DNA of 52,311 nt from Xanthobacteraceae bacterium. Lineage in GTDB: Bacteria; Pseudomonadota; Alphaproteobacteria; Rhizobiales; Xanthobacteraceae. The stretch spans positions 1-52,311 of the forward strand of contig JBKKAF010000130.1 of the NCBI GenBank assembly GCA_046714775.1, written 5' to 3'. Each line of letters opens with the position of its first letter. The first letter of the stretch is position 1. Of this stretch, positions 1-52,311 are shown in pieces. The translations under genes were made by a program, and so were the position numbers. The notes beneath the pieces were generated by a model that saw only the letters and a list, made by a program, of their open reading frames with translations, was not told the origin of the DNA and ran no database searches.

Positions 1-97
1 TCGAATTCTTGAAGATGGAGACGTAATGGTTCGCCGCTGCTTCGGCCTCGGTATCGAACCACAAGCAGGGCATGATCTTTTGCGTGGAAATTGGCAT
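1..97 (-). CDS. VOC/PhnB-like (3-demethylubiquinone-9 3-methyltransferase domain) protein, N-terminal fragment running off the window edge
   Basis: Not in the ORF track because it is open at the edge. Minus-strand ATG at 97-95 is preceded by GGAAA. It reads MPISTQKIMPCLWFDTEAEAAANHYVSIFKNS, the typical QKI-P-LWF...A-xY-SIF N-terminus of this family. Co-oriented downstream of the ArsR and SRPBCC genes. Confidence 0.5.
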   Translation of the reverse strand, partial: MPISTQKIMPCLWFDTEAEAAANHYVSIFKNS

Positions 98-122
98 TGA
101 TGTTTCCTTTTTACTCAGACCG

Positions 123-608
123 TCAGCTCATGGCCGCTACATAGTCGGCGAGGCGAGATAGTGTCTGCACCGCGCCCTTGTCGGCGCCGTATTCCTTGAT
201 GACCCGGTCGCGCTCAGCCGCCGACGGGAACACCGCGTGCAAGGTGAGGCGGGTCCTGTTGCGGCCCAGATCCTCGAACGTGACAGTGCTGCGGAACTGC
301 ACGGGCTCGACATCTTCACCGCCGCCATGGTGGTAGACCAGCCGTTCCGGTTTCACGATCTCGTCATAGGTAATGCGATTGTCATAATCCTGGCCGTCCG
401 GTCCGTGCATGACAAACAGCCAGACGCCGCCCGGGCGGAAATCCATGGAATGGGTCGTGGTGGTGAATCCGTTCGGGCCCCACCATTGCGCCAGATGCTT
501 GGGATCGCTCCATACCGCGAAGACGAGGTCGCGCGGCGCGTCGAGCACGCGCATGGCGATGATCGATTTCGGGTCGTGCTCCAGATCGATGCTACTTCCT
601 CCGGCCAC
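123..608 (-). CDS. SRPBCC / AHSA1 (activator of Hsp90 ATPase-like) domain protein
   Basis: 161-aa ORF. Family-typical VFAVWSDPKHLAQWWGPNGF and a polyketide-cyclase-like fold signature. Overlaps the 3' end of the upstream ArsR gene by 17 nt, a common ArsR-AHSA1 pairing. Confidence 0.8.
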   Translation of the reverse strand: MAGGSSIDLEHDPKSIIAMRVLDAPRDLVFAVWSDPKHLAQWWGPNGFTTTTHSMDFRPGGVWLFVMHGPDGQDYDNRITYDEIVKPERLVYHHGGGEDVEPVQFRSTVTFEDLGRNRTRLTLHAVFPSAAERDRVIKEYGADKGAVQTLSRLADYVAAMS

Positions 609-939
609 GCTTCTTCTCCTTGGCTTGCAGTTCGCGCAGATAATCGTCCAGGCGGTCGAGGCGCTCTTCCCAGAGCTGCCGATAACGTTCGAGCCAGTCG
701 TCCACGCCTTTCAGGGCATTCGGCTGGATCCGGCAGGGCCGCCACTGCGCCTCCCGCCCGCGCGCGATCAGGCCGGCACGCTCCAGCACCTTGAGATGCT
801 TGGAGACGGCAGGGAGGCTCATTTTATAGGGCTCGGCCAGTTCGCCGACCGTGGCCTCGCCGAGGGCCAAGCGGGCAAGGATTCCGCGCCGGGTCGGATC
901 GGCAAGAGCGGCAAAAGTAGCGCTGAGGTGGTCGGCCAT
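592..939 (-). CDS. ArsR/SmtB-family (metalloregulator-type) transcriptional regulator
   Basis: wHTH core FAALADPTRRGILARLALGEATVGELAEPYKMSLPAVSKHLKVLERAGLI. Start moved to ATG 939 (MADHLS...), since the ORF-track start at 1002 adds a non-conserved 21-aa leader. Confidence 0.85.
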   Translation of the reverse strand: MADHLSATFAALADPTRRGILARLALGEATVGELAEPYKMSLPAVSKHLKVLERAGLIARGREAQWRPCRIQPNALKGVDDWLERYRQLWEERLDRLDDYLRELQAKEKKRGRRK

Positions 940-947
940 TTTATTAT

Positions 948-973
948 ACCGTTCGGTTAAATAACCGATCGGT
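948..973. promoter_or_regulatory. 12-2-12 imperfect inverted repeat, candidate ArsR-family operator
   Basis: ACCGTTCGGTTA-AA-TAACCGATCGGT, with 11/12 arm positions complementary. It begins 9 nt upstream of the ArsR ATG, in the divergent spacer shared with prfC. Confidence 0.45.
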
Positions 974-1091
974 TTAATACGCCCGCTCCGGCCGCCTGTC
1001 AACGTCCATCCGCTTCACGAGTCGCTGTCCGTCCGGCTTGCGGGTAGAGGAAGGCCCGAAAACTCTTGATCCCGCCCGCTTCCCCTGCCAC

Positions 1092-2726
1092 ATGCCCCCC
1101 ATGAACAAGCCAATCAGCGCGGCGGAAATCGATGCCGCAGCATCGCCGCTTGCGGCGGAAGTCCAGCGCCGGCGCACCTTCGCCATCATCTCCCACCCGG
1201 ACGCGGGCAAGACCACGCTCACGGAAAAGCTGCTGCTGTTCGGCGGCGCTATACAGCTTGCGGGCCAGGTGAAGGCCAAGCGCGACCGGCGCTCCACGCG
1301 ATCCGACTGGATGGCGATCGAGCGCGAACGCGGCATCTCGGTCGCCACCTCGGTGATGACCTTCGAATACGACGGCCGGATCTTCAACCTGCTCGACACG
1401 CCGGGCCACGAGGACTTTTCGGAAGATACCTATCGCACGCTCACCGCCGTCGATTCCGCCGTCATGGTGATCGACGCCGCCAAGGGCATCGAGGCGCGTA
1501 CCCGCAAGCTGTTCGAGGTCTGCCGTCTTCGCGACATCCCGATCCTCACCTTTATCAACAAGATGGACCGGGAAAGCCGCGATCCCTTCCACCTGCTCGA
1601 CGAGATCGAGAAGACCTTGGCGCTCGACACCGCCCCGATGACCTGGCCGTTGGGGCAGGGGCGCGATTTCGTCGGCACCTATGACATGGCCACGGGCAAA
1701 TCGCGGCTGTTGGATGCCGATGGCAAGACCGGCGACTTGCGCGACATGTCGTTCGGGGATATCGCCGCGCTCAATCCTACTTTCGACCCCCCGACGCTGG
1801 CCGACGAGTTATCGCTGGTTCAGGAAGCCTGTGGCGAATTCGATCTCCAGTCTTTCCGCGAAGGCCATCTCACGCCGGTGTTCTTCGGCTCCGCGCTGAA
1901 GAATTTCGGGGTCAAGGATTTGCTCGATGCGATTGCGGCCCATGCGCCGCCGCCGCGCTCGCAAACGGCGAATTCCAGGAAGGTCGAAGCCGACGAGCCG
2001 AAGATGAGCGCCTTCGTTTTCAAGATCCAGGCGAACATGGACCCGAACCACCGCGACCGCATCGCCTTCGCGCGCTTGTGTTCCGGCAAGCTCACGCGCG
2101 GCATGAAAGTCAAACAGGTGCGCACCGGAAAGCCGATGACGCTGAGCACGCCGCACTTTTTCTTCGCCCAGGATCGCGCGCTCGCGGACGAGGCTTATGC
2201 CGGCGACGTGGTCGGCATCCCCAATCACGGCACGTTGCGCATCGGCGACACGCTGACCGAGGGCGAAAACATGACCTTTATCGGCGTGCCGAGCTTCGCG
2301 CCGGAAATCCTGCGCCGCACGCGCTTGATGGATGCCATGAAAGCGAAAAAGCTGAAACAGGCGTTGCAGGAGCTGGCGGAGGAAGGCGTGGTACAGGTGT
2401 TTCGCCCCCTCGACGGCTCACCAGCTCTCGTTGGCGTCGTCGGCCCGTTGCAGCTCGACGTGCTGAAGGTACGGCTTTCCGACGAATACGGCCTGCCGGT
2501 CGATTTCGAGCCGGCTGAATTCCAGATGGCGCGCTGGATCGCCTCCGAGGATCGCAAGAAGCTCGATGGATTCGTGAGCGCACAAGGAGCGAGCATCGCG
2601 GAGGATTTGGATGGCGATCTGGTCTATCTCGCCAAGAACCAGTTCTATCTCGACTACACCCGCGAGCGCGCCCCAGGCATTGCCTTTGCCGATATCAAAG
2701 ACGTAAAGAATAAAGGCGCCGCGTGA
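1092..2726 (+). CDS. prfC: peptide chain release factor 3 (GTPase)
   Basis: G1 AIISHPDAGKTTLTEKLL, G3 DTPGHEDF, G4 NKMD, and full-length RF3-like sequence. The ORF-track start at 1038 is TTG; the first ATGs are at 1092 and 1101 (MPPMNKP), so the start is uncertain by a few codons. Confidence 0.92.
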   Translation: MPPMNKPISAAEIDAAASPLAAEVQRRRTFAIISHPDAGKTTLTEKLLLFGGAIQLAGQVKAKRDRRSTRSDWMAIERERGISVATSVMTFEYDGRIFNLLDTPGHEDFSEDTYRTLTAVDSAVMVIDAAKGIEARTRKLFEVCRLRDIPILTFINKMDRESRDPFHLLDEIEKTLALDTAPMTWPLGQGRDFVGTYDMATGKSRLLDADGKTGDLRDMSFGDIAALNPTFDPPTLADELSLVQEACGEFDLQSFREGHLTPVFFGSALKNFGVKDLLDAIAAHAPPPRSQTANSRKVEADEPKMSAFVFKIQANMDPNHRDRIAFARLCSGKLTRGMKVKQVRTGKPMTLSTPHFFFAQDRALADEAYAGDVVGIPNHGTLRIGDTLTEGENMTFIGVPSFAPEILRRTRLMDAMKAKKLKQALQELAEEGVVQVFRPLDGSPALVGVVGPLQLDVLKVRLSDEYGLPVDFEPAEFQMARWIASEDRKKLDGFVSAQGASIAEDLDGDLVYLAKNQFYLDYTRERAPGIAFADIKDVKNKGAA

Positions 2727-2736
2727 TCCAATCTCA

Positions 2737-2859
2737 CTCCTCATGCTGAGGAGCCGCCGTAGGCGGCGTCTCGAAGCATGTGGCCTCATCCTTCGAGACG
2801 TGCATCGCAGCCAAGTGTACGCAGGCTGCGCCTGCTATGGCGCTCCTCAGGATGAGGAG
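2737..2859. repeat. composite REP-like palindromic intergenic element (five short hairpins)
   Basis: CTCCTCA-TGC-TGAGGAG (2737-2753), GCCGCC-GTA-GGCGGC (2753-2767), GTCTCGAAG...CTTCGAGAC (2768-2799), GCAGGC-TGC-GCCTGC (2821-2835), CTCCTCA-GGA-TGAGGAG (2843-2859). It fills the convergent gap between prfC and the TrxB-like gene. Confidence 0.6.
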
Positions 2860-2864
2860 AAAGG

Positions 2865-3770
2865 TTAGCGGGGATTCCGCGGCAGCGCGTTGTGGATGTC
2901 GGTTGCGGCGATTGCGGCTTGGCCGGTCGCCACGCTGAGCTGATGCAGATCGAGCGTCACGTCGCCGATGGCATAAAGTTCGGGCACCGTGGTGCGCTGC
3001 TTGTCGTCGACGATCAGGCAGCCCACGTCGTTGGCGCGCGCGCCATGCTCGAGCGCGAGATCGGAGCGCACGCGCGCGCCCATCGCGGGATAGAGCACCT
3101 CCACATTGAGTTTCTGTCCGTCCGGCATCAGCGCGGTGATGGTGTCGCCTTCCACCAGCAGATCGATCACCGGCGCCTGCGGCGCCGCGATGCCGGCTTG
3201 TTGCAGATCGCGGCGTATGTCGTTGGGTAGTTTCTCGCTGTCGAGGGCGAAGATCATCACCTGGCGCGTATAGCTACGCAGAAACAGCGCCTTTTTGGCC
3301 GCTTGCGCGAGCGGGCCGATCACCCCGATGCGCTTGTCCATGGCCTCGTAGCCATCGCAGATCGGACAGAACCGCACCCCGCCGCGATAGATGAATTCGC
3401 GCAGGCTGGGCAGCTGCGGCTTCTCGTCGACAATGCCGGTCGCGAGGATCACGCGGTGCGCACGCAACTCCTGCTGTCGCAGCCGTGCCGCAAATGAACC
3501 GTCCGGCAATCGTTGTAGGGCATCGACGCGTGCGCGGCGGATTGTCGTGCCGAAGGTCTCTGCCTGGTCGCGTAACGCTTTCAACAAATCCGGTCCGGAG
3601 ATTCCCTTGAACCCGGGATAGTTGTGGCTTTCCGGAATGAGAGCCGCGCGGCTGTCGCCGTCATCGACCAGCACGATGTTGCGGCGGAAGCGCGAAAGGT
3701 AGATCGCAGCGGTCAGCCCGGCGGGGCCGCCACCGATGATCAGGCAGTCGGCAATGGGTGGATCGGCCAT
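2865..3770 (-). CDS. thioredoxin-reductase-like NAD(P)/FAD-dependent oxidoreductase
   Basis: FAD motif [15 protein letters not shown], CxxC-type motif [10 protein letters not shown]-terminal YAIGDV. Start set at ATG 3770 ([15 protein letters not shown]). The upstream part of the ORF only translates a 17-bp tandem repeat. Confidence 0.8.
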
Positions 3771-3771
3771 G

Positions 3772-3822
3772 GATTGTCCTGAGAAGCAGATTGTCCTGAG
3801 AAGCGGATTGTTCTGAGAAGCG
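3772..3822. repeat. three head-to-tail copies of a 17-bp unit, GATTGTCCTGAGAAGC(A/G)
   Basis: Copies at 3772-3788, 3789-3805 and 3806-3822, with one C-to-T change in copy 3. The array ends 2 nt from the ATG of the minus-strand oxidoreductase gene. Confidence 0.9.
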
Positions 3823-3931
3823 CTTGGGGATAACGGTTCGGCGCGCCTCAGGTTCAAAAGATCAAGACGGCCTTGCTAGGACTTGATTTTGCGCGTGTCG
3901 TCGCCAAAGCCAGATGTGCTAAGGAGCCCCC

Positions 3932-4519
3932 ATGGGCCTTGCGATCATGATCCTCGGGCTTGCCTTGCTGCTCGGCGGCCATGCCTTCGTCACCCGCCGC
4001 GAGGCGCGGGCGGAGCTGGTCGCGCGCATCGGGGAGGGGCCGTATAAGGCGCTGTTCTCGCTGGTGGCGGTCGTAGGCCTCCTGCTGATCGGCTTCGGCT
4101 TTGCGCGCTATCGGGCGGCCGGCTACATCCAGTTCTGGTATCCGCCGGCCTGGACGCGCCATGTCAACAACGCGCTGATGTGGCCTGCCGTGGTCTGCAT
4201 CGTCGCCGCCTATATTCCCGGCGACATCAAGCGCATCCTCAAGCATCCGATGCTGGTGGGCGTGAAGCTGTGGGCGCTCGCGCATCTGATCGCCAATGGC
4301 GATCTCGGCTCCATCATCCTGTTTGGCTCGGTGCTGGCCTGGGCGGTATATGACCGCATCACGCTCAAATATCGCTGCGATCCGGCGGCGCCGGCGTTCC
4401 CCACCGGCGGCCACGGCAACGACATCATCGCCGTGGTGATAGGCACGCTGATCTACGTCGCGCTCGGCTTCCTTTTCCATCCCTATGTCATCGGCCTACC
4501 CGCGTTCGCAGGGAGATAA
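3932..4519 (+). CDS. nnrU: NnrU-family integral membrane protein
   Basis: 195-aa multi-TM ORF with AAGGAG 5 nt upstream of the ATG. NnrU-like [23 protein letters not shown] segment. Confidence 0.75.
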
Positions 4520-4520
4520 C

Positions 4521-5348
4521 GTGTCCGCACAAGACGAGATCAAACGGCTGACCGCGCCCGACATCCGCGCCCGCAAGAACGGCGAGCCGATCGTGTGCCT
4601 GACCTCGTATCATGCGCATACCGCGCGCATCGTCGATCGCTATTGCGACGTGATCCTGGTCGGCGACTCGCTCGGCATGGTAATGCACGGTTTCGAGACC
4701 ACGGTGCCGGTCACGCTCGACATGATGATCCTGCAGGGGCACGCGGTGATACGCGGCTCCCGCCACGCGCTCGTGGTCGTCGACATGCCGTTCGGCACCT
4801 ATGAGCAATCGAAGGAACAGGCCTTCGCATCCTGCGCGCGGGTGTTGAAGGAGACTGGCTGTGGCGCGATCAAGCTCGAAGGCGGGACGCGCATGGCCGA
4901 GACCATTGCGTTTCTGGTCGAGCGCGGCGTTCCGGTAATGGGTCATGTCGGACTGACGCCGCAGTCGATCAACACCATCGGCTCGTTCCGCGCGCAGGGC
5001 CGCGACCAGGCTGACTGGGCACCGATCGAAGCCGATGCCAAGGCGGTGGCGCAAGCGGGCGCGTTCGCGGTGGTGGTGGAGGCGGTGGCGGAGCCGCTCG
5101 GCCGCCGCATCACCGAGCAGGTGACGATCCCGACCATCGGCATCGGGGCGAGCCCGGCCTGCGACGGCCAAATCCTGGTGCTCGAGGACATGCTCGGCCT
5201 GTCGCCGCGGGTGCCGAAATTCGTCAAACGTTTCGGCGAGCTCGGACCCGGCATCGAGGCTGCGGTGAAGGCCTATGCCGAGGAGGTGCGAGGGCGCGTC
5301 TTTCCCGGCCCCGAGCACGTTTACCCGATGCGAACCAAAGGCAGGTAA
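4521..5348 (+). CDS. panB: 3-methyl-2-oxobutanoate hydroxymethyltransferase
   Basis: PanB signature [25 protein letters not shown] and AIKLEGG. GTG 4521 has GGGAGA 5 nt upstream and sits 1 nt after the nnrU stop. The ORF-track start at 4485 would overlap nnrU. Confidence 0.92.
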
Positions 5349-5465
5349 ACCAGCTTTTTGAGGCACTTAACGATGGGCGTGGGGAGCCTTTGCCTTAGCC
5401 CCGCCACATCATTAGGTTACGCCGCGAACGGGTGGCACCGGGTCGGTGGTTGAGGCGGGAAATTC

Positions 5466-6119
5466 GTGTCCGATATCTTTCATGAAGTCGATGAGGAAGT
5501 GCGCCGCGAACAGCTGAAGAAGCTGTGGGAGCGCTATCAATACGTTGTCATCGCCGCGGTGGTTTTGATCCTGGTCGGAATCTCTGCCTGGCGCGGCTAC
5601 GAATGGTGGGAAGCCAAAAGAGCAGGCGAGACCGGCGCCGCCTTCGAAGCGGCGGTCACGCTGAGCGAAGCCGGCAAACGCGCCGAGGCGGCGGAAGCAT
5701 TCGCTAAGATCGCCGCCGAGGGATCGTCCGGCTATCGCGCCCTTGCGCGCCTGCGCGAAGCCGCCGAACTGGCGGAGCAGGATCCCAAGGCCGCTATTGC
5801 GGCTTACGAGAAGATCGCCGCCGACCGGACGGTCGGGCCGGTGCTACAGGACCTCGCGGCATTGCGCGCCGGCCAGCTGCTGGTCGACAGCGTTTCCTAC
5901 GAAGAACTGCGCCAACGGCTCGAGCCGTTGACGGCGTCGGGGCGGCCGTTCCGCCACAACGCGCGTGAATTGCTCGCGCTCTCCGCATGGCGCTCCGGCG
6001 ACGCTGCCGCCGCCAAGCGCTGGTCCGACATGGTCATCGCGGATGCCGAGACGCCGGCCTCGTTGCGCGGCCGGATCGAAATGCTGGTGGCACTGATGGC
6101 CGCCGGTAAACAAGGTTGA
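5466..6119 (+). CDS. TPR-like membrane-anchored protein (YfgM-like ancillary translocon/DUF-type protein)
   Basis: GTG start, a single N-terminal TM segment (YVVIAAVVLILVGISAW) followed by Ala-rich helical repeats. Position upstream of der is typical for this family. Confidence 0.55.
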   Translation: MSDIFHEVDEEVRREQLKKLWERYQYVVIAAVVLILVGISAWRGYEWWEAKRAGETGAAFEAAVTLSEAGKRAEAAEAFAKIAAEGSSGYRALARLREAAELAEQDPKAAIAAYEKIAADRTVGPVLQDLAALRAGQLLVDSVSYEELRQRLEPLTASGRPFRHNARELLALSAWRSGDAAAAKRWSDMVIADAETPASLRGRIEMLVALMAAGKQG

Positions 6120-6133
6120 GTAAGGAGCGGAGC

Positions 6134-6604
6134 ATGAATCATTTCGCTCGTGTCGCTCTCGTCGCATCGACGCTGTCGCTTGCCTTGGGCGGTTGCACCA
6201 ATTTCGATCCGACGGATCTGATGCCGGATTGGTTCAACAGCAAGAAGCGGCTGCCCGGCGATCGCGCCCCGGTCTTCCCCGATGGCGTGCCGGGCGTGTC
6301 GCAAGGCGTACCGCCGGAATTGATGAAGGGCAACCAGCAGACGCCGGGCGCCGAACAATCCGCCGATCTGGCAGCGCAACCGGCCGTGATCCCGGCCGAG
6401 CAGCCGAAGCCAAAGGCGAAACCGAAACCGAAGCCGAAACCGAAAACCGCCGCCAAGCGGCCGGCGCAGGAAGGCACGCCGACCTCCGTCACCGTACGGC
6501 CGAGCGGGCAAAGCGCACCGCAGCCGCAGCCGCAGGGGCAGCCGCCGGCGCCCGCGCAGGGGCCCGGACCGGTGCAATGGCCGGATCCTCCGCCGCTGCG
6601 CTGA
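6134..6604 (+). CDS. small proline/lysine-rich lipoprotein
   Basis: AAGGAG 7 nt before ATG 6134. Signal peptide with lipobox LALGGC. (CCGAAR)-type hexamer run at 6404-6445 encodes PKPKAKPKPKPKPK. No globular domain recognised. Confidence 0.55.
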   Translation: MNHFARVALVASTLSLALGGCTNFDPTDLMPDWFNSKKRLPGDRAPVFPDGVPGVSQGVPPELMKGNQQTPGAEQSADLAAQPAVIPAEQPKPKAKPKPKPKPKTAAKRPAQEGTPTSVTVRPSGQSAPQPQPQGQPPAPAQGPGPVQWPDPPPLR

Positions 6605-6662
6605 TTGCGCTTTCGGCTACGCCGCGCCATAGAGCGGCATCGTAACCCCCCGGCCACCCGTC

Positions 6663-8039
6663 ATGAGTTTCACGGTCGCCATCGTCGGACGGCCGAATGT
6701 CGGCAAGTCGACGCTATTCAATCGTCTGGTCGGGAAGCGGCTGGCTCTGGTCGACGACCGCCCAGGTGTCACCCGCGATCGCCGTTCCGGCCGCGCGCGG
6801 CTCGGCGATCTCGAGTTCACCGTGATCGACACCGCCGGCCTGGAAGATGCGGCGCCGGCCACTCTCACCGGCCGCATGCAGGCGCAGACCGAGGCGGCGC
6901 TGGCGGAAGCCGACGCGGTGTTCTTCGTCATCGATGCGCGTGCCGGGACCAACCCGGTCGATCGTGCCTTCGCCGATCTGGTGCGCCGCGCCGGCAAGCC
7001 GGCGATCGTGGTCGCCAACAAGAGCGAAGGCAAAGCGGCGGAGGCGGGCGCGCTGGAAGCCTATGCGCTCGGGCTCGGCGATCCGGTGGCGATTTCAGCC
7101 GAGCACAATGAGGGTTTCGCCGATCTCTATCAGGCGCTACGCGGCGCGCTGCCTGAACAGACCGCCGCGCCCGCCGACCAAGACGCGGATGGGAGCGCGC
7201 TAGACAGCGAGACCGCGCCGTTCCGGGTGGCGGTGATCGGCCGGCCCAATACCGGAAAATCCACTTTGGTGAACCGCCTGCTCGGGGAGGACCGCCTGTT
7301 GACCGGACCGGAAGCCGGCATCACCCGCGACGCCATCGCGGTCGATGTGACCTGGTACGGCGCGCGCTTTCGCATCCACGACACCGCGGGGCTGCGGCGC
7401 AAGGCCAAGATCGACGAGAAGCTGGAAAAACTCTCGGTCGCCGATGCGCTCAATGCGGTGCGTTTCGCCGAAGTGGTGATCCTGCTGATCGACGCCACGA
7501 CGCCGTTCGAGGAGCAGGATCTGCGCCTCGCCGATCTGATCGAGCGCGAAGGCCGCGCTCTGGTGATCGGCATGAACAAATGGGATTTGAAGGAGAGCGA
7601 GCCGGGCGCGATCAAGAGATTGCGCGAGGAGGTCGACCGCCGGCTGCCGCAGATCAAAGGCGTGCCGATTGTCACCACTTCGGGCCTGACCGGCACGGGG
7701 CTCGACCGGCTGATGCAAGCGGTGATGGACGCGCACGCAGTCTGGAACCGGCGCGCGCCGACCAGCACGCTCAATCGCTGGCTCTCCGGTGTGACGTCGG
7801 CGCATCCGCCGCCGGCGGTGTCGGGCCGGCGCATCCGGCTCGATTACGTCACCCAGCCGAAGAGCCGCCCGCCGACCTTCGTGCTGTTCTGCAGCCGCGC
7901 CGAAGCGGTGCCCGACGCCTATAAGCGTTACCTGGTCAACAGCCTGCGCGAGACCTTCGATCTGCCGGGTACGCCGATCCGGCTGACGCTGCGGGAGAAG
8001 AAGAATCCATACGCGAATCGCAAGTCGCGACAGCGCTAG
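6663..8039 (+). CDS. der: ribosome-associated GTPase Der (EngA)
   Basis: Two tandem GTPase domains ([12 protein letters not shown] and [12 protein letters not shown], each with DTAG and NK(S/W)D) plus a KH-like C-terminus. Confidence 0.95.
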
Positions 8040-8051
8040 CGCCCCGAACGC

Positions 8052-8792
8052 TCACGCCGGCGCCTGCACGCTGAGCAGGCGGCCTTGCCGGTAGTCGTAG
8101 ATTTTTCCGGTGTCCTGGAAATCCGGCAGGCAGAGCGCGACGATCTTTTCAGCCACCGTGTCGGCGGTTTTCAGCGTCATCGGGTCCTCGCCCGGCATCG
8201 CCTGGACGCGCATGCGCGTCCGTGTCGGTCCCGGGCTGAACAGGTTGACGCGCACCTTGGTCGACACGGTCTCCGCCGCATAGCTGCGCGCCAGTGCATC
8301 GAGCGCCGCCTTGGTCACCGCATAAGGTCCCCAATAGGCGCGCGCGCTGGTGGCGGCGCCCGAGGTCACGAACACCACGCGCCCGGCTTCCGACACTTTC
8401 AGTAACGGATCCATGCAACGGATCAGCTGCCAATTGGCGGTGAGGTTGACCGCGACCACCTCGTCCCAAACTTTGGGCTCCACATGGCCGAGCGGCGACA
8501 GCGGGCCGAGCAGGCCGGCATTGCCCACCATCACGTCGAGCCGCCGGTAGCGGTCGTGCAGCGCGGCGCCGAGACGCTCGATGCCGGCGGTGTCCCGCAG
8601 ATCGAGCGGCACCAGGGTGGTCGAGCCGCCGATGCCGCGGATGGCGTCGTCCAATTCCTCCAGCCCGCCGGCGGTGCGCGCCACCGCGACGACGTGGGCG
8701 CCGGCGCGCGCCAGCGCCAGTGCGGTGGCATAGCCGATGCCGCGCGAGGCGCCGGTGACCAGCGCAATACGATCGGCGAGGGGAGCGGGCAT
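8052..8792 (-). CDS. SDR-family oxidoreductase
   Basis: TGASRGIGYATA cofactor motif, NAG, catalytic YAVTKAAL. Confidence 0.85.
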   Translation of the reverse strand: MPAPLADRIALVTGASRGIGYATALALARAGAHVVAVARTAGGLEELDDAIRGIGGSTTLVPLDLRDTAGIERLGAALHDRYRRLDVMVGNAGLLGPLSPLGHVEPKVWDEVVAVNLTANWQLIRCMDPLLKVSEAGRVVFVTSGAATSARAYWGPYAVTKAALDALARSYAAETVSTKVRVNLFSPGPTRTRMRVQAMPGEDPMTLKTADTVAEKIVALCLPDFQDTGKIYDYRQGRLLSVQAPA

Positions 8793-8808
8793 GGATTATC
8801 TTTCCATC

Positions 8809-8898
8809 ATTCCGGAAGCCGCGTAGCGGCTATCCGGAATCCATAGTCACGGTCTGTGATCATGGATTCCGGGCTCGCGCCTTCAGCGCGCCCCGGAA
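8809..8898. repeat. REP-like element: two hairpins with ATTCCGG...CCGGAAT arms
   Basis: ATTCCGGAAGCCGC-GTA-GCGGCTATCCGGAAT (8809-8840) and ATTCCGGGCTCGCGC-CTTCA-GCGCGCCCCGGAAT (8866-8898), between the purF stop and the SDR start. Confidence 0.6.
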
Positions 8899-8911
8899 TG
8901 ACTAGCAAGGA

Positions 8912-10396
8912 TCAACTCGCCTCCGCCAGCAGCGAGAGCTGGCGCGGCGAGGAGTCCTGCGCGGTCCGGTCGGTCAGCCCGGTCGGATACTCGCCGGTGA
9001 AGCAATGGTCGGTGAATTGCGGCCGCGCCGGATCGCGTCCCTCATAGCCCATCGCCCGGTAGATGCCGCCGACCGACAGGAAGGCGAGCGAGTCCGCTCC
9101 GATGAATTGCCGCATGCCTTCGAGGTCGTGGGTGGCGGCGAGCAGCTTGTCGCGCTCCGGCGTATCGATGCCGTAATAGTCGGGATGGGTGATCGGCGGC
9201 GAGGCAATGCGGAAATGCACTTCCGTGGCGCCGGCGTCGCGCATCATCTGCACGATCTTGACCGAGGTGGTGCCGCGCACGATGGAATCGTCGATCAGCA
9301 CGATCCGCTTGCCGTTGACCACTGCGCGGTTGGCGCTGTGCTTGAGGCGAACGCCAAGCTGGCGGATGTGCTGGGTCGGCTCGATGAATGTGCGCCCGAC
9401 ATAGTGGTTACGGATGATGCCGAGTTCATAGGGAATGCCCGACGCCTGCGCATAGCCGATGGCCGCCGGGACGCCGGAATCCGGCACCGGAACGATCACG
9501 TCGGCGCTGGCCGGCGCCTCGCGCGCCAGTTCCCCACCCATAGTCTTGCGCACGTCGTAGACGTTGCGCCCGCCCACGATCGAATCCGGGCGCGCGAAAT
9601 ACACGTATTCGAAGATGCAGGGCCGCGGCGCCATCGGCGGGAACGGCTTGTGCGAATGTGCGCCGTCCTCATCGAACACCACGACCTCGCCGTTCTCGAC
9701 GTCGCGCACGTATTTGGCGCCGATGATGTCGAGCGCGCAGGTCTCCGACGCGAGGATCGGGCAGCCGTCGAGCCGGCCGATCACCAGCGGCCGGATGCCA
9801 AGCGGATCGCGCGCGCCCACGAGCTTCTTGTTGGTCAGGCCGACAAAGGCATAGGCGCCTTCCAGCGCCCGTAATCCCTCGATGAAGCGGTCGATGAAGC
9901 GGTTGCGGCTGGCGCGCGCCACCAGATGCAGGATCACCTCGGTATCGGTGGTGGACTGCATCATGGCGCCGTCGCGCACCAACTGGCGGCGCAGCGTGAG
10001 CCCGTTGGTCAGGTTGCCGTTGTGCCCGATGGCGAAACCGCCGGCGTCGAGCTCGGCGAACAGCGGCTGCACGTTGCGCAGGATGGTTTCCCCGGTGGTC
10101 GAGTAGCGCACATGGCCGATGGCGGCCATCCCGGGCAGGCGGTCGATCACCTCGCGGCGGGAGAAGTTGTCGCCGACCAAGCCCATGCGCCGCTCGGAAT
10201 GAAACCGGCTGCCGTCGAACGACACGATGCCGGCGGCTTCCTGGCCGCGATGCTGGAGCGCATGCAGACCGAGCGCGGTAATGGCCGCCGCGTCGGGATG
10301 CCCGAAAATTCCGAACACGCCGCATTCCTCGCGCAGCCGGTCGTCATCGACGTCAACGGGCCCGTGCTTGCTCGGCAGTCCGGTCATGTCGTTCAT
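8912..10396 (-). CDS. purF: amidophosphoribosyltransferase
   Basis: Ntn-type catalytic Cys context REECGVFGIFGH and PRPP-binding VLIDDSIVRGTT. Full-length (494 aa). Confidence 0.95.
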   Translation of the reverse strand: MNDMTGLPSKHGPVDVDDDRLREECGVFGIFGHPDAAAITALGLHALQHRGQEAAGIVSFDGSRFHSERRMGLVGDNFSRREVIDRLPGMAAIGHVRYSTTGETILRNVQPLFAELDAGGFAIGHNGNLTNGLTLRRQLVRDGAMMQSTTDTEVILHLVARASRNRFIDRFIEGLRALEGAYAFVGLTNKKLVGARDPLGIRPLVIGRLDGCPILASETCALDIIGAKYVRDVENGEVVVFDEDGAHSHKPFPPMAPRPCIFEYVYFARPDSIVGGRNVYDVRKTMGGELAREAPASADVIVPVPDSGVPAAIGYAQASGIPYELGIIRNHYVGRTFIEPTQHIRQLGVRLKHSANRAVVNGKRIVLIDDSIVRGTTSVKIVQMMRDAGATEVHFRIASPPITHPDYYGIDTPERDKLLAATHDLEGMRQFIGADSLAFLSVGGIYRAMGYEGRDPARPQFTDHCFTGEYPTGLTDRTAQDSSPRQLSLLAEAS

Positions 10397-10409
10397 CGAG
10401 TTTCCTGCA

Positions 10410-11069
10410 TCACCGTGTGGTCGCTCTGCCGTCGATCAGTTGCTGCATGCCGCGGCGGTCGGCGGGCCCGTAACCTGCGGTTTCGCCGGCGGGCGCGCCA
10501 AGATTGGAACGCTGGTCGGGCGGCGCCTCCGGCGCCGGCTCGCCCTCGTCGGTGCGCGGACGCCGCAACCGCCTCAAGATGGTGCTCTCGGGGTCATCCG
10601 GCAACATCGACATCAGCCAATCGCCGGTGCTTTGCAGCACCACTTTGGATTTGGCATTGGCCACCCAACTGGGCTGCGTGCGCGGCGGCACCAGCCAGGC
10701 GAAGAACAGGAATGCCACCACGACGATGATCAGGCCGCGGCCGAGCCCGAACACGAAACCAAGCGTACGGTCGAGTGCGCCGACGCGGCTGTCGAGCACC
10801 ATGTCGGAGAACCGCACGGTGATGACCGATACCACCAGCAAGGTGACCAGGAAGGTGCCGGCGATCACTACGCCGGTCGCCACGATATCGTTGTTGAAAT
10901 ACGTCTTTGCGAACGGCAGCAGCCGCGAATAGCCGTACAGCGTCGCCAGCGCCGCGATCACCCAGGCGGCGATCGACAGGATTTCACGCATGAAGCCGCG
11001 GATCATCGCGAGCAGCGCCGAGACCAGCATGACGCCGAGCAGGATGACGTCGAGGAGCGTGATGGGCAT
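10410..11069 (-). CDS. cvpA: CvpA-family membrane protein
   Basis: N-terminal MPITLLDVILLGVMLVSALLAMIRGF, 4 TM segments, and the classical cvpA-purF gene order. Confidence 0.85.
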   Translation of the reverse strand: MPITLLDVILLGVMLVSALLAMIRGFMREILSIAAWVIAALATLYGYSRLLPFAKTYFNNDIVATGVVIAGTFLVTLLVVSVITVRFSDMVLDSRVGALDRTLGFVFGLGRGLIIVVVAFLFFAWLVPPRTQPSWVANAKSKVVLQSTGDWLMSMLPDDPESTILRRLRRPRTDEGEPAPEAPPDQRSNLGAPAGETAGYGPADRRGMQQLIDGRATTR

Positions 11070-11408
11070 GCTTTAAGTCCGGTCCTCTCGCGCGGGCGCC
11101 CGGTCGAATCGGCGTCGCTCGGGGCTCCTACCTGACCTGCCGCGCCGGGCGTCGGCAAGACCTCGGCAGGATTGCCTCAACTGATTAATTTTCCTGCCTT
11201 ATTTGCTTGCTCGCGGCCGCCGGCAGACGGGTTTATCCCGCTGCCGCGGGCTGTATAGCGGGCCGGGGCGGGGCCGTCACCCGTCTTGTTGGCTGGGCAG
11301 GTTTGGCGCGGCGTCCGATTGCCGGGAAACGCCGTGACGGGCCACGTTGTGGATGTATTGGACCACCACAATTCGGCAGCGCACGGCGCGCCGAGGGCGT
11401 CGTCGTGC

Positions 11409-12821
11409 CTATTCGGCGGCGCGGTTTGGTGCGCGGGCGGATTTGGTGCCGCGCGCCGCGATGTCGGCGACCAGACTGGCGAGGTTGGCGACCGGCTGCA
11501 GCGTGAGGCCGGTCTCATAGGCGCCTTCGCCGCGCGCGGCCTCGGGCACGACCGCGCGGACAAAGCCGAGCTTGGCCGCTTCCTTCAGCCGGGCCGCCGC
11601 CTGCGCCACCGGACGTACCGCGCCGGACAGTGAAATCTCGCCGAAAAACACGCCGTCCGCCGGCAACGGTGCATTGGTGAGCGAAGAGATCAGCGCCGCG
11701 GCGGCGGCGAGGTCGGCCGCCGGTTCCTGGATGCGCAACCCGCCCGCCACGTTCAGATAGACGTCATGGCCCGACAGCCTTACCCCGCAATGGGCTTCCA
11801 GCACCGCCAGCACCATTGAAAGCCGGCTCTGGTCCCAGCCGACCACGGCGCGGCGCGGGGTGCCGAGGGAGGTGGGGGCGACCAACGCCTGGATTTCCAC
11901 CAGCAACGGCCGGCTGCCCTCGATGCCGGCGAAGACCGCGGTGCCGGGACTGCCGAGGTCGCGCTCGGACAGGAACAGCTCCGAGGGATTGGCGACCTCG
12001 GCCAAGCCCGCGCCGGTCATTTCGAACACGCCGATCTCGTCGGTCGGGCCGAAGCGGTTCTTGACCGCGCGCAGGATACGGAACTGGTGCGAGCCTTCAC
12101 CTTCAAACGACAGCACGGCATCGACCATGTGCTCGACCACGCGCGGGCCGGCGATCTGGCCGTCCTTGGTGACGTGGCCGACCAGGATGACGGCGGCGCC
12201 GCCGCGTTTGGCGAAGCGGATGAGCGCCTGGGCGCTGCCGCGCACCTGGGTGACGGTGCCGGGCGCCGAATCCACCCCATCAGTCCACATGGTCTGGATG
12301 GAGTCGATGATGACGAGGCGAGGGGGCGCGTGTTCGCCCAGCGTTGCAATAATGTCTTCAACCGAAGTCTCAGCCGCCAGCTCGACCTTGGCGCCGCTCA
12401 GGCCGAGCCTTTCCGCACGCAACCGGACCTGTGCGACGGCTTCTTCACCTGAAATGTAAACGGAGCGGTGGCCGGATTTGGCCAGCGCGGCCGCGACCTG
12501 GATCAGCAGGGTCGACTTGCCGATACCGGGATCGCCGCCCAGAAGCAGCACCGAACCGCGCACGAAACCACCGCCGGTGACGCGGTCGAACTCGGCTACG
12601 CCGGAGGCGAGCCGCGGCGCGTCCTGCGCTTCGCCCGCCAGCGGCTCCAGCGCGAACAGGCGCCCCTTGCGCGGCGCGCGTCCGGGAGTCGGTGGCCGGG
12701 TGGCGGCGGCGCCTTCCTCGGAGATGGTGTTCCACTCACCGCAGGCCTCGCACTTGCCCTGCCAGCGTCCATAGGCTGCGCCGCAATTCTGGCAGACAAA
12801 GCTTTCGGGGCGACGAGCCAT
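11409..12821 (-). CDS. radA: DNA repair protein RadA
   Basis: Zinc finger CQNCGAAYGRWQGKCEACGEW, Walker A GGDPGIGKST, KNRFG motif, Lon-protease-like C-terminus. Start set at ATG 12821 (MARRPESFVC). Confidence 0.93.
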   Translation of the reverse strand: MARRPESFVCQNCGAAYGRWQGKCEACGEWNTISEEGAAATRPPTPGRAPRKGRLFALEPLAGEAQDAPRLASGVAEFDRVTGGGFVRGSVLLLGGDPGIGKSTLLIQVAAALAKSGHRSVYISGEEAVAQVRLRAERLGLSGAKVELAAETSVEDIIATLGEHAPPRLVIIDSIQTMWTDGVDSAPGTVTQVRGSAQALIRFAKRGGAAVILVGHVTKDGQIAGPRVVEHMVDAVLSFEGEGSHQFRILRAVKNRFGPTDEIGVFEMTGAGLAEVANPSELFLSERDLGSPGTAVFAGIEGSRPLLVEIQALVAPTSLGTPRRAVVGWDQSRLSMVLAVLEAHCGVRLSGHDVYLNVAGGLRIQEPAADLAAAAALISSLTNAPLPADGVFFGEISLSGAVRPVAQAAARLKEAAKLGFVRAVVPEAARGEGAYETGLTLQPVANLASLVADIAARGTKSARAPNRAAE

Positions 12822-12877
12822 GACCATTCGCGCCGTGCGCGTCTCCAAGTTTTCGCTGCTTCGCACGCCGACAGGAG

Positions 12878-14047
12878 TTAACTGCCCTTATAGATTCGGT
12901 GATGACGCCTGCCCAGGCTGGTCAACACCTCGTAGCCGATAGTGCCCAAGGCTGTGCCCAGCTCATCGACGCCGGTATCGCCGCCGATCAACGTGACCAG
13001 ATCGCCACGGCGGACGGCGCTGTCGGACAGATCGCTGACGTCGAGCGCAAAAAGATCCATCGAGACGCGTCCGACAATGGGGCAGGGCTTGCCGCCGACG
13101 ATCACCGTGGCCGCCGCCTTGCCCTTGCCGGCGCCGGCGGAACGCAGAAATCCGTCGCCATAGCCGACCGCGACAATGGCGAGCCGTGTGGTGCGCGGCG
13201 CGGTCCAGCTCGCGCCATAGCCCACCGTGTCGCCGCGTTTGACGCTGCGCACTTGCACGATGCGGCCCTTGAGTTCGACCACCGGACGCATGGGGTTTTT
13301 GCGGCCCGGAGTAGGATTGCCGCCGAACAGCGCGATGCCGGGACGCACCAGGTCGCAATGCACGGTGCCGCCGAGAAAGATGCCCGATGAATTGGCGAGC
13401 GACGACGACAGGCCGCGGAACATGATGCGGATGTCGCGAAACAATCGGATCTGGCGGTCATTCATCGGATGATCGGGCGTTTCGGCGCAGGCCAGATGAC
13501 TCATCAGTAGCGTGAAGCCATGAGTTTCCGATTGCAGGCGCTGTGCCACGGCGGCGGCCTCATCCGTTGTGATGCCGAGCCGGTTCATGCCGGTATCGAC
13601 CTGCAGGGCCGCGCCGCCGCGCCAATTCTTGGCCGCGACGAAACTGTCCCACTCGGCAAGTTCCGTGGTGCTGTTGATGACCGGGCGTAGGTTGGCATCG
13701 GCAAGCGCCGGACCGGTGTTCGGCAGCACGCCGTTGAGCACGTAGATCACTGCCGTCGGCGCAAGGGCGCGCACGCGGCGGCCTTCGGCGATGTCGGCGA
13801 CGAAGAAGGTCCTGCACCCGGCCTTGGCCAGCGTCGTGGTAACCTGATCGATCCCGCAGCCATAGCCGTCGCTCTTGACCACGGCCGCGCATTCCACCGG
13901 CACGGTCATGCCGGCGAGTTTCTTCCAATTGGCCTCGATCGCAGACAGATCGATGGTCAGAACGCCACCGGCCTCGGCGGGGCCGGGCGCCGCCGCTTGC
14001 GCGGATTCTTGCACCGATTCTTGCACGGGCGCGTCTTGAACGGACAT
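12878..14047 (-). CDS. alr: alanine racemase
   Basis: PLP-lysine motif AVVKSDGYGCG and C-terminal GRVSMD...YE. Start set at ATG 14047 (MSVQD); ORF-track start at 14116 is possible but not conserved-looking. Confidence 0.9.
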   Translation of the reverse strand: MSVQDAPVQESVQESAQAAAPGPAEAGGVLTIDLSAIEANWKKLAGMTVPVECAAVVKSDGYGCGIDQVTTTLAKAGCRTFFVADIAEGRRVRALAPTAVIYVLNGVLPNTGPALADANLRPVINSTTELAEWDSFVAAKNWRGGAALQVDTGMNRLGITTDEAAAVAQRLQSETHGFTLLMSHLACAETPDHPMNDRQIRLFRDIRIMFRGLSSSLANSSGIFLGGTVHCDLVRPGIALFGGNPTPGRKNPMRPVVELKGRIVQVRSVKRGDTVGYGASWTAPRTTRLAIVAVGYGDGFLRSAGAGKGKAAATVIVGGKPCPIVGRVSMDLFALDVSDLSDSAVRRGDLVTLIGGDTGVDELGTALGTIGYEVLTSLGRRHHRIYKGS

Positions 14048-14226
14048 GGGGCCTGTTATGCCCGGCCTTGCCGTTATCGTCCACAAGGGACGTTTTGCGC
14101 CGAACCGCCACCTCACAAGCAGCTGCCGAGGTCACAAGCTAGTCATCGCCCCAGTTCAGACTTGACTTGGTTTTGCGGTCTTTCGACCTTGGTGCGTCGT
14201 CGCAATCGCCGTTCCGGGAGGCGAAA

Positions 14227-15000
14227 ATGGGTAGTCGAAGGCTGGGTCGGGCGTTGGTCTTTCTTGGGATCCTCGCGATCACCGTCAGCATGGCGTGGTG
14301 GGCGTCCTACTACAATCAAGTCATCGGCTCGTTCGGGGAAAAGCCGCCGCTGACCCATGCCCTGTATTGCATCCTGTATACCACCGACGCATGCGCGCAG
14401 GCACAGGCTGCCGCAAAGCTGCCCGTCCAGTTTCCCTTTCCCCCGTACAACCCTTTGGCTGCGTGGTTTGCGATTGCAATTCTCGTCCTAGGCCTGGTTG
14501 TTGTTGCGCGCAGCGCGAGTAGCGAGCCCGCCCCGGTCACGCCGGCCGGCGAGCCGAAACTCTTCATTCCGAAGCTTGAACCGGTCTACGCCTGGACCCG
14601 CGATCTGTCCTGGCCGCTGATCCGCATCACACTGGGATTGAGCTTGTTTTATTTCGGCGCGGTGAAGGTGCTCTACTCCAGCATCCCCATCTTTGCCGCC
14701 GGTAGCATGGCGCGGCGCGGCCTCGAGCCTTCGGTGATCTTCGCCTACATCATCTTCTTCAACGAGGCGATCGGCTCTCTGCTGTTGGCGCTCGGCCTGT
14801 TTACCCGCTTCGTCGCCGCCTCGATCGCGATCGAGTTTTTCATGATCACTTTCTTCGCGCACTTTTCTTATGGGTTCGCCTGGAACAATGCGAGGGGCGG
14901 GTGGCTCTTTCCCTTGATGTTCGGAATTCTTGTTTTTGCCGTGTCCTTACGCGGCGGCGGGCCATATTCGCTCGACCGCCTGCTGCGCCGCGAGCTGTGA
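14227..15000 (+). CDS. DoxX-family membrane protein with extra N-terminal TM domain
   Basis: GGGAGG upstream of ATG 14227. The C-terminal half resembles DoxX (IRITLGLSLFYFGAVKV...FTRFVAASIAIEFFMITF...GGGPYSLD). Confidence 0.6.
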   Translation: MGSRRLGRALVFLGILAITVSMAWWASYYNQVIGSFGEKPPLTHALYCILYTTDACAQAQAAAKLPVQFPFPPYNPLAAWFAIAILVLGLVVVARSASSEPAPVTPAGEPKLFIPKLEPVYAWTRDLSWPLIRITLGLSLFYFGAVKVLYSSIPIFAAGSMARRGLEPSVIFAYIIFFNEAIGSLLLALGLFTRFVAASIAIEFFMITFFAHFSYGFAWNNARGGWLFPLMFGILVFAVSLRGGGPYSLDRLLRREL

Positions 15001-15006
15001 TCGCAG

Positions 15007-16512
15007 CTAGAACCGGTCGGGGATCTGGTCCGGCACGTCGGCATCGCGGGCGAGATTGTCGAAGCGAGTGACGGCGGCGTCGAACTGCAGGCTGACGGTG
15101 CCGGTGGGTCCGTGACGCTGCTTGCCGATGATGATCTCGGCTTTGCCGTGGGCGGCATCCATCTCGGTCTGCCACTTGATGTGCTCATCGGTGCCCGGCC
15201 GCGGCTCCTTGTTGCTGAGGTAGTATTCCTCGCGGAACACGAACAGCACCACGTCGGCATCCTGCTCGATCGAGCCCGACTCGCGCAGATCGGAGAGTTG
15301 CGGACGTTTGTCGTCGCGGTTCTCCACCTGGCGCGACAATTGCGACAGCGCCACCACCGGCACGTTGAGCTCCTTGGCCAGCGCCTTGAGGTTGGTGGTG
15401 ATCTCGGTTACCTCCTGCACGCGGTTCTCTTGCGAACGACGCGACGAGCCTTGCAGGAGCTGGATGTAATCGATCACCAGCAGGTCGAGCCCGCGCTGGC
15501 GTTTGAGCCGGCGGGCACGCGCCGCCAGCTGCGCCACCGAAAGGCCGCCGGTCTCGTCGATGAAGAACGGCAGGTGCTGCAACTCGATCGCGACGTCCTT
15601 GATCTTCTCGAAGTCGCGCTCGCCGATGCCGCCGCGCCGGATGGTGCTCGATGGAATGCCGCTCTGCTCGGCGATGATACGGGTGGCGAGCTGCTCGGCC
15701 GACATTTCCAGCGAGAAGAATCCGACGATGCCGCCGTTCGTTGTCTCCATGTGGCCATCGGCGCGCGTCACACCGACATAAGCCTTCGCGACGTTGTAGG
15801 CGATGTTGGTGGCGAGCGCGGTCTTGCCCATGCCGGGACGGCCGGCGACGATGATCAGGTCGGAGGCCTGCAGCCCGCCCATCTTGCCGTCGAGGTCTTT
15901 CAGGGCGGTTGCCAACCCCGAGAGCTTGCCGTCCCGCATATAGGCGCGCGCCGCCATGTCGACGGCGGTGGTGAGCGCGGTCTCGAATTTCTGAAAGCCG
16001 CCGCCGTATTTTCCGATTTCCGCCAGTTCAAAGAGCCGCCGCTCGGCGTCCTCGATCTGGTCGCGCGGCGCGAAATCGACCGGCGCGTCGAACGCGACAT
16101 TGACCATGTCTTCGCCGATCTCGATCAGATCGCGCCGGACCGCGAGGTCGTAGACCGTGCGGCCGTAGTCCGCGGCATTGATGATGGTGGTGGCCTCCGC
16201 CGCCAGGCGGGCGAGGTATTGGGCAAGGGTAAGGCCTGCCACGTCGACATCGGCCGGCAGGAATGTCTTCAGCGTGACCGGTGAGGCGAGCTTGCCGGTC
16301 CTGATCAGGCTACGCGCGGTGTCATAGATCTTCTGGTGCAGGGGCTCGAAGAAATGCCCGGGTTCCAGGAAGTCGGTGACGCGATAGAGCGCTTCGTTAT
16401 TGACCAATATCGCGCCCAACAGCGCCTGCTCCGCCTCGATATTGTGCGGCGCGGTGCGATATTGCGGCGTGGCGTCGTCCGCCAGTTTGCGTGCAATCGA
16501 TTCGACGGCCAT
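15007..16512 (-). CDS. dnaB: replicative DNA helicase DnaB
   Basis: N-terminal PHNIEAEQALLGAIL, Walker A AGRPGMGKTA, SLEMS, QLSR. 501 aa. Confidence 0.95.
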   Translation of the reverse strand: MAVESIARKLADDATPQYRTAPHNIEAEQALLGAILVNNEALYRVTDFLEPGHFFEPLHQKIYDTARSLIRTGKLASPVTLKTFLPADVDVAGLTLAQYLARLAAEATTIINAADYGRTVYDLAVRRDLIEIGEDMVNVAFDAPVDFAPRDQIEDAERRLFELAEIGKYGGGFQKFETALTTAVDMAARAYMRDGKLSGLATALKDLDGKMGGLQASDLIIVAGRPGMGKTALATNIAYNVAKAYVGVTRADGHMETTNGGIVGFFSLEMSAEQLATRIIAEQSGIPSSTIRRGGIGERDFEKIKDVAIELQHLPFFIDETGGLSVAQLAARARRLKRQRGLDLLVIDYIQLLQGSSRRSQENRVQEVTEITTNLKALAKELNVPVVALSQLSRQVENRDDKRPQLSDLRESGSIEQDADVVLFVFREEYYLSNKEPRPGTDEHIKWQTEMDAAHGKAEIIIGKQRHGPTGTVSLQFDAAVTRFDNLARDADVPDQIPDRF

Positions 16513-16721
16513 GGCCTTCCAGTGTTTTGATTTTTATGACGAGAGCGAGGCACGCCACTGACGCGAAACGAGCGACGCAGAGCGACATGGAGAGGTGGCA
16601 ATTAGAGGGCAGGGCGGGGCAAAGGGAAGCGGCCTTTGCACATGTCCCCGCTATTACCGGCTGTGGAATTTGTTGCCAATCGTGTCTTGACGATCCGGAT
16701 CGGTAGTCAAGGACGGCAGAA

Positions 16722-17969
16722 TCACTCGCCTGCGAGCCGCAGCGGCGGCCGCTGGCCGCCTTCCAGCGCGCGCAGCCGCGCCGTTTCGTGGTTAATATAG
16801 TCGCGGGTCATCGGGACGATGCCCTGCCGCTTGGTCAGCTGCAGCTGGAACACCATCAGCGCCTGCTCCCGGAACGCGATCTCCGAGGCGGCCAGATAGA
16901 ATTCCCACATCCGGCAGAAGCGGGCGTCGTAGATGCGCTCCACCTGCTCCCGATGCGCCAGGAAGCGTTCGCGCCAGGCCTTGAGCGTTTCCGCGTAATG
17001 CAGCCGGAGGATTTCGATGTCGGCAACCAGCAGGCCCGCACGCTCAATCGCAGGCAGCACCTCCGACAGCGCCGGAATGTAGCCGCCCGGGAAGATGTAT
17101 TTCGAGATCCACGGATTGGTGATGTTGGGACCTTCCGAGCGACCGATCGAATGCAGCAGCATCACGCCGTCGCCGTCGAGCAGCGCGGCGCATTTGCGAA
17201 AGAACGTGTCGTAGTAGCCGACGCCGACATGCTCGAACATGCCCACCGAGACGATGCGATCGAATATGCCGGTGACGTCGCGGTAGTCCTGAAGAGCGAA
17301 CGCGACCCGCCCCGATAATCCCTTTTCAGCGGCGCGCACGCGTGCGAGCGCGAGCTGCTCGTGCGAGAGCGTGATGCCCTGAACACGTGCGCCGCTCAGT
17401 TCGGCCAGATAAAGCGCGAGTCCGCCCCAGCCGCAGCCGATGTCGAGCACGCGCTGCCCGGGGTTGATCAGGAGCTTGGCCGCCAGATGACGCTTCTTGG
17501 CGAGCTGAGCGTCGTCGAGCGACTGGTCCGGCTGCTCGAAATAGGCGCAGCTATATTGCCGGTCGGCGTCCAGAAAGAGGGAATAGAGCTGACCATCGAG
17601 ATCGTAGTGATGAGCGACGTTGCGGTACGCCCGCCGCCGGCGGTTGAATTGCTGCAGACGCCGATAGAGATATCGCAGCAACCATTGCGGCCGCGCCCAG
17701 CGCGGCGGGTTGGCCTGACCGAGCAATACGACGAGCGCATCGACGATCGAGCCCTGCTCGACCACGAAGGTGCCGTTCATATAGGCTTCGCCCAGCCGAA
17801 ATTCGGGGTCGAGCAGCACGCGCCATTCCGCAACCGGGGTGGTGAAGCGGACCGCGACCGGCTTGCCGGTGCCGTCGCCAGCCCCAAACGTGGCGCCGCG
17901 CGCGGTGGTGAGCTGAAAATGCCCCCTGCGGACGAACGTCTGCAGTGCCCATCGAAGCAACCGATCCAT
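16722..17969 (-). CDS. cfa: cyclopropane-fatty-acyl-phospholipid synthase-family SAM methyltransferase
   Basis: SAM motif VLDIGCGWGGLALYLA, FDRIVSVGMFEHVG, YIFPGG. Start set at ATG 17969 (MDRLLRW). Confidence 0.85.
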   Translation of the reverse strand: MDRLLRWALQTFVRRGHFQLTTARGATFGAGDGTGKPVAVRFTTPVAEWRVLLDPEFRLGEAYMNGTFVVEQGSIVDALVVLLGQANPPRWARPQWLLRYLYRRLQQFNRRRRAYRNVAHHYDLDGQLYSLFLDADRQYSCAYFEQPDQSLDDAQLAKKRHLAAKLLINPGQRVLDIGCGWGGLALYLAELSGARVQGITLSHEQLALARVRAAEKGLSGRVAFALQDYRDVTGIFDRIVSVGMFEHVGVGYYDTFFRKCAALLDGDGVMLLHSIGRSEGPNITNPWISKYIFPGGYIPALSEVLPAIERAGLLVADIEILRLHYAETLKAWRERFLAHREQVERIYDARFCRMWEFYLAASEIAFREQALMVFQLQLTKRQGIVPMTRDYINHETARLRALEGGQRPPLRLAGE

Positions 17970-18208
17970 CGGCCGCCTCCGCCAATCACCCAACCAGTCG
18001 CCACGCCGCCGACATAATTGGCGTCCACCCGGCAGTGGGGCGACGAAAACCCGTTCATTTAAACAAAATCGCGCCGCGGCGGCAATGATATACCGCAAGT
18101 CTAGGACCTATCGAGAACCCGGGGGCAACCGCACCCTTGTGGTCGCATCAAGCGATCCTTCGGCTACAATCGGGTTTAGCAGCCCTGCCGGGAGCTGACA
18201 CGGAGGTC

Positions 18209-18760
18209 ATGGTGTTGAAGGCTGGGCGAATTGCGCTGCTGATGATGGGCGTTGCGGCTGGGGTTCTGGTCGCGAAGGCCAACGCGCAGATTGGCAATCT
18301 CGATGCCGGCAAGACGCCTGCGCAGGTTTTCGCCACCACCTGCTCCGGCTGCCATCGCAATGCGCGCGAGCTCAGGCGCGCCGGCGCAAGTTTCCTGCGA
18401 TCGCATTACACCGCCGGCCGCGAAGAGGCGGCCGCTATGGCCTCCTACCTGTCCGGCCTGCCGCCGGAGCCGAAAGCCGATCCGAAACGCACGGCGACCC
18501 CCGCGCCCGGACAGCCGCGTCGCGAACCCGGCGAGCAAGCCAAATCGAATAGTCAGGCGCCGGCAGGACAAACGCGGCCGTCCGGCAAAGCGCAGCCGGG
18601 CCAAACCGCGGCTGCGCGAAAACGCCTGCAGCAGATGGATGCCGAAGAGCAAAAGCAGACCGCCGCGGTGCCAGCGGCTGCGCCGGTGCCGGTCGCGATG
18701 GACTTGCCGGAAACGTCCAGCAGCCCACCCCCGGCCGTGCTTCCACCGATGGAAGAGTAG
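18209..18760 (+). CDS. secreted protein with a single CxxCH haem-c motif and a long P/A/Q-rich tail
   Basis: GGAGG 2 nt before ATG 18209. Signal-like LLMMGVAAGVLVAKANA. CSGCH with a downstream Met (AAAMASYL). The roughly 120-aa C-terminal part is low complexity. Confidence 0.5.
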   Translation: MVLKAGRIALLMMGVAAGVLVAKANAQIGNLDAGKTPAQVFATTCSGCHRNARELRRAGASFLRSHYTAGREEAAAMASYLSGLPPEPKADPKRTATPAPGQPRREPGEQAKSNSQAPAGQTRPSGKAQPGQTAAARKRLQQMDAEEQKQTAAVPAAAPVPVAMDLPETSSSPPPAVLPPMEE

Positions 18761-18762
18761 AG

Positions 18763-19386
18763 CTAGGACTTCTTGTCCGCGTCCTGCTCATCCGCCTCGT
18801 CCGGGGCTTCACGGGTGCGTTGCGCTTCGACCACTTCCGGCTCGAAGAAGGCTTCCGCCGCGATCTTCTCCGCTTCGGTGTCCCCTCCCGGCTCACGTGC
18901 GACGGTAACGTCCTCGCCGCGCGCCAGCCGGGCCGCCTCGTCTGCGCTGCGGGCCACGGTGACGCTGATCATGACCGACACTTCAGGGTGCAGCCAGACC
19001 GGAACCTTGTGCAGCCCGATCATCTTGATCGGCGCATTCAACGCGATCTGGGCGCGGTTGACCGCAAAACCCTTGTCGCCAAGCAGCACGGCTACGTCAC
19101 GACTGGAGACCGAGCCATAGAGCTGGCCGCCTTCAGCGGCCTGCCGCAGTATCGTGACGCTCTGGCCGTCGAGCTTCTTGCCGACCGTCTCCGCTTCGCC
19201 GCGCTGTTCCAGGTTACGGGTTTCGAGGTCGGCTTTCATGGTCTCGAAGCGCGAGCGGTTCTCCTTGGTGGCTCGCAACGCCTTGCCTTTCGGCAGCAGA
19301 AAATTGCGCGCGAAGCCGTCTTTCACCCGGACGATGTCGCCCATTTGGCCGAGCTTGGCGACGCGCTCGAGCAGGATCACTTCCAT
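18763..19386 (-). CDS. rplI: 50S ribosomal protein L9 (with acidic C-terminal extension)
   Basis: [39 protein letters not shown] 19386 has GGAGA about 7 nt upstream; the ORF-track start at 19389 is a GTG one codon earlier. Confidence 0.93.
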
Positions 19387-19426
19387 CACACATTCTCCAT
19401 CACTGGTCGGTTGAAGGGGATTGTCA

Positions 19427-20380
19427 TCACGTTGGCAAGATCGGCGGACCGCGCCGGCCGGCGAAGCGGCCGCGAAGATTCAAAGCGGCGTCGGCAAGTC
19501 CGAGCAGCGATGCCGCCAGGATTGGCCAGCCAATAAAAAATACCGAGGCGTAGGCGCCGGTCAGCAGAAACGGACGGCTTGCGATGCCGCGGGTGATGGC
19601 GTGCAGGACGGCAAAGCCCATGATCGCATAGGCCATCAGCAGGCTGGCGCCGAGCACGCCTGACAGGATGCCGAACAGGCCGGGCACGAAAGAGCCGGCG
19701 ATGGCCGCAAGCAGCAGCCATTGGGCAAGCGGGGGCAGCGTCAGGCTGGCGAGATCGGGCCACGGCCGTTGCAGCCGACCGGACATGCGGACGACGCGCC
19801 CTGCCAGCCATAGATTGATCACGCTGGCGACGGTGGCAAGCACGGCGCCCGCGGGCGGGATGACGATCACCAGCAGATCGATCAGGCGGCCGGTCTCTGG
19901 CCGCAACGCCAGGTCCGGCGTCTGGGCGCGAATGGCGCGCTCGAACGAGGTGCGCAACGTGGCCTGAAAGCTTTCCTGGTCGGTGCCGAAATTCGGAATG
20001 GCGATGGCCACGATGAAAGTGCCGATCAGCGCCGCCCACAGCAGCAAACGCCCGGCCGGATACCATTCGAGCCCGCCTTGCGCGCCGTTCCCGGTCGGCC
20101 GCGCGAGCATTGCCAGGTAACCGAGCCACCAGGCCGGCAAGCCGGCGCCAAGAACGAAGGCGAAGGAAAAGAAGATGCCCAGCACCGCGGCGAGGCCAAG
20201 CGCGCCCGTGAGTGCAGCGACGAGGCCCGCCCAGTGGTTCCAGCCGATGGCGGCAATCAGGATCGGCAGCGGCGCCATATAAAACAGCAGCGTGGCGACC
20301 ATCGATCCCGAAGCGATCGACGCAAACAACAGCGCGGAGGCCGCGCCGGCGCTCAACCCGATCAGGAGAATCTGCGTCAT
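19427..20380 (-). CDS. DUF2232-like polytopic membrane protein embedded in the rpsF-rpsR-rplI cluster
   Basis: 317 aa and at least 7 predicted TM stretches, same strand as rpsR and rplI. The same slot holds a transmembrane hypothetical protein in other Rhizobiales (from memory). Confidence 0.65.
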
Positions 20381-20509
20381 CGTCAGCTGTCCCGCTTGCT
20401 CAGCGGTTAGAGACGGATCGGTGTCCGTCCCAACCTCGGCATCCGGACAGTCCCGGACGCCTTTAGATTTGTCATCCCGATTGCGGGACGTGGAGTTTCA
20501 ATCCGCGCG

Positions 20510-20585
20510 CTAGTGTCCCGAATCCGAAGTTCGCACACCCCTGCTGCGAACACTGTTGCGAACTTCGGATTCAAAGGGACACTAG
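20510..20585. repeat. long palindromic element 1 (CTAGTGT...ACACTAG)
   Basis: 20510-20535 pairs with 20557-20585: 26 bp with one AAA bulge at 20573-20575 and a 21-nt loop. Confidence 0.85.
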
Positions 20586-20598
20586 CAATCATAGCTTG

Positions 20599-20673
20599 CT
20601 AGTGTGGCTTTGGTTCAGAAGTTCCTCCCGACCCGGCCGCAAGGAAGGGGGAACTTCTGAACCGCCACACTAG
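20599..20673. repeat. long palindromic element 2 (CTAGTGT...ACACTAG), overlapping the rpsR stop codon
   Basis: 20599-20628 pairs with 20647-20673: 27 pairs including one G-U, a TTT bulge at 20609-20611 and an 18-nt loop. Confidence 0.85.
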
Positions 20674-20918
20674 CGGATCAGATAGGGCAGCAGCCCCAGA
20701 AAGCGCGCCCGCTTGATCGCCTTGGCGAGCTCGCGCTGTTTCTTGGCCGAGACCGCGGTGATGCGGCTTGGCACGATCTTGCCGCGCTCGGACACGTAGC
20801 GCTGGAGCAGCTTGGCGTCCTTGTAATCGATTGCCGGCGCGTTGGTGCCGGAGAACGGGCAACTTTTGCGGCGGCGAAAGAACGGCCGGCGGGTGGTCTG
20901 CGTCGAGGAAAAAGCCAT
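20670..20918 (-). CDS. rpsR: 30S ribosomal protein S18
   Basis: [10 protein letters not shown]...IDYKD...[42 protein letters not shown]. Confidence 0.95.
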
Positions 20919-20923
20919 GGCTG

Positions 20924-21403
20924 TTACTCCTCCGCCGCGGCGGCAGGCGCCGCATCGTCACGGGGCGGCCGTTCGCCACGGTCGCGATCACGATCCCGGA
21001 AGCCGCCGCCACGGTCGCCGCGATCGCCACGATCGCGATCCCGGAAGCCGCCGCCGCGCTCGTCGCGATCACGGTCGCGGTCGGCCTTGCGCATCATTGC
21101 CGACGGGCCTTCCTCATGTGCTTCGACCCGCACGGTGAGATAGCGCACGACATCTTCGTTCAGCCGTTCCTGCCGCTCGATCTCGTTGATCGCTGCCGCC
21201 GGTCCGTCGACGTTCAATAGCGTGAAATGCGCCTTGCGGTTTTTTCGCATCCGGTAGCTGAGCGAACGCAAGCCCCATTGCTCGGTCTTGGTGACCTTGC
21301 CACCCATTTGCTCGATGATACCGGTGAGGTGAGCGGTCAATTCCTCGACCTGCTGCGCGCTGACGTCCTGGCGCGCGAGGAAGACGTGTTCGTATAACGA
21401 CAT
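20924..21403 (-). CDS. rpsF: 30S ribosomal protein S6 (with RD/GGGF-repeat C-terminal tail)
   Basis: [15 protein letters not shown]...[18 protein letters not shown]. Start set at ATG 21403. The tail is [37 protein letters not shown]. Confidence 0.93.
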
Positions 21404-21659
21404 GCTTTGCCTTTCCATGCATCCAAAGCTCGACCGGCGCGAAGCCCCTCGAGCCCTTTCGGAAGGCTCGAATGCTGCGAAGGCGGGAACACGGGACGCC
21501 GGGCCATCAGGCCCTGCCGCTCGGCTTGGGCAGCCGCGCAGCCGTCCGTTCAGTTCCCGACCGGAACGAGCGGAAGGCCGCTTTATAGGGGGTTTCGCCC
21601 GAAAGGCAAGCTGCCGAAGGGTTGCCTGGCGGCCTCGGAGGCGGGGCCGGTTCGGCGGC

Positions 21660-21689
21660 TTGACAGCGATCGACGCCCCAGTGTCTTAC
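21660..21689 (+). promoter_or_regulatory. candidate sigma70-type promoter for fabD-fabG
   Basis: Perfect TTGACA at 21660-21665, but only a weak -10 candidate (TCTTAC, 18-nt spacer), about 27 nt upstream of the fabD ATG. Sequence match only. Confidence 0.25.
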
Positions 21690-21715
21690 GGCGGGACGTG
21701 TCGAAAGGGTGGGGA

Positions 21716-22660
21716 ATGTCGGTCGCATTCGTGTTTCCAGGACAGGGCAGCCAGGCGGTGGGCATGGGCAAGGCGTTGGCGGCGTCCTTTCCGGCCGCTC
21801 GTGCGGTATTCGATGAGGTGGATGCCGCGCTCGGCGACAAGCTAAGCGCGGTGATGTGGGACGGACCGGCCGAGACGCTGATGCTGACGGAGAATGCCCA
21901 GCCCGCGCTCGTCGCGGTATCGCTGGCCGCGATGCGGGTGCTGGAAGCGGAAGCCGGGGTCGACCTGGTGCGCGAGGCGCAATTCGTCGCCGGTCATTCG
22001 GTCGGTGAATATTCCGCACTGGCGGCGGCCGGTGCGATGTCGGTGACCGACGCAGTGCGGCTGGTGCGCATCCGCGGACGCTCCATGCAACAGGCGGTGC
22101 CGGTGGGCGTCGGCGCCATGGCGGCGCTGATCGGCGTAGATTTCGAGCAGGCGGCTGCGATCGCCGCTGAAGCCGCGCAGGGCGAAGTCTGCCAGGCGGC
22201 GAACGACAATGGCGGCGGCCAGGTGGTGATCTCGGGTCACCAGGGCGCGGTGGAACGCGCGGTCGAATTGGCCAAGGCCAAGGGCGTCAAACGCGCAATG
22301 ATGCTGCCGGTGTCCGGTCCGTTCCATTCCGCGCTGATGCAACCGACCGCCGACGTGATGGCGCAGGCGCTGGCAAAGGTTACAATCAAGCCGCCGAGCG
22401 TTCCGCTGGTTGCCAATGTGGCCGCCAAGCCGGTCAGCGAGCCGTCGCAGCTCAGGCAGGGCTTGGTCGATCAGGTGACCGGCACAGTGCGTTGGCGGGA
22501 ATCGGTGGCGTTCATGGCGGAGGCGGGAGTCACGACCTTCTACGAGGTTGGCTCGGGCAAGGTGCTCTCCGGTCTCATCAGACGCATCGCCGAAGGCGCC
22601 AGCAGTGTTTCGGTCGGCACGCCGGAGGACGTCGCTGCCTTCAAGGCGGCACGCGGATGA
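21716..22660 (+). CDS. fabD: malonyl-CoA:ACP transacylase
   Basis: FVFPGQGSQ and active-site GHSVGEYSAL. Start set at ATG 21716 (MSVAFVFPGQGSQ). The upstream 103 codons of the ORF are non-homologous. Confidence 0.93.
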   Translation: MSVAFVFPGQGSQAVGMGKALAASFPAARAVFDEVDAALGDKLSAVMWDGPAETLMLTENAQPALVAVSLAAMRVLEAEAGVDLVREAQFVAGHSVGEYSALAAAGAMSVTDAVRLVRIRGRSMQQAVPVGVGAMAALIGVDFEQAAAIAAEAAQGEVCQAANDNGGGQVVISGHQGAVERAVELAKAKGVKRAMMLPVSGPFHSALMQPTADVMAQALAKVTIKPPSVPLVANVAAKPVSEPSQLRQGLVDQVTGTVRWRESVAFMAEAGVTTFYEVGSGKVLSGLIRRIAEGASSVSVGTPEDVAAFKAARG

Positions 22661-22697
22661 CGCGGGCGCGTCAACAAAACATCCAGGGAGAAGCGCT

Positions 22698-23435
22698 ATG
22701 TTCGATTTGACCGGCAGGACCGCCCTGGTCACCGGCGCCACCGGCGGGATCGGTGGCGCAATCGCCCGGGCGCTGCACGGCAATGGCGCGACCGTGACGC
22801 TGTCGGGCACGCGCCGTGACGTGCTCGATCAACTGGCCGGCGATCTCCGCGAGCGCGTCCACGTGCTGCCCTGCAACCTCGCGAACAAGGACGAGGTCGA
22901 AGCGCTCGTGCCCCAGTCGGAAGAGACGATGGGCAAGCTCGACATCCTGGTCGCAAATGCTGGCGTCACCCGCGACAATCTGTTCGTGCAATTGAGCGAC
23001 GAGGCCTGGGACGAGGTGATTGCCGTCAATCTGACGGCGACCTTTCGCCTCACACGGGCGGCGGTGAAGGGCATGATGCGCCGGCGCTACGGCCGCGTGA
23101 TCGGCATCACATCGGTGGTCGGGGTCACCGGCAATGCCGGGCAGGGCAATTATGCCGCCACCAAGGCCGGCATGATCGGCATGATGAAGTCGGTCGCGCA
23201 GGAATATGCCAAGCGCAATGTGACGGCGAACTGCATCGCGCCGGGCTTCATCGCCACGCCGATGACCGACAAGCTGAACGACAAGCAGCGCGAGGCGATC
23301 CTCGGCCGGGTGCCGGTCGGGCGGCTCGGCTCGGGCGCGGATATCGCGGCGGCGGCGGTCTATCTGGCCTCCGACGAGGCAGCCTATGTCACGGGCCAGA
23401 CACTGCATGTGAATGGTGGAATGGCCATGTTTTGA
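22698..23435 (+). CDS. fabG: 3-oxoacyl-ACP reductase
   Basis: TGATGGIGGAIA, NAG, catalytic YAATKAG. ATG 22698 is preceded by GGGAGAAG. Confidence 0.93.
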   Translation: MFDLTGRTALVTGATGGIGGAIARALHGNGATVTLSGTRRDVLDQLAGDLRERVHVLPCNLANKDEVEALVPQSEETMGKLDILVANAGVTRDNLFVQLSDEAWDEVIAVNLTATFRLTRAAVKGMMRRRYGRVIGITSVVGVTGNAGQGNYAATKAGMIGMMKSVAQEYAKRNVTANCIAPGFIATPMTDKLNDKQREAILGRVPVGRLGSGADIAAAAVYLASDEAAYVTGQTLHVNGGMAMF

Positions 23436-23673
23436 GGTCCGGTCGCGCGGCTCGCAGCGGTTCTGGCGTGACGGTGCGGGTATGCTGGTCAAGGCTTTTG
23501 AAGTATGGTAACCGACCTCGGCTTGGCTGAGGAATTACGACGGGGCCGGCGGGGGCTCGCGCGGTCCGCTCGCGACCACAGTGGAGCTACCACCGTCGGC
23601 CACCAAGGCCATTCCACACCGGCTCGAGGCGACGACCGATCGAGCTCAATCCGACCTACACGAGGACGCAGCG

Positions 23674-23913
23674 ATGAGTGACATTGGCGAGCGGGTAAAA
23701 AAGATCGTCGTGGAGCATTTGGGCGTCGAGGCCGACAAGGTGACAGAGAACGCAAGCTTCATTGACGATCTCGGTGCCGACAGCCTCGACACCGTCGAAC
23801 TCGTGATGTCATTCTAGGAAGAGTTCGGCTGCGAGATTCCCGACGATGCGGCCGAAACCATCCTGACGGTGGGTGACGCGGTCAAATTTCTCGAAAAGAA
23901 CGCAAAAAGCTGA
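23674..23913 (+). pseudogene. acpP: acyl carrier protein AcpP reading frame interrupted by an in-frame TAG at codon 48 (23815-23817)
   Basis: [84 protein letters not shown]. The two parts are colinear with a 79-codon AcpP (DSL phosphopantetheine site present). GAGGA lies upstream of the ATG. Confidence 0.85.
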
Positions 23914-24023
23914 ACTCCCTGCTTTTCGCTGCGGTTTCTGACGGTTGGCGCGGATCACGCCGCGCTTTGGCGCTGACGCGCGCCAGGCGCATATAGTCGT
24001 TACGGGAGCCTGCGGAGCCGTAG

Positions 24024-25289
24024 ATGAGGCGTGTCGTCGTCACAGGGCTGGGGATGGTTACGCCGCTCGGCTGCGGCGTCGAGACCACGTGGCAGCGGCT
24101 GATCCGGGGCGACAGCGGCGCCAAGCGTATCGAGTCGTTCGACGTTTCCGATCTGTCGGCCAAGATCGCCTGCCAGATCCCGCGCGGCGACGGTTCCAAC
24201 GGAACCTACAATCCCGACCAGTGGATGGAGCCGAAAGAGCAGCGCAAGGTCGACGACTTCATCGTCTTTGCGATGAGCGCGGCGCGCCAGGCGCTCGACG
24301 ATGCCGAATGGCACCCGGCCTCGCAGGACGACCAGGTGACGACGGGCGTGATGATCGGCTCCGGCATCGGCGGCGTCGAAGGCATTGCCGACACCGCCAT
24401 AACCTTGAAGGAAAGGGGGCCGCGCCGGGTGTCGCCGTTCTTCATTCCCGGACGGCTGATCAATCTGGCATCCGGCTATGTGTCGATCGAATTCGGACTG
24501 AAAGGTCCCAACCATGCGGTGGTCACGGCGTGTTCGACCGGCGCCCATGCGATCGGCGACGCCGGCCGCATGATCGCGCTCGGCGATGCCGACGTCATGG
24601 TGGCGGGCGGCACTGAATCTCCGGTCAACCGCATCGCGCTCGCCGGCTTCTCGGCGCTGCGCGCCCTGTCGACCGGGTTCAACGACACGCCCGAGCGCGC
24701 CTCGCGTCCCTATGACAAGGACCGCGATGGATTCGTGATGGGCGAGGGCGCCGGCGTGCTGGTGCTGGAGGACTACGATCACGCCAAACGCCGCGGCGCC
24801 AAGATTCACGCCGAGCTGATCGGCTACGGACTGTCCGGCGACGCCTATCACATCACCGCGCCCACGCCCGATGGCGACGGCGCGCTCCGCTGCATGACCG
24901 CGGCTATGAAGCGCGCCGGCGTCACGCCGGCGGAACTCGACTACATCAATGCCCACGGCACTTCGACGCCGCTCGGCGACGAGATCGAGCTCGGCGCGGT
25001 GCAACGTCTGGTCGGCAATGCCGCCGGCCGGATGTCGATGTCGTCGACCAAATCCTCCATCGGCCATTTGCTCGGCGCGGCCGGCGCGGTCGAAGCGATC
25101 TTCTCGATTCTGGCCATTCGCGACCGGGTGGCGCCGCCGACACTCAATCTCGACAATCCGTCGGTCGAAACGCCGATTGACCTGGTGCCGCATAAATCCA
25201 AGCAGCAAGACATCGACGTGGTTTTGTCGAACTCTTTCGGCTTCGGCGGAACCAACGCATCCTTGGTGTTCCGACGCCTTGTGGATTAG
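24024..25289 (+). CDS. fabF: 3-oxoacyl-ACP synthase II
   Basis: Active-site Cys VVTACSTGAHAI, His motifs NAHGTSTP and GHLLGAAG. 421 aa. Confidence 0.95.
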   Translation: MRRVVVTGLGMVTPLGCGVETTWQRLIRGDSGAKRIESFDVSDLSAKIACQIPRGDGSNGTYNPDQWMEPKEQRKVDDFIVFAMSAARQALDDAEWHPASQDDQVTTGVMIGSGIGGVEGIADTAITLKERGPRRVSPFFIPGRLINLASGYVSIEFGLKGPNHAVVTACSTGAHAIGDAGRMIALGDADVMVAGGTESPVNRIALAGFSALRALSTGFNDTPERASRPYDKDRDGFVMGEGAGVLVLEDYDHAKRRGAKIHAELIGYGLSGDAYHITAPTPDGDGALRCMTAAMKRAGVTPAELDYINAHGTSTPLGDEIELGAVQRLVGNAAGRMSMSSTKSSIGHLLGAAGAVEAIFSILAIRDRVAPPTLNLDNPSVETPIDLVPHKSKQQDIDVVLSNSFGFGGTNASLVFRRLVD

Positions 25290-25511
25290 CGCCAGCACGC
25301 GCTGGCCGCGGCTTCAACCTTTCGCCATATTCGCTTCTAACGTAGGCCTGTTCGGGCGTCTGATTCTGTTGTCGTGTGCCGAACGAATGCGTCCTGCCGG
25401 ATGCGGCCCGAATGAATGCGTCCGAACCAATAACGACAAGAAATAACCTTCCTTTAAAGCGGGCATCGCCCGCGAGTTGGTGGTTGCGATCGTGGCAAGC
25501 GGCAACGCGGG

Positions 25512-27227
25512 GTGTCGGACGTGAATCCGGGGAGCACACCGCCTGGTAGCAACGGCGCCGGGCCCCTGCGTCCGCGTGCGCCATCGGCGCAGTCTGACGA
25601 GCGTGGCTTCGATCCCACGGACGTCCGGATCGCACCTGCTTGGTTGCCGCAGCCGGCAGCCGAAACAGCCCTAGCTATGGCGGCGGATGGAACTTTGGCC
25701 GCCGAACATCAAACGGGCCGAAATCTTTCCGAATCCGACGGAGTTGGGCATCGCAGAGCGCCCGGACTGCCGCCGCCCCCGGCGTCCTTTGGATCGGCGA
25801 GCAAACTCAAGAGCGAATCCAAGAGCAAGCCCGAGACCGCGCCCGCCGTTCCGGCTATGACGGGGCCGCCGATGTCGGCTATGGTCGGGCCTGCTCCGCC
25901 TCCGGCCGGCTCTTCCGCGCCCGGCCGCGGCGCATCCCCTTCCGCTTCGGCGCGGCCTCCGCTGCCTGGCGCGGGCGAACCGGATCCGCCCATTCCCGGG
26001 CATCCCATCAATGGACTTGGCGCATCGCTTATGGAGCAAAAACGGATCACCCCGCGCAGCCCGCGCGCCGCTCTTGAGCCGGAGCATGTGCCGCTGCCGA
26101 CCCGGCCGTCGAAGCGAACGCGCAATCCGCTCGTCATTGTCGGAAATGCCATTTTCACGCTGCTGGTCCTGGTCGCTTTCGCCGGCGGCACCGCCATCAT
26201 GCTCGGCAAGCAGCGGTTCGAAGCGCCCGGCCCGCTTGAGCAGGATAAGACCGTTGTCATTCCGCCCCGCCTCGGGATGGTGGAGATCGCCGACCTCTTG
26301 AAGCGGGAAGGTGTGATCGACGAGCACCGGATCGTCTTTGTCAGCGGCGTGTTCGCGCTCAAGGCGCGCAGCGATCTGAAATCCGGCGAATATCTGTTCG
26401 TCAAGCGCGCCAGCGTCCGCGACGTGGTGGAAACCATGGTCGAGGGCAAGGTGGTCCAGCACTCCTTCACGATTCCCGAAGGGTTGACCTCCGAACAGAT
26501 CGTGGCGCGCCTTCTGGAGAACGACATCCTGTCCGGCACCATCAAGGACGTGCCGCGCGAAGGCACCATGTTGCCGGAGACTTACAGCTTCCCGCGCGGC
26601 TTCACTCGCGAGCAATTGATCCAGCGGATGCAGCAGGGGCAGCAGCGGCTGATCAAGGACGTCTGGGATCGGCGCAACGGTGATCTGCCTCTGCGATCGC
26701 TGGAGCAGTTGATCATCCTCGCCTCGATCATCGAGAAGGAAACCAGCAAGCCGGAGGAGCGCACGCGGATCGCGGCGGTGTTCGTCAATCGCCTGAAGCA
26801 GCGGATGAAGCTGCAATCCGATCCGACCATCATCTATGGCCTGGTGCGCGGCAAGGGCGCGCTCGGCCGGCCGATTTCACGGCGCGATATCGAGCAACCG
26901 ACCGAATACAACACCTATGTCATCGATGGATTGCCGCCCGGGCCGATCGCCAATCCGGGGCGGGCGTCGCTCGAGGCTGCGGCCAATCCGGCGCGCACCA
27001 AGGAACTGTTTTTCGCTGCCGACGGCACCGGCGGTCATGCCTTCGCCGACACCTACGACCAGCACCTGAAGAACGTCGCGCGCCTGCGCGTGATCGAGCA
27101 GGACCAGAACAAGGAACCGGCGGCATCCGATGCGTCGCCGTCGCCCGCCGCCCCGCGCGCTCCGGCGCCGCGGCCCAAGCGTGGCGCCAATGGCGCACCG
27201 AAAGCGGCGAAAGCCGCCGCGCAGTGA
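25512..27227 (+). CDS. mltG: endolytic murein transglycosylase MltG (YceG-like); start codon uncertain
   Basis: TM segment (LVIVGNAIFTLLVLVAFAGG) followed by a YceG domain (TIPEGLTSEQI...LASIIEKETSKPEER...VFVNRLKQRMKLQSDPTIIYG...YNTY...GLPPGPIANPG). The first roughly 173 codons are P/A/S-rich with visibly more A/T-ending codons. An alternative in-frame ATG lies at 26031. Confidence 0.8.
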   Translation: MSDVNPGSTPPGSNGAGPLRPRAPSAQSDERGFDPTDVRIAPAWLPQPAAETALAMAADGTLAAEHQTGRNLSESDGVGHRRAPGLPPPPASFGSASKLKSESKSKPETAPAVPAMTGPPMSAMVGPAPPPAGSSAPGRGASPSASARPPLPGAGEPDPPIPGHPINGLGASLMEQKRITPRSPRAALEPEHVPLPTRPSKRTRNPLVIVGNAIFTLLVLVAFAGGTAIMLGKQRFEAPGPLEQDKTVVIPPRLGMVEIADLLKREGVIDEHRIVFVSGVFALKARSDLKSGEYLFVKRASVRDVVETMVEGKVVQHSFTIPEGLTSEQIVARLLENDILSGTIKDVPREGTMLPETYSFPRGFTREQLIQRMQQGQQRLIKDVWDRRNGDLPLRSLEQLIILASIIEKETSKPEERTRIAAVFVNRLKQRMKLQSDPTIIYGLVRGKGALGRPISRRDIEQPTEYNTYVIDGLPPGPIANPGRASLEAAANPARTKELFFAADGTGGHAFADTYDQHLKNVARLRVIEQDQNKEPAASDASPSPAAPRAPAPRPKRGANGAPKAAKAAAQ

Positions 27228-27329
27228 GATTTGCCGGCGGCGCCGGCCGGTCTTGTGACCACCATCACCCGCCGCTAAGGTCGCCGCCGAATCTGTCATC
27301 CAGGATTCCTGCACAACGGGTGAAAGCCG

Positions 27330-28217
27330 ATGGCGCTCTCGAGCATGACCGGCTTTGCGCGCGGCCACGGCGTCAGCGGCACCTACGCCTGGTCGTGGGA
27401 ATTGAAATCCGTCAATGCCAAGGGGCTCGATCTGCGGCTGCGTCTGCCGCCGGGCTGGGACGCCGTCGAGGCGCCGGCGCGCAGCCGCGCCGCCGAAATT
27501 CTGTCGCGCGGCACGGTGCAGGCCTCGCTGACGGTCGAGCGTGAAGGCGTGGCTCCGGTGGTGCGGATCAACGAGCCGGTACTGGCCGCCGTGCTCGACA
27601 CTTTTCGCGGGCTTGCCGGCCGGGTGCAGGCCGCGCCGCCGACACTCGACGGTATCCTCGCGCTGAAAGGCGTGATCGAGGTCAGCGACCAGGATGAAAA
27701 TGAGGATGAGCGGAAGGCTGGGGAGGCTGCAGTGGTCGCGGGCTTTGCGCAGGCGCTCGACGGCTTGGCGACCATGCGCCGGCACGAGGGCGAGGCGCTC
27801 GGCCGCGTGCTGACGGTGCGTCTGGGCGAGATCGCGGCGCTTGCCGCGCGCGCGGACGCCGCGCCCGGCCGCCGCCCCGAGGCGATCAAGGCGCGGATCG
27901 CCGAACAGGTGACCACTCTGCTGGCGACGTCGGAGCGTTTTGACGCCGACCGGCTACACCAGGAGGCCCTCCTGATCGCCACCAAGGCCGACATCCGCGA
28001 GGAGCTCGACCGGCTGGCGGCGCATGTCGCGCAGGCGGGGAAACTGATCACTGGCGGCGGCGCGATCGGGCGGCGGCTCGATTTTCTGTCACAGGAGCTC
28101 AACCGCGAAGCCAATACCCTGTGCGCCAAATCGAACGACGTGGAATTGACCAATACCGGCCTGGAGCTGAAAAACGTGGTCGAGCAATTCCGCGAGCAGG
28201 TGCAGAACCTGGAATGA
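27330..28217 (+). CDS. YicC/YloC-family stress-induced protein
   Basis: N-terminal SMTGFARG...W(S)WELKSVN and C-terminal REANTL..K...ELK..VEQ.REQVQN(L)E signature. The yicC-gmk gene order is conserved. Confidence 0.85.
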   Translation: MALSSMTGFARGHGVSGTYAWSWELKSVNAKGLDLRLRLPPGWDAVEAPARSRAAEILSRGTVQASLTVEREGVAPVVRINEPVLAAVLDTFRGLAGRVQAAPPTLDGILALKGVIEVSDQDENEDERKAGEAAVVAGFAQALDGLATMRRHEGEALGRVLTVRLGEIAALAARADAAPGRRPEAIKARIAEQVTTLLATSERFDADRLHQEALLIATKADIREELDRLAAHVAQAGKLITGGGAIGRRLDFLSQELNREANTLCAKSNDVELTNTGLELKNVVEQFREQVQNLE

Positions 28218-28221
28218 CGCA

Positions 28222-28884
28222 ATGACGGCGAAAGAGGAGCAGCCACCGGCCGACACGGCGATTGCGCGCCGCGGGCTGATGCTCGTGCTGTCGTCACCCT
28301 CAGGCGCGGGCAAGACCACGCTGTCGCGCCGGCTGCTCGATGCCGATCCGCAGGTGGCGCTCTCGATCTCGGTCACGACCCGCAAGCAAAGGCCTGGCGA
28401 GGTCGAGGGTCAGCATTACCACTTCGTCGATTCGGCAAAGTTCGACGCCATGGTGAAGAAAGGCGAGCTGCTGGAATCGGCGCAGGTGTTCGGGCACCAC
28501 TACGGGACGCCAGGCCGCGCGGTCGAGGAGGCGCTGGCGCGCGGTCGCGACGTGCTGTTCGATATCGACTGGCAGGGCACCCAGCAATTGCGCGAAAAGA
28601 TGCGGGGCGATCTGGTCAGCGTGTTCATCCTGCCGCCATCGACCTGGGAGCTCGAGCGGCGGCTGAAAAGCCGCGCGCAGGATCCTGACGAGGTTATCCA
28701 GTCGCGCATGGCCAAGGTGGTGGATGAGTTGAGCCATTGGGCGGAATACGACTACGTGGTGATCAACAACGATATCGAGCGCGCCTTCGCCGACGTGCGC
28801 GCGATCCTGGCGGCCGAGCGCCTCAAGCGCGAACGCCAGCCCGGGCTGTCGGCCTTCGTGCGCGGCCTGCAGGCGAAGATTTGA
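28222..28884 (+). CDS. gmk: guanylate kinase
   Basis: P-loop LSSPSGAGKTTL, then TTR..R.GE..G..Y.F. Confidence 0.93.
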   Translation: MTAKEEQPPADTAIARRGLMLVLSSPSGAGKTTLSRRLLDADPQVALSISVTTRKQRPGEVEGQHYHFVDSAKFDAMVKKGELLESAQVFGHHYGTPGRAVEEALARGRDVLFDIDWQGTQQLREKMRGDLVSVFILPPSTWELERRLKSRAQDPDEVIQSRMAKVVDELSHWAEYDYVVINNDIERAFADVRAILAAERLKRERQPGLSAFVRGLQAKI

Positions 28885-28924
28885 ATTAACGATTGAATCG
28901 GAGCGCGCTCGCGTCGGCGAATTG

Positions 28925-29770
28925 CTAGCCGCTCCCGGCAACAGCACGCGCCAGCGCGACAAAGCCGGCGACCGGAATGTCCTCGGCGCGCGCGGTCGGC
29001 TCGATGCCCGCGGCCGCGAGCAGCGGCAGCGGATCGACCCCGAGCGATTTCAGGCTCTGACGCAGCATCTTGCGGCGCTGCCCGAAAGCGGCTGCGGTCA
29101 CGCGCTGCAGCACATCAGGGTCGCATGCCAGCGGTTGCGTACGCGGGACGAGCTCGACCAGTGATGAGGTGACCTTGGGGGGCGGAACGAAGGCCGACGC
29201 CGCAATGTCAAACAGGATGCGCGCCTCGGCGCGCCACCCGGTCAGCACGGACAAGCGTCCGTAGACCTTGGAGCCGGGCGCGGCGACCAGACGCTCGGCC
29301 ACCTCGCGCTGAAACATCAGCACCAGACGGTCATACCACGGCGGCCAGGGCTCAAGCGTGAGCCAACCGACCAGCAGCGCGGTGGCGACGTTGTAGGGCA
29401 GGTTGGCGACGATGCGCGCCGGACCGTCATCCAGATGCGCGCGCAGATCGACCGCAAGTGCGTCGCCGGAAACGACGTCGAGACACCCCGGGTAGCGCGC
29501 GGCGATGTCGCCCAGCGCCGCCAGCGCGCGTTCGTCGCGTTCGACCGCGATGACCCGCTTGGCGCCTTGCGCGAGCAGCGCCCGCGTCAACCCGCCCGGG
29601 CCGGGACCGATCTCGATCACGTTGACGCCCGCAAGCGGGCCCGCGGCCCGCGCAATGCGGCTGGTAAGATTGAGATCGAGCAGGAAATTCTGGCCGAGCG
29701 ATTTTTTCGCGCGCAGCCCGTAGCGGCCAATCACCTCGCGCAGCGGCGGAAGGTCGTCGATCGCGCTCAT
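28925..29770 (-). CDS. rsmA: 16S rRNA (adenine1518/1519-N6)-dimethyltransferase
   Basis: [13 protein letters not shown] motif [17 protein letters not shown]. The ATG overlaps the pdxA stop (ATGA). Confidence 0.92.
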
Positions 29771-30807
29771 GCGCGCAGCGCGCGCGGCTGCGGCTCGGTT
29801 TTGGCGGCAAGCCGGGCGGCGAGCTTGATCGCGGCGATCAGGCTCGATGGGTCAGCGCGTCCGCTGCCGGCGATGTCGAAGGCGGTGCCGTGATCGGGCG
29901 AGGTGCGCACGAATGGCAGGCCGAGCGTGACATTGACCGCGTGGTCGAACGCCAGCGTCTTGATCGGGATCAGCGCCTGGTCGTGATACATCGCCAGCGC
30001 GACATCGTAGGTGGCGCGCGCGGCAGCGTGAAACAGCGAGTCGGCGGGCAGCGGGCCGCGCGCGTCAATGCCTTCCGCTCGCAGGCGCTCGACTGCCGGG
30101 TGGACGATGGCGAGATCCTCCTCGCCGAGCGCGCCTTGCTCGCCGGCATGCGGGTTGAGGCCCGCGACGGCGAGCCGCGGGCACGCGATGCCGAAACGGG
30201 AGGTCAGATCGCGCGCGACAATCCGAGCGGTGCTGACCACCAGGTCCGCGGTCAGCACCTTGGGAACGTCCTTTAAGGGCAGGTGGATAGTGACGGGAAC
30301 CACCGCCAGTTCCGGCGACCACAGCATCATGACCGGTTGCACCGGCACGCCGGTCTGCTCGCTCGCGAGCTTGGCGAGATATTCGGTGTGGCCGGGCTCG
30401 GCGAAGCCCGATTGATAGAGCACGTTCTTCGCCACCGGATTGGTCACCATCGCCGACGCCATGCCGGCCATGACATCGGCCACGGCGCGGCGGATGGCGG
30501 CGATCGCCGCCGGCGCGCTCGATCCGTCGGGGTGTCCGGGCTCGGCGCTCACCGTGATACCGATATCGACCACCGGCAGCGCGGTCGTGAATGCCGCCGT
30601 CGCCGCAGCCGGCTCGACCACGACCATTGGCAGATCTAGCGCGAGCCGATGAGCACGCCGCCGCAGCTGTTCCGGATCGGCCAGGATGTAAAACGGAGCA
30701 AGATCGAGTTCGGCGCGCTGCCGCCATGCGGCAAAGGCGATGTCGGGACCGATCCCTGCCGGCTCGCCCAGTGTCAGCGCCAAGGGCAGGGACATGGGCA
30801 GGGACAT
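29767..30807 (-). CDS. pdxA: 4-hydroxythreonine-4-phosphate dehydrogenase
   Basis: [33 protein letters not shown]. Candidate starts are TTG 30813, ATG 30807 and ATG 30795, within a duplicated 12-bp unit. Confidence 0.9.
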
Positions 30808-30816
30808 CGACAACGC

Positions 30817-31785
30817 CTATTTGTATTCGATCAAGGCGCTGGCTCGAATCTGCCGCAGATAGCGGGTTGATATTTCCTCGTACCGCTTGGCAAACATAGC
30901 GTCGCGCACTTGACGCCTGCCCGGCGTGTCGGCCTTGGACTCGCTTTTGGCGCAGATCGCAAACATCTCGATGCCGTGCCGGGTGAGGTCGGGCGAGGTC
31001 AATGTGCCGACTGGAACAGTGTCGAGCACCTTGCGAAGCTCGGGTGAAAGGTCGGCGGAGTTGCGGACGATCTGGTCGCGCACCGCGACGTCGCGAAGCC
31101 CGCGCGCCTGCGCGATGCCCTCGTCGCAGCCCTTGAACCGCCCACGCAACGCCTCGGCATCCCGGCGCCGCGCCTGGATCACCCCCTCTGGCGACCCGGG
31201 AGGCACCAGAAACAGAATGGGACGCATCGTATACTCGAAGGCGACCACGTCCTTTTCGTCCGGTTTTTGTTCCAAGCCGGTTTGCACTTCCTTTTCGCTG
31301 ATCTGCAAGCTGGACTGATAACGCCCGCGCACCAGTTGCTGCCAGGCGCTATCGGCCTTGAGCCGGGCCTTGAGGGTATTGGCGTTGACGCCGCTCTTGG
31401 CCAGGTTTTGGGTCAGTTGAGCGGGCGTAACCCGCATCCGGTTGCTGATCCCGGCATAAGCGCTTTCGACGTCGGCGTCGGAAATGTCGATCCCCCAGCG
31501 CTTGGCTTCCCGCAATTTCAGGATTTCGTTGATCAGCTCGTCAAGCACGGCCTGCCGCGCCGGAGTCTTCTGGGTCGACAACTGTTCGAATTTCGAGCGC
31601 TGCTCGATATCGTGCTGGGTAATGGGCTGACCGTAGACCAGGGCGACGACTTGCGCGACCGCAGCGTTCGGTGTCATGGCCACCGGCAGGAGCACGGCCG
31701 CGGCGAAACCGAGGTTGCGGATACACCACTGCAAACGTCCGTTCATCGCCATCGCACTTTCAAGCAGGAGCCGCAGCCGCGTCAA
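30817..31785 (-). CDS. surA: SurA-like periplasmic chaperone (SurA N-terminal domain protein)
   Basis: Signal-like AAVLLPVAMTPNAAVAQ, SurA_N-like helical region, and position between lptD and pdxA. The start could be 31785 (overlaps the lptD stop by 4 nt) or the ATGs at 31752 or 31746. Confidence 0.75.
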   Translation of the reverse strand: MTRLRLLLESAMAMNGRLQWCIRNLGFAAAVLLPVAMTPNAAVAQVVALVYGQPITQHDIEQRSKFEQLSTQKTPARQAVLDELINEILKLREAKRWGIDISDADVESAYAGISNRMRVTPAQLTQNLAKSGVNANTLKARLKADSAWQQLVRGRYQSSLQISEKEVQTGLEQKPDEKDVVAFEYTMRPILFLVPPGSPEGVIQARRRDAEALRGRFKGCDEGIAQARGLRDVAVRDQIVRNSADLSPELRKVLDTVPVGTLTSPDLTRHGIEMFAICAKSESKADTPGRRQVRDAMFAKRYEEISTRYLRQIRASALIEYK

Positions 31786-34295
31786 CGCGTGCCGGTCAAC
31801 CCCGGAACGCCGCTCTGTAGCACGTTGGTGTTCTGTCCCACCGCAGTTCCGCCGAGCGTGCGCAAGCTCACCTGCAACAAGACGGTATGGTTGGCCGCCG
31901 TGCTGCCGCTATACGAATAGTCTGTGATGTAATTCATGGCCACGATGAGGCAGTCATCGACATAGCCGACGCCGATCTGGGTCTGGCTGAACTTTTCGGC
32001 CCGCATGTCGTAGCGCGCGGCCCCCAGCAGCAGCCAGTTCGGACTGACCTTCAGGCGGCCGGTGCCCAGGATGCCCTCGCGGGCATGCAGGAAGCCGAGC
32101 GCAGGCTGCGCGGCATAGTTTCCGTACATGATGGTCGTGGTCCAACGGTCGAAATTGGCGGTCGTTTCAAGCTCGGTCCGCTGCAGTGTGAAATCGTTTT
32201 CCGCAAAGCGGAACCGGGATGTGAACATGAAAGTCGAGTTCGGCTGATACGAGGCCCGAGCCACGTAATCCGAACGGGTGGTGTCGAGACCGCTATTGAG
32301 TCCGGTATTGGTGACGTCACCGACACTGAACGAGTTCTGTCCGAAAAGATGGTAGGATTGTCCGAACAGGACATTGACGAAGCCGCCACGATTGAATTGC
32401 GCGGTGTATTGCAGGCCGGCATTCAACCGGCTGCCGCCTTCGACGCGGTCCCAGCCGGAAAACTTGTTGACGCGAAACAGATTGCTGTCGTCGAAAATCA
32501 ACGACTGGGCGTCCTCGTTCGGCAGCCGGCCGATGCCGGTTTCGTCCGGACGGAGGATCAGTTGCGCAATCGGCTCGAGAGTCTGCGTACCCCACGATTG
32601 GACGCTGATAAACGGATAGCGATACTCGACCCCGACAGTCGGCATGAAGCGGGCCACATCGCTGTTGCCGGTATTCAAATAATTGGAAACGCCCGGATCG
32701 GAAGCGGTCTGCAGGCTGGCGAAATCGCCGCGCAGCGACACGAATGGCGTGAACACCTGACCATAATCATCGATCAGCGTGCGCCGCCAGCTCGCCTCGT
32801 GGGAGAGACGCGTATAGGTGCCGGGAACGCCACGCAGCAGACAGTTGCTGATATTCCTGGCCGGATCGGGCGTGTTGGTGCCGCAGACGCCGCTTGAGAT
32901 CGCCGCGATTGAGATCGCGTCGAAATTCGCGGCCCCGCGGCTCAAGCTGGTCAGGTTGCTGCGGAAACTGAGCTCGCCGCCCACGACCGGCTGGCCGAGC
33001 GTGTAGTCATGGTCGATGACCGGGTGAACGATCGGGATCTGGCGTTGCGTGTCGGCTGACGAGAAGCCCTGGAAATAAAGCGTGCGCGCATCGAAATAGC
33101 TGCGTTCGCCGCGCCCGACGATATAGAGTTGCGAGAGCACGTAGTCCGGGTTCGACTTGAAAAGATTATTGGACTGAACGCTCTTGTACAGCCCGTAATC
33201 GTGAAGGAATGTTTTGTCCGACACCAATGTGCCGTCCCATCCCCACACCCACTTGTCGGTCAGGCTGAACTGGCCCGATGTTTCGATGCTGCCGCGCCAG
33301 TCACGGTAACCGGGCAAATTACCCGAGTTGAGGAAATAGTCCTTGTCGAGCTGGAAAATACCGGCGCCGCGGATGTAGTAGGAACCGTTGATGAGACGCT
33401 GGCGCCATTCGACCTTCGGCAAAACGCCCTGTCGCGACGTCAGCATCGGGCTGAAGGTCACGTCGTAGTCGGGAGCGAGCGCCCAGTAGTAAGGAATCTC
33501 GACGCCGGCGCCGTAGACCGAGCTCGAGCTGAACGTGGGGATCAAAAAACCGGTCTTGCGTTGCACGGTCGGATCGGGCGCCGAAAAGTACGGCACATAG
33601 GCCAGCGGCACGCCGAAGAATTCCAGTCGTGCATCCTCGAAATAGATCATTTTCTCGCCCTCATCATGGATGATGCGGGCGGCCTTGACCTGCCATTTCG
33701 GCGGTTTGCTGGGATCGTCCTTGCAGGCCTCGCAGGCGGTATAGACGCCGCTTTGAAAAACCGTGAAGTTTCCGCTCGTGCGTTCGGCGCGGCGAGAGGC
33801 GAAGCGGGTTTGCTCAGGCCCGTCGAGGCGCAACGAATCGACGAAGCCGTCGCGGAAGTCGTCGCTCAGATCGATGATCTCGCCGTAGGTGACTTTGCCG
33901 TCGGGCTCGGAAAACCGGACATTGCCGGACGCGTAAATACGCTTGGTCTTCTGGTCGTAAATGACTCGGTCGGCCTCGAGCGTCGCGCCTCCGTGATAGA
34001 TCTGCACATTGCCGACGGCAGATACCCGGTTATTGACATAGTCGTAATTGATCTCGCCGGCGCGCACGAGCATCTGTTCCTGCGCGCCTGTCCGCTTGGC
34101 GTCGAACAAGCTGCCGCTGCGTTTGGCTTTTGGCGGCTGCGGGCGTTTCGGGAAGGTGATGAATTCCTGGGCGCTGGATGGCGATACATCGATCCAGCCG
34201 ACAGCGGCGACGGCGAGCGCAGCCGCAATAACGGTCGCGCTCCGCCATGTCCGGCGGCTGGATAGGATCGGGCGAGCGCCGGAAAGCCGCGCCAT
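31782..34295 (-). CDS. lptD: LPS-assembly outer-membrane protein LptD
   Basis: 837 aa with signal peptide, an OstA-like N-terminal domain and a large beta-barrel-type C-terminus. The ATG shares one base with the lptG TAA (TAATG). Confidence 0.92.
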   Translation of the reverse strand: MARLSGARPILSSRRTWRSATVIAAALAVAAVGWIDVSPSSAQEFITFPKRPQPPKAKRSGSLFDAKRTGAQEQMLVRAGEINYDYVNNRVSAVGNVQIYHGGATLEADRVIYDQKTKRIYASGNVRFSEPDGKVTYGEIIDLSDDFRDGFVDSLRLDGPEQTRFASRRAERTSGNFTVFQSGVYTACEACKDDPSKPPKWQVKAARIIHDEGEKMIYFEDARLEFFGVPLAYVPYFSAPDPTVQRKTGFLIPTFSSSSVYGAGVEIPYYWALAPDYDVTFSPMLTSRQGVLPKVEWRQRLINGSYYIRGAGIFQLDKDYFLNSGNLPGYRDWRGSIETSGQFSLTDKWVWGWDGTLVSDKTFLHDYGLYKSVQSNNLFKSNPDYVLSQLYIVGRGERSYFDARTLYFQGFSSADTQRQIPIVHPVIDHDYTLGQPVVGGELSFRSNLTSLSRGAANFDAISIAAISSGVCGTNTPDPARNISNCLLRGVPGTYTRLSHEASWRRTLIDDYGQVFTPFVSLRGDFASLQTASDPGVSNYLNTGNSDVARFMPTVGVEYRYPFISVQSWGTQTLEPIAQLILRPDETGIGRLPNEDAQSLIFDDSNLFRVNKFSGWDRVEGGSRLNAGLQYTAQFNRGGFVNVLFGQSYHLFGQNSFSVGDVTNTGLNSGLDTTRSDYVARASYQPNSTFMFTSRFRFAENDFTLQRTELETTANFDRWTTTIMYGNYAAQPALGFLHAREGILGTGRLKVSPNWLLLGAARYDMRAEKFSQTQIGVGYVDDCLIVAMNYITDYSYSGSTAANHTVLLQVSLRTLGGTAVGQNTNVLQSGVPGLTGTR

Positions 34296-35383
34296 TACCC
34301 GTCCTCCTGGTACAGCAACGTAATCAACCCCGTCAGTCCACCAGCAAACGCAGGAAGCCCGGCTGCTGCCATGGGATGCAGCAGCCCGGCCTTGCTCAAA
34401 TCCCCAGTAACTTTGGACAATACATAAAGCAGAAAGCCCCCGGCGATGCCACCTAAAACCAACTTTTGGACGCCGCCAAAGCGGAAGAACCGTAAACTCA
34501 CCGCGGCGGCAAGAAGAACCATGGCAGCCAAATAGAAAGGCTGCAATAAAAGTTGGTAATATTGCAGCCGATAGCCGCCGGCACTAAGGCCGGCATCCTC
34601 CGCCAAGCGAATATGTGACGACAATTGCCAGAACGGCACGGTTTCCGGGGTGTCAAAGCTTTCCTGGATTTGCGCCGGCGTCAGATTGGTCTTGAGGTTA
34701 TAGATGTCGTGATCCTCGGCCGGCCGGCCCTCGGCATAAGCGCGGGCCTCTTGCAGCTGCCAGAATCCGGGAACCAGGGTGGCGCTTTTGGCCTCGATTC
34801 GATCGCGGAACTGACCGGCTTGATCGAAGCGGAAAACACTGACGCCGGCCAGCTCAGCACCGCGCCCGCGGCTGCTCTTGGCGTTGATGATGGCCTGGCC
34901 GTCCTCGGCGCGCTGGCGCACCCAGAATCCCCCTCTGGAGTCCCGGAAGCTGCTGTCGATGCCGAACAGTTGCGCTTCGAGCCGCACGGATTGTTCGCGC
35001 AAGGCCGCGGAAAGCGGATTGTACAGCGTGGTGGTGGCCACGCCGATCAGCAGAGCGATGACGACCGCCGGCGCAACGAATTGCCAGGCCGATATGCCGG
35101 CGGCCCGTGCCACCACCAGCTCCAGTCGGCGAGACAGGTTCAGATAACAGGAGATCGCCCCGACCAGCACGGCGAACGGCATGACCCGCTCCGCGATGAA
35201 CGGCACGCGAAAGAACGTGATCTTGGCGACGAACAGAGCCGACACGTCTTTCATGTCCCCGGTGCGGCGTAACATCTCGATGAAATCGACCATCGCGATC
35301 AGCACCAGGGATCCGCCGAACACGGCCATGACGGCGTTGAAAAAGCGCAATCCAAAATACCGGGAGAGGGTGCCGCCGATCAT
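34295..35383 (-). CDS. lptG: LPS export ABC transporter permease LptG
   Basis: YjgP/YjgQ-family permease. Start set at ATG 35383 (MIGGTLSRYFGLRFF), forming an ATGA overlap with the lptF stop. Confidence 0.9.
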   Translation of the reverse strand: MIGGTLSRYFGLRFFNAVMAVFGGSLVLIAMVDFIEMLRRTGDMKDVSALFVAKITFFRVPFIAERVMPFAVLVGAISCYLNLSRRLELVVARAAGISAWQFVAPAVVIALLIGVATTTLYNPLSAALREQSVRLEAQLFGIDSSFRDSRGGFWVRQRAEDGQAIINAKSSRGRGAELAGVSVFRFDQAGQFRDRIEAKSATLVPGFWQLQEARAYAEGRPAEDHDIYNLKTNLTPAQIQESFDTPETVPFWQLSSHIRLAEDAGLSAGGYRLQYYQLLLQPFYLAAMVLLAAAVSLRFFRFGGVQKLVLGGIAGGFLLYVLSKVTGDLSKAGLLHPMAAAGLPAFAGGLTGLITLLYQEDG

Positions 35384-36555
35384 CGTGCCGGCCCCAATGC
35401 AGTGACATAGCGTTGCTTCAGTTGCTCCAGCAGCGCGGTAATCGCGTTGTTGATGAAGGCCGGCGGTTCGATAATGACGCCGCGTGAGATTGCCCAAAAA
35501 CTCAGGACGAATGCTGCGAGCAGCGCAAGATAAGGCACGATCAACAGGATCGGCATGTGCGGGCCGGCGACCGTGCCGACGAAGCCCAGTCCGCGCAGCA
35601 GCGCCACGACCGCGATCGCGCCGACGAGCGACATGGCTCTGCTTTGCCGGGTGGTGCGCGGCGCGCCGAGATAGGCGAACGTCACCAGGACCAAAGCGAG
35701 CGGGTAGAATGGCGCGGTAATGCGATCATGAAGTTCGGCACGGACCTGATCGGGGCGGTCGCTGAACTGCGGATCGTCGGCGACAGGATTGATCAGCTCC
35801 CACAGGTAACGCTCGCGCACCGAATAACGGACGCTCGTTGGGCCCGCCGTCAGACGCGATAAATCGAAAGCATTGCGGTCAAATTCGACGATGTGTGGAT
35901 CGCGCTGTCCGACCTCCTGACGCTGCACGCTGCCGTTCTCAAGCAACAGGAACGTGCCGTGCTCGTTCTTCAGGATGTTGCCGTACTCGGCGAGAATGGT
36001 CATCCGCTCACGCGGGTTGCGCTGATCGTCGACGAAGACTCCGACCAGCTGTCCGTTCGGCCGCCGCGCCTGCATGTGCAAAGTGAGCCTGCCGGACAGC
36101 ACGGTAAAGCGCCCGGGTTGCGCGACGTTGGTCACGAGGTCGGCCCGAACGTGGGCGGCCCAGCTGCGCAATTCACGCAGACATTTGGGTGAGATATATA
36201 CGCTGATCGCCGCGACCATGAGCGAGACCACGATGGCGACCGCGAGGAACGGGCGGAATACGTGCCAGGGCGGTAATCCGGCCGCATTGATGACGATCAG
36301 TTCGGAATCGTTGCTGAGCTTGATGAGCACGTGGGCGACCGCGATCATCAGCGCGATCGGAGCGATGATTAGAACCAGCAGCGGAATGATCAGGCCGGTG
36401 ATGCCGACGAAGACCAGAATGGTCTGGCCCTGGTTGGTCATCAGGTCGATGTCGCGCAGCGCCTGGGTGATCCACATGAGCGCGGTCACGCTGATGAGCA
36501 CCACCAAGAACGCACCGAATGTGGTGCGGAAAATGTAACGCCCGATCGACCCCAT
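35380..36555 (-). CDS. lptF: LPS export ABC transporter permease LptF
   Basis: YjgP/YjgQ-family permease. Start set at ATG 36555 (MGSIGRYIFRTTFGAF). Confidence 0.9.
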   Translation of the reverse strand: MGSIGRYIFRTTFGAFLVVLISVTALMWITQALRDIDLMTNQGQTILVFVGITGLIIPLLVLIIAPIALMIAVAHVLIKLSNDSELIVINAAGLPPWHVFRPFLAVAIVVSLMVAAISVYISPKCLRELRSWAAHVRADLVTNVAQPGRFTVLSGRLTLHMQARRPNGQLVGVFVDDQRNPRERMTILAEYGNILKNEHGTFLLLENGSVQRQEVGQRDPHIVEFDRNAFDLSRLTAGPTSVRYSVRERYLWELINPVADDPQFSDRPDQVRAELHDRITAPFYPLALVLVTFAYLGAPRTTRQSRAMSLVGAIAVVALLRGLGFVGTVAGPHMPILLIVPYLALLAAFVLSFWAISRGVIIEPPAFINNAITALLEQLKQRYVTALGPAR

Positions 36556-36900
36556 TCGCGCGCGTCGTCCCCGATTTCGGCATTCACTGGCTGTACCGGG
36601 CCCGCCCTTGCCTGTGATGGCACGACCAACGGCAAACCACCCCACCCCTGGAGCATTCACGTGATCGGGCAACAAAATGGCCTCGCCAAGGCAAACCCTT
36701 TGAGTATGCACAACAAAACCTTAAGCCGGCGGAGGCGAGCGCCGGGCGCAGGGAACCGATCCACGCCCCGGAACGGCGGCTGCCACATAGCACTTTGCGC
36801 CGCTCACTAAGCCGGGCATATGTTGGCCGGGCCGGAGCCGTCGTTTCCCTGTTCTATTGCGGCAATCCGCCGATCCCGTTCCAAGAATGAGCCGTTTTCC

Positions 36901-38394
36901 ATGCCGGGCGCCCCAAAACTCGACTTTGCCCCGTTCGCCACCCCCGCCAAGGGTGTTCTCGTGGTGTTCTGTGAAGAGGGGCTGAAATGGGGTGGTGCCG
37001 CCCGCAAGCTGTTGGAGCCGAGCGGGGACCTGGTGGCACGGGCGGCCGCCGCCGAACGGTTCAAGGGCAAGAACGGGTCGGCGCTCGATATCGTGGCTCC
37101 GGCCGGCCTTGATGTTTCCCGGCTGGTCGTGGTCGGCGTCGGCAAGGCGCGCGATCTCAAGGCGCGGGACCTCGTCAAGCTCGGCGGCGCGGCCATGGGC
37201 AAGATTCCGCCGACCGCGGCCGAGGCCGTGATCGTTGCCGACCTTCCCGGCGCCATGAAGCCGGAGGCGGTGGCCGATGTCGGGTTGGGGGTGCGGCTGC
37301 GCGCCTACGCTTTCGATCGCTACAAGACCAAGCGCAAAGACGACGAGGAACGGGTTTCCAATCCGAAAGTCACGATCACTGCCGCCAATGTGCCTGCGGT
37401 GCGCAAGGCATTCGCCGCGCGCGCGGCGGTGGCCGATGGAGTGGCGCTCGCACGCGATTTGGTCAACGAGCCGGCGAACGTGCTCTATCCGGAGGAGTTT
37501 GCCCGTCGCGCCAGCAATCTGAAGAAGGTCGGCGTCGCGATCGAGGTGCTCGACGTGCCGGCGATGAAAAAGCTCGGCATGAATGCGCTGCTCGGCGTCG
37601 GGCAGGGCTCGGTCCGCGACAGCCGCCTTGTGGTCATGCGCTGGAATGGCGGCCGGCGTGGCGCGGAGCCGCTGGCGTTCATCGGCAAAGGCGTCTGCTT
37701 CGACACCGGCGGCATTTCAATCAAGCCCGCCGCCGGCATGGAGGACATGAAGGGCGACATGGCCGGCGCCGCCTGCGTCGTCGGCCTGATGCAGGCGCTG
37801 GCGGTTCGCAACGCCAAGGTCAATGTCATCGGCGCCATTGGTCTGGTCGAAAACATGCCGGACGGCCGCGCCCAGCGGCCCGGCGATATCGTCACCTCGA
37901 TGTCCGGGCAGACGGTCGAGGTCATCAATACCGACGCTGAAGGCCGTCTGGTGCTCGCCGACGTCCTCCACTACGTGGGCAAGCGCTTCAAGCCGAAATT
38001 CATGGTCGATCTTGCGACCCTCACCGGCGCCATCATCATCGCGCTCGGTCACGAGCATGCCGGTCTGTTTGCCAATGACGACAAACTTGCCGAGCGTTTG
38101 TTGAAGGCCGGGGAGACGACCGGCGAGAAGCTGTGGCGTATGCCGCTCAGCCCCGAATACGACAAGAAGATCGATTCGAAATTCGCCGACATGAAGAATG
38201 TCGGCGGTCGCGACGCCGGCGCGATCACGGCCGCGCAGTTTCTGCAACGTTTCGTCGATAAGACGCCGTGGGCGCATCTGGATATCGCAGGCACCGGCAT
38301 GGGCTCTCCGCAGTCCGAAATCAACAAGAGCTGGGCCTCGGGCTTCGGGGTGCGGCTGTTGGATCGCCTGGTGGCCGAGCACTACGAGCGCTGA
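36901..38394 (+). CDS. pepA: leucyl aminopeptidase (M17)
   Basis: M17 signature [12 protein letters not shown], with metal ligands in [10 protein letters not shown]...MKGDMAGAA. Start set at ATG 36901. Confidence 0.93.
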
Positions 38395-38433
38395 GCTTCC
38401 CACTGTGGCCACCTCTTGCATGAGCCGGCAGCG

Positions 38434-38886
38434 ATGACGGAAATCTTGTTCTATCATCTGCAACGCCAGCCGCTCGAACACGTGTTGCCGACGCTTCTGC
38501 AAAAATCTCTTGAACGCGGCTGGCGCGTTGTGGTGCAGGCCTCGTCGGAGGAGCGGGTCGAGGCGCTGGATGCCCATCTGTGGACCTATCGCGACGACGG
38601 CTTTCTGCCGCATGGCACCGGACGCGATGGCGACGCGCGCGAACAGCCGATCCTGCTGACCGTCAACGACGACAATCCGAATGATGCGACGGTGCGCTTC
38701 CTGGTCGATGGGGCACCGGTCCCGGCGGACGCCGAAAGCTATCAGCGCATCGTGCTGCTGTTCGATGGTGACGATCCCGATGCCGTCGCTGCCGCGCGCG
38801 AACGTTGGGCCGAGGCCAAGCAGAAGGGCTTCGACGCCACCTATTGGCAGCCCGACGAGCATGGCCGCTGGCAGCGCAAGGCATGA
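38434..38886 (+). CDS. holC: DNA polymerase III subunit chi
   Basis: MTEILFYHL..., about 150 aa, HolC-like, directly downstream of pepA as in E. coli. Confidence 0.85.
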   Translation: MTEILFYHLQRQPLEHVLPTLLQKSLERGWRVVVQASSEERVEALDAHLWTYRDDGFLPHGTGRDGDAREQPILLTVNDDNPNDATVRFLVDGAPVPADAESYQRIVLLFDGDDPDAVAAARERWAEAKQKGFDATYWQPDEHGRWQRKA

Positions 38887-39017
38887 GGCTCGCTATGGTT
38901 AACGGGGTTTTGTCACCCGCATCGCGAGACCGCCACAAAGACCATTGATCCAGGTCCGGTGGTTGACGCAATATCGCGGCCGCGTGGCCGCGGGTCGGGA
39001 CCGAACGTGTGGCGTAG

Positions 39018-39055
39018 GGGGAAGTGTGTTGCGTAAGGGGAAGTGTGTTGCGTAA
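39018..39055. repeat. two perfect tandem copies of a 19-bp unit (GGGGAAGTGTGTTGCGTAA), plus a degenerate partial copy at 39003-39016
   Basis: Copies at 39018-39036 and 39037-39055 are identical. They end 12 nt before ATG 39068 of the lipoprotein gene. Confidence 0.85.
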
Positions 39056-39067
39056 AGGGACTTGGCA

Positions 39068-39616
39068 ATGCAGCGATTGAGTCGAAACCTGATGCGCGTG
39101 GTCGCGGTCGCGACCTTGCCCGCGATCGGCGCTTGCTCGTCCGATATCAGCTTGAGCAATGTCAACCTGCTGCCCGGGTCGAGCGCGTTCAAGCCCGATT
39201 GGCTGACGTTTTCGGGCGGCAAGCAGGATTTCACGTTGCGGGAAGTGACCGCGGAAGATCTGGTCGGCCCGGACGGACAATGCGCCGCGACCGTAGCCGC
39301 CGCGCCAGCTAGCTCGGCGGGTGTTGATGGCACCGACGGTTCAGCCGCCCGGCAAAGCGCCACCATCGAAGGCGGCATCGCGCTGCAAATGGTGGAGTGC
39401 GAGGTGGTCAGGCGCGCCGGTGCGCCGGACAAGCTCGACTTCGGCACCAATGAACGCAATGAGCGCACCGTGGTCCTGCTTTATAACCGCGGTCCGCGGC
39501 CGGGCATCTATCGTTTTGCCGGCGGTCGCTTGGTTTCGATCGAGCGCGGAGCGGAACCGCCGGCCCCCGCAAAGCAAAAGCGTCAGGCGCCAGCCAAGAA
39601 GCCGGCCCGCGTATAG
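39068..39616 (+). CDS. conserved hypothetical lipoprotein
   Basis: AAGGGA 7 nt upstream of ATG 39068. Signal peptide with lipobox AIGAC. No recognisable domain. Confidence 0.55.
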   Translation: MQRLSRNLMRVVAVATLPAIGACSSDISLSNVNLLPGSSAFKPDWLTFSGGKQDFTLREVTAEDLVGPDGQCAATVAAAPASSAGVDGTDGSAARQSATIEGGIALQMVECEVVRRAGAPDKLDFGTNERNERTVVLLYNRGPRPGIYRFAGGRLVSIERGAEPPAPAKQKRQAPAKKPARV

Positions 39617-39804
39617 TCGCTGCCCCGCCTTCATTCGCGGCGCTTCGGAAACCGCAATCCGAAACACCAATCGGCCAAATCGCGCAAACACTTCAGACGC
39701 TGGTTCCGCGTAACTGCGGCTTTGTTCTTGGGCGCAAGGGGCGTGCGCGACGGCGCGCCCCTTCCTTGCTGGGCGGCCGAAGGCCGCAGGCTTCGCTGTG
39801 ACCC

Positions 39805-39833
39805 TTGCCGCTCCGCGGAACCGCCGCTATAAG
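39805..39833 (+). promoter_or_regulatory. candidate sigma70-type promoter for ndk
   Basis: TTGCCG (39805-39810), a 17-nt spacer, then TATAAG (39828-39833), about 50 nt upstream of the ndk ATG. Sequence match only. Confidence 0.3.
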
Positions 39834-39885
39834 CCGCCGCGATCCGATGCAATTCTCCTCCTTATTCGCTTAACGGACATTCCCC

Positions 39886-40308
<423 letters not shown>

Positions 40309-40473
40309 TGGGCCCCGGATCGAGCGACAGACCGTCGCACGGCGGCTGCTCGCGGCCGGTCCAGCGGGTCGCTATGGTGGCAAGATAGGGCTTGAAACCC
40401 GGTAGCCGACAGCACGACGCGGTTCGGGTTCCTGCGCAGGCGCAATCCGCCGGCGCAGGACGACTGACGAAAG

Positions 40474-41331
40474 GTGGATCAGGTGGAACTGCTATGGAAT
40501 GAGATCACGCATACGGCCTATTGGCTGGCCGCGTTGCAGATCATCTGGATCAACATCCTGCTGTCCGGCGACAATGCCGTGGTGATCGCATTGGCGTGCC
40601 GCATGCTGCCTCCGCGTCAACGCTTTTGGGGCATGATGATCGGTGCCGGCGTCGCGGTTCTGTTGCGGATCATTTTCACGATGATCGTCGCCCAGATCAT
40701 GGCGTTCCCGTTCCTGAAATTCGTCGGCGGCGTCCTGCTGTTATGGATCGCGGTGAAGCTGCTGGTTCCCGAGGAGGATCACGGTGAAGGCAAGGTGGCC
40801 GCCGCCGACAGTTTGTGGCGGGCGGTGCGGATCATCGCCATTGCCGACATCGTGATGAGTCTGGACAACGTGATCGCGATCGCCGGCGCGGCGGATACCG
40901 CGGCGCTACGGATGAGCGGGGCCGTGGCCGCCCACCAGGCCGCGGAGCTGGCCGCCTATGTAAAGTTTTCGCTGATCGCCTTCGGTCTCGCCACCAGCGT
41001 GCCGTTGATCATTGCCGGTAGCGCCTTGCTGATGGCGGTGCTTGATCGGCTGCCCATTCTGGTCTGGGCCGGCGCGGGATTGCTGGGCTGGATATCCGGC
41101 GAGATCATGATCAAGGACACCGCGGTCGCCGGCTGGCTCGGTCCCGACCTGGTGCACCGCTACGAGTATTGGGCGGCCGCGGCCGGCGTCGTGTTTGTCC
41201 TCGGCCTGGGCTGGCTGATCCGTCGCGCCCGTCACAAGACGATGCTGGAACAGCCGCTGATCCTCGATCCGCCGGGGCCCGAAGAGTTCCCGCATCCGCA
41301 TCCGGAGACGCCGGAAAAAGTGGGCCGCTAG
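40474..41331 (+). CDS. TerC/YjbE-family integral membrane protein
   Basis: Duplicated LSGDNAVVIA / MSLDNVIAIAGAA motifs and multiple TM segments. Start is either GTG 40474 or GTG 40483. Confidence 0.8.
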   Translation: MDQVELLWNEITHTAYWLAALQIIWINILLSGDNAVVIALACRMLPPRQRFWGMMIGAGVAVLLRIIFTMIVAQIMAFPFLKFVGGVLLLWIAVKLLVPEEDHGEGKVAAADSLWRAVRIIAIADIVMSLDNVIAIAGAADTAALRMSGAVAAHQAAELAAYVKFSLIAFGLATSVPLIIAGSALLMAVLDRLPILVWAGAGLLGWISGEIMIKDTAVAGWLGPDLVHRYEYWAAAAGVVFVLGLGWLIRRARHKTMLEQPLILDPPGPEEFPHPHPETPEKVGR

Positions 41332-41641
41332 CGCGACCCGCCCCCCGATAACGCGCGGCATGCTTTGCGTTTGCTCGCGCGGGTTTCGCAAATTGAAAAC
41401 GAGGTCTGCTAAGGGCGGTCTACGTTGGCAACGGCCAGCGGCAGAGCCTTGCTAAGGTCGTATTTTTCATATTTTCTTTGTGTACAATCGGATTTTGGCC
41501 GGGCCGGCCGTGGCGTCGCTTGAATGCAATCGTTTCGGATTTCCCCAAAACCCGAGTTGTGCGCGGTTCGCAGCGAGTGCGATCGCGTAATCGGCAACCT
41601 CAGACTGATAACTCAGACTGATCTAGACTGGGAGACAGACG

Positions 41642-41845
41642 ATGCAAAAGGGCACCGTCAAATGGTTCAATCCAACTAAAGGCTACGGGTTCATCCAACC
41701 TTCGAACGGCGACAAGGACGTCTTCGTCCATATCTCGGCGGTGGAGCGGGCTGGCCTCAGCACCCTCAACGAAGGGCAGACTGTCGAGTACGAGCTCGTG
41801 AGCAATCGCGGCAAGTCATCGGCGGAAAATCTCAAAGTGTCCTGA
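41642..41845 (+). CDS. cspA: cold-shock protein (CspA family)
   Basis: RNP1 KGYGFI and RNP2 VFVHI. 67 aa. GGGAGA 6 nt upstream. Confidence 0.93.
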
Positions 41846-41893
41846 CGCGGGGAGGCCGAGTCCGGCCAAGACCCTTAGCCAGTCATTCCCGTA

Positions 41894-41925
41894 GCCCCCG
41901 GCCTCGCGCCGGGGGTTTTATTTTT
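41894..41925 (+). terminator. Rho-independent terminator of cspA
   Basis: Stem CCCCCGGC/GCCGGGGG (41895-41902 with 41908-41915), a 5-nt loop, then TTTTATTTTT (41916-41925). The convergent purN stop codon lies inside the T-tract. Confidence 0.7.
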
Positions 41926-42553
41926 GGGTCAATCCGGCGATGTCGATATGGCATTGGCCGTCGATCATCCTGGCATGTCCGCCGGCAACGAGCTTGAGCG
42001 CCATCGGATAGAGCCGGTGTTCGGCCTCAAGCACGCGGGCGGCCAAGGTCTCGGCGGTATCGCCATCGAGCACCGGCACCGTGCTCTGGGCGATGATCGG
42101 TCCGGCATCCATGTCCGCGACCACGAAATGAACCGTCGCGCCGTGGTTCTCCACGCCCGCGGCCAGTGCGCGCTCATGAGTATTGAGGCCCTTGAAGTCA
42201 GGCAGCACCGACGGGTGGATGTTCAGCAGGCGGCCCTGCCAGCGCTCGACGAACCACGGCGTCAGCAAGCGCATGAAGCCGGCAAGGCAAACGAGTTCGA
42301 TGTGGTGATCTTCCAACACGGCCTGCAGCGCCCGCTCGAAACTCTCGCGGTCCTTGCCGTGAACCGCGTGATCGACCACCGCACTGGCGATCCCGGCGTT
42401 GCGCGCTGTCGCGAGACCGGCTGCGTCGGGACGGTTGGAGACGATGAGGGCGATCTCCGCGGGATAGGCCGGATTCTTCGCCGCCTCGATCAGCGCCGCC
42501 ATGTTGGAGCCGCGGCCGGTGATCAGGATCGCTACGCGCTTGCGGGCCATCAC
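41918..42553 (-). CDS. purN: phosphoribosylglycinamide formyltransferase
   Basis: RVAILITGRGSNM, LAGFMRLL, NIHPSVLP. Confidence 0.93.
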   Translation of the reverse strand: MMARKRVAILITGRGSNMAALIEAAKNPAYPAEIALIVSNRPDAAGLATARNAGIASAVVDHAVHGKDRESFERALQAVLEDHHIELVCLAGFMRLLTPWFVERWQGRLLNIHPSVLPDFKGLNTHERALAAGVENHGATVHFVVADMDAGPIIAQSTVPVLDGDTAETLAARVLEAEHRLYPMALKLVAGGHARMIDGQCHIDIAGLTQK

Positions 42554-43630
42554 TCACCCGAGATTGAGGCGCCCGGAAAAGGCGACGCGCCCGGCATTGT
42601 CGTCGATCGGTACGATCGCCCCGAGCCGTGTCACCGTCTCGCCGTTTCGGCTCAATACCGCCGCCACGCCGTCGGCGTGTTCGGCATCCACCACTGCGAT
42701 CATCCCGATGCCGCAGTTGAAGGTGCGCAGCATTTCGCCCTCCGCCACGCCGCCGGTGGCGGCGAGCCAGCGAAACACCGGTGCCACCGGAACGCTGTCG
42801 AGATCGATCGCGGCGCCGAGGCCCTGCGGCAACACGCGCGGAATGTTGTCGGGGAATCCACCGCCGGTGATATGGGCCAGCGCCTTAACGGCTTTGGTCT
42901 CACGAATGGCGGCCAGACAGGATTTCACATAGATGCGGGTCGGCGTGAGCAGGGCTTCGCCAAGCGTGCGCGCCTTGTCGAATGGCGCCGGCGCATCCCA
43001 GAGGAGGCCGCTCTTGGCGACGACGCCGCGGGCCAGCGAATAACCGTTCGAATGCACGCCCGATGACGCGATGCCGAGCACGATATCGCCGGCTGCCATG
43101 TCGCCGCGCGGCAGGATCGTGCCGCGTTCCGCCGCACCGACCGCAAAGCCGGCGAGATCGTAGTCGCCCGGCTGATAAAGGCCCGGCATTTCCGCGGTCT
43201 CGCCGCCGATCAGCGCGCAGCCGGCCTGCCGGCAGCCTTCGGCGACGCCTTTGACCACTTGCGCGCCGACCTCCGGCGCCAGTTTTCCGCAGGCAAAATA
43301 GTCGAGGAAGAAAAGCGGCTCCGCCCCCTGAACGACAAGATCGTTGACCGACATCGCGACCAGGTCGATGCCGATCGTGTCGTGCCGGCCGGTTTCGATC
43401 GCGATCTTGACCTTGGTGCCGACTCCGTCGGTGGCGGCGACCAGAACCGGGTCGGAAAAGCCGGCGCGCTTGAGGTCGAACAAGCCGCCAAAACCGCCGA
43501 TCTCGGCATCGGCGCCGGCGCGTGCGGTGGAGCGGACCAGCGGCTTGATCAGCTCCACCATGCGGTTGCCGGCATCAATATCGACACCGGCCTCGGCATA
43601 GGTGAGGCCTTCGGGATTTTTGTTGGTCAT
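42554..43630 (-). CDS. purM: phosphoribosylformylglycinamidine cyclo-ligase
   Basis: [27 protein letters not shown]. 358 aa. Confidence 0.95.
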
Positions 43631-43769
43631 TCGGTTGTCTCGCTCGCGGCCGGGTGGTACGGCGGAATCGCACGCTGTGCAATGGCTCGATCGCCGCTAT
43701 ACTGGAAATTGGAAGGAAGCATGCGCCGGTCCGCGGAAACAGGCCGGCGCATGAGCTGGGGCCGCCGGT

Positions 43770-44315
43770 TTGAGTATTCCGAATCTCATTACGCTTGCCC
43801 GCATTCTGCTGGTGCCCGTCATGGTCTGGGCGATCACCGCGGATGCGATGAAGATTGCCTTTCTGTTGTTTTTGGTTGCTGGGCTGAGCGATCTGATCGA
43901 CGGTTTTCTGGCCAAACGCTTCGGCATGGCGACCGAGCTCGGTGCCTATCTGGATCCGCTCGCCGACAAGGCGATGATCGTCTCGATCTATGTCGCGCTC
44001 GGCATCGCCGAGGCGATACCGCGCTGGCTGGTCATCCTGGTGGTCTCGCGCGACATCATGATCGTCAGCGCCGTGATCCTGTCCTGGGTTGTCGGCAAGC
44101 CGGTCAGGCTCAAGCCGTTGCTTGTCTCCAAGCTCAATACGCTCGCGCAGATCGTGCTGGCGCTGCTGGTGCTGGGCTCGCGCGGCTACCAGTTTGACGC
44201 CGAGCCGGTGCTGACCCTTTTCGTGGGGCTGGTCGCCGCCTTGACCTTGCTGTCGGTCGCCTTCTATGTCGCCGAATGGGTCCGCCATATGAACGCCGCG
44301 GATTCCCCGCAATGA
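43770..44315 (+). CDS. CDP-alcohol phosphatidyltransferase-family protein
   Basis: PNLITLARI followed by the family motif D-x2-DG-x2-A(K)R-x8-G-x3-D-x3-D (SDLIDGFLAKRFGMATELGAYLDPLADK). Apparent TTG start. Confidence 0.8.
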   Translation: MSIPNLITLARILLVPVMVWAITADAMKIAFLLFLVAGLSDLIDGFLAKRFGMATELGAYLDPLADKAMIVSIYVALGIAEAIPRWLVILVVSRDIMIVSAVILSWVVGKPVRLKPLLVSKLNTLAQIVLALLVLGSRGYQFDAEPVLTLFVGLVAALTLLSVAFYVAEWVRHMNAADSPQ

Positions 44316-44356
44316 GCCGGTGAGGCCGACGGGTTGTCGGGTCACGGAAGGATGCG

Positions 44357-45415
44357 ATGAGCTTTGAGCGGCAGCTGACGTTTTGGATCGCGACTTTCGT
44401 CGTGGTGGTTTTGCTACTGTGGCTGTTGAGCGATATCCTGCTTCCGTTCATCGCCGGCACGGCGCTCGCTTATTTGCTCAATCCGCTGACCAATCGGCTC
44501 GAGCGCCTCGGTCTCAATCGCACGCTGGCGGCGCTTGTCATCGTGAGCGTCGTGGTGCTGGCCTTCGTCTTCCTGATCCTGCTGATCGTCCCGATCGTGG
44601 TGGACCAACTGTCCGCGCTGATTTCCAACATTCCGGGATATGTCACGCGCCTGCAAGCGCTGCTGGCGGATCCAAGCCGCCCGTGGCTGGGCCGCGTCAT
44701 CGGCTCGGGTGATACCAGCAAGACCATCGGGGATTTGGTCACCCAAGGGGCGGGGTGGCTGGCGGCATTCCTGCGCTCGCTGTGGTCGGGCGGCCGCGCG
44801 CTGATCTCGGTGTTTTCGCTGATGGTCGTGACGCCGGTGGTGGCGTTCTATCTGATCTGCGATTGGCCGCGCATGATCGCGACCGTAGACAAATGGGTGC
44901 CGCTGCCGCACCGCGATACCGTGCATGCGCTGGCGCGTGAAATCGACACCGCCATCGCCGGCTTCGTCCGCGGCCAGACCGCCGTCTGTCTCATTCTGGG
45001 CTCGTTCTACGCGGTGTCGCTCTCGCTGGTCGGGCTCAATTTCGGGCTGCTGATCGGCCTGATCTCCGGCCTCATCAGCTTCATCCCCTATGTCGGATCG
45101 ATGACCGGGCTGGTGCTGTCGCTCGGCGTCGCTATCGCGCAGTTCTGGCCGGACTGGACATGGATCCTGATCGTGCTCGGTATTTTCATGATCGGGCAAT
45201 TCGTCGAAGGCAATGTACTGGCGCCGAAGCTCGTCGGCCAAAGCGTCGGTCTGCATCCGGTGTGGCTGATCTTTGCGATGTTTGCCTTTGGATATTTGTT
45301 CGGTTTTGTCGGTCTGTTGCTCGCCGTCCCGCTGGCGGCTGCGGTCGGAGTGCTGTCGCGCTTTGCGCTGCGGAAGTATCTGGCAAGCCCGCTCCATACC
45401 GGCAAGCCGGGTTGA
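44357..45415 (+). CDS. AI-2E (PerM/YhhT) family transporter
   Basis: 352-aa polytopic protein with family-like FIPYVG...GN...PKLVG...HP segments. Confidence 0.8.
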   Translation: MSFERQLTFWIATFVVVVLLLWLLSDILLPFIAGTALAYLLNPLTNRLERLGLNRTLAALVIVSVVVLAFVFLILLIVPIVVDQLSALISNIPGYVTRLQALLADPSRPWLGRVIGSGDTSKTIGDLVTQGAGWLAAFLRSLWSGGRALISVFSLMVVTPVVAFYLICDWPRMIATVDKWVPLPHRDTVHALAREIDTAIAGFVRGQTAVCLILGSFYAVSLSLVGLNFGLLIGLISGLISFIPYVGSMTGLVLSLGVAIAQFWPDWTWILIVLGIFMIGQFVEGNVLAPKLVGQSVGLHPVWLIFAMFAFGYLFGFVGLLLAVPLAAAVGVLSRFALRKYLASPLHTGKPG

Positions 45416-45420
45416 CCGCC

Positions 45421-46104
45421 GTGCCCATCAGTCGCGCTCCGCGGCAGCTTGCACTTTCGCTCGATCATGCCGAGAGCTACGCGCGCGACGATTTTTTGAG
45501 CGGACCCTCCAATGCGGCGGCGCTGGCTCTGATCGAAAGCTGGCCCGATTGGCCCGACCGCGCAGTGATGCTGGTCGGTCCTGAAGGCTCCGGAAAGAGC
45601 CACCTCGCCGCAATCTGGGCGGCAGAGGCGGGGGCCCGGTCCGTCGCCGCCCATTCGCTCGAGCAAGCCGCGGTGCCGATGGCTTTGGCGACCGGTGCGC
45701 TGGTCGTCGATGAGGTAGCGCCGGGCGCCCTCGATGAGCGCGCGCTCTTCCATCTGCTCAATCTCGTGCGGGAAGAACGAGCGTTCGTTTTGCTGACCGC
45801 GCGCACGCCGCCGGCCGGGTGGGACTTGGAGATCCGCGACCTTGGTTCCCGGTTGAAGGCGCTGCCTGTGGTGGCCACGGCGGCGCCCGACGACGGCCTG
45901 CTGCGCGCGGTCCTGGTGAAGCTGTTTGCCGATCGTCAGTTGGCTGTCGATGAGGCCCTGGTCGGCTATGTAGCCACCCGGATCGAACGCTCGTTTGCGG
46001 CCGCGCGCGACATTGTGGCCCGGCTCGATCAGGAAGCGATGCGCCAGCAGCGCGCGTTAACCAGGGTGCTGGCGGCCGAGGTCTTGCGCGCCGACGAGGC
46101 TTGA
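45421..46104 (+). CDS. hdaA: DnaA regulatory inactivator HdaA-like protein
   Basis: QLALSL N-terminus, AAA-like GPEGSGKSHLAAIW, DnaA-domain-III-like remainder. Start is GTG 45421 or TTG 45412. The ORF-track start at 45160 lies inside the transporter gene. Confidence 0.7.
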   Translation: MPISRAPRQLALSLDHAESYARDDFLSGPSNAAALALIESWPDWPDRAVMLVGPEGSGKSHLAAIWAAEAGARSVAAHSLEQAAVPMALATGALVVDEVAPGALDERALFHLLNLVREERAFVLLTARTPPAGWDLEIRDLGSRLKALPVVATAAPDDGLLRAVLVKLFADRQLAVDEALVGYVATRIERSFAAARDIVARLDQEAMRQQRALTRVLAAEVLRADEA

Positions 46105-46185
46105 CGGGACGCCCGGCGCGGGCGCGTCATGTCATAGGACCGTCATGAATGGCGGCCATCATGTTCCCAATCGAAATTTCGGTTC

Positions 46186-48405
46186 ATGGCAGATCGCGCA
46201 CAAGCAGCTGTTATTGCTGAAGAAACCGCGTCGCCGACGGCCCCGGAGGGGACCGCGGGCGCGGTGGTGTCTGGGCTTGCCGCCAGCCCCGACCGCTTCA
46301 TCAACCGGGAACTTTCCTGGCTGCATTTCAATCGCCGCGTGCTCGAGGAAGCCGAGAACGCGTCGCATCCTTTGCTGGAGCGCATCCGGTTTCTGTCGAT
46401 TTCGGCAAACAACCTCGACGAATTCTTCATGGTGCGTGTCGCCGGCCTCAAGGCGCAGTTGCGTGCCGGCATTACCAGCAAGAGTCCGGACGGTCTGACG
46501 CCCGCCGAGCAGCTCACACGAATTTCAGAGGCGGTGTCGATACTGGCGGGCGATCAGCAGAAACGCTGGCAGGAGCTTCGCAAAGCGCTCGCCGAACAGG
46601 AAATCGTGCTGGTCGACGGCCCTGATGTGACCAAGAAAGAGAAGACGTGGCTGGAGGATCACTTCCTGCGCCATATCTTTCCTTTGTTGACGCCGCTCGC
46701 TATCGACCCGGCGCATCCGTTTCCGTTCATCCCCAATCTCGGCTTCACCATGGCGCTGGCCCTGGCGCGCGCCAGCGACGGCAAGGTGATGAATGCGCTG
46801 ATCCGAATTCCAGGCAAGGTCGAGCGCTTCATCCGGCTGCCTGCCGGCGAAGGATCGTCCGCCGCACGGCTCATCACACTCGAGCAGGCGACCGTGCTCT
46901 TCATCGGCCGCTTGTTTCCCGGCTATGCGGTGAAAGGGCAGGGCGCTTTCCGGGTCATTCGCGACTCGGAAGTGGAAATCGAGGAAGAGGCGGAAGACCT
47001 CGTTCGCGTGTTTGAAACGGCGCTCAAACGGCGACGGCGCGGATCGGTGATCCGGCTCGAGCTGCAGGCGGCGATGCCGGCCGAGCTGCGGCGCTTCGTG
47101 GCACGGGCGCTGGCGGTCGGCGATGACGAGCTGTTCGTGGTCGACGGGATGCTCGCGCTCAGCGAATTGGTGCAGATTACCGGTGTCGACCGGCCGGATC
47201 TGGAATTCGTGCCCTATAATCCGCGCTTTCCGGAACGCATTCGCGAACAGGGCGGCGACTGCTTCGCGGCGATCCGCCAGAAGGATTTGATCGTCCATCA
47301 CCCCTACGAGTCATTCGACGTCGTAGTGCAGTTCCTGCAACAGGCCGCACGGGATCCCAATGTCGTCGCGATCAAGCAAACGCTTTACCGGACCTCGGCT
47401 GAATCGCCGATCATCCGGGCGCTGATCGAGGCGGCGGAAGCGGGCAAGTCGGTGACGGCTCTGGTGGAGCTGAAAGCGCGCTTCGACGAGGAGGCCAATA
47501 TCCGTTGGGCGCGCGATCTCGAACGCGCGGGCGCCCAGGTGGTGTTCGGTTTCATCGAACTGAAGATCCACGCCAAGCTCTCGCTGGTGGTGCGGCGCGA
47601 GGCCGGGGCGTTGACCTCATATGTCCATGTCGGCACCGGCAATTATCATCCGATGACGGCGCGCATCTATACCGACCTGTCGTTTTTCACCTCCGATCCG
47701 GCTGTCGCGCGCGACGTCGGTCTGGTGTTCAATTACGTCACCGGCTACGCGGAGCCCGCCGAACTGCAGAAGCTTGCGGTTTCGCCGGTCTCGCTGCGGC
47801 AGCGCATCCTCGACCACATCGCGCAGGAAATCGCGCACGCCAAAGCCGGCCGCCCGGCGGCGATCTGGATGAAGATGAATGCGCTGGTCGATCCCGATAT
47901 CATCGACGCGCTGTACCAGGCTTCGGCGGCGGGGGTCGCCATCGACCTCGAGGTGCGCGGCATCTGTTGCCTGCGCCCGGCCGTGGCCGGTCTTTCCGAA
48001 AATATCCGGGTCAAGTCGATTGTCGGCCGCTTTCTCGAACACGGCCGCATCTATTGCTTCGGCATGGGGCACGGGCTCCCGCATCCCAAATCCGCGATCT
48101 ATATCTCCTCGGCCGATATGATGCCGCGCAATCTGGACCGTCGGGTAGAGGTTCTGTGCCCGATCCTCAATCCGACCGTGCATGAGCAGGTGCAGGATCA
48201 GATCATGGTGGCCAACTTCAAGGACAATGAACAAAGCTGGATCCTGTTGCCCGATGGCACGTCGAATCGCGTAAAAGCGGCGGCGGGCGAGGAACCGTTC
48301 AACGCTCAGAAATATTTCATGACCAATCCGAGTCTCTCAGGCCGTGGCAAATCGCTCAAAGAATCGCCGCCGCGCAGTCTCATCCGGAGGCTCGAGCGCG
48401 GCTAA
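46186..48405 (+). CDS. ppk: polyphosphate kinase 1
   Basis: 739 aa. [16 protein letters not shown], the autophosphorylated-His region, and two PLD-like HxK motifs (e.g. IHAKLSLV). Confidence 0.95.
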
Positions 48406-49927
48406 GCGCCGCCGGCAAGCGGTCGAGGGCGCACAAGGCCGTCTCGACTACGGTCCGCCGGTCGCGGTGATCGACATCGGGTCGAACTCGGTACGCCTCG
48501 TCGTCTACGAGGGCAAGACGCGCAGCCCGACCCCGATCTTCAACGAGAAAGTCCTGTGCGGCCTGGGCCGCCAAGTGCAAACGACCGGCCTGCTGGCCCC
48601 CGATGCCGTCGACAAGGCGCTCGCATCGCTGCGCCGGTTCCGCGCCCTTTGCGACCGGATCGCGGTGGCCAGGCTGTTCGTGGTGGCGACCGCGGCGTGC
48701 CGCGATGCCAGCAACGGCAAGGCTTTCATCGGCGAAGCGCAAAAGATCTGCCGCACCAAGATCGAGGTCATCTCCGGCAAGCGCGAGGCGCAATTGTCGG
48801 CACTCGGCGTGGTCTCGGGATTTCACCGTCCGGACGGGATCGTCGGCGATCTCGGCGGCGGCTCCCTCGAACTGACCGAGGTCCATGGCCATCGCGTCCG
48901 GCCTGGCGTCACGCTTCCGCTCGGCGGTCTGGCGCTGCAGGACATTTCCTCCAAATCGCTCAAGAAGGCCGAGAAGATCGTCACGAAAGCGCTGGAGGGT
49001 ACCGACCTGCTGGACGCCGCCAAGGGCCGCACCTTCTACGCCATCGGCGGCACCTGGCGCGCGCTCGCCCGCCTGCACATGTGGCAGAAGGGTTACCCAC
49101 TGCACGTCATGCACGGCTACGTCATGCCCGCGCGGGAGGCCTACGAATTCGCCAGCCTCGTCCATCGGGTGCATCCGGACACGCTGTCGCAGATCGAGGT
49201 GGTCGCCGCCGCCCGGCGCCCGCTGCTGCCCTATGCCGCGCTGGTGCTCGAACACCTGTTGCGGATCGGACGCCCCAAGGACGTGGTGATCTCCGCCATG
49301 GGCGTGCGCGAAGGTTTGCTCTATTCGCTGCTGCCTGCGGACGAGCGCCATAAGGACCCGCTGCTCGCCGCCGCGGCCGAGCTCAACGTGCTGCGTTCGC
49401 GCTCGCCCGCCCACGGCGACGAGCTGATCGCCTGGACCGACCGTTTCGCGGCTTCCTCGGGGCTGGACGAAACCGCGGAGGAGCGGCGGCTGCGTCATGC
49501 CGCCTGTCTGCTTGCCGATATCGGCTGGCGGGCGCATCCGGATTATCGCGGAGAGCAGTCGCTCAATATCATCGCCAATGCCACTTTTGTCGCGATCGAC
49601 CATCCCGGCCGTACCTTCCTGGCGCTGGCCGTGTTCTTCCGCCATGTCGGACTGGTCGATGAGGAACTGTCGCCGCGGATGCGCGAACTCGCCTCCAGCC
49701 GCGTGCTTGACCGCGCGCGCGTTCTGGGCGCCGCGCTGCGGGTGGCCTATCTGGTCTCGGCCTCGATGCCCGGTGTGCTGCCGAGGACCCCGCTGGTGGT
49801 CAAGCGCGGCCGGCTGGTGCTGCGGTTCGGCAAGGGACTTGAGGATTTGGCCGGCGAACGCGTTTTCGTGCGGTTGCGGCAACTTGCCCGCCTGATCGGG
49901 CGCGAGCCGGTGATGCAAGCCGGCTGA
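48344..49927 (+). CDS. ppx: exopolyphosphatase (Ppx/GppA family); start uncertain
   Basis: [16 protein letters not shown], then [11 protein letters not shown] 48344 would overlap ppk by 62 nt. The only later candidate is the GTG immediately before IDIGSNS. Confidence 0.85.
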
Positions 49928-49932
49928 CCGGC

Positions 49933-51081
49933 TTATTCGCGCTCCACCGCCACCACCCGGTTCTTCTCGATCGCCAGCGCCAGCCGCCCGTGCTTGAGCG
50001 CGAGCGCCTTTTCGCCGAACAGATCGCGCCGCCAGCCGTGCAAGGCCGGCACGTCGGCGTCGTCGTCGGCTGCGATCCGGTCGAGATCGTCCACCGTGGC
50101 GATCACCTTGGCGGCGACTGCATGGGTCTCGGACGTCATCCGTAACAGCACCTTGAGCAATTCGACGGTGGCCTGCCCGTTGCCGACCTGCCGGTGGCGT
50201 TCAAGCCGCGGCAGCGTTTTGGGATCGCGGGCGATCCCGCGCTGCACCGCCTCGACGATCGCTTCGCCCCATTTCGACCGCTCGAAGCCCTTGGGCAGCG
50301 AGCGCAGTCCCCCGAGCCGCTCCACGGTGGTCGGCGCCTGTACCGCGATGTCGCCGACCACGTCGTCCTTGATCACGCGCCCACGCGGCACGTTCCGGGT
50401 CTGCGCCTCGCGCTCGCGCCAGGCCGCCACCTCCATCAGCACTGCCAGCTCGCGGGGTTTGCGCACGCGGGTCTTCATGCGCTCCCAGGCGCGCTCGGGC
50501 TCCATCCGATAGGTGTCGGGAGAGGTGAGGATCTTCATCTCCTCCTGCACCCATTCGGTCCGTCCGCGCTTGTCGAGGTCGGCGGAGAGATTGAGATAGA
50601 CATCGCGCAAATGGGTCACGTCGGAGACCGCATAGACGAGTTGCGCCTCGCTCAGCGGTCGCCGGGTCCAATCCGTGAAGCGGTTCGACTTATCGAGGGT
50701 GTCGCCGGTGATGCGCTGCACCAGCTGGTCGTAGGAGATCGAGTCGCCGTAGCCCAGCACCATGGCGGCGACCTGGGTATCCACGATCGGGTGGGGGACG
50801 ATGCCGGCCTCGTGCCAGACGATCTCGATGTCCTGGCGGGCGGCGTGGAAAACCTTGAGGACCTTCTCGTTGCCCATTAACGCGTAGAACGGCGCCAGAT
50901 CGAGGTCCGGGGCGAGCGCGTCGATGACGAACGCTTCCTCGGTGCTCGCCATCTGCGCCACGCAGAGTTTCGGATAATAGGTGGTCTCCCGCAGGAATTC
51001 GGTATCGACGGTCACGAACGGATGCTCCGCCAGGCGGGCGCAGACTTCGGCCAGTTCCTTGCTGTCGGTGATCGGCTGCAT
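49933..51081 (-). CDS. rnd: ribonuclease D
   Basis: DEDD exonuclease motifs ([26 protein letters not shown]) plus an HRDC-like C-terminus. Confidence 0.92.
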
Positions 51082-51263
51082 GGCGGCTCAATAGCGTAGC
51101 GGGATGCGCTTGTCAGCGTGGGACGGCCTCACCCCACAGGCTTCGGTGGCTCATTTCACGGCGAAACCGCGCCGGCAGGGTGGCACCTGCGCCCTGTTCC
51201 GCGTTCTTGACAAGCCCCCCGCCGCATGACCCTTTCCGCGCGTCATTGGAAGCCGTTTTCATC

Positions 51264-52311
51264 ATGCATCGCTACCGTTCCCACACCTGCGGCGCCTTGC
51301 GCGAGAGTGATATCGGCCAGAGCGTGCGGCTTGCCGGCTGGTGCCACCGCATTCGCGATCATGGCGGGCTGCTGTTCATCGATCTGCGAGACCACTATGG
51401 CCTCACGCAGGTCGTCGCCGATCCGGATTCGCCTGCGTTCAAGGCGGCCGAGCCGCTGCGGTCGGAATGGGTGGTGCGGATCGACGGCCAGGTGCGCAAG
51501 CGCCCGGCCGGAACCGAGAACCCGGATCTGGCCACGGGCGCCATCGAGATCTTCATCAACGAGATCGAAGTGTTGGGACCGGCTGGCGAGCTGCCGCTGC
51601 CGGTGTTCGGCGACCAGGAATATCCCGAGGACATCAGGCTCAAATACCGCTTCCTCGACCTGCGCCGCGAACGCTTGCACCAGAACATCATGCAGCGCGG
51701 GGCGATCATCGATTCGCTGCGGCGCCGGATGAAGGAGCAGGGCTTTTTCGAGTTTCAGACCCCGATCCTGACCGCCGCGAGCCCGGAGGGCGCGCGCGAT
51801 TTCCTGGTGCCGTCGCGGCTGCATCCGGGGAAGTTCTACGCGCTGCCGCAGGCGCCGCAGCAGTTCAAGCAGCTTCTCATGGTCTCGGGCTTCGATCGCT
51901 ATTTCCAGATCGCACCCTGCTTCCGCGACGAAGACCCGCGCGCCGACCGGCTGCCAGGAGAATTCTACCAACTCGACATCGAGATGAGCTTCATCACCCA
52001 GGACGACGTGTTCGCGGCCATGGAACCGGTGCTGCGCGGCACGTTCTCGGAATTCGCCGGCGGCTGGCCGGTGACGCAGGCCCTGCCGCGCATCACCCAC
52101 CGCGACGCTATGCGCAAATACGGTACCGACAAGCCGGACCTGCGCAACCCCTTGGTCATCGCCGACGTCACCGACGAGTTCAAAGATCCGAGCGTCACCT
52201 TCAATGCCTTCAAGAACGTCATCAAGGCCGGCGGGGTGGTGCGCGCCGTCCCGGCGCCCGGGGCGGGTGCCCAGCCACGCTCGTTCTTCGACAAGCTCAA
52301 CGAATGGGCGC
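51264..52311 (+). CDS. aspS: aspartate--tRNA ligase, 5' portion (continues beyond the window)
   Basis: Not in the ORF track because there is no stop in the window. From ATG 51264 it reads [13 protein letters not shown]...[27 protein letters not shown]...[22 protein letters not shown]...[34 protein letters not shown] (class II motifs 1 and 2). Confidence 0.93.

Follow-up and report, generated by a model that had tools for sequence, protein, structure and literature searches.

Acyl carrier proteins (ACPs) are four-helix bundles in which the serine that carries the prosthetic group starts helix II, and AcpP buries the acyl chain between helices II and IV (PMC6619796). AcpP is essential and constitutively expressed in all bacteria, and the specialised ACPs of Alphaproteobacteria group apart from it and are not interchangeable in acylation and sphingolipid assays (PMC9386255). 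In Caulobacter crescentus the gene lies in the order fabD-fabG-acpP-fabF (PMC9386255), and the same order is found in the window, by which we mean the whole stretch of DNA that was analysed, an entire contig of 52,311 bp. Direct reading of the window places acpP at 23674-23913 of the plus strand and reveals a TAG in-frame at 23815-23817, which is codon 48 of this gene.

The acpP frame opens with the ATG at 23674 and, after the TAG, remains open for a further 31 codons up to the TGA at 23911-23913. Apart from the stop, the gene is colinear with a 79-codon AcpP, and it was 97.5% identical to the AcpP of a close relative (locus L085) over 79 positions when the stop was counted. With Glu put back at codon 48, the translation matched the NCBIfam model NF002151 at 152 bits (cut-off 92) over positions 1-77 of 78, while the 47-residue fragment alone scored 92.7 bits against the same cut-off of 92. 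The first-pass annotation of this DNA had reported the TAG at codon 48 and the colinearity with a 79-codon AcpP; the sequence read bears out the former with its coordinates, and the model match with Glu restored bears out the latter. The DSL phosphopantetheine motif is kept (GADSLD, with Ser37 at 23782-23784), and codon 46 encodes Ser (TCA). In the deposited record the four-helix reading frame is broken: translation ends after residue 47, inside helix II, and helices III and IV are missing from the 47-residue product. From what is established about ACPs, a product of this length would be unable to function.

Upstream of the gene, the acpP leader (23631-23673, plus strand) carries a ribosome-binding site, GAGGA, at 23662-23666, 7 nt 5′ of the ATG. 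An alignment of five lineages showed the leader to be conserved, with only one variable base, at 23646, indicating that the expression signals are intact. Apart from this base the leader is invariant, although the flanking genes of the same five lineages are only 82-95% identical in DNA, and the whole spacer between fabG and acpP is conserved more strongly than the neighbouring coding genes. The spacer may contain promoter or regulatory signals; neither an Rfam match nor a sigma-70 consensus was found. At the other end of the gene, an inverted-repeat search returned a repeat that spans the acpP stop codon (I21, 23902-23929, plus strand; GCAAAAAGC / GCTTTTCGC). No terminator-like site was scored on the plus strand, and the repeat, which could form a stem-loop between acpP and fabF, has at most a putative function.

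The neighbouring fatty-acid synthesis genes, all on the plus strand, are intact. The malonyl-CoA:ACP transacylase gene fabD (21716-22660) matched TIGR00128 at 327 bits, and its product was 96.8% identical to that of L085 over 314 residues without a stop or gap; the 3-oxoacyl-ACP reductase gene fabG (22698-23435) matched TIGR01830 at 309.5 bits (cut-off 297.75), with 95.9% identity over 245 residues. The 3-oxoacyl-ACP synthase II gene fabF (24024-25289), which itself ends in TAG, matched TIGR03150 at 624 bits and was 96.2% identical over 421 residues. These model matches and alignments uphold the earlier description of fabD, fabG and fabF as intact. The same is true of mltG, and all four genes pass equivalog or subfamily models. 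The placement of acpP between fabG and fabF was confirmed in the window, and the order is identical in 88 related loci.

The state of the contig as a whole is equally sound. Besides acpP, 18 genes were comparable with L085, all of them complete and without a stop or frameshift, and the window is compact, with prfC, panB, der, purF, radA, alr, dnaB, rplI, rpsR, rpsF, the fab genes and mltG all intact. Further intact housekeeping genes include gmk, rsmA, pdxA, surA, lptD/F/G, pepA, holC, ndk, purN/M, ppk and rnd. On these grounds, with every other gene intact, we ruled out a contig that is error-prone or degenerating throughout. Since the window is a whole contig and its closest relatives all come from environmental metagenomes, its likely origin is a metagenome or MAG assembly of an uncultured Xanthobacteraceae/Pseudolabrys-like alphaproteobacterium.

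Several local features of the contig were also observed. Near the fab cluster, variation peaks in the 5′ part (25400-26030) of the mltG ORF (25512-27227), where MltG has a long N-terminal extension; identity to L088 is 70-80% there, compared with about 90% elsewhere. Gene callers assign the relatives products of 400 to 571 residues, and the YceG models cover only residues ~214-528. A DoxX-family gene (14167-15000) is locally divergent or replaced, with 67% protein identity to its L085 counterpart as against 96-98% for the adjacent dnaB and methyltransferase gene. Finally, 3′ of ppk there are two ORFs of more than 500 codons each that lie on opposite strands and overlap almost totally (48344-49927, plus; 48380-49918, minus). 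Judged by its position beside ppk, the plus-strand ORF may be ppx, and a Pfam scan of the minus-strand ORF gave no match.

We compared the acpP locus with 88 orthologous fab loci, comprising 80 genome representatives and the 8 nearest metagenomic relatives. Ala46 (GCN) and Glu48 (GAR), within the motif ...VELVMAFEEEF..., were present in 88/88 of these loci, and TAG at codon 48 was present in 0/88. The first-pass annotation had proposed such an alignment as a check, and the uniform Glu48 lends support to the error that it had listed among its options; the uniform Ala46 confirms its remark that Ser (TCA) stands in place of a conserved Ala. The closest lineage is made up of four loci (L081/L085, L082/L087, L083 and L086) from independent groundwater and other metagenome records, and its DNA identity to the window is ~93% over 21 kb. 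Where this lineage reads ATG GCA TTC GAG, the window reads ATG TCA TTC TAG. The window changes are thus two G>T transversions on the plus strand, separated by 6 nt and each in the first base of its codon, one at 23809 (GCA>TCA, Ala46Ser) and one at 23815 (GAG>TAG, Glu48 to stop). As the closest relatives have GCA and GAG, each change requires a single G>T, which for the stop is the one-step route that had been suggested from the window itself.

Ala46Ser and Glu48stop are the sole non-synonymous differences in acpP between the window and L085. The other four differences in the coding sequence, at 23700, 23838, 23865 and 23868, are all synonymous; three of these (23838, 23865 and 23868) lie downstream of the stop, where no non-synonymous difference was found. 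Likewise, the differences from the more distant L084 that lie 3′ of the stop in acpP are synonymous, and the 31 codons of this segment (23818-23910, plus strand) encode amino acids that are 100% identical to those of the closest relatives, consistent with persisting purifying selection. Both private changes fall within 137 nt (23701-23837) over which the window and the L085 lineage do not otherwise differ. G>T accounted for just 58/1361 of the substitutions between the window and L085. In columns where at least 97% of relatives agree, private changes were found at 2/46 positions in AcpP, two codons apart, compared with 0/594 in eight flanking proteins (FabD, FabG, FabF, S6, S18, YicC, Gmk and MltG; Fisher p = 0.005). 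The anomaly is confined to acpP and is strictly local. With only synonymous differences after the stop, and with the leader, its ribosome-binding site and the terminal TGA all preserved, the gene is free of decay, and along its whole length acpP has been under ordinary purifying selection until essentially the present.

A search of FabF over 5.8 billion protein clusters placed the window's own FabF on one contig of exactly 52,311 bp (P0001), which shows the window to be a complete contig, and returned best non-self matches that were 92-96% identical and came from groundwater ENA assemblies, JGI metagenomes and an NCBI metagenome record. For GTDB representatives, the best FabF among the matches listed was 83% identical, from Pseudolabrys-like or Xanthobacteraceae MAGs. 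Exact-protein look-ups of FabF and of the 47-residue fragment, and the cluster search, gave no other assembly of this population. As the best non-self FabF is only 96% identical, the allele with TAG and Ser46 is backed by one assembly only. The 47-residue N-terminus with Ser46 was found in no protein of the 5.8-billion-cluster database, its best matches being 46/47 identical and all having Ala46.

Taken together, these data make it most likely that the TAG and Ser46 are a sequencing or assembly consensus error, or a variant that is unfixed in the population, and that acpP itself is ordinary. A technical cause for the two G>T changes is strongly favoured, though short of proof, since both are private, of identical type and 6 nt apart, the codons downstream differ only synonymously, and the acpP core is error-prone. 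A variant that is private to one assembly and clustered at otherwise invariant positions of a strongly constrained gene bears the hallmark of an artefact. In the living organism acpP would almost certainly read ...VELVMAFEEEF... and encode a normal 78/79-residue ACP, which would carry 4′-phosphopantetheine on Ser37 and shuttle acyl chains between the Fab enzymes. The two G>T miscalls would then fall within one read or one k-mer, or would at most reflect an unfixed population variant captured by the assembler. The stop and Ser46 do belong to the record, but on the weight of the evidence they do not belong to the organism.

How such an error could arise is suggested in part by the local sequence. 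Illumina sequence-specific errors begin within ~10 nt downstream of GGC, are commoner in high-GC genomes, and usually repeat the base found one or two positions earlier (Nakamura et al. 2011, PMC3141275). The inferred true sequence, GTGATGGCATTCGAGG, has GGC at 23808-23810, and each T in the window matches the base two positions before it (in ATG and in TTC, respectively). The fit is loose, since 23809 is itself part of the GGC; the site would be compatible with an error of this type if the contig came from Illumina reads, and the evidence for it is weak. As a counterpoint to an error of any kind, the contig is otherwise clean over ~600 conserved codons, which gives no clear sign of a high error rate overall. 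De Bruijn assemblers normally discard low-coverage error paths, and the TAG path must therefore have been the majority or the only local path, which also counts against an error. Two mutational routes were considered for the same positions. Allowing up to three mismatches (<=3), a search for a gene-conversion donor with GATGTCATTCTAGGAA matched only the site itself. A quasi-palindrome or template switch was rejected, since the only relevant repeat (I20, 23676-23684 / 23806-23814, 9 nt, 89% complementary) covers the first change only and looks like a chance match.

Lesions at this position are not peculiar to the window. We scanned JGI metagenome contigs for TAG at codon 48 in acpP of this type and obtained one match, which was unrelated (L089); the window itself was not recovered. 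At 422-453 of this 1257-bp contig (Ga0255295_1021370, fabG-acpP-fabF) the sequence reads GCG TTC TAG GAA GAG, in a frame that is otherwise open. A protein-cluster search with the 47-residue N-terminus returned one 47-residue product, P0203, from the region 401-615 of a 615-bp contig (L090; ENA ERZ1758394, JX_forest_Scaff5457044) that has A46E together with TAG at codon 48. The N-terminal half of L090 is 44/47 like the window lineage, and the post-stop part, DEFEMSIPDEEAEKIQTVGQAID, comes from a different lineage; L090 looks like a chimera made in assembly, with breaks at the two codons that are changed in the window. Most of the best 120 cluster representatives (P0121-P0240) pair an N-half that is 45-47/47 identical with a foreign C-half that is 13-24/32 identical, and nearly all of these mosaics are singletons on contigs of 0.5-1.5 kb. 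Frameshifts or internal deletions were found in P0130, P0172, P0221, P0209, P0185 and P0198. The conserved acpP core thus seems to be a frequent inter-genome chimera junction in metagenome assemblies, and it is demonstrably a place where metagenome assemblers make artefacts. The window was rejected as an inter-genome chimera joined at acpP, the identity to L085, L088 and L084 being similar on either side of the site.

The main rival to a consensus error is that the double mutation is real but unfixed: both G>T changes would have arisen in one multi-nucleotide event, for example through error-prone oxidative-damage bypass, to give a null allele that is not what the population lives on and that the assembler took up from a minor part of the population, from relic DNA or from one of the chromosome copies of a cell in which another copy was good. 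This account, which we regard as rather unlikely, is in keeping with the closeness and shared type of the two changes, which a single mutation event would produce, with a downstream segment that is undecayed and would make the event very recent, and with a contig that comes from one assembly only. However, a lethal allele should be rare and should not be preferred by a consensus assembler, A46S would be a needless second hit at an invariant residue, and the sequence itself cannot tell such an allele from a technical error. That the TAG and Ser46 are real and also fixed in a free-living environmental alphaproteobacterium, with acpP a very recent null or an amber-suppressed allele, is in our view very unlikely. 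An old pseudogene in a shrinking genome is suggested by the stop codon alone and has next to no probability, since the lesion is single and leaves the frame unshifted, the 31 codons after it are 100% conserved with only synonymous changes, and the rest of the 52-kb window looks intact. Purifying selection along the entire gene excludes it, and the pattern of substitutions past the stop (0 non-synonymous and 3 synonymous compared with L085) refutes it.

The ways in which a fixed allele could be tolerated fare no better. A second AcpP-like gene elsewhere in the genome could run fatty-acid synthesis, and extra ACPs such as NodF, AcpXL, RkpF and AcpR are indeed common in Alphaproteobacteria (PMC9386255); a related organism, moreover, has a stand-alone AcpP-like paralogue (P0227/L091) that is ~80% identical and has a natural Ser46. 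This gene lies at 266-505 of a 904-bp contig (JGI Ga0643888_0531000) that has neither fabG nor fabF, and its Ser46 is encoded by AGC in ...ELAMSFEDEF...; it is possibly a second AcpP-class paralogue in that organism. We nevertheless judge this kind of rescue to be very improbable indeed: no second ACP was found within the 52-kb window, acpP is intact at this locus in each of the 88 relatives, and the specialised ACPs were not interchangeable with AcpP in the acylation and sphingolipid assays of one study (PMC9386255). Relaxed selection would also be expected, yet the other changes are synonymous and the leader is conserved. Decoding of the TAG to give full-length AcpP, through a suppressor tRNA, readthrough or pyrrolysine-like recoding, would accord with the perfect continuation of the frame past the TAG and with the conserved downstream codons. 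It is nonetheless hardly credible, as TAG is the ordinary terminator of 6/17 neighbouring genes (dnaB, rplI, rpsR, fabF, rsmA and surA), whose ends are colinear with those of relatives, and no internal in-frame TAG or other stop was found in any of the other genes compared. Furthermore, the window contains no tRNA gene, the orthologues lack the TAG, which was seen elsewhere only in the two unrelated short contigs L089 and L090, one of them visibly chimeric, and decoding would leave A46S unexplained. An RNA element was dropped as an explanation, since no Rfam match at the gathering threshold was found anywhere in the window. Three kinds of explanation had been offered in the first-pass annotation, and the base-call or assembly error is the one that is now favoured. 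Amber suppression or readthrough, by which it had suggested that a nonsense allele could be tolerated, lacks support given the normal use of TAG by the neighbours and the lack of a tRNA in the window, and a mutagenised strain fits poorly with a whole contig whose closest relatives (96% in FabF) are all from environmental metagenomes.

If a fixed allele were true, fatty-acid synthesis in this organism would depend on a second AcpP-like paralogue, like the Ser46-bearing L091, or on low-level readthrough. This would be a natural bacterium without the canonical AcpP, which is among the most conserved and abundant of essential proteins, and it would suggest that ACP redundancy or amber suppression occurs in nature. 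As an artefact, the practical worth of the finding is one of caution, in that the ultra-conserved centre of acpP is nearly base-for-base common to co-occurring genomes. When an essential gene on a single metagenome contig looks like a pseudogene, the reads should be checked before any interpretation.

Compared with the housekeeping alphaproteobacterial AcpP (NF002151/TIGR00517; PF00550), the window gene is alike in its 79 codons, in the DSL site and in the helix-II acidic patch ...DTVELVMAFEEEF, and the restored AcpP is 96-97% identical to that of Pseudolabrys-like and other Hyphomicrobiales genomes. It is unlike every other AcpP member examined in having TAG for Glu48 and Ser for Ala46. With programmed amber decoding, as known for pyrrolysine and suppressor tRNAs, the window shares an in-frame TAG followed by an open and conserved downstream frame, whereas here a single gene is concerned, the TAG is unconserved, and no decoding machinery is present in the window. 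The likeness to the consensus errors and chimeric joins of short-read metagenomes lies in private changes of the same type, clustered within one k-mer at the acpP core; in contrast to chimeric joins, the window shows no shift of relatedness across the site.
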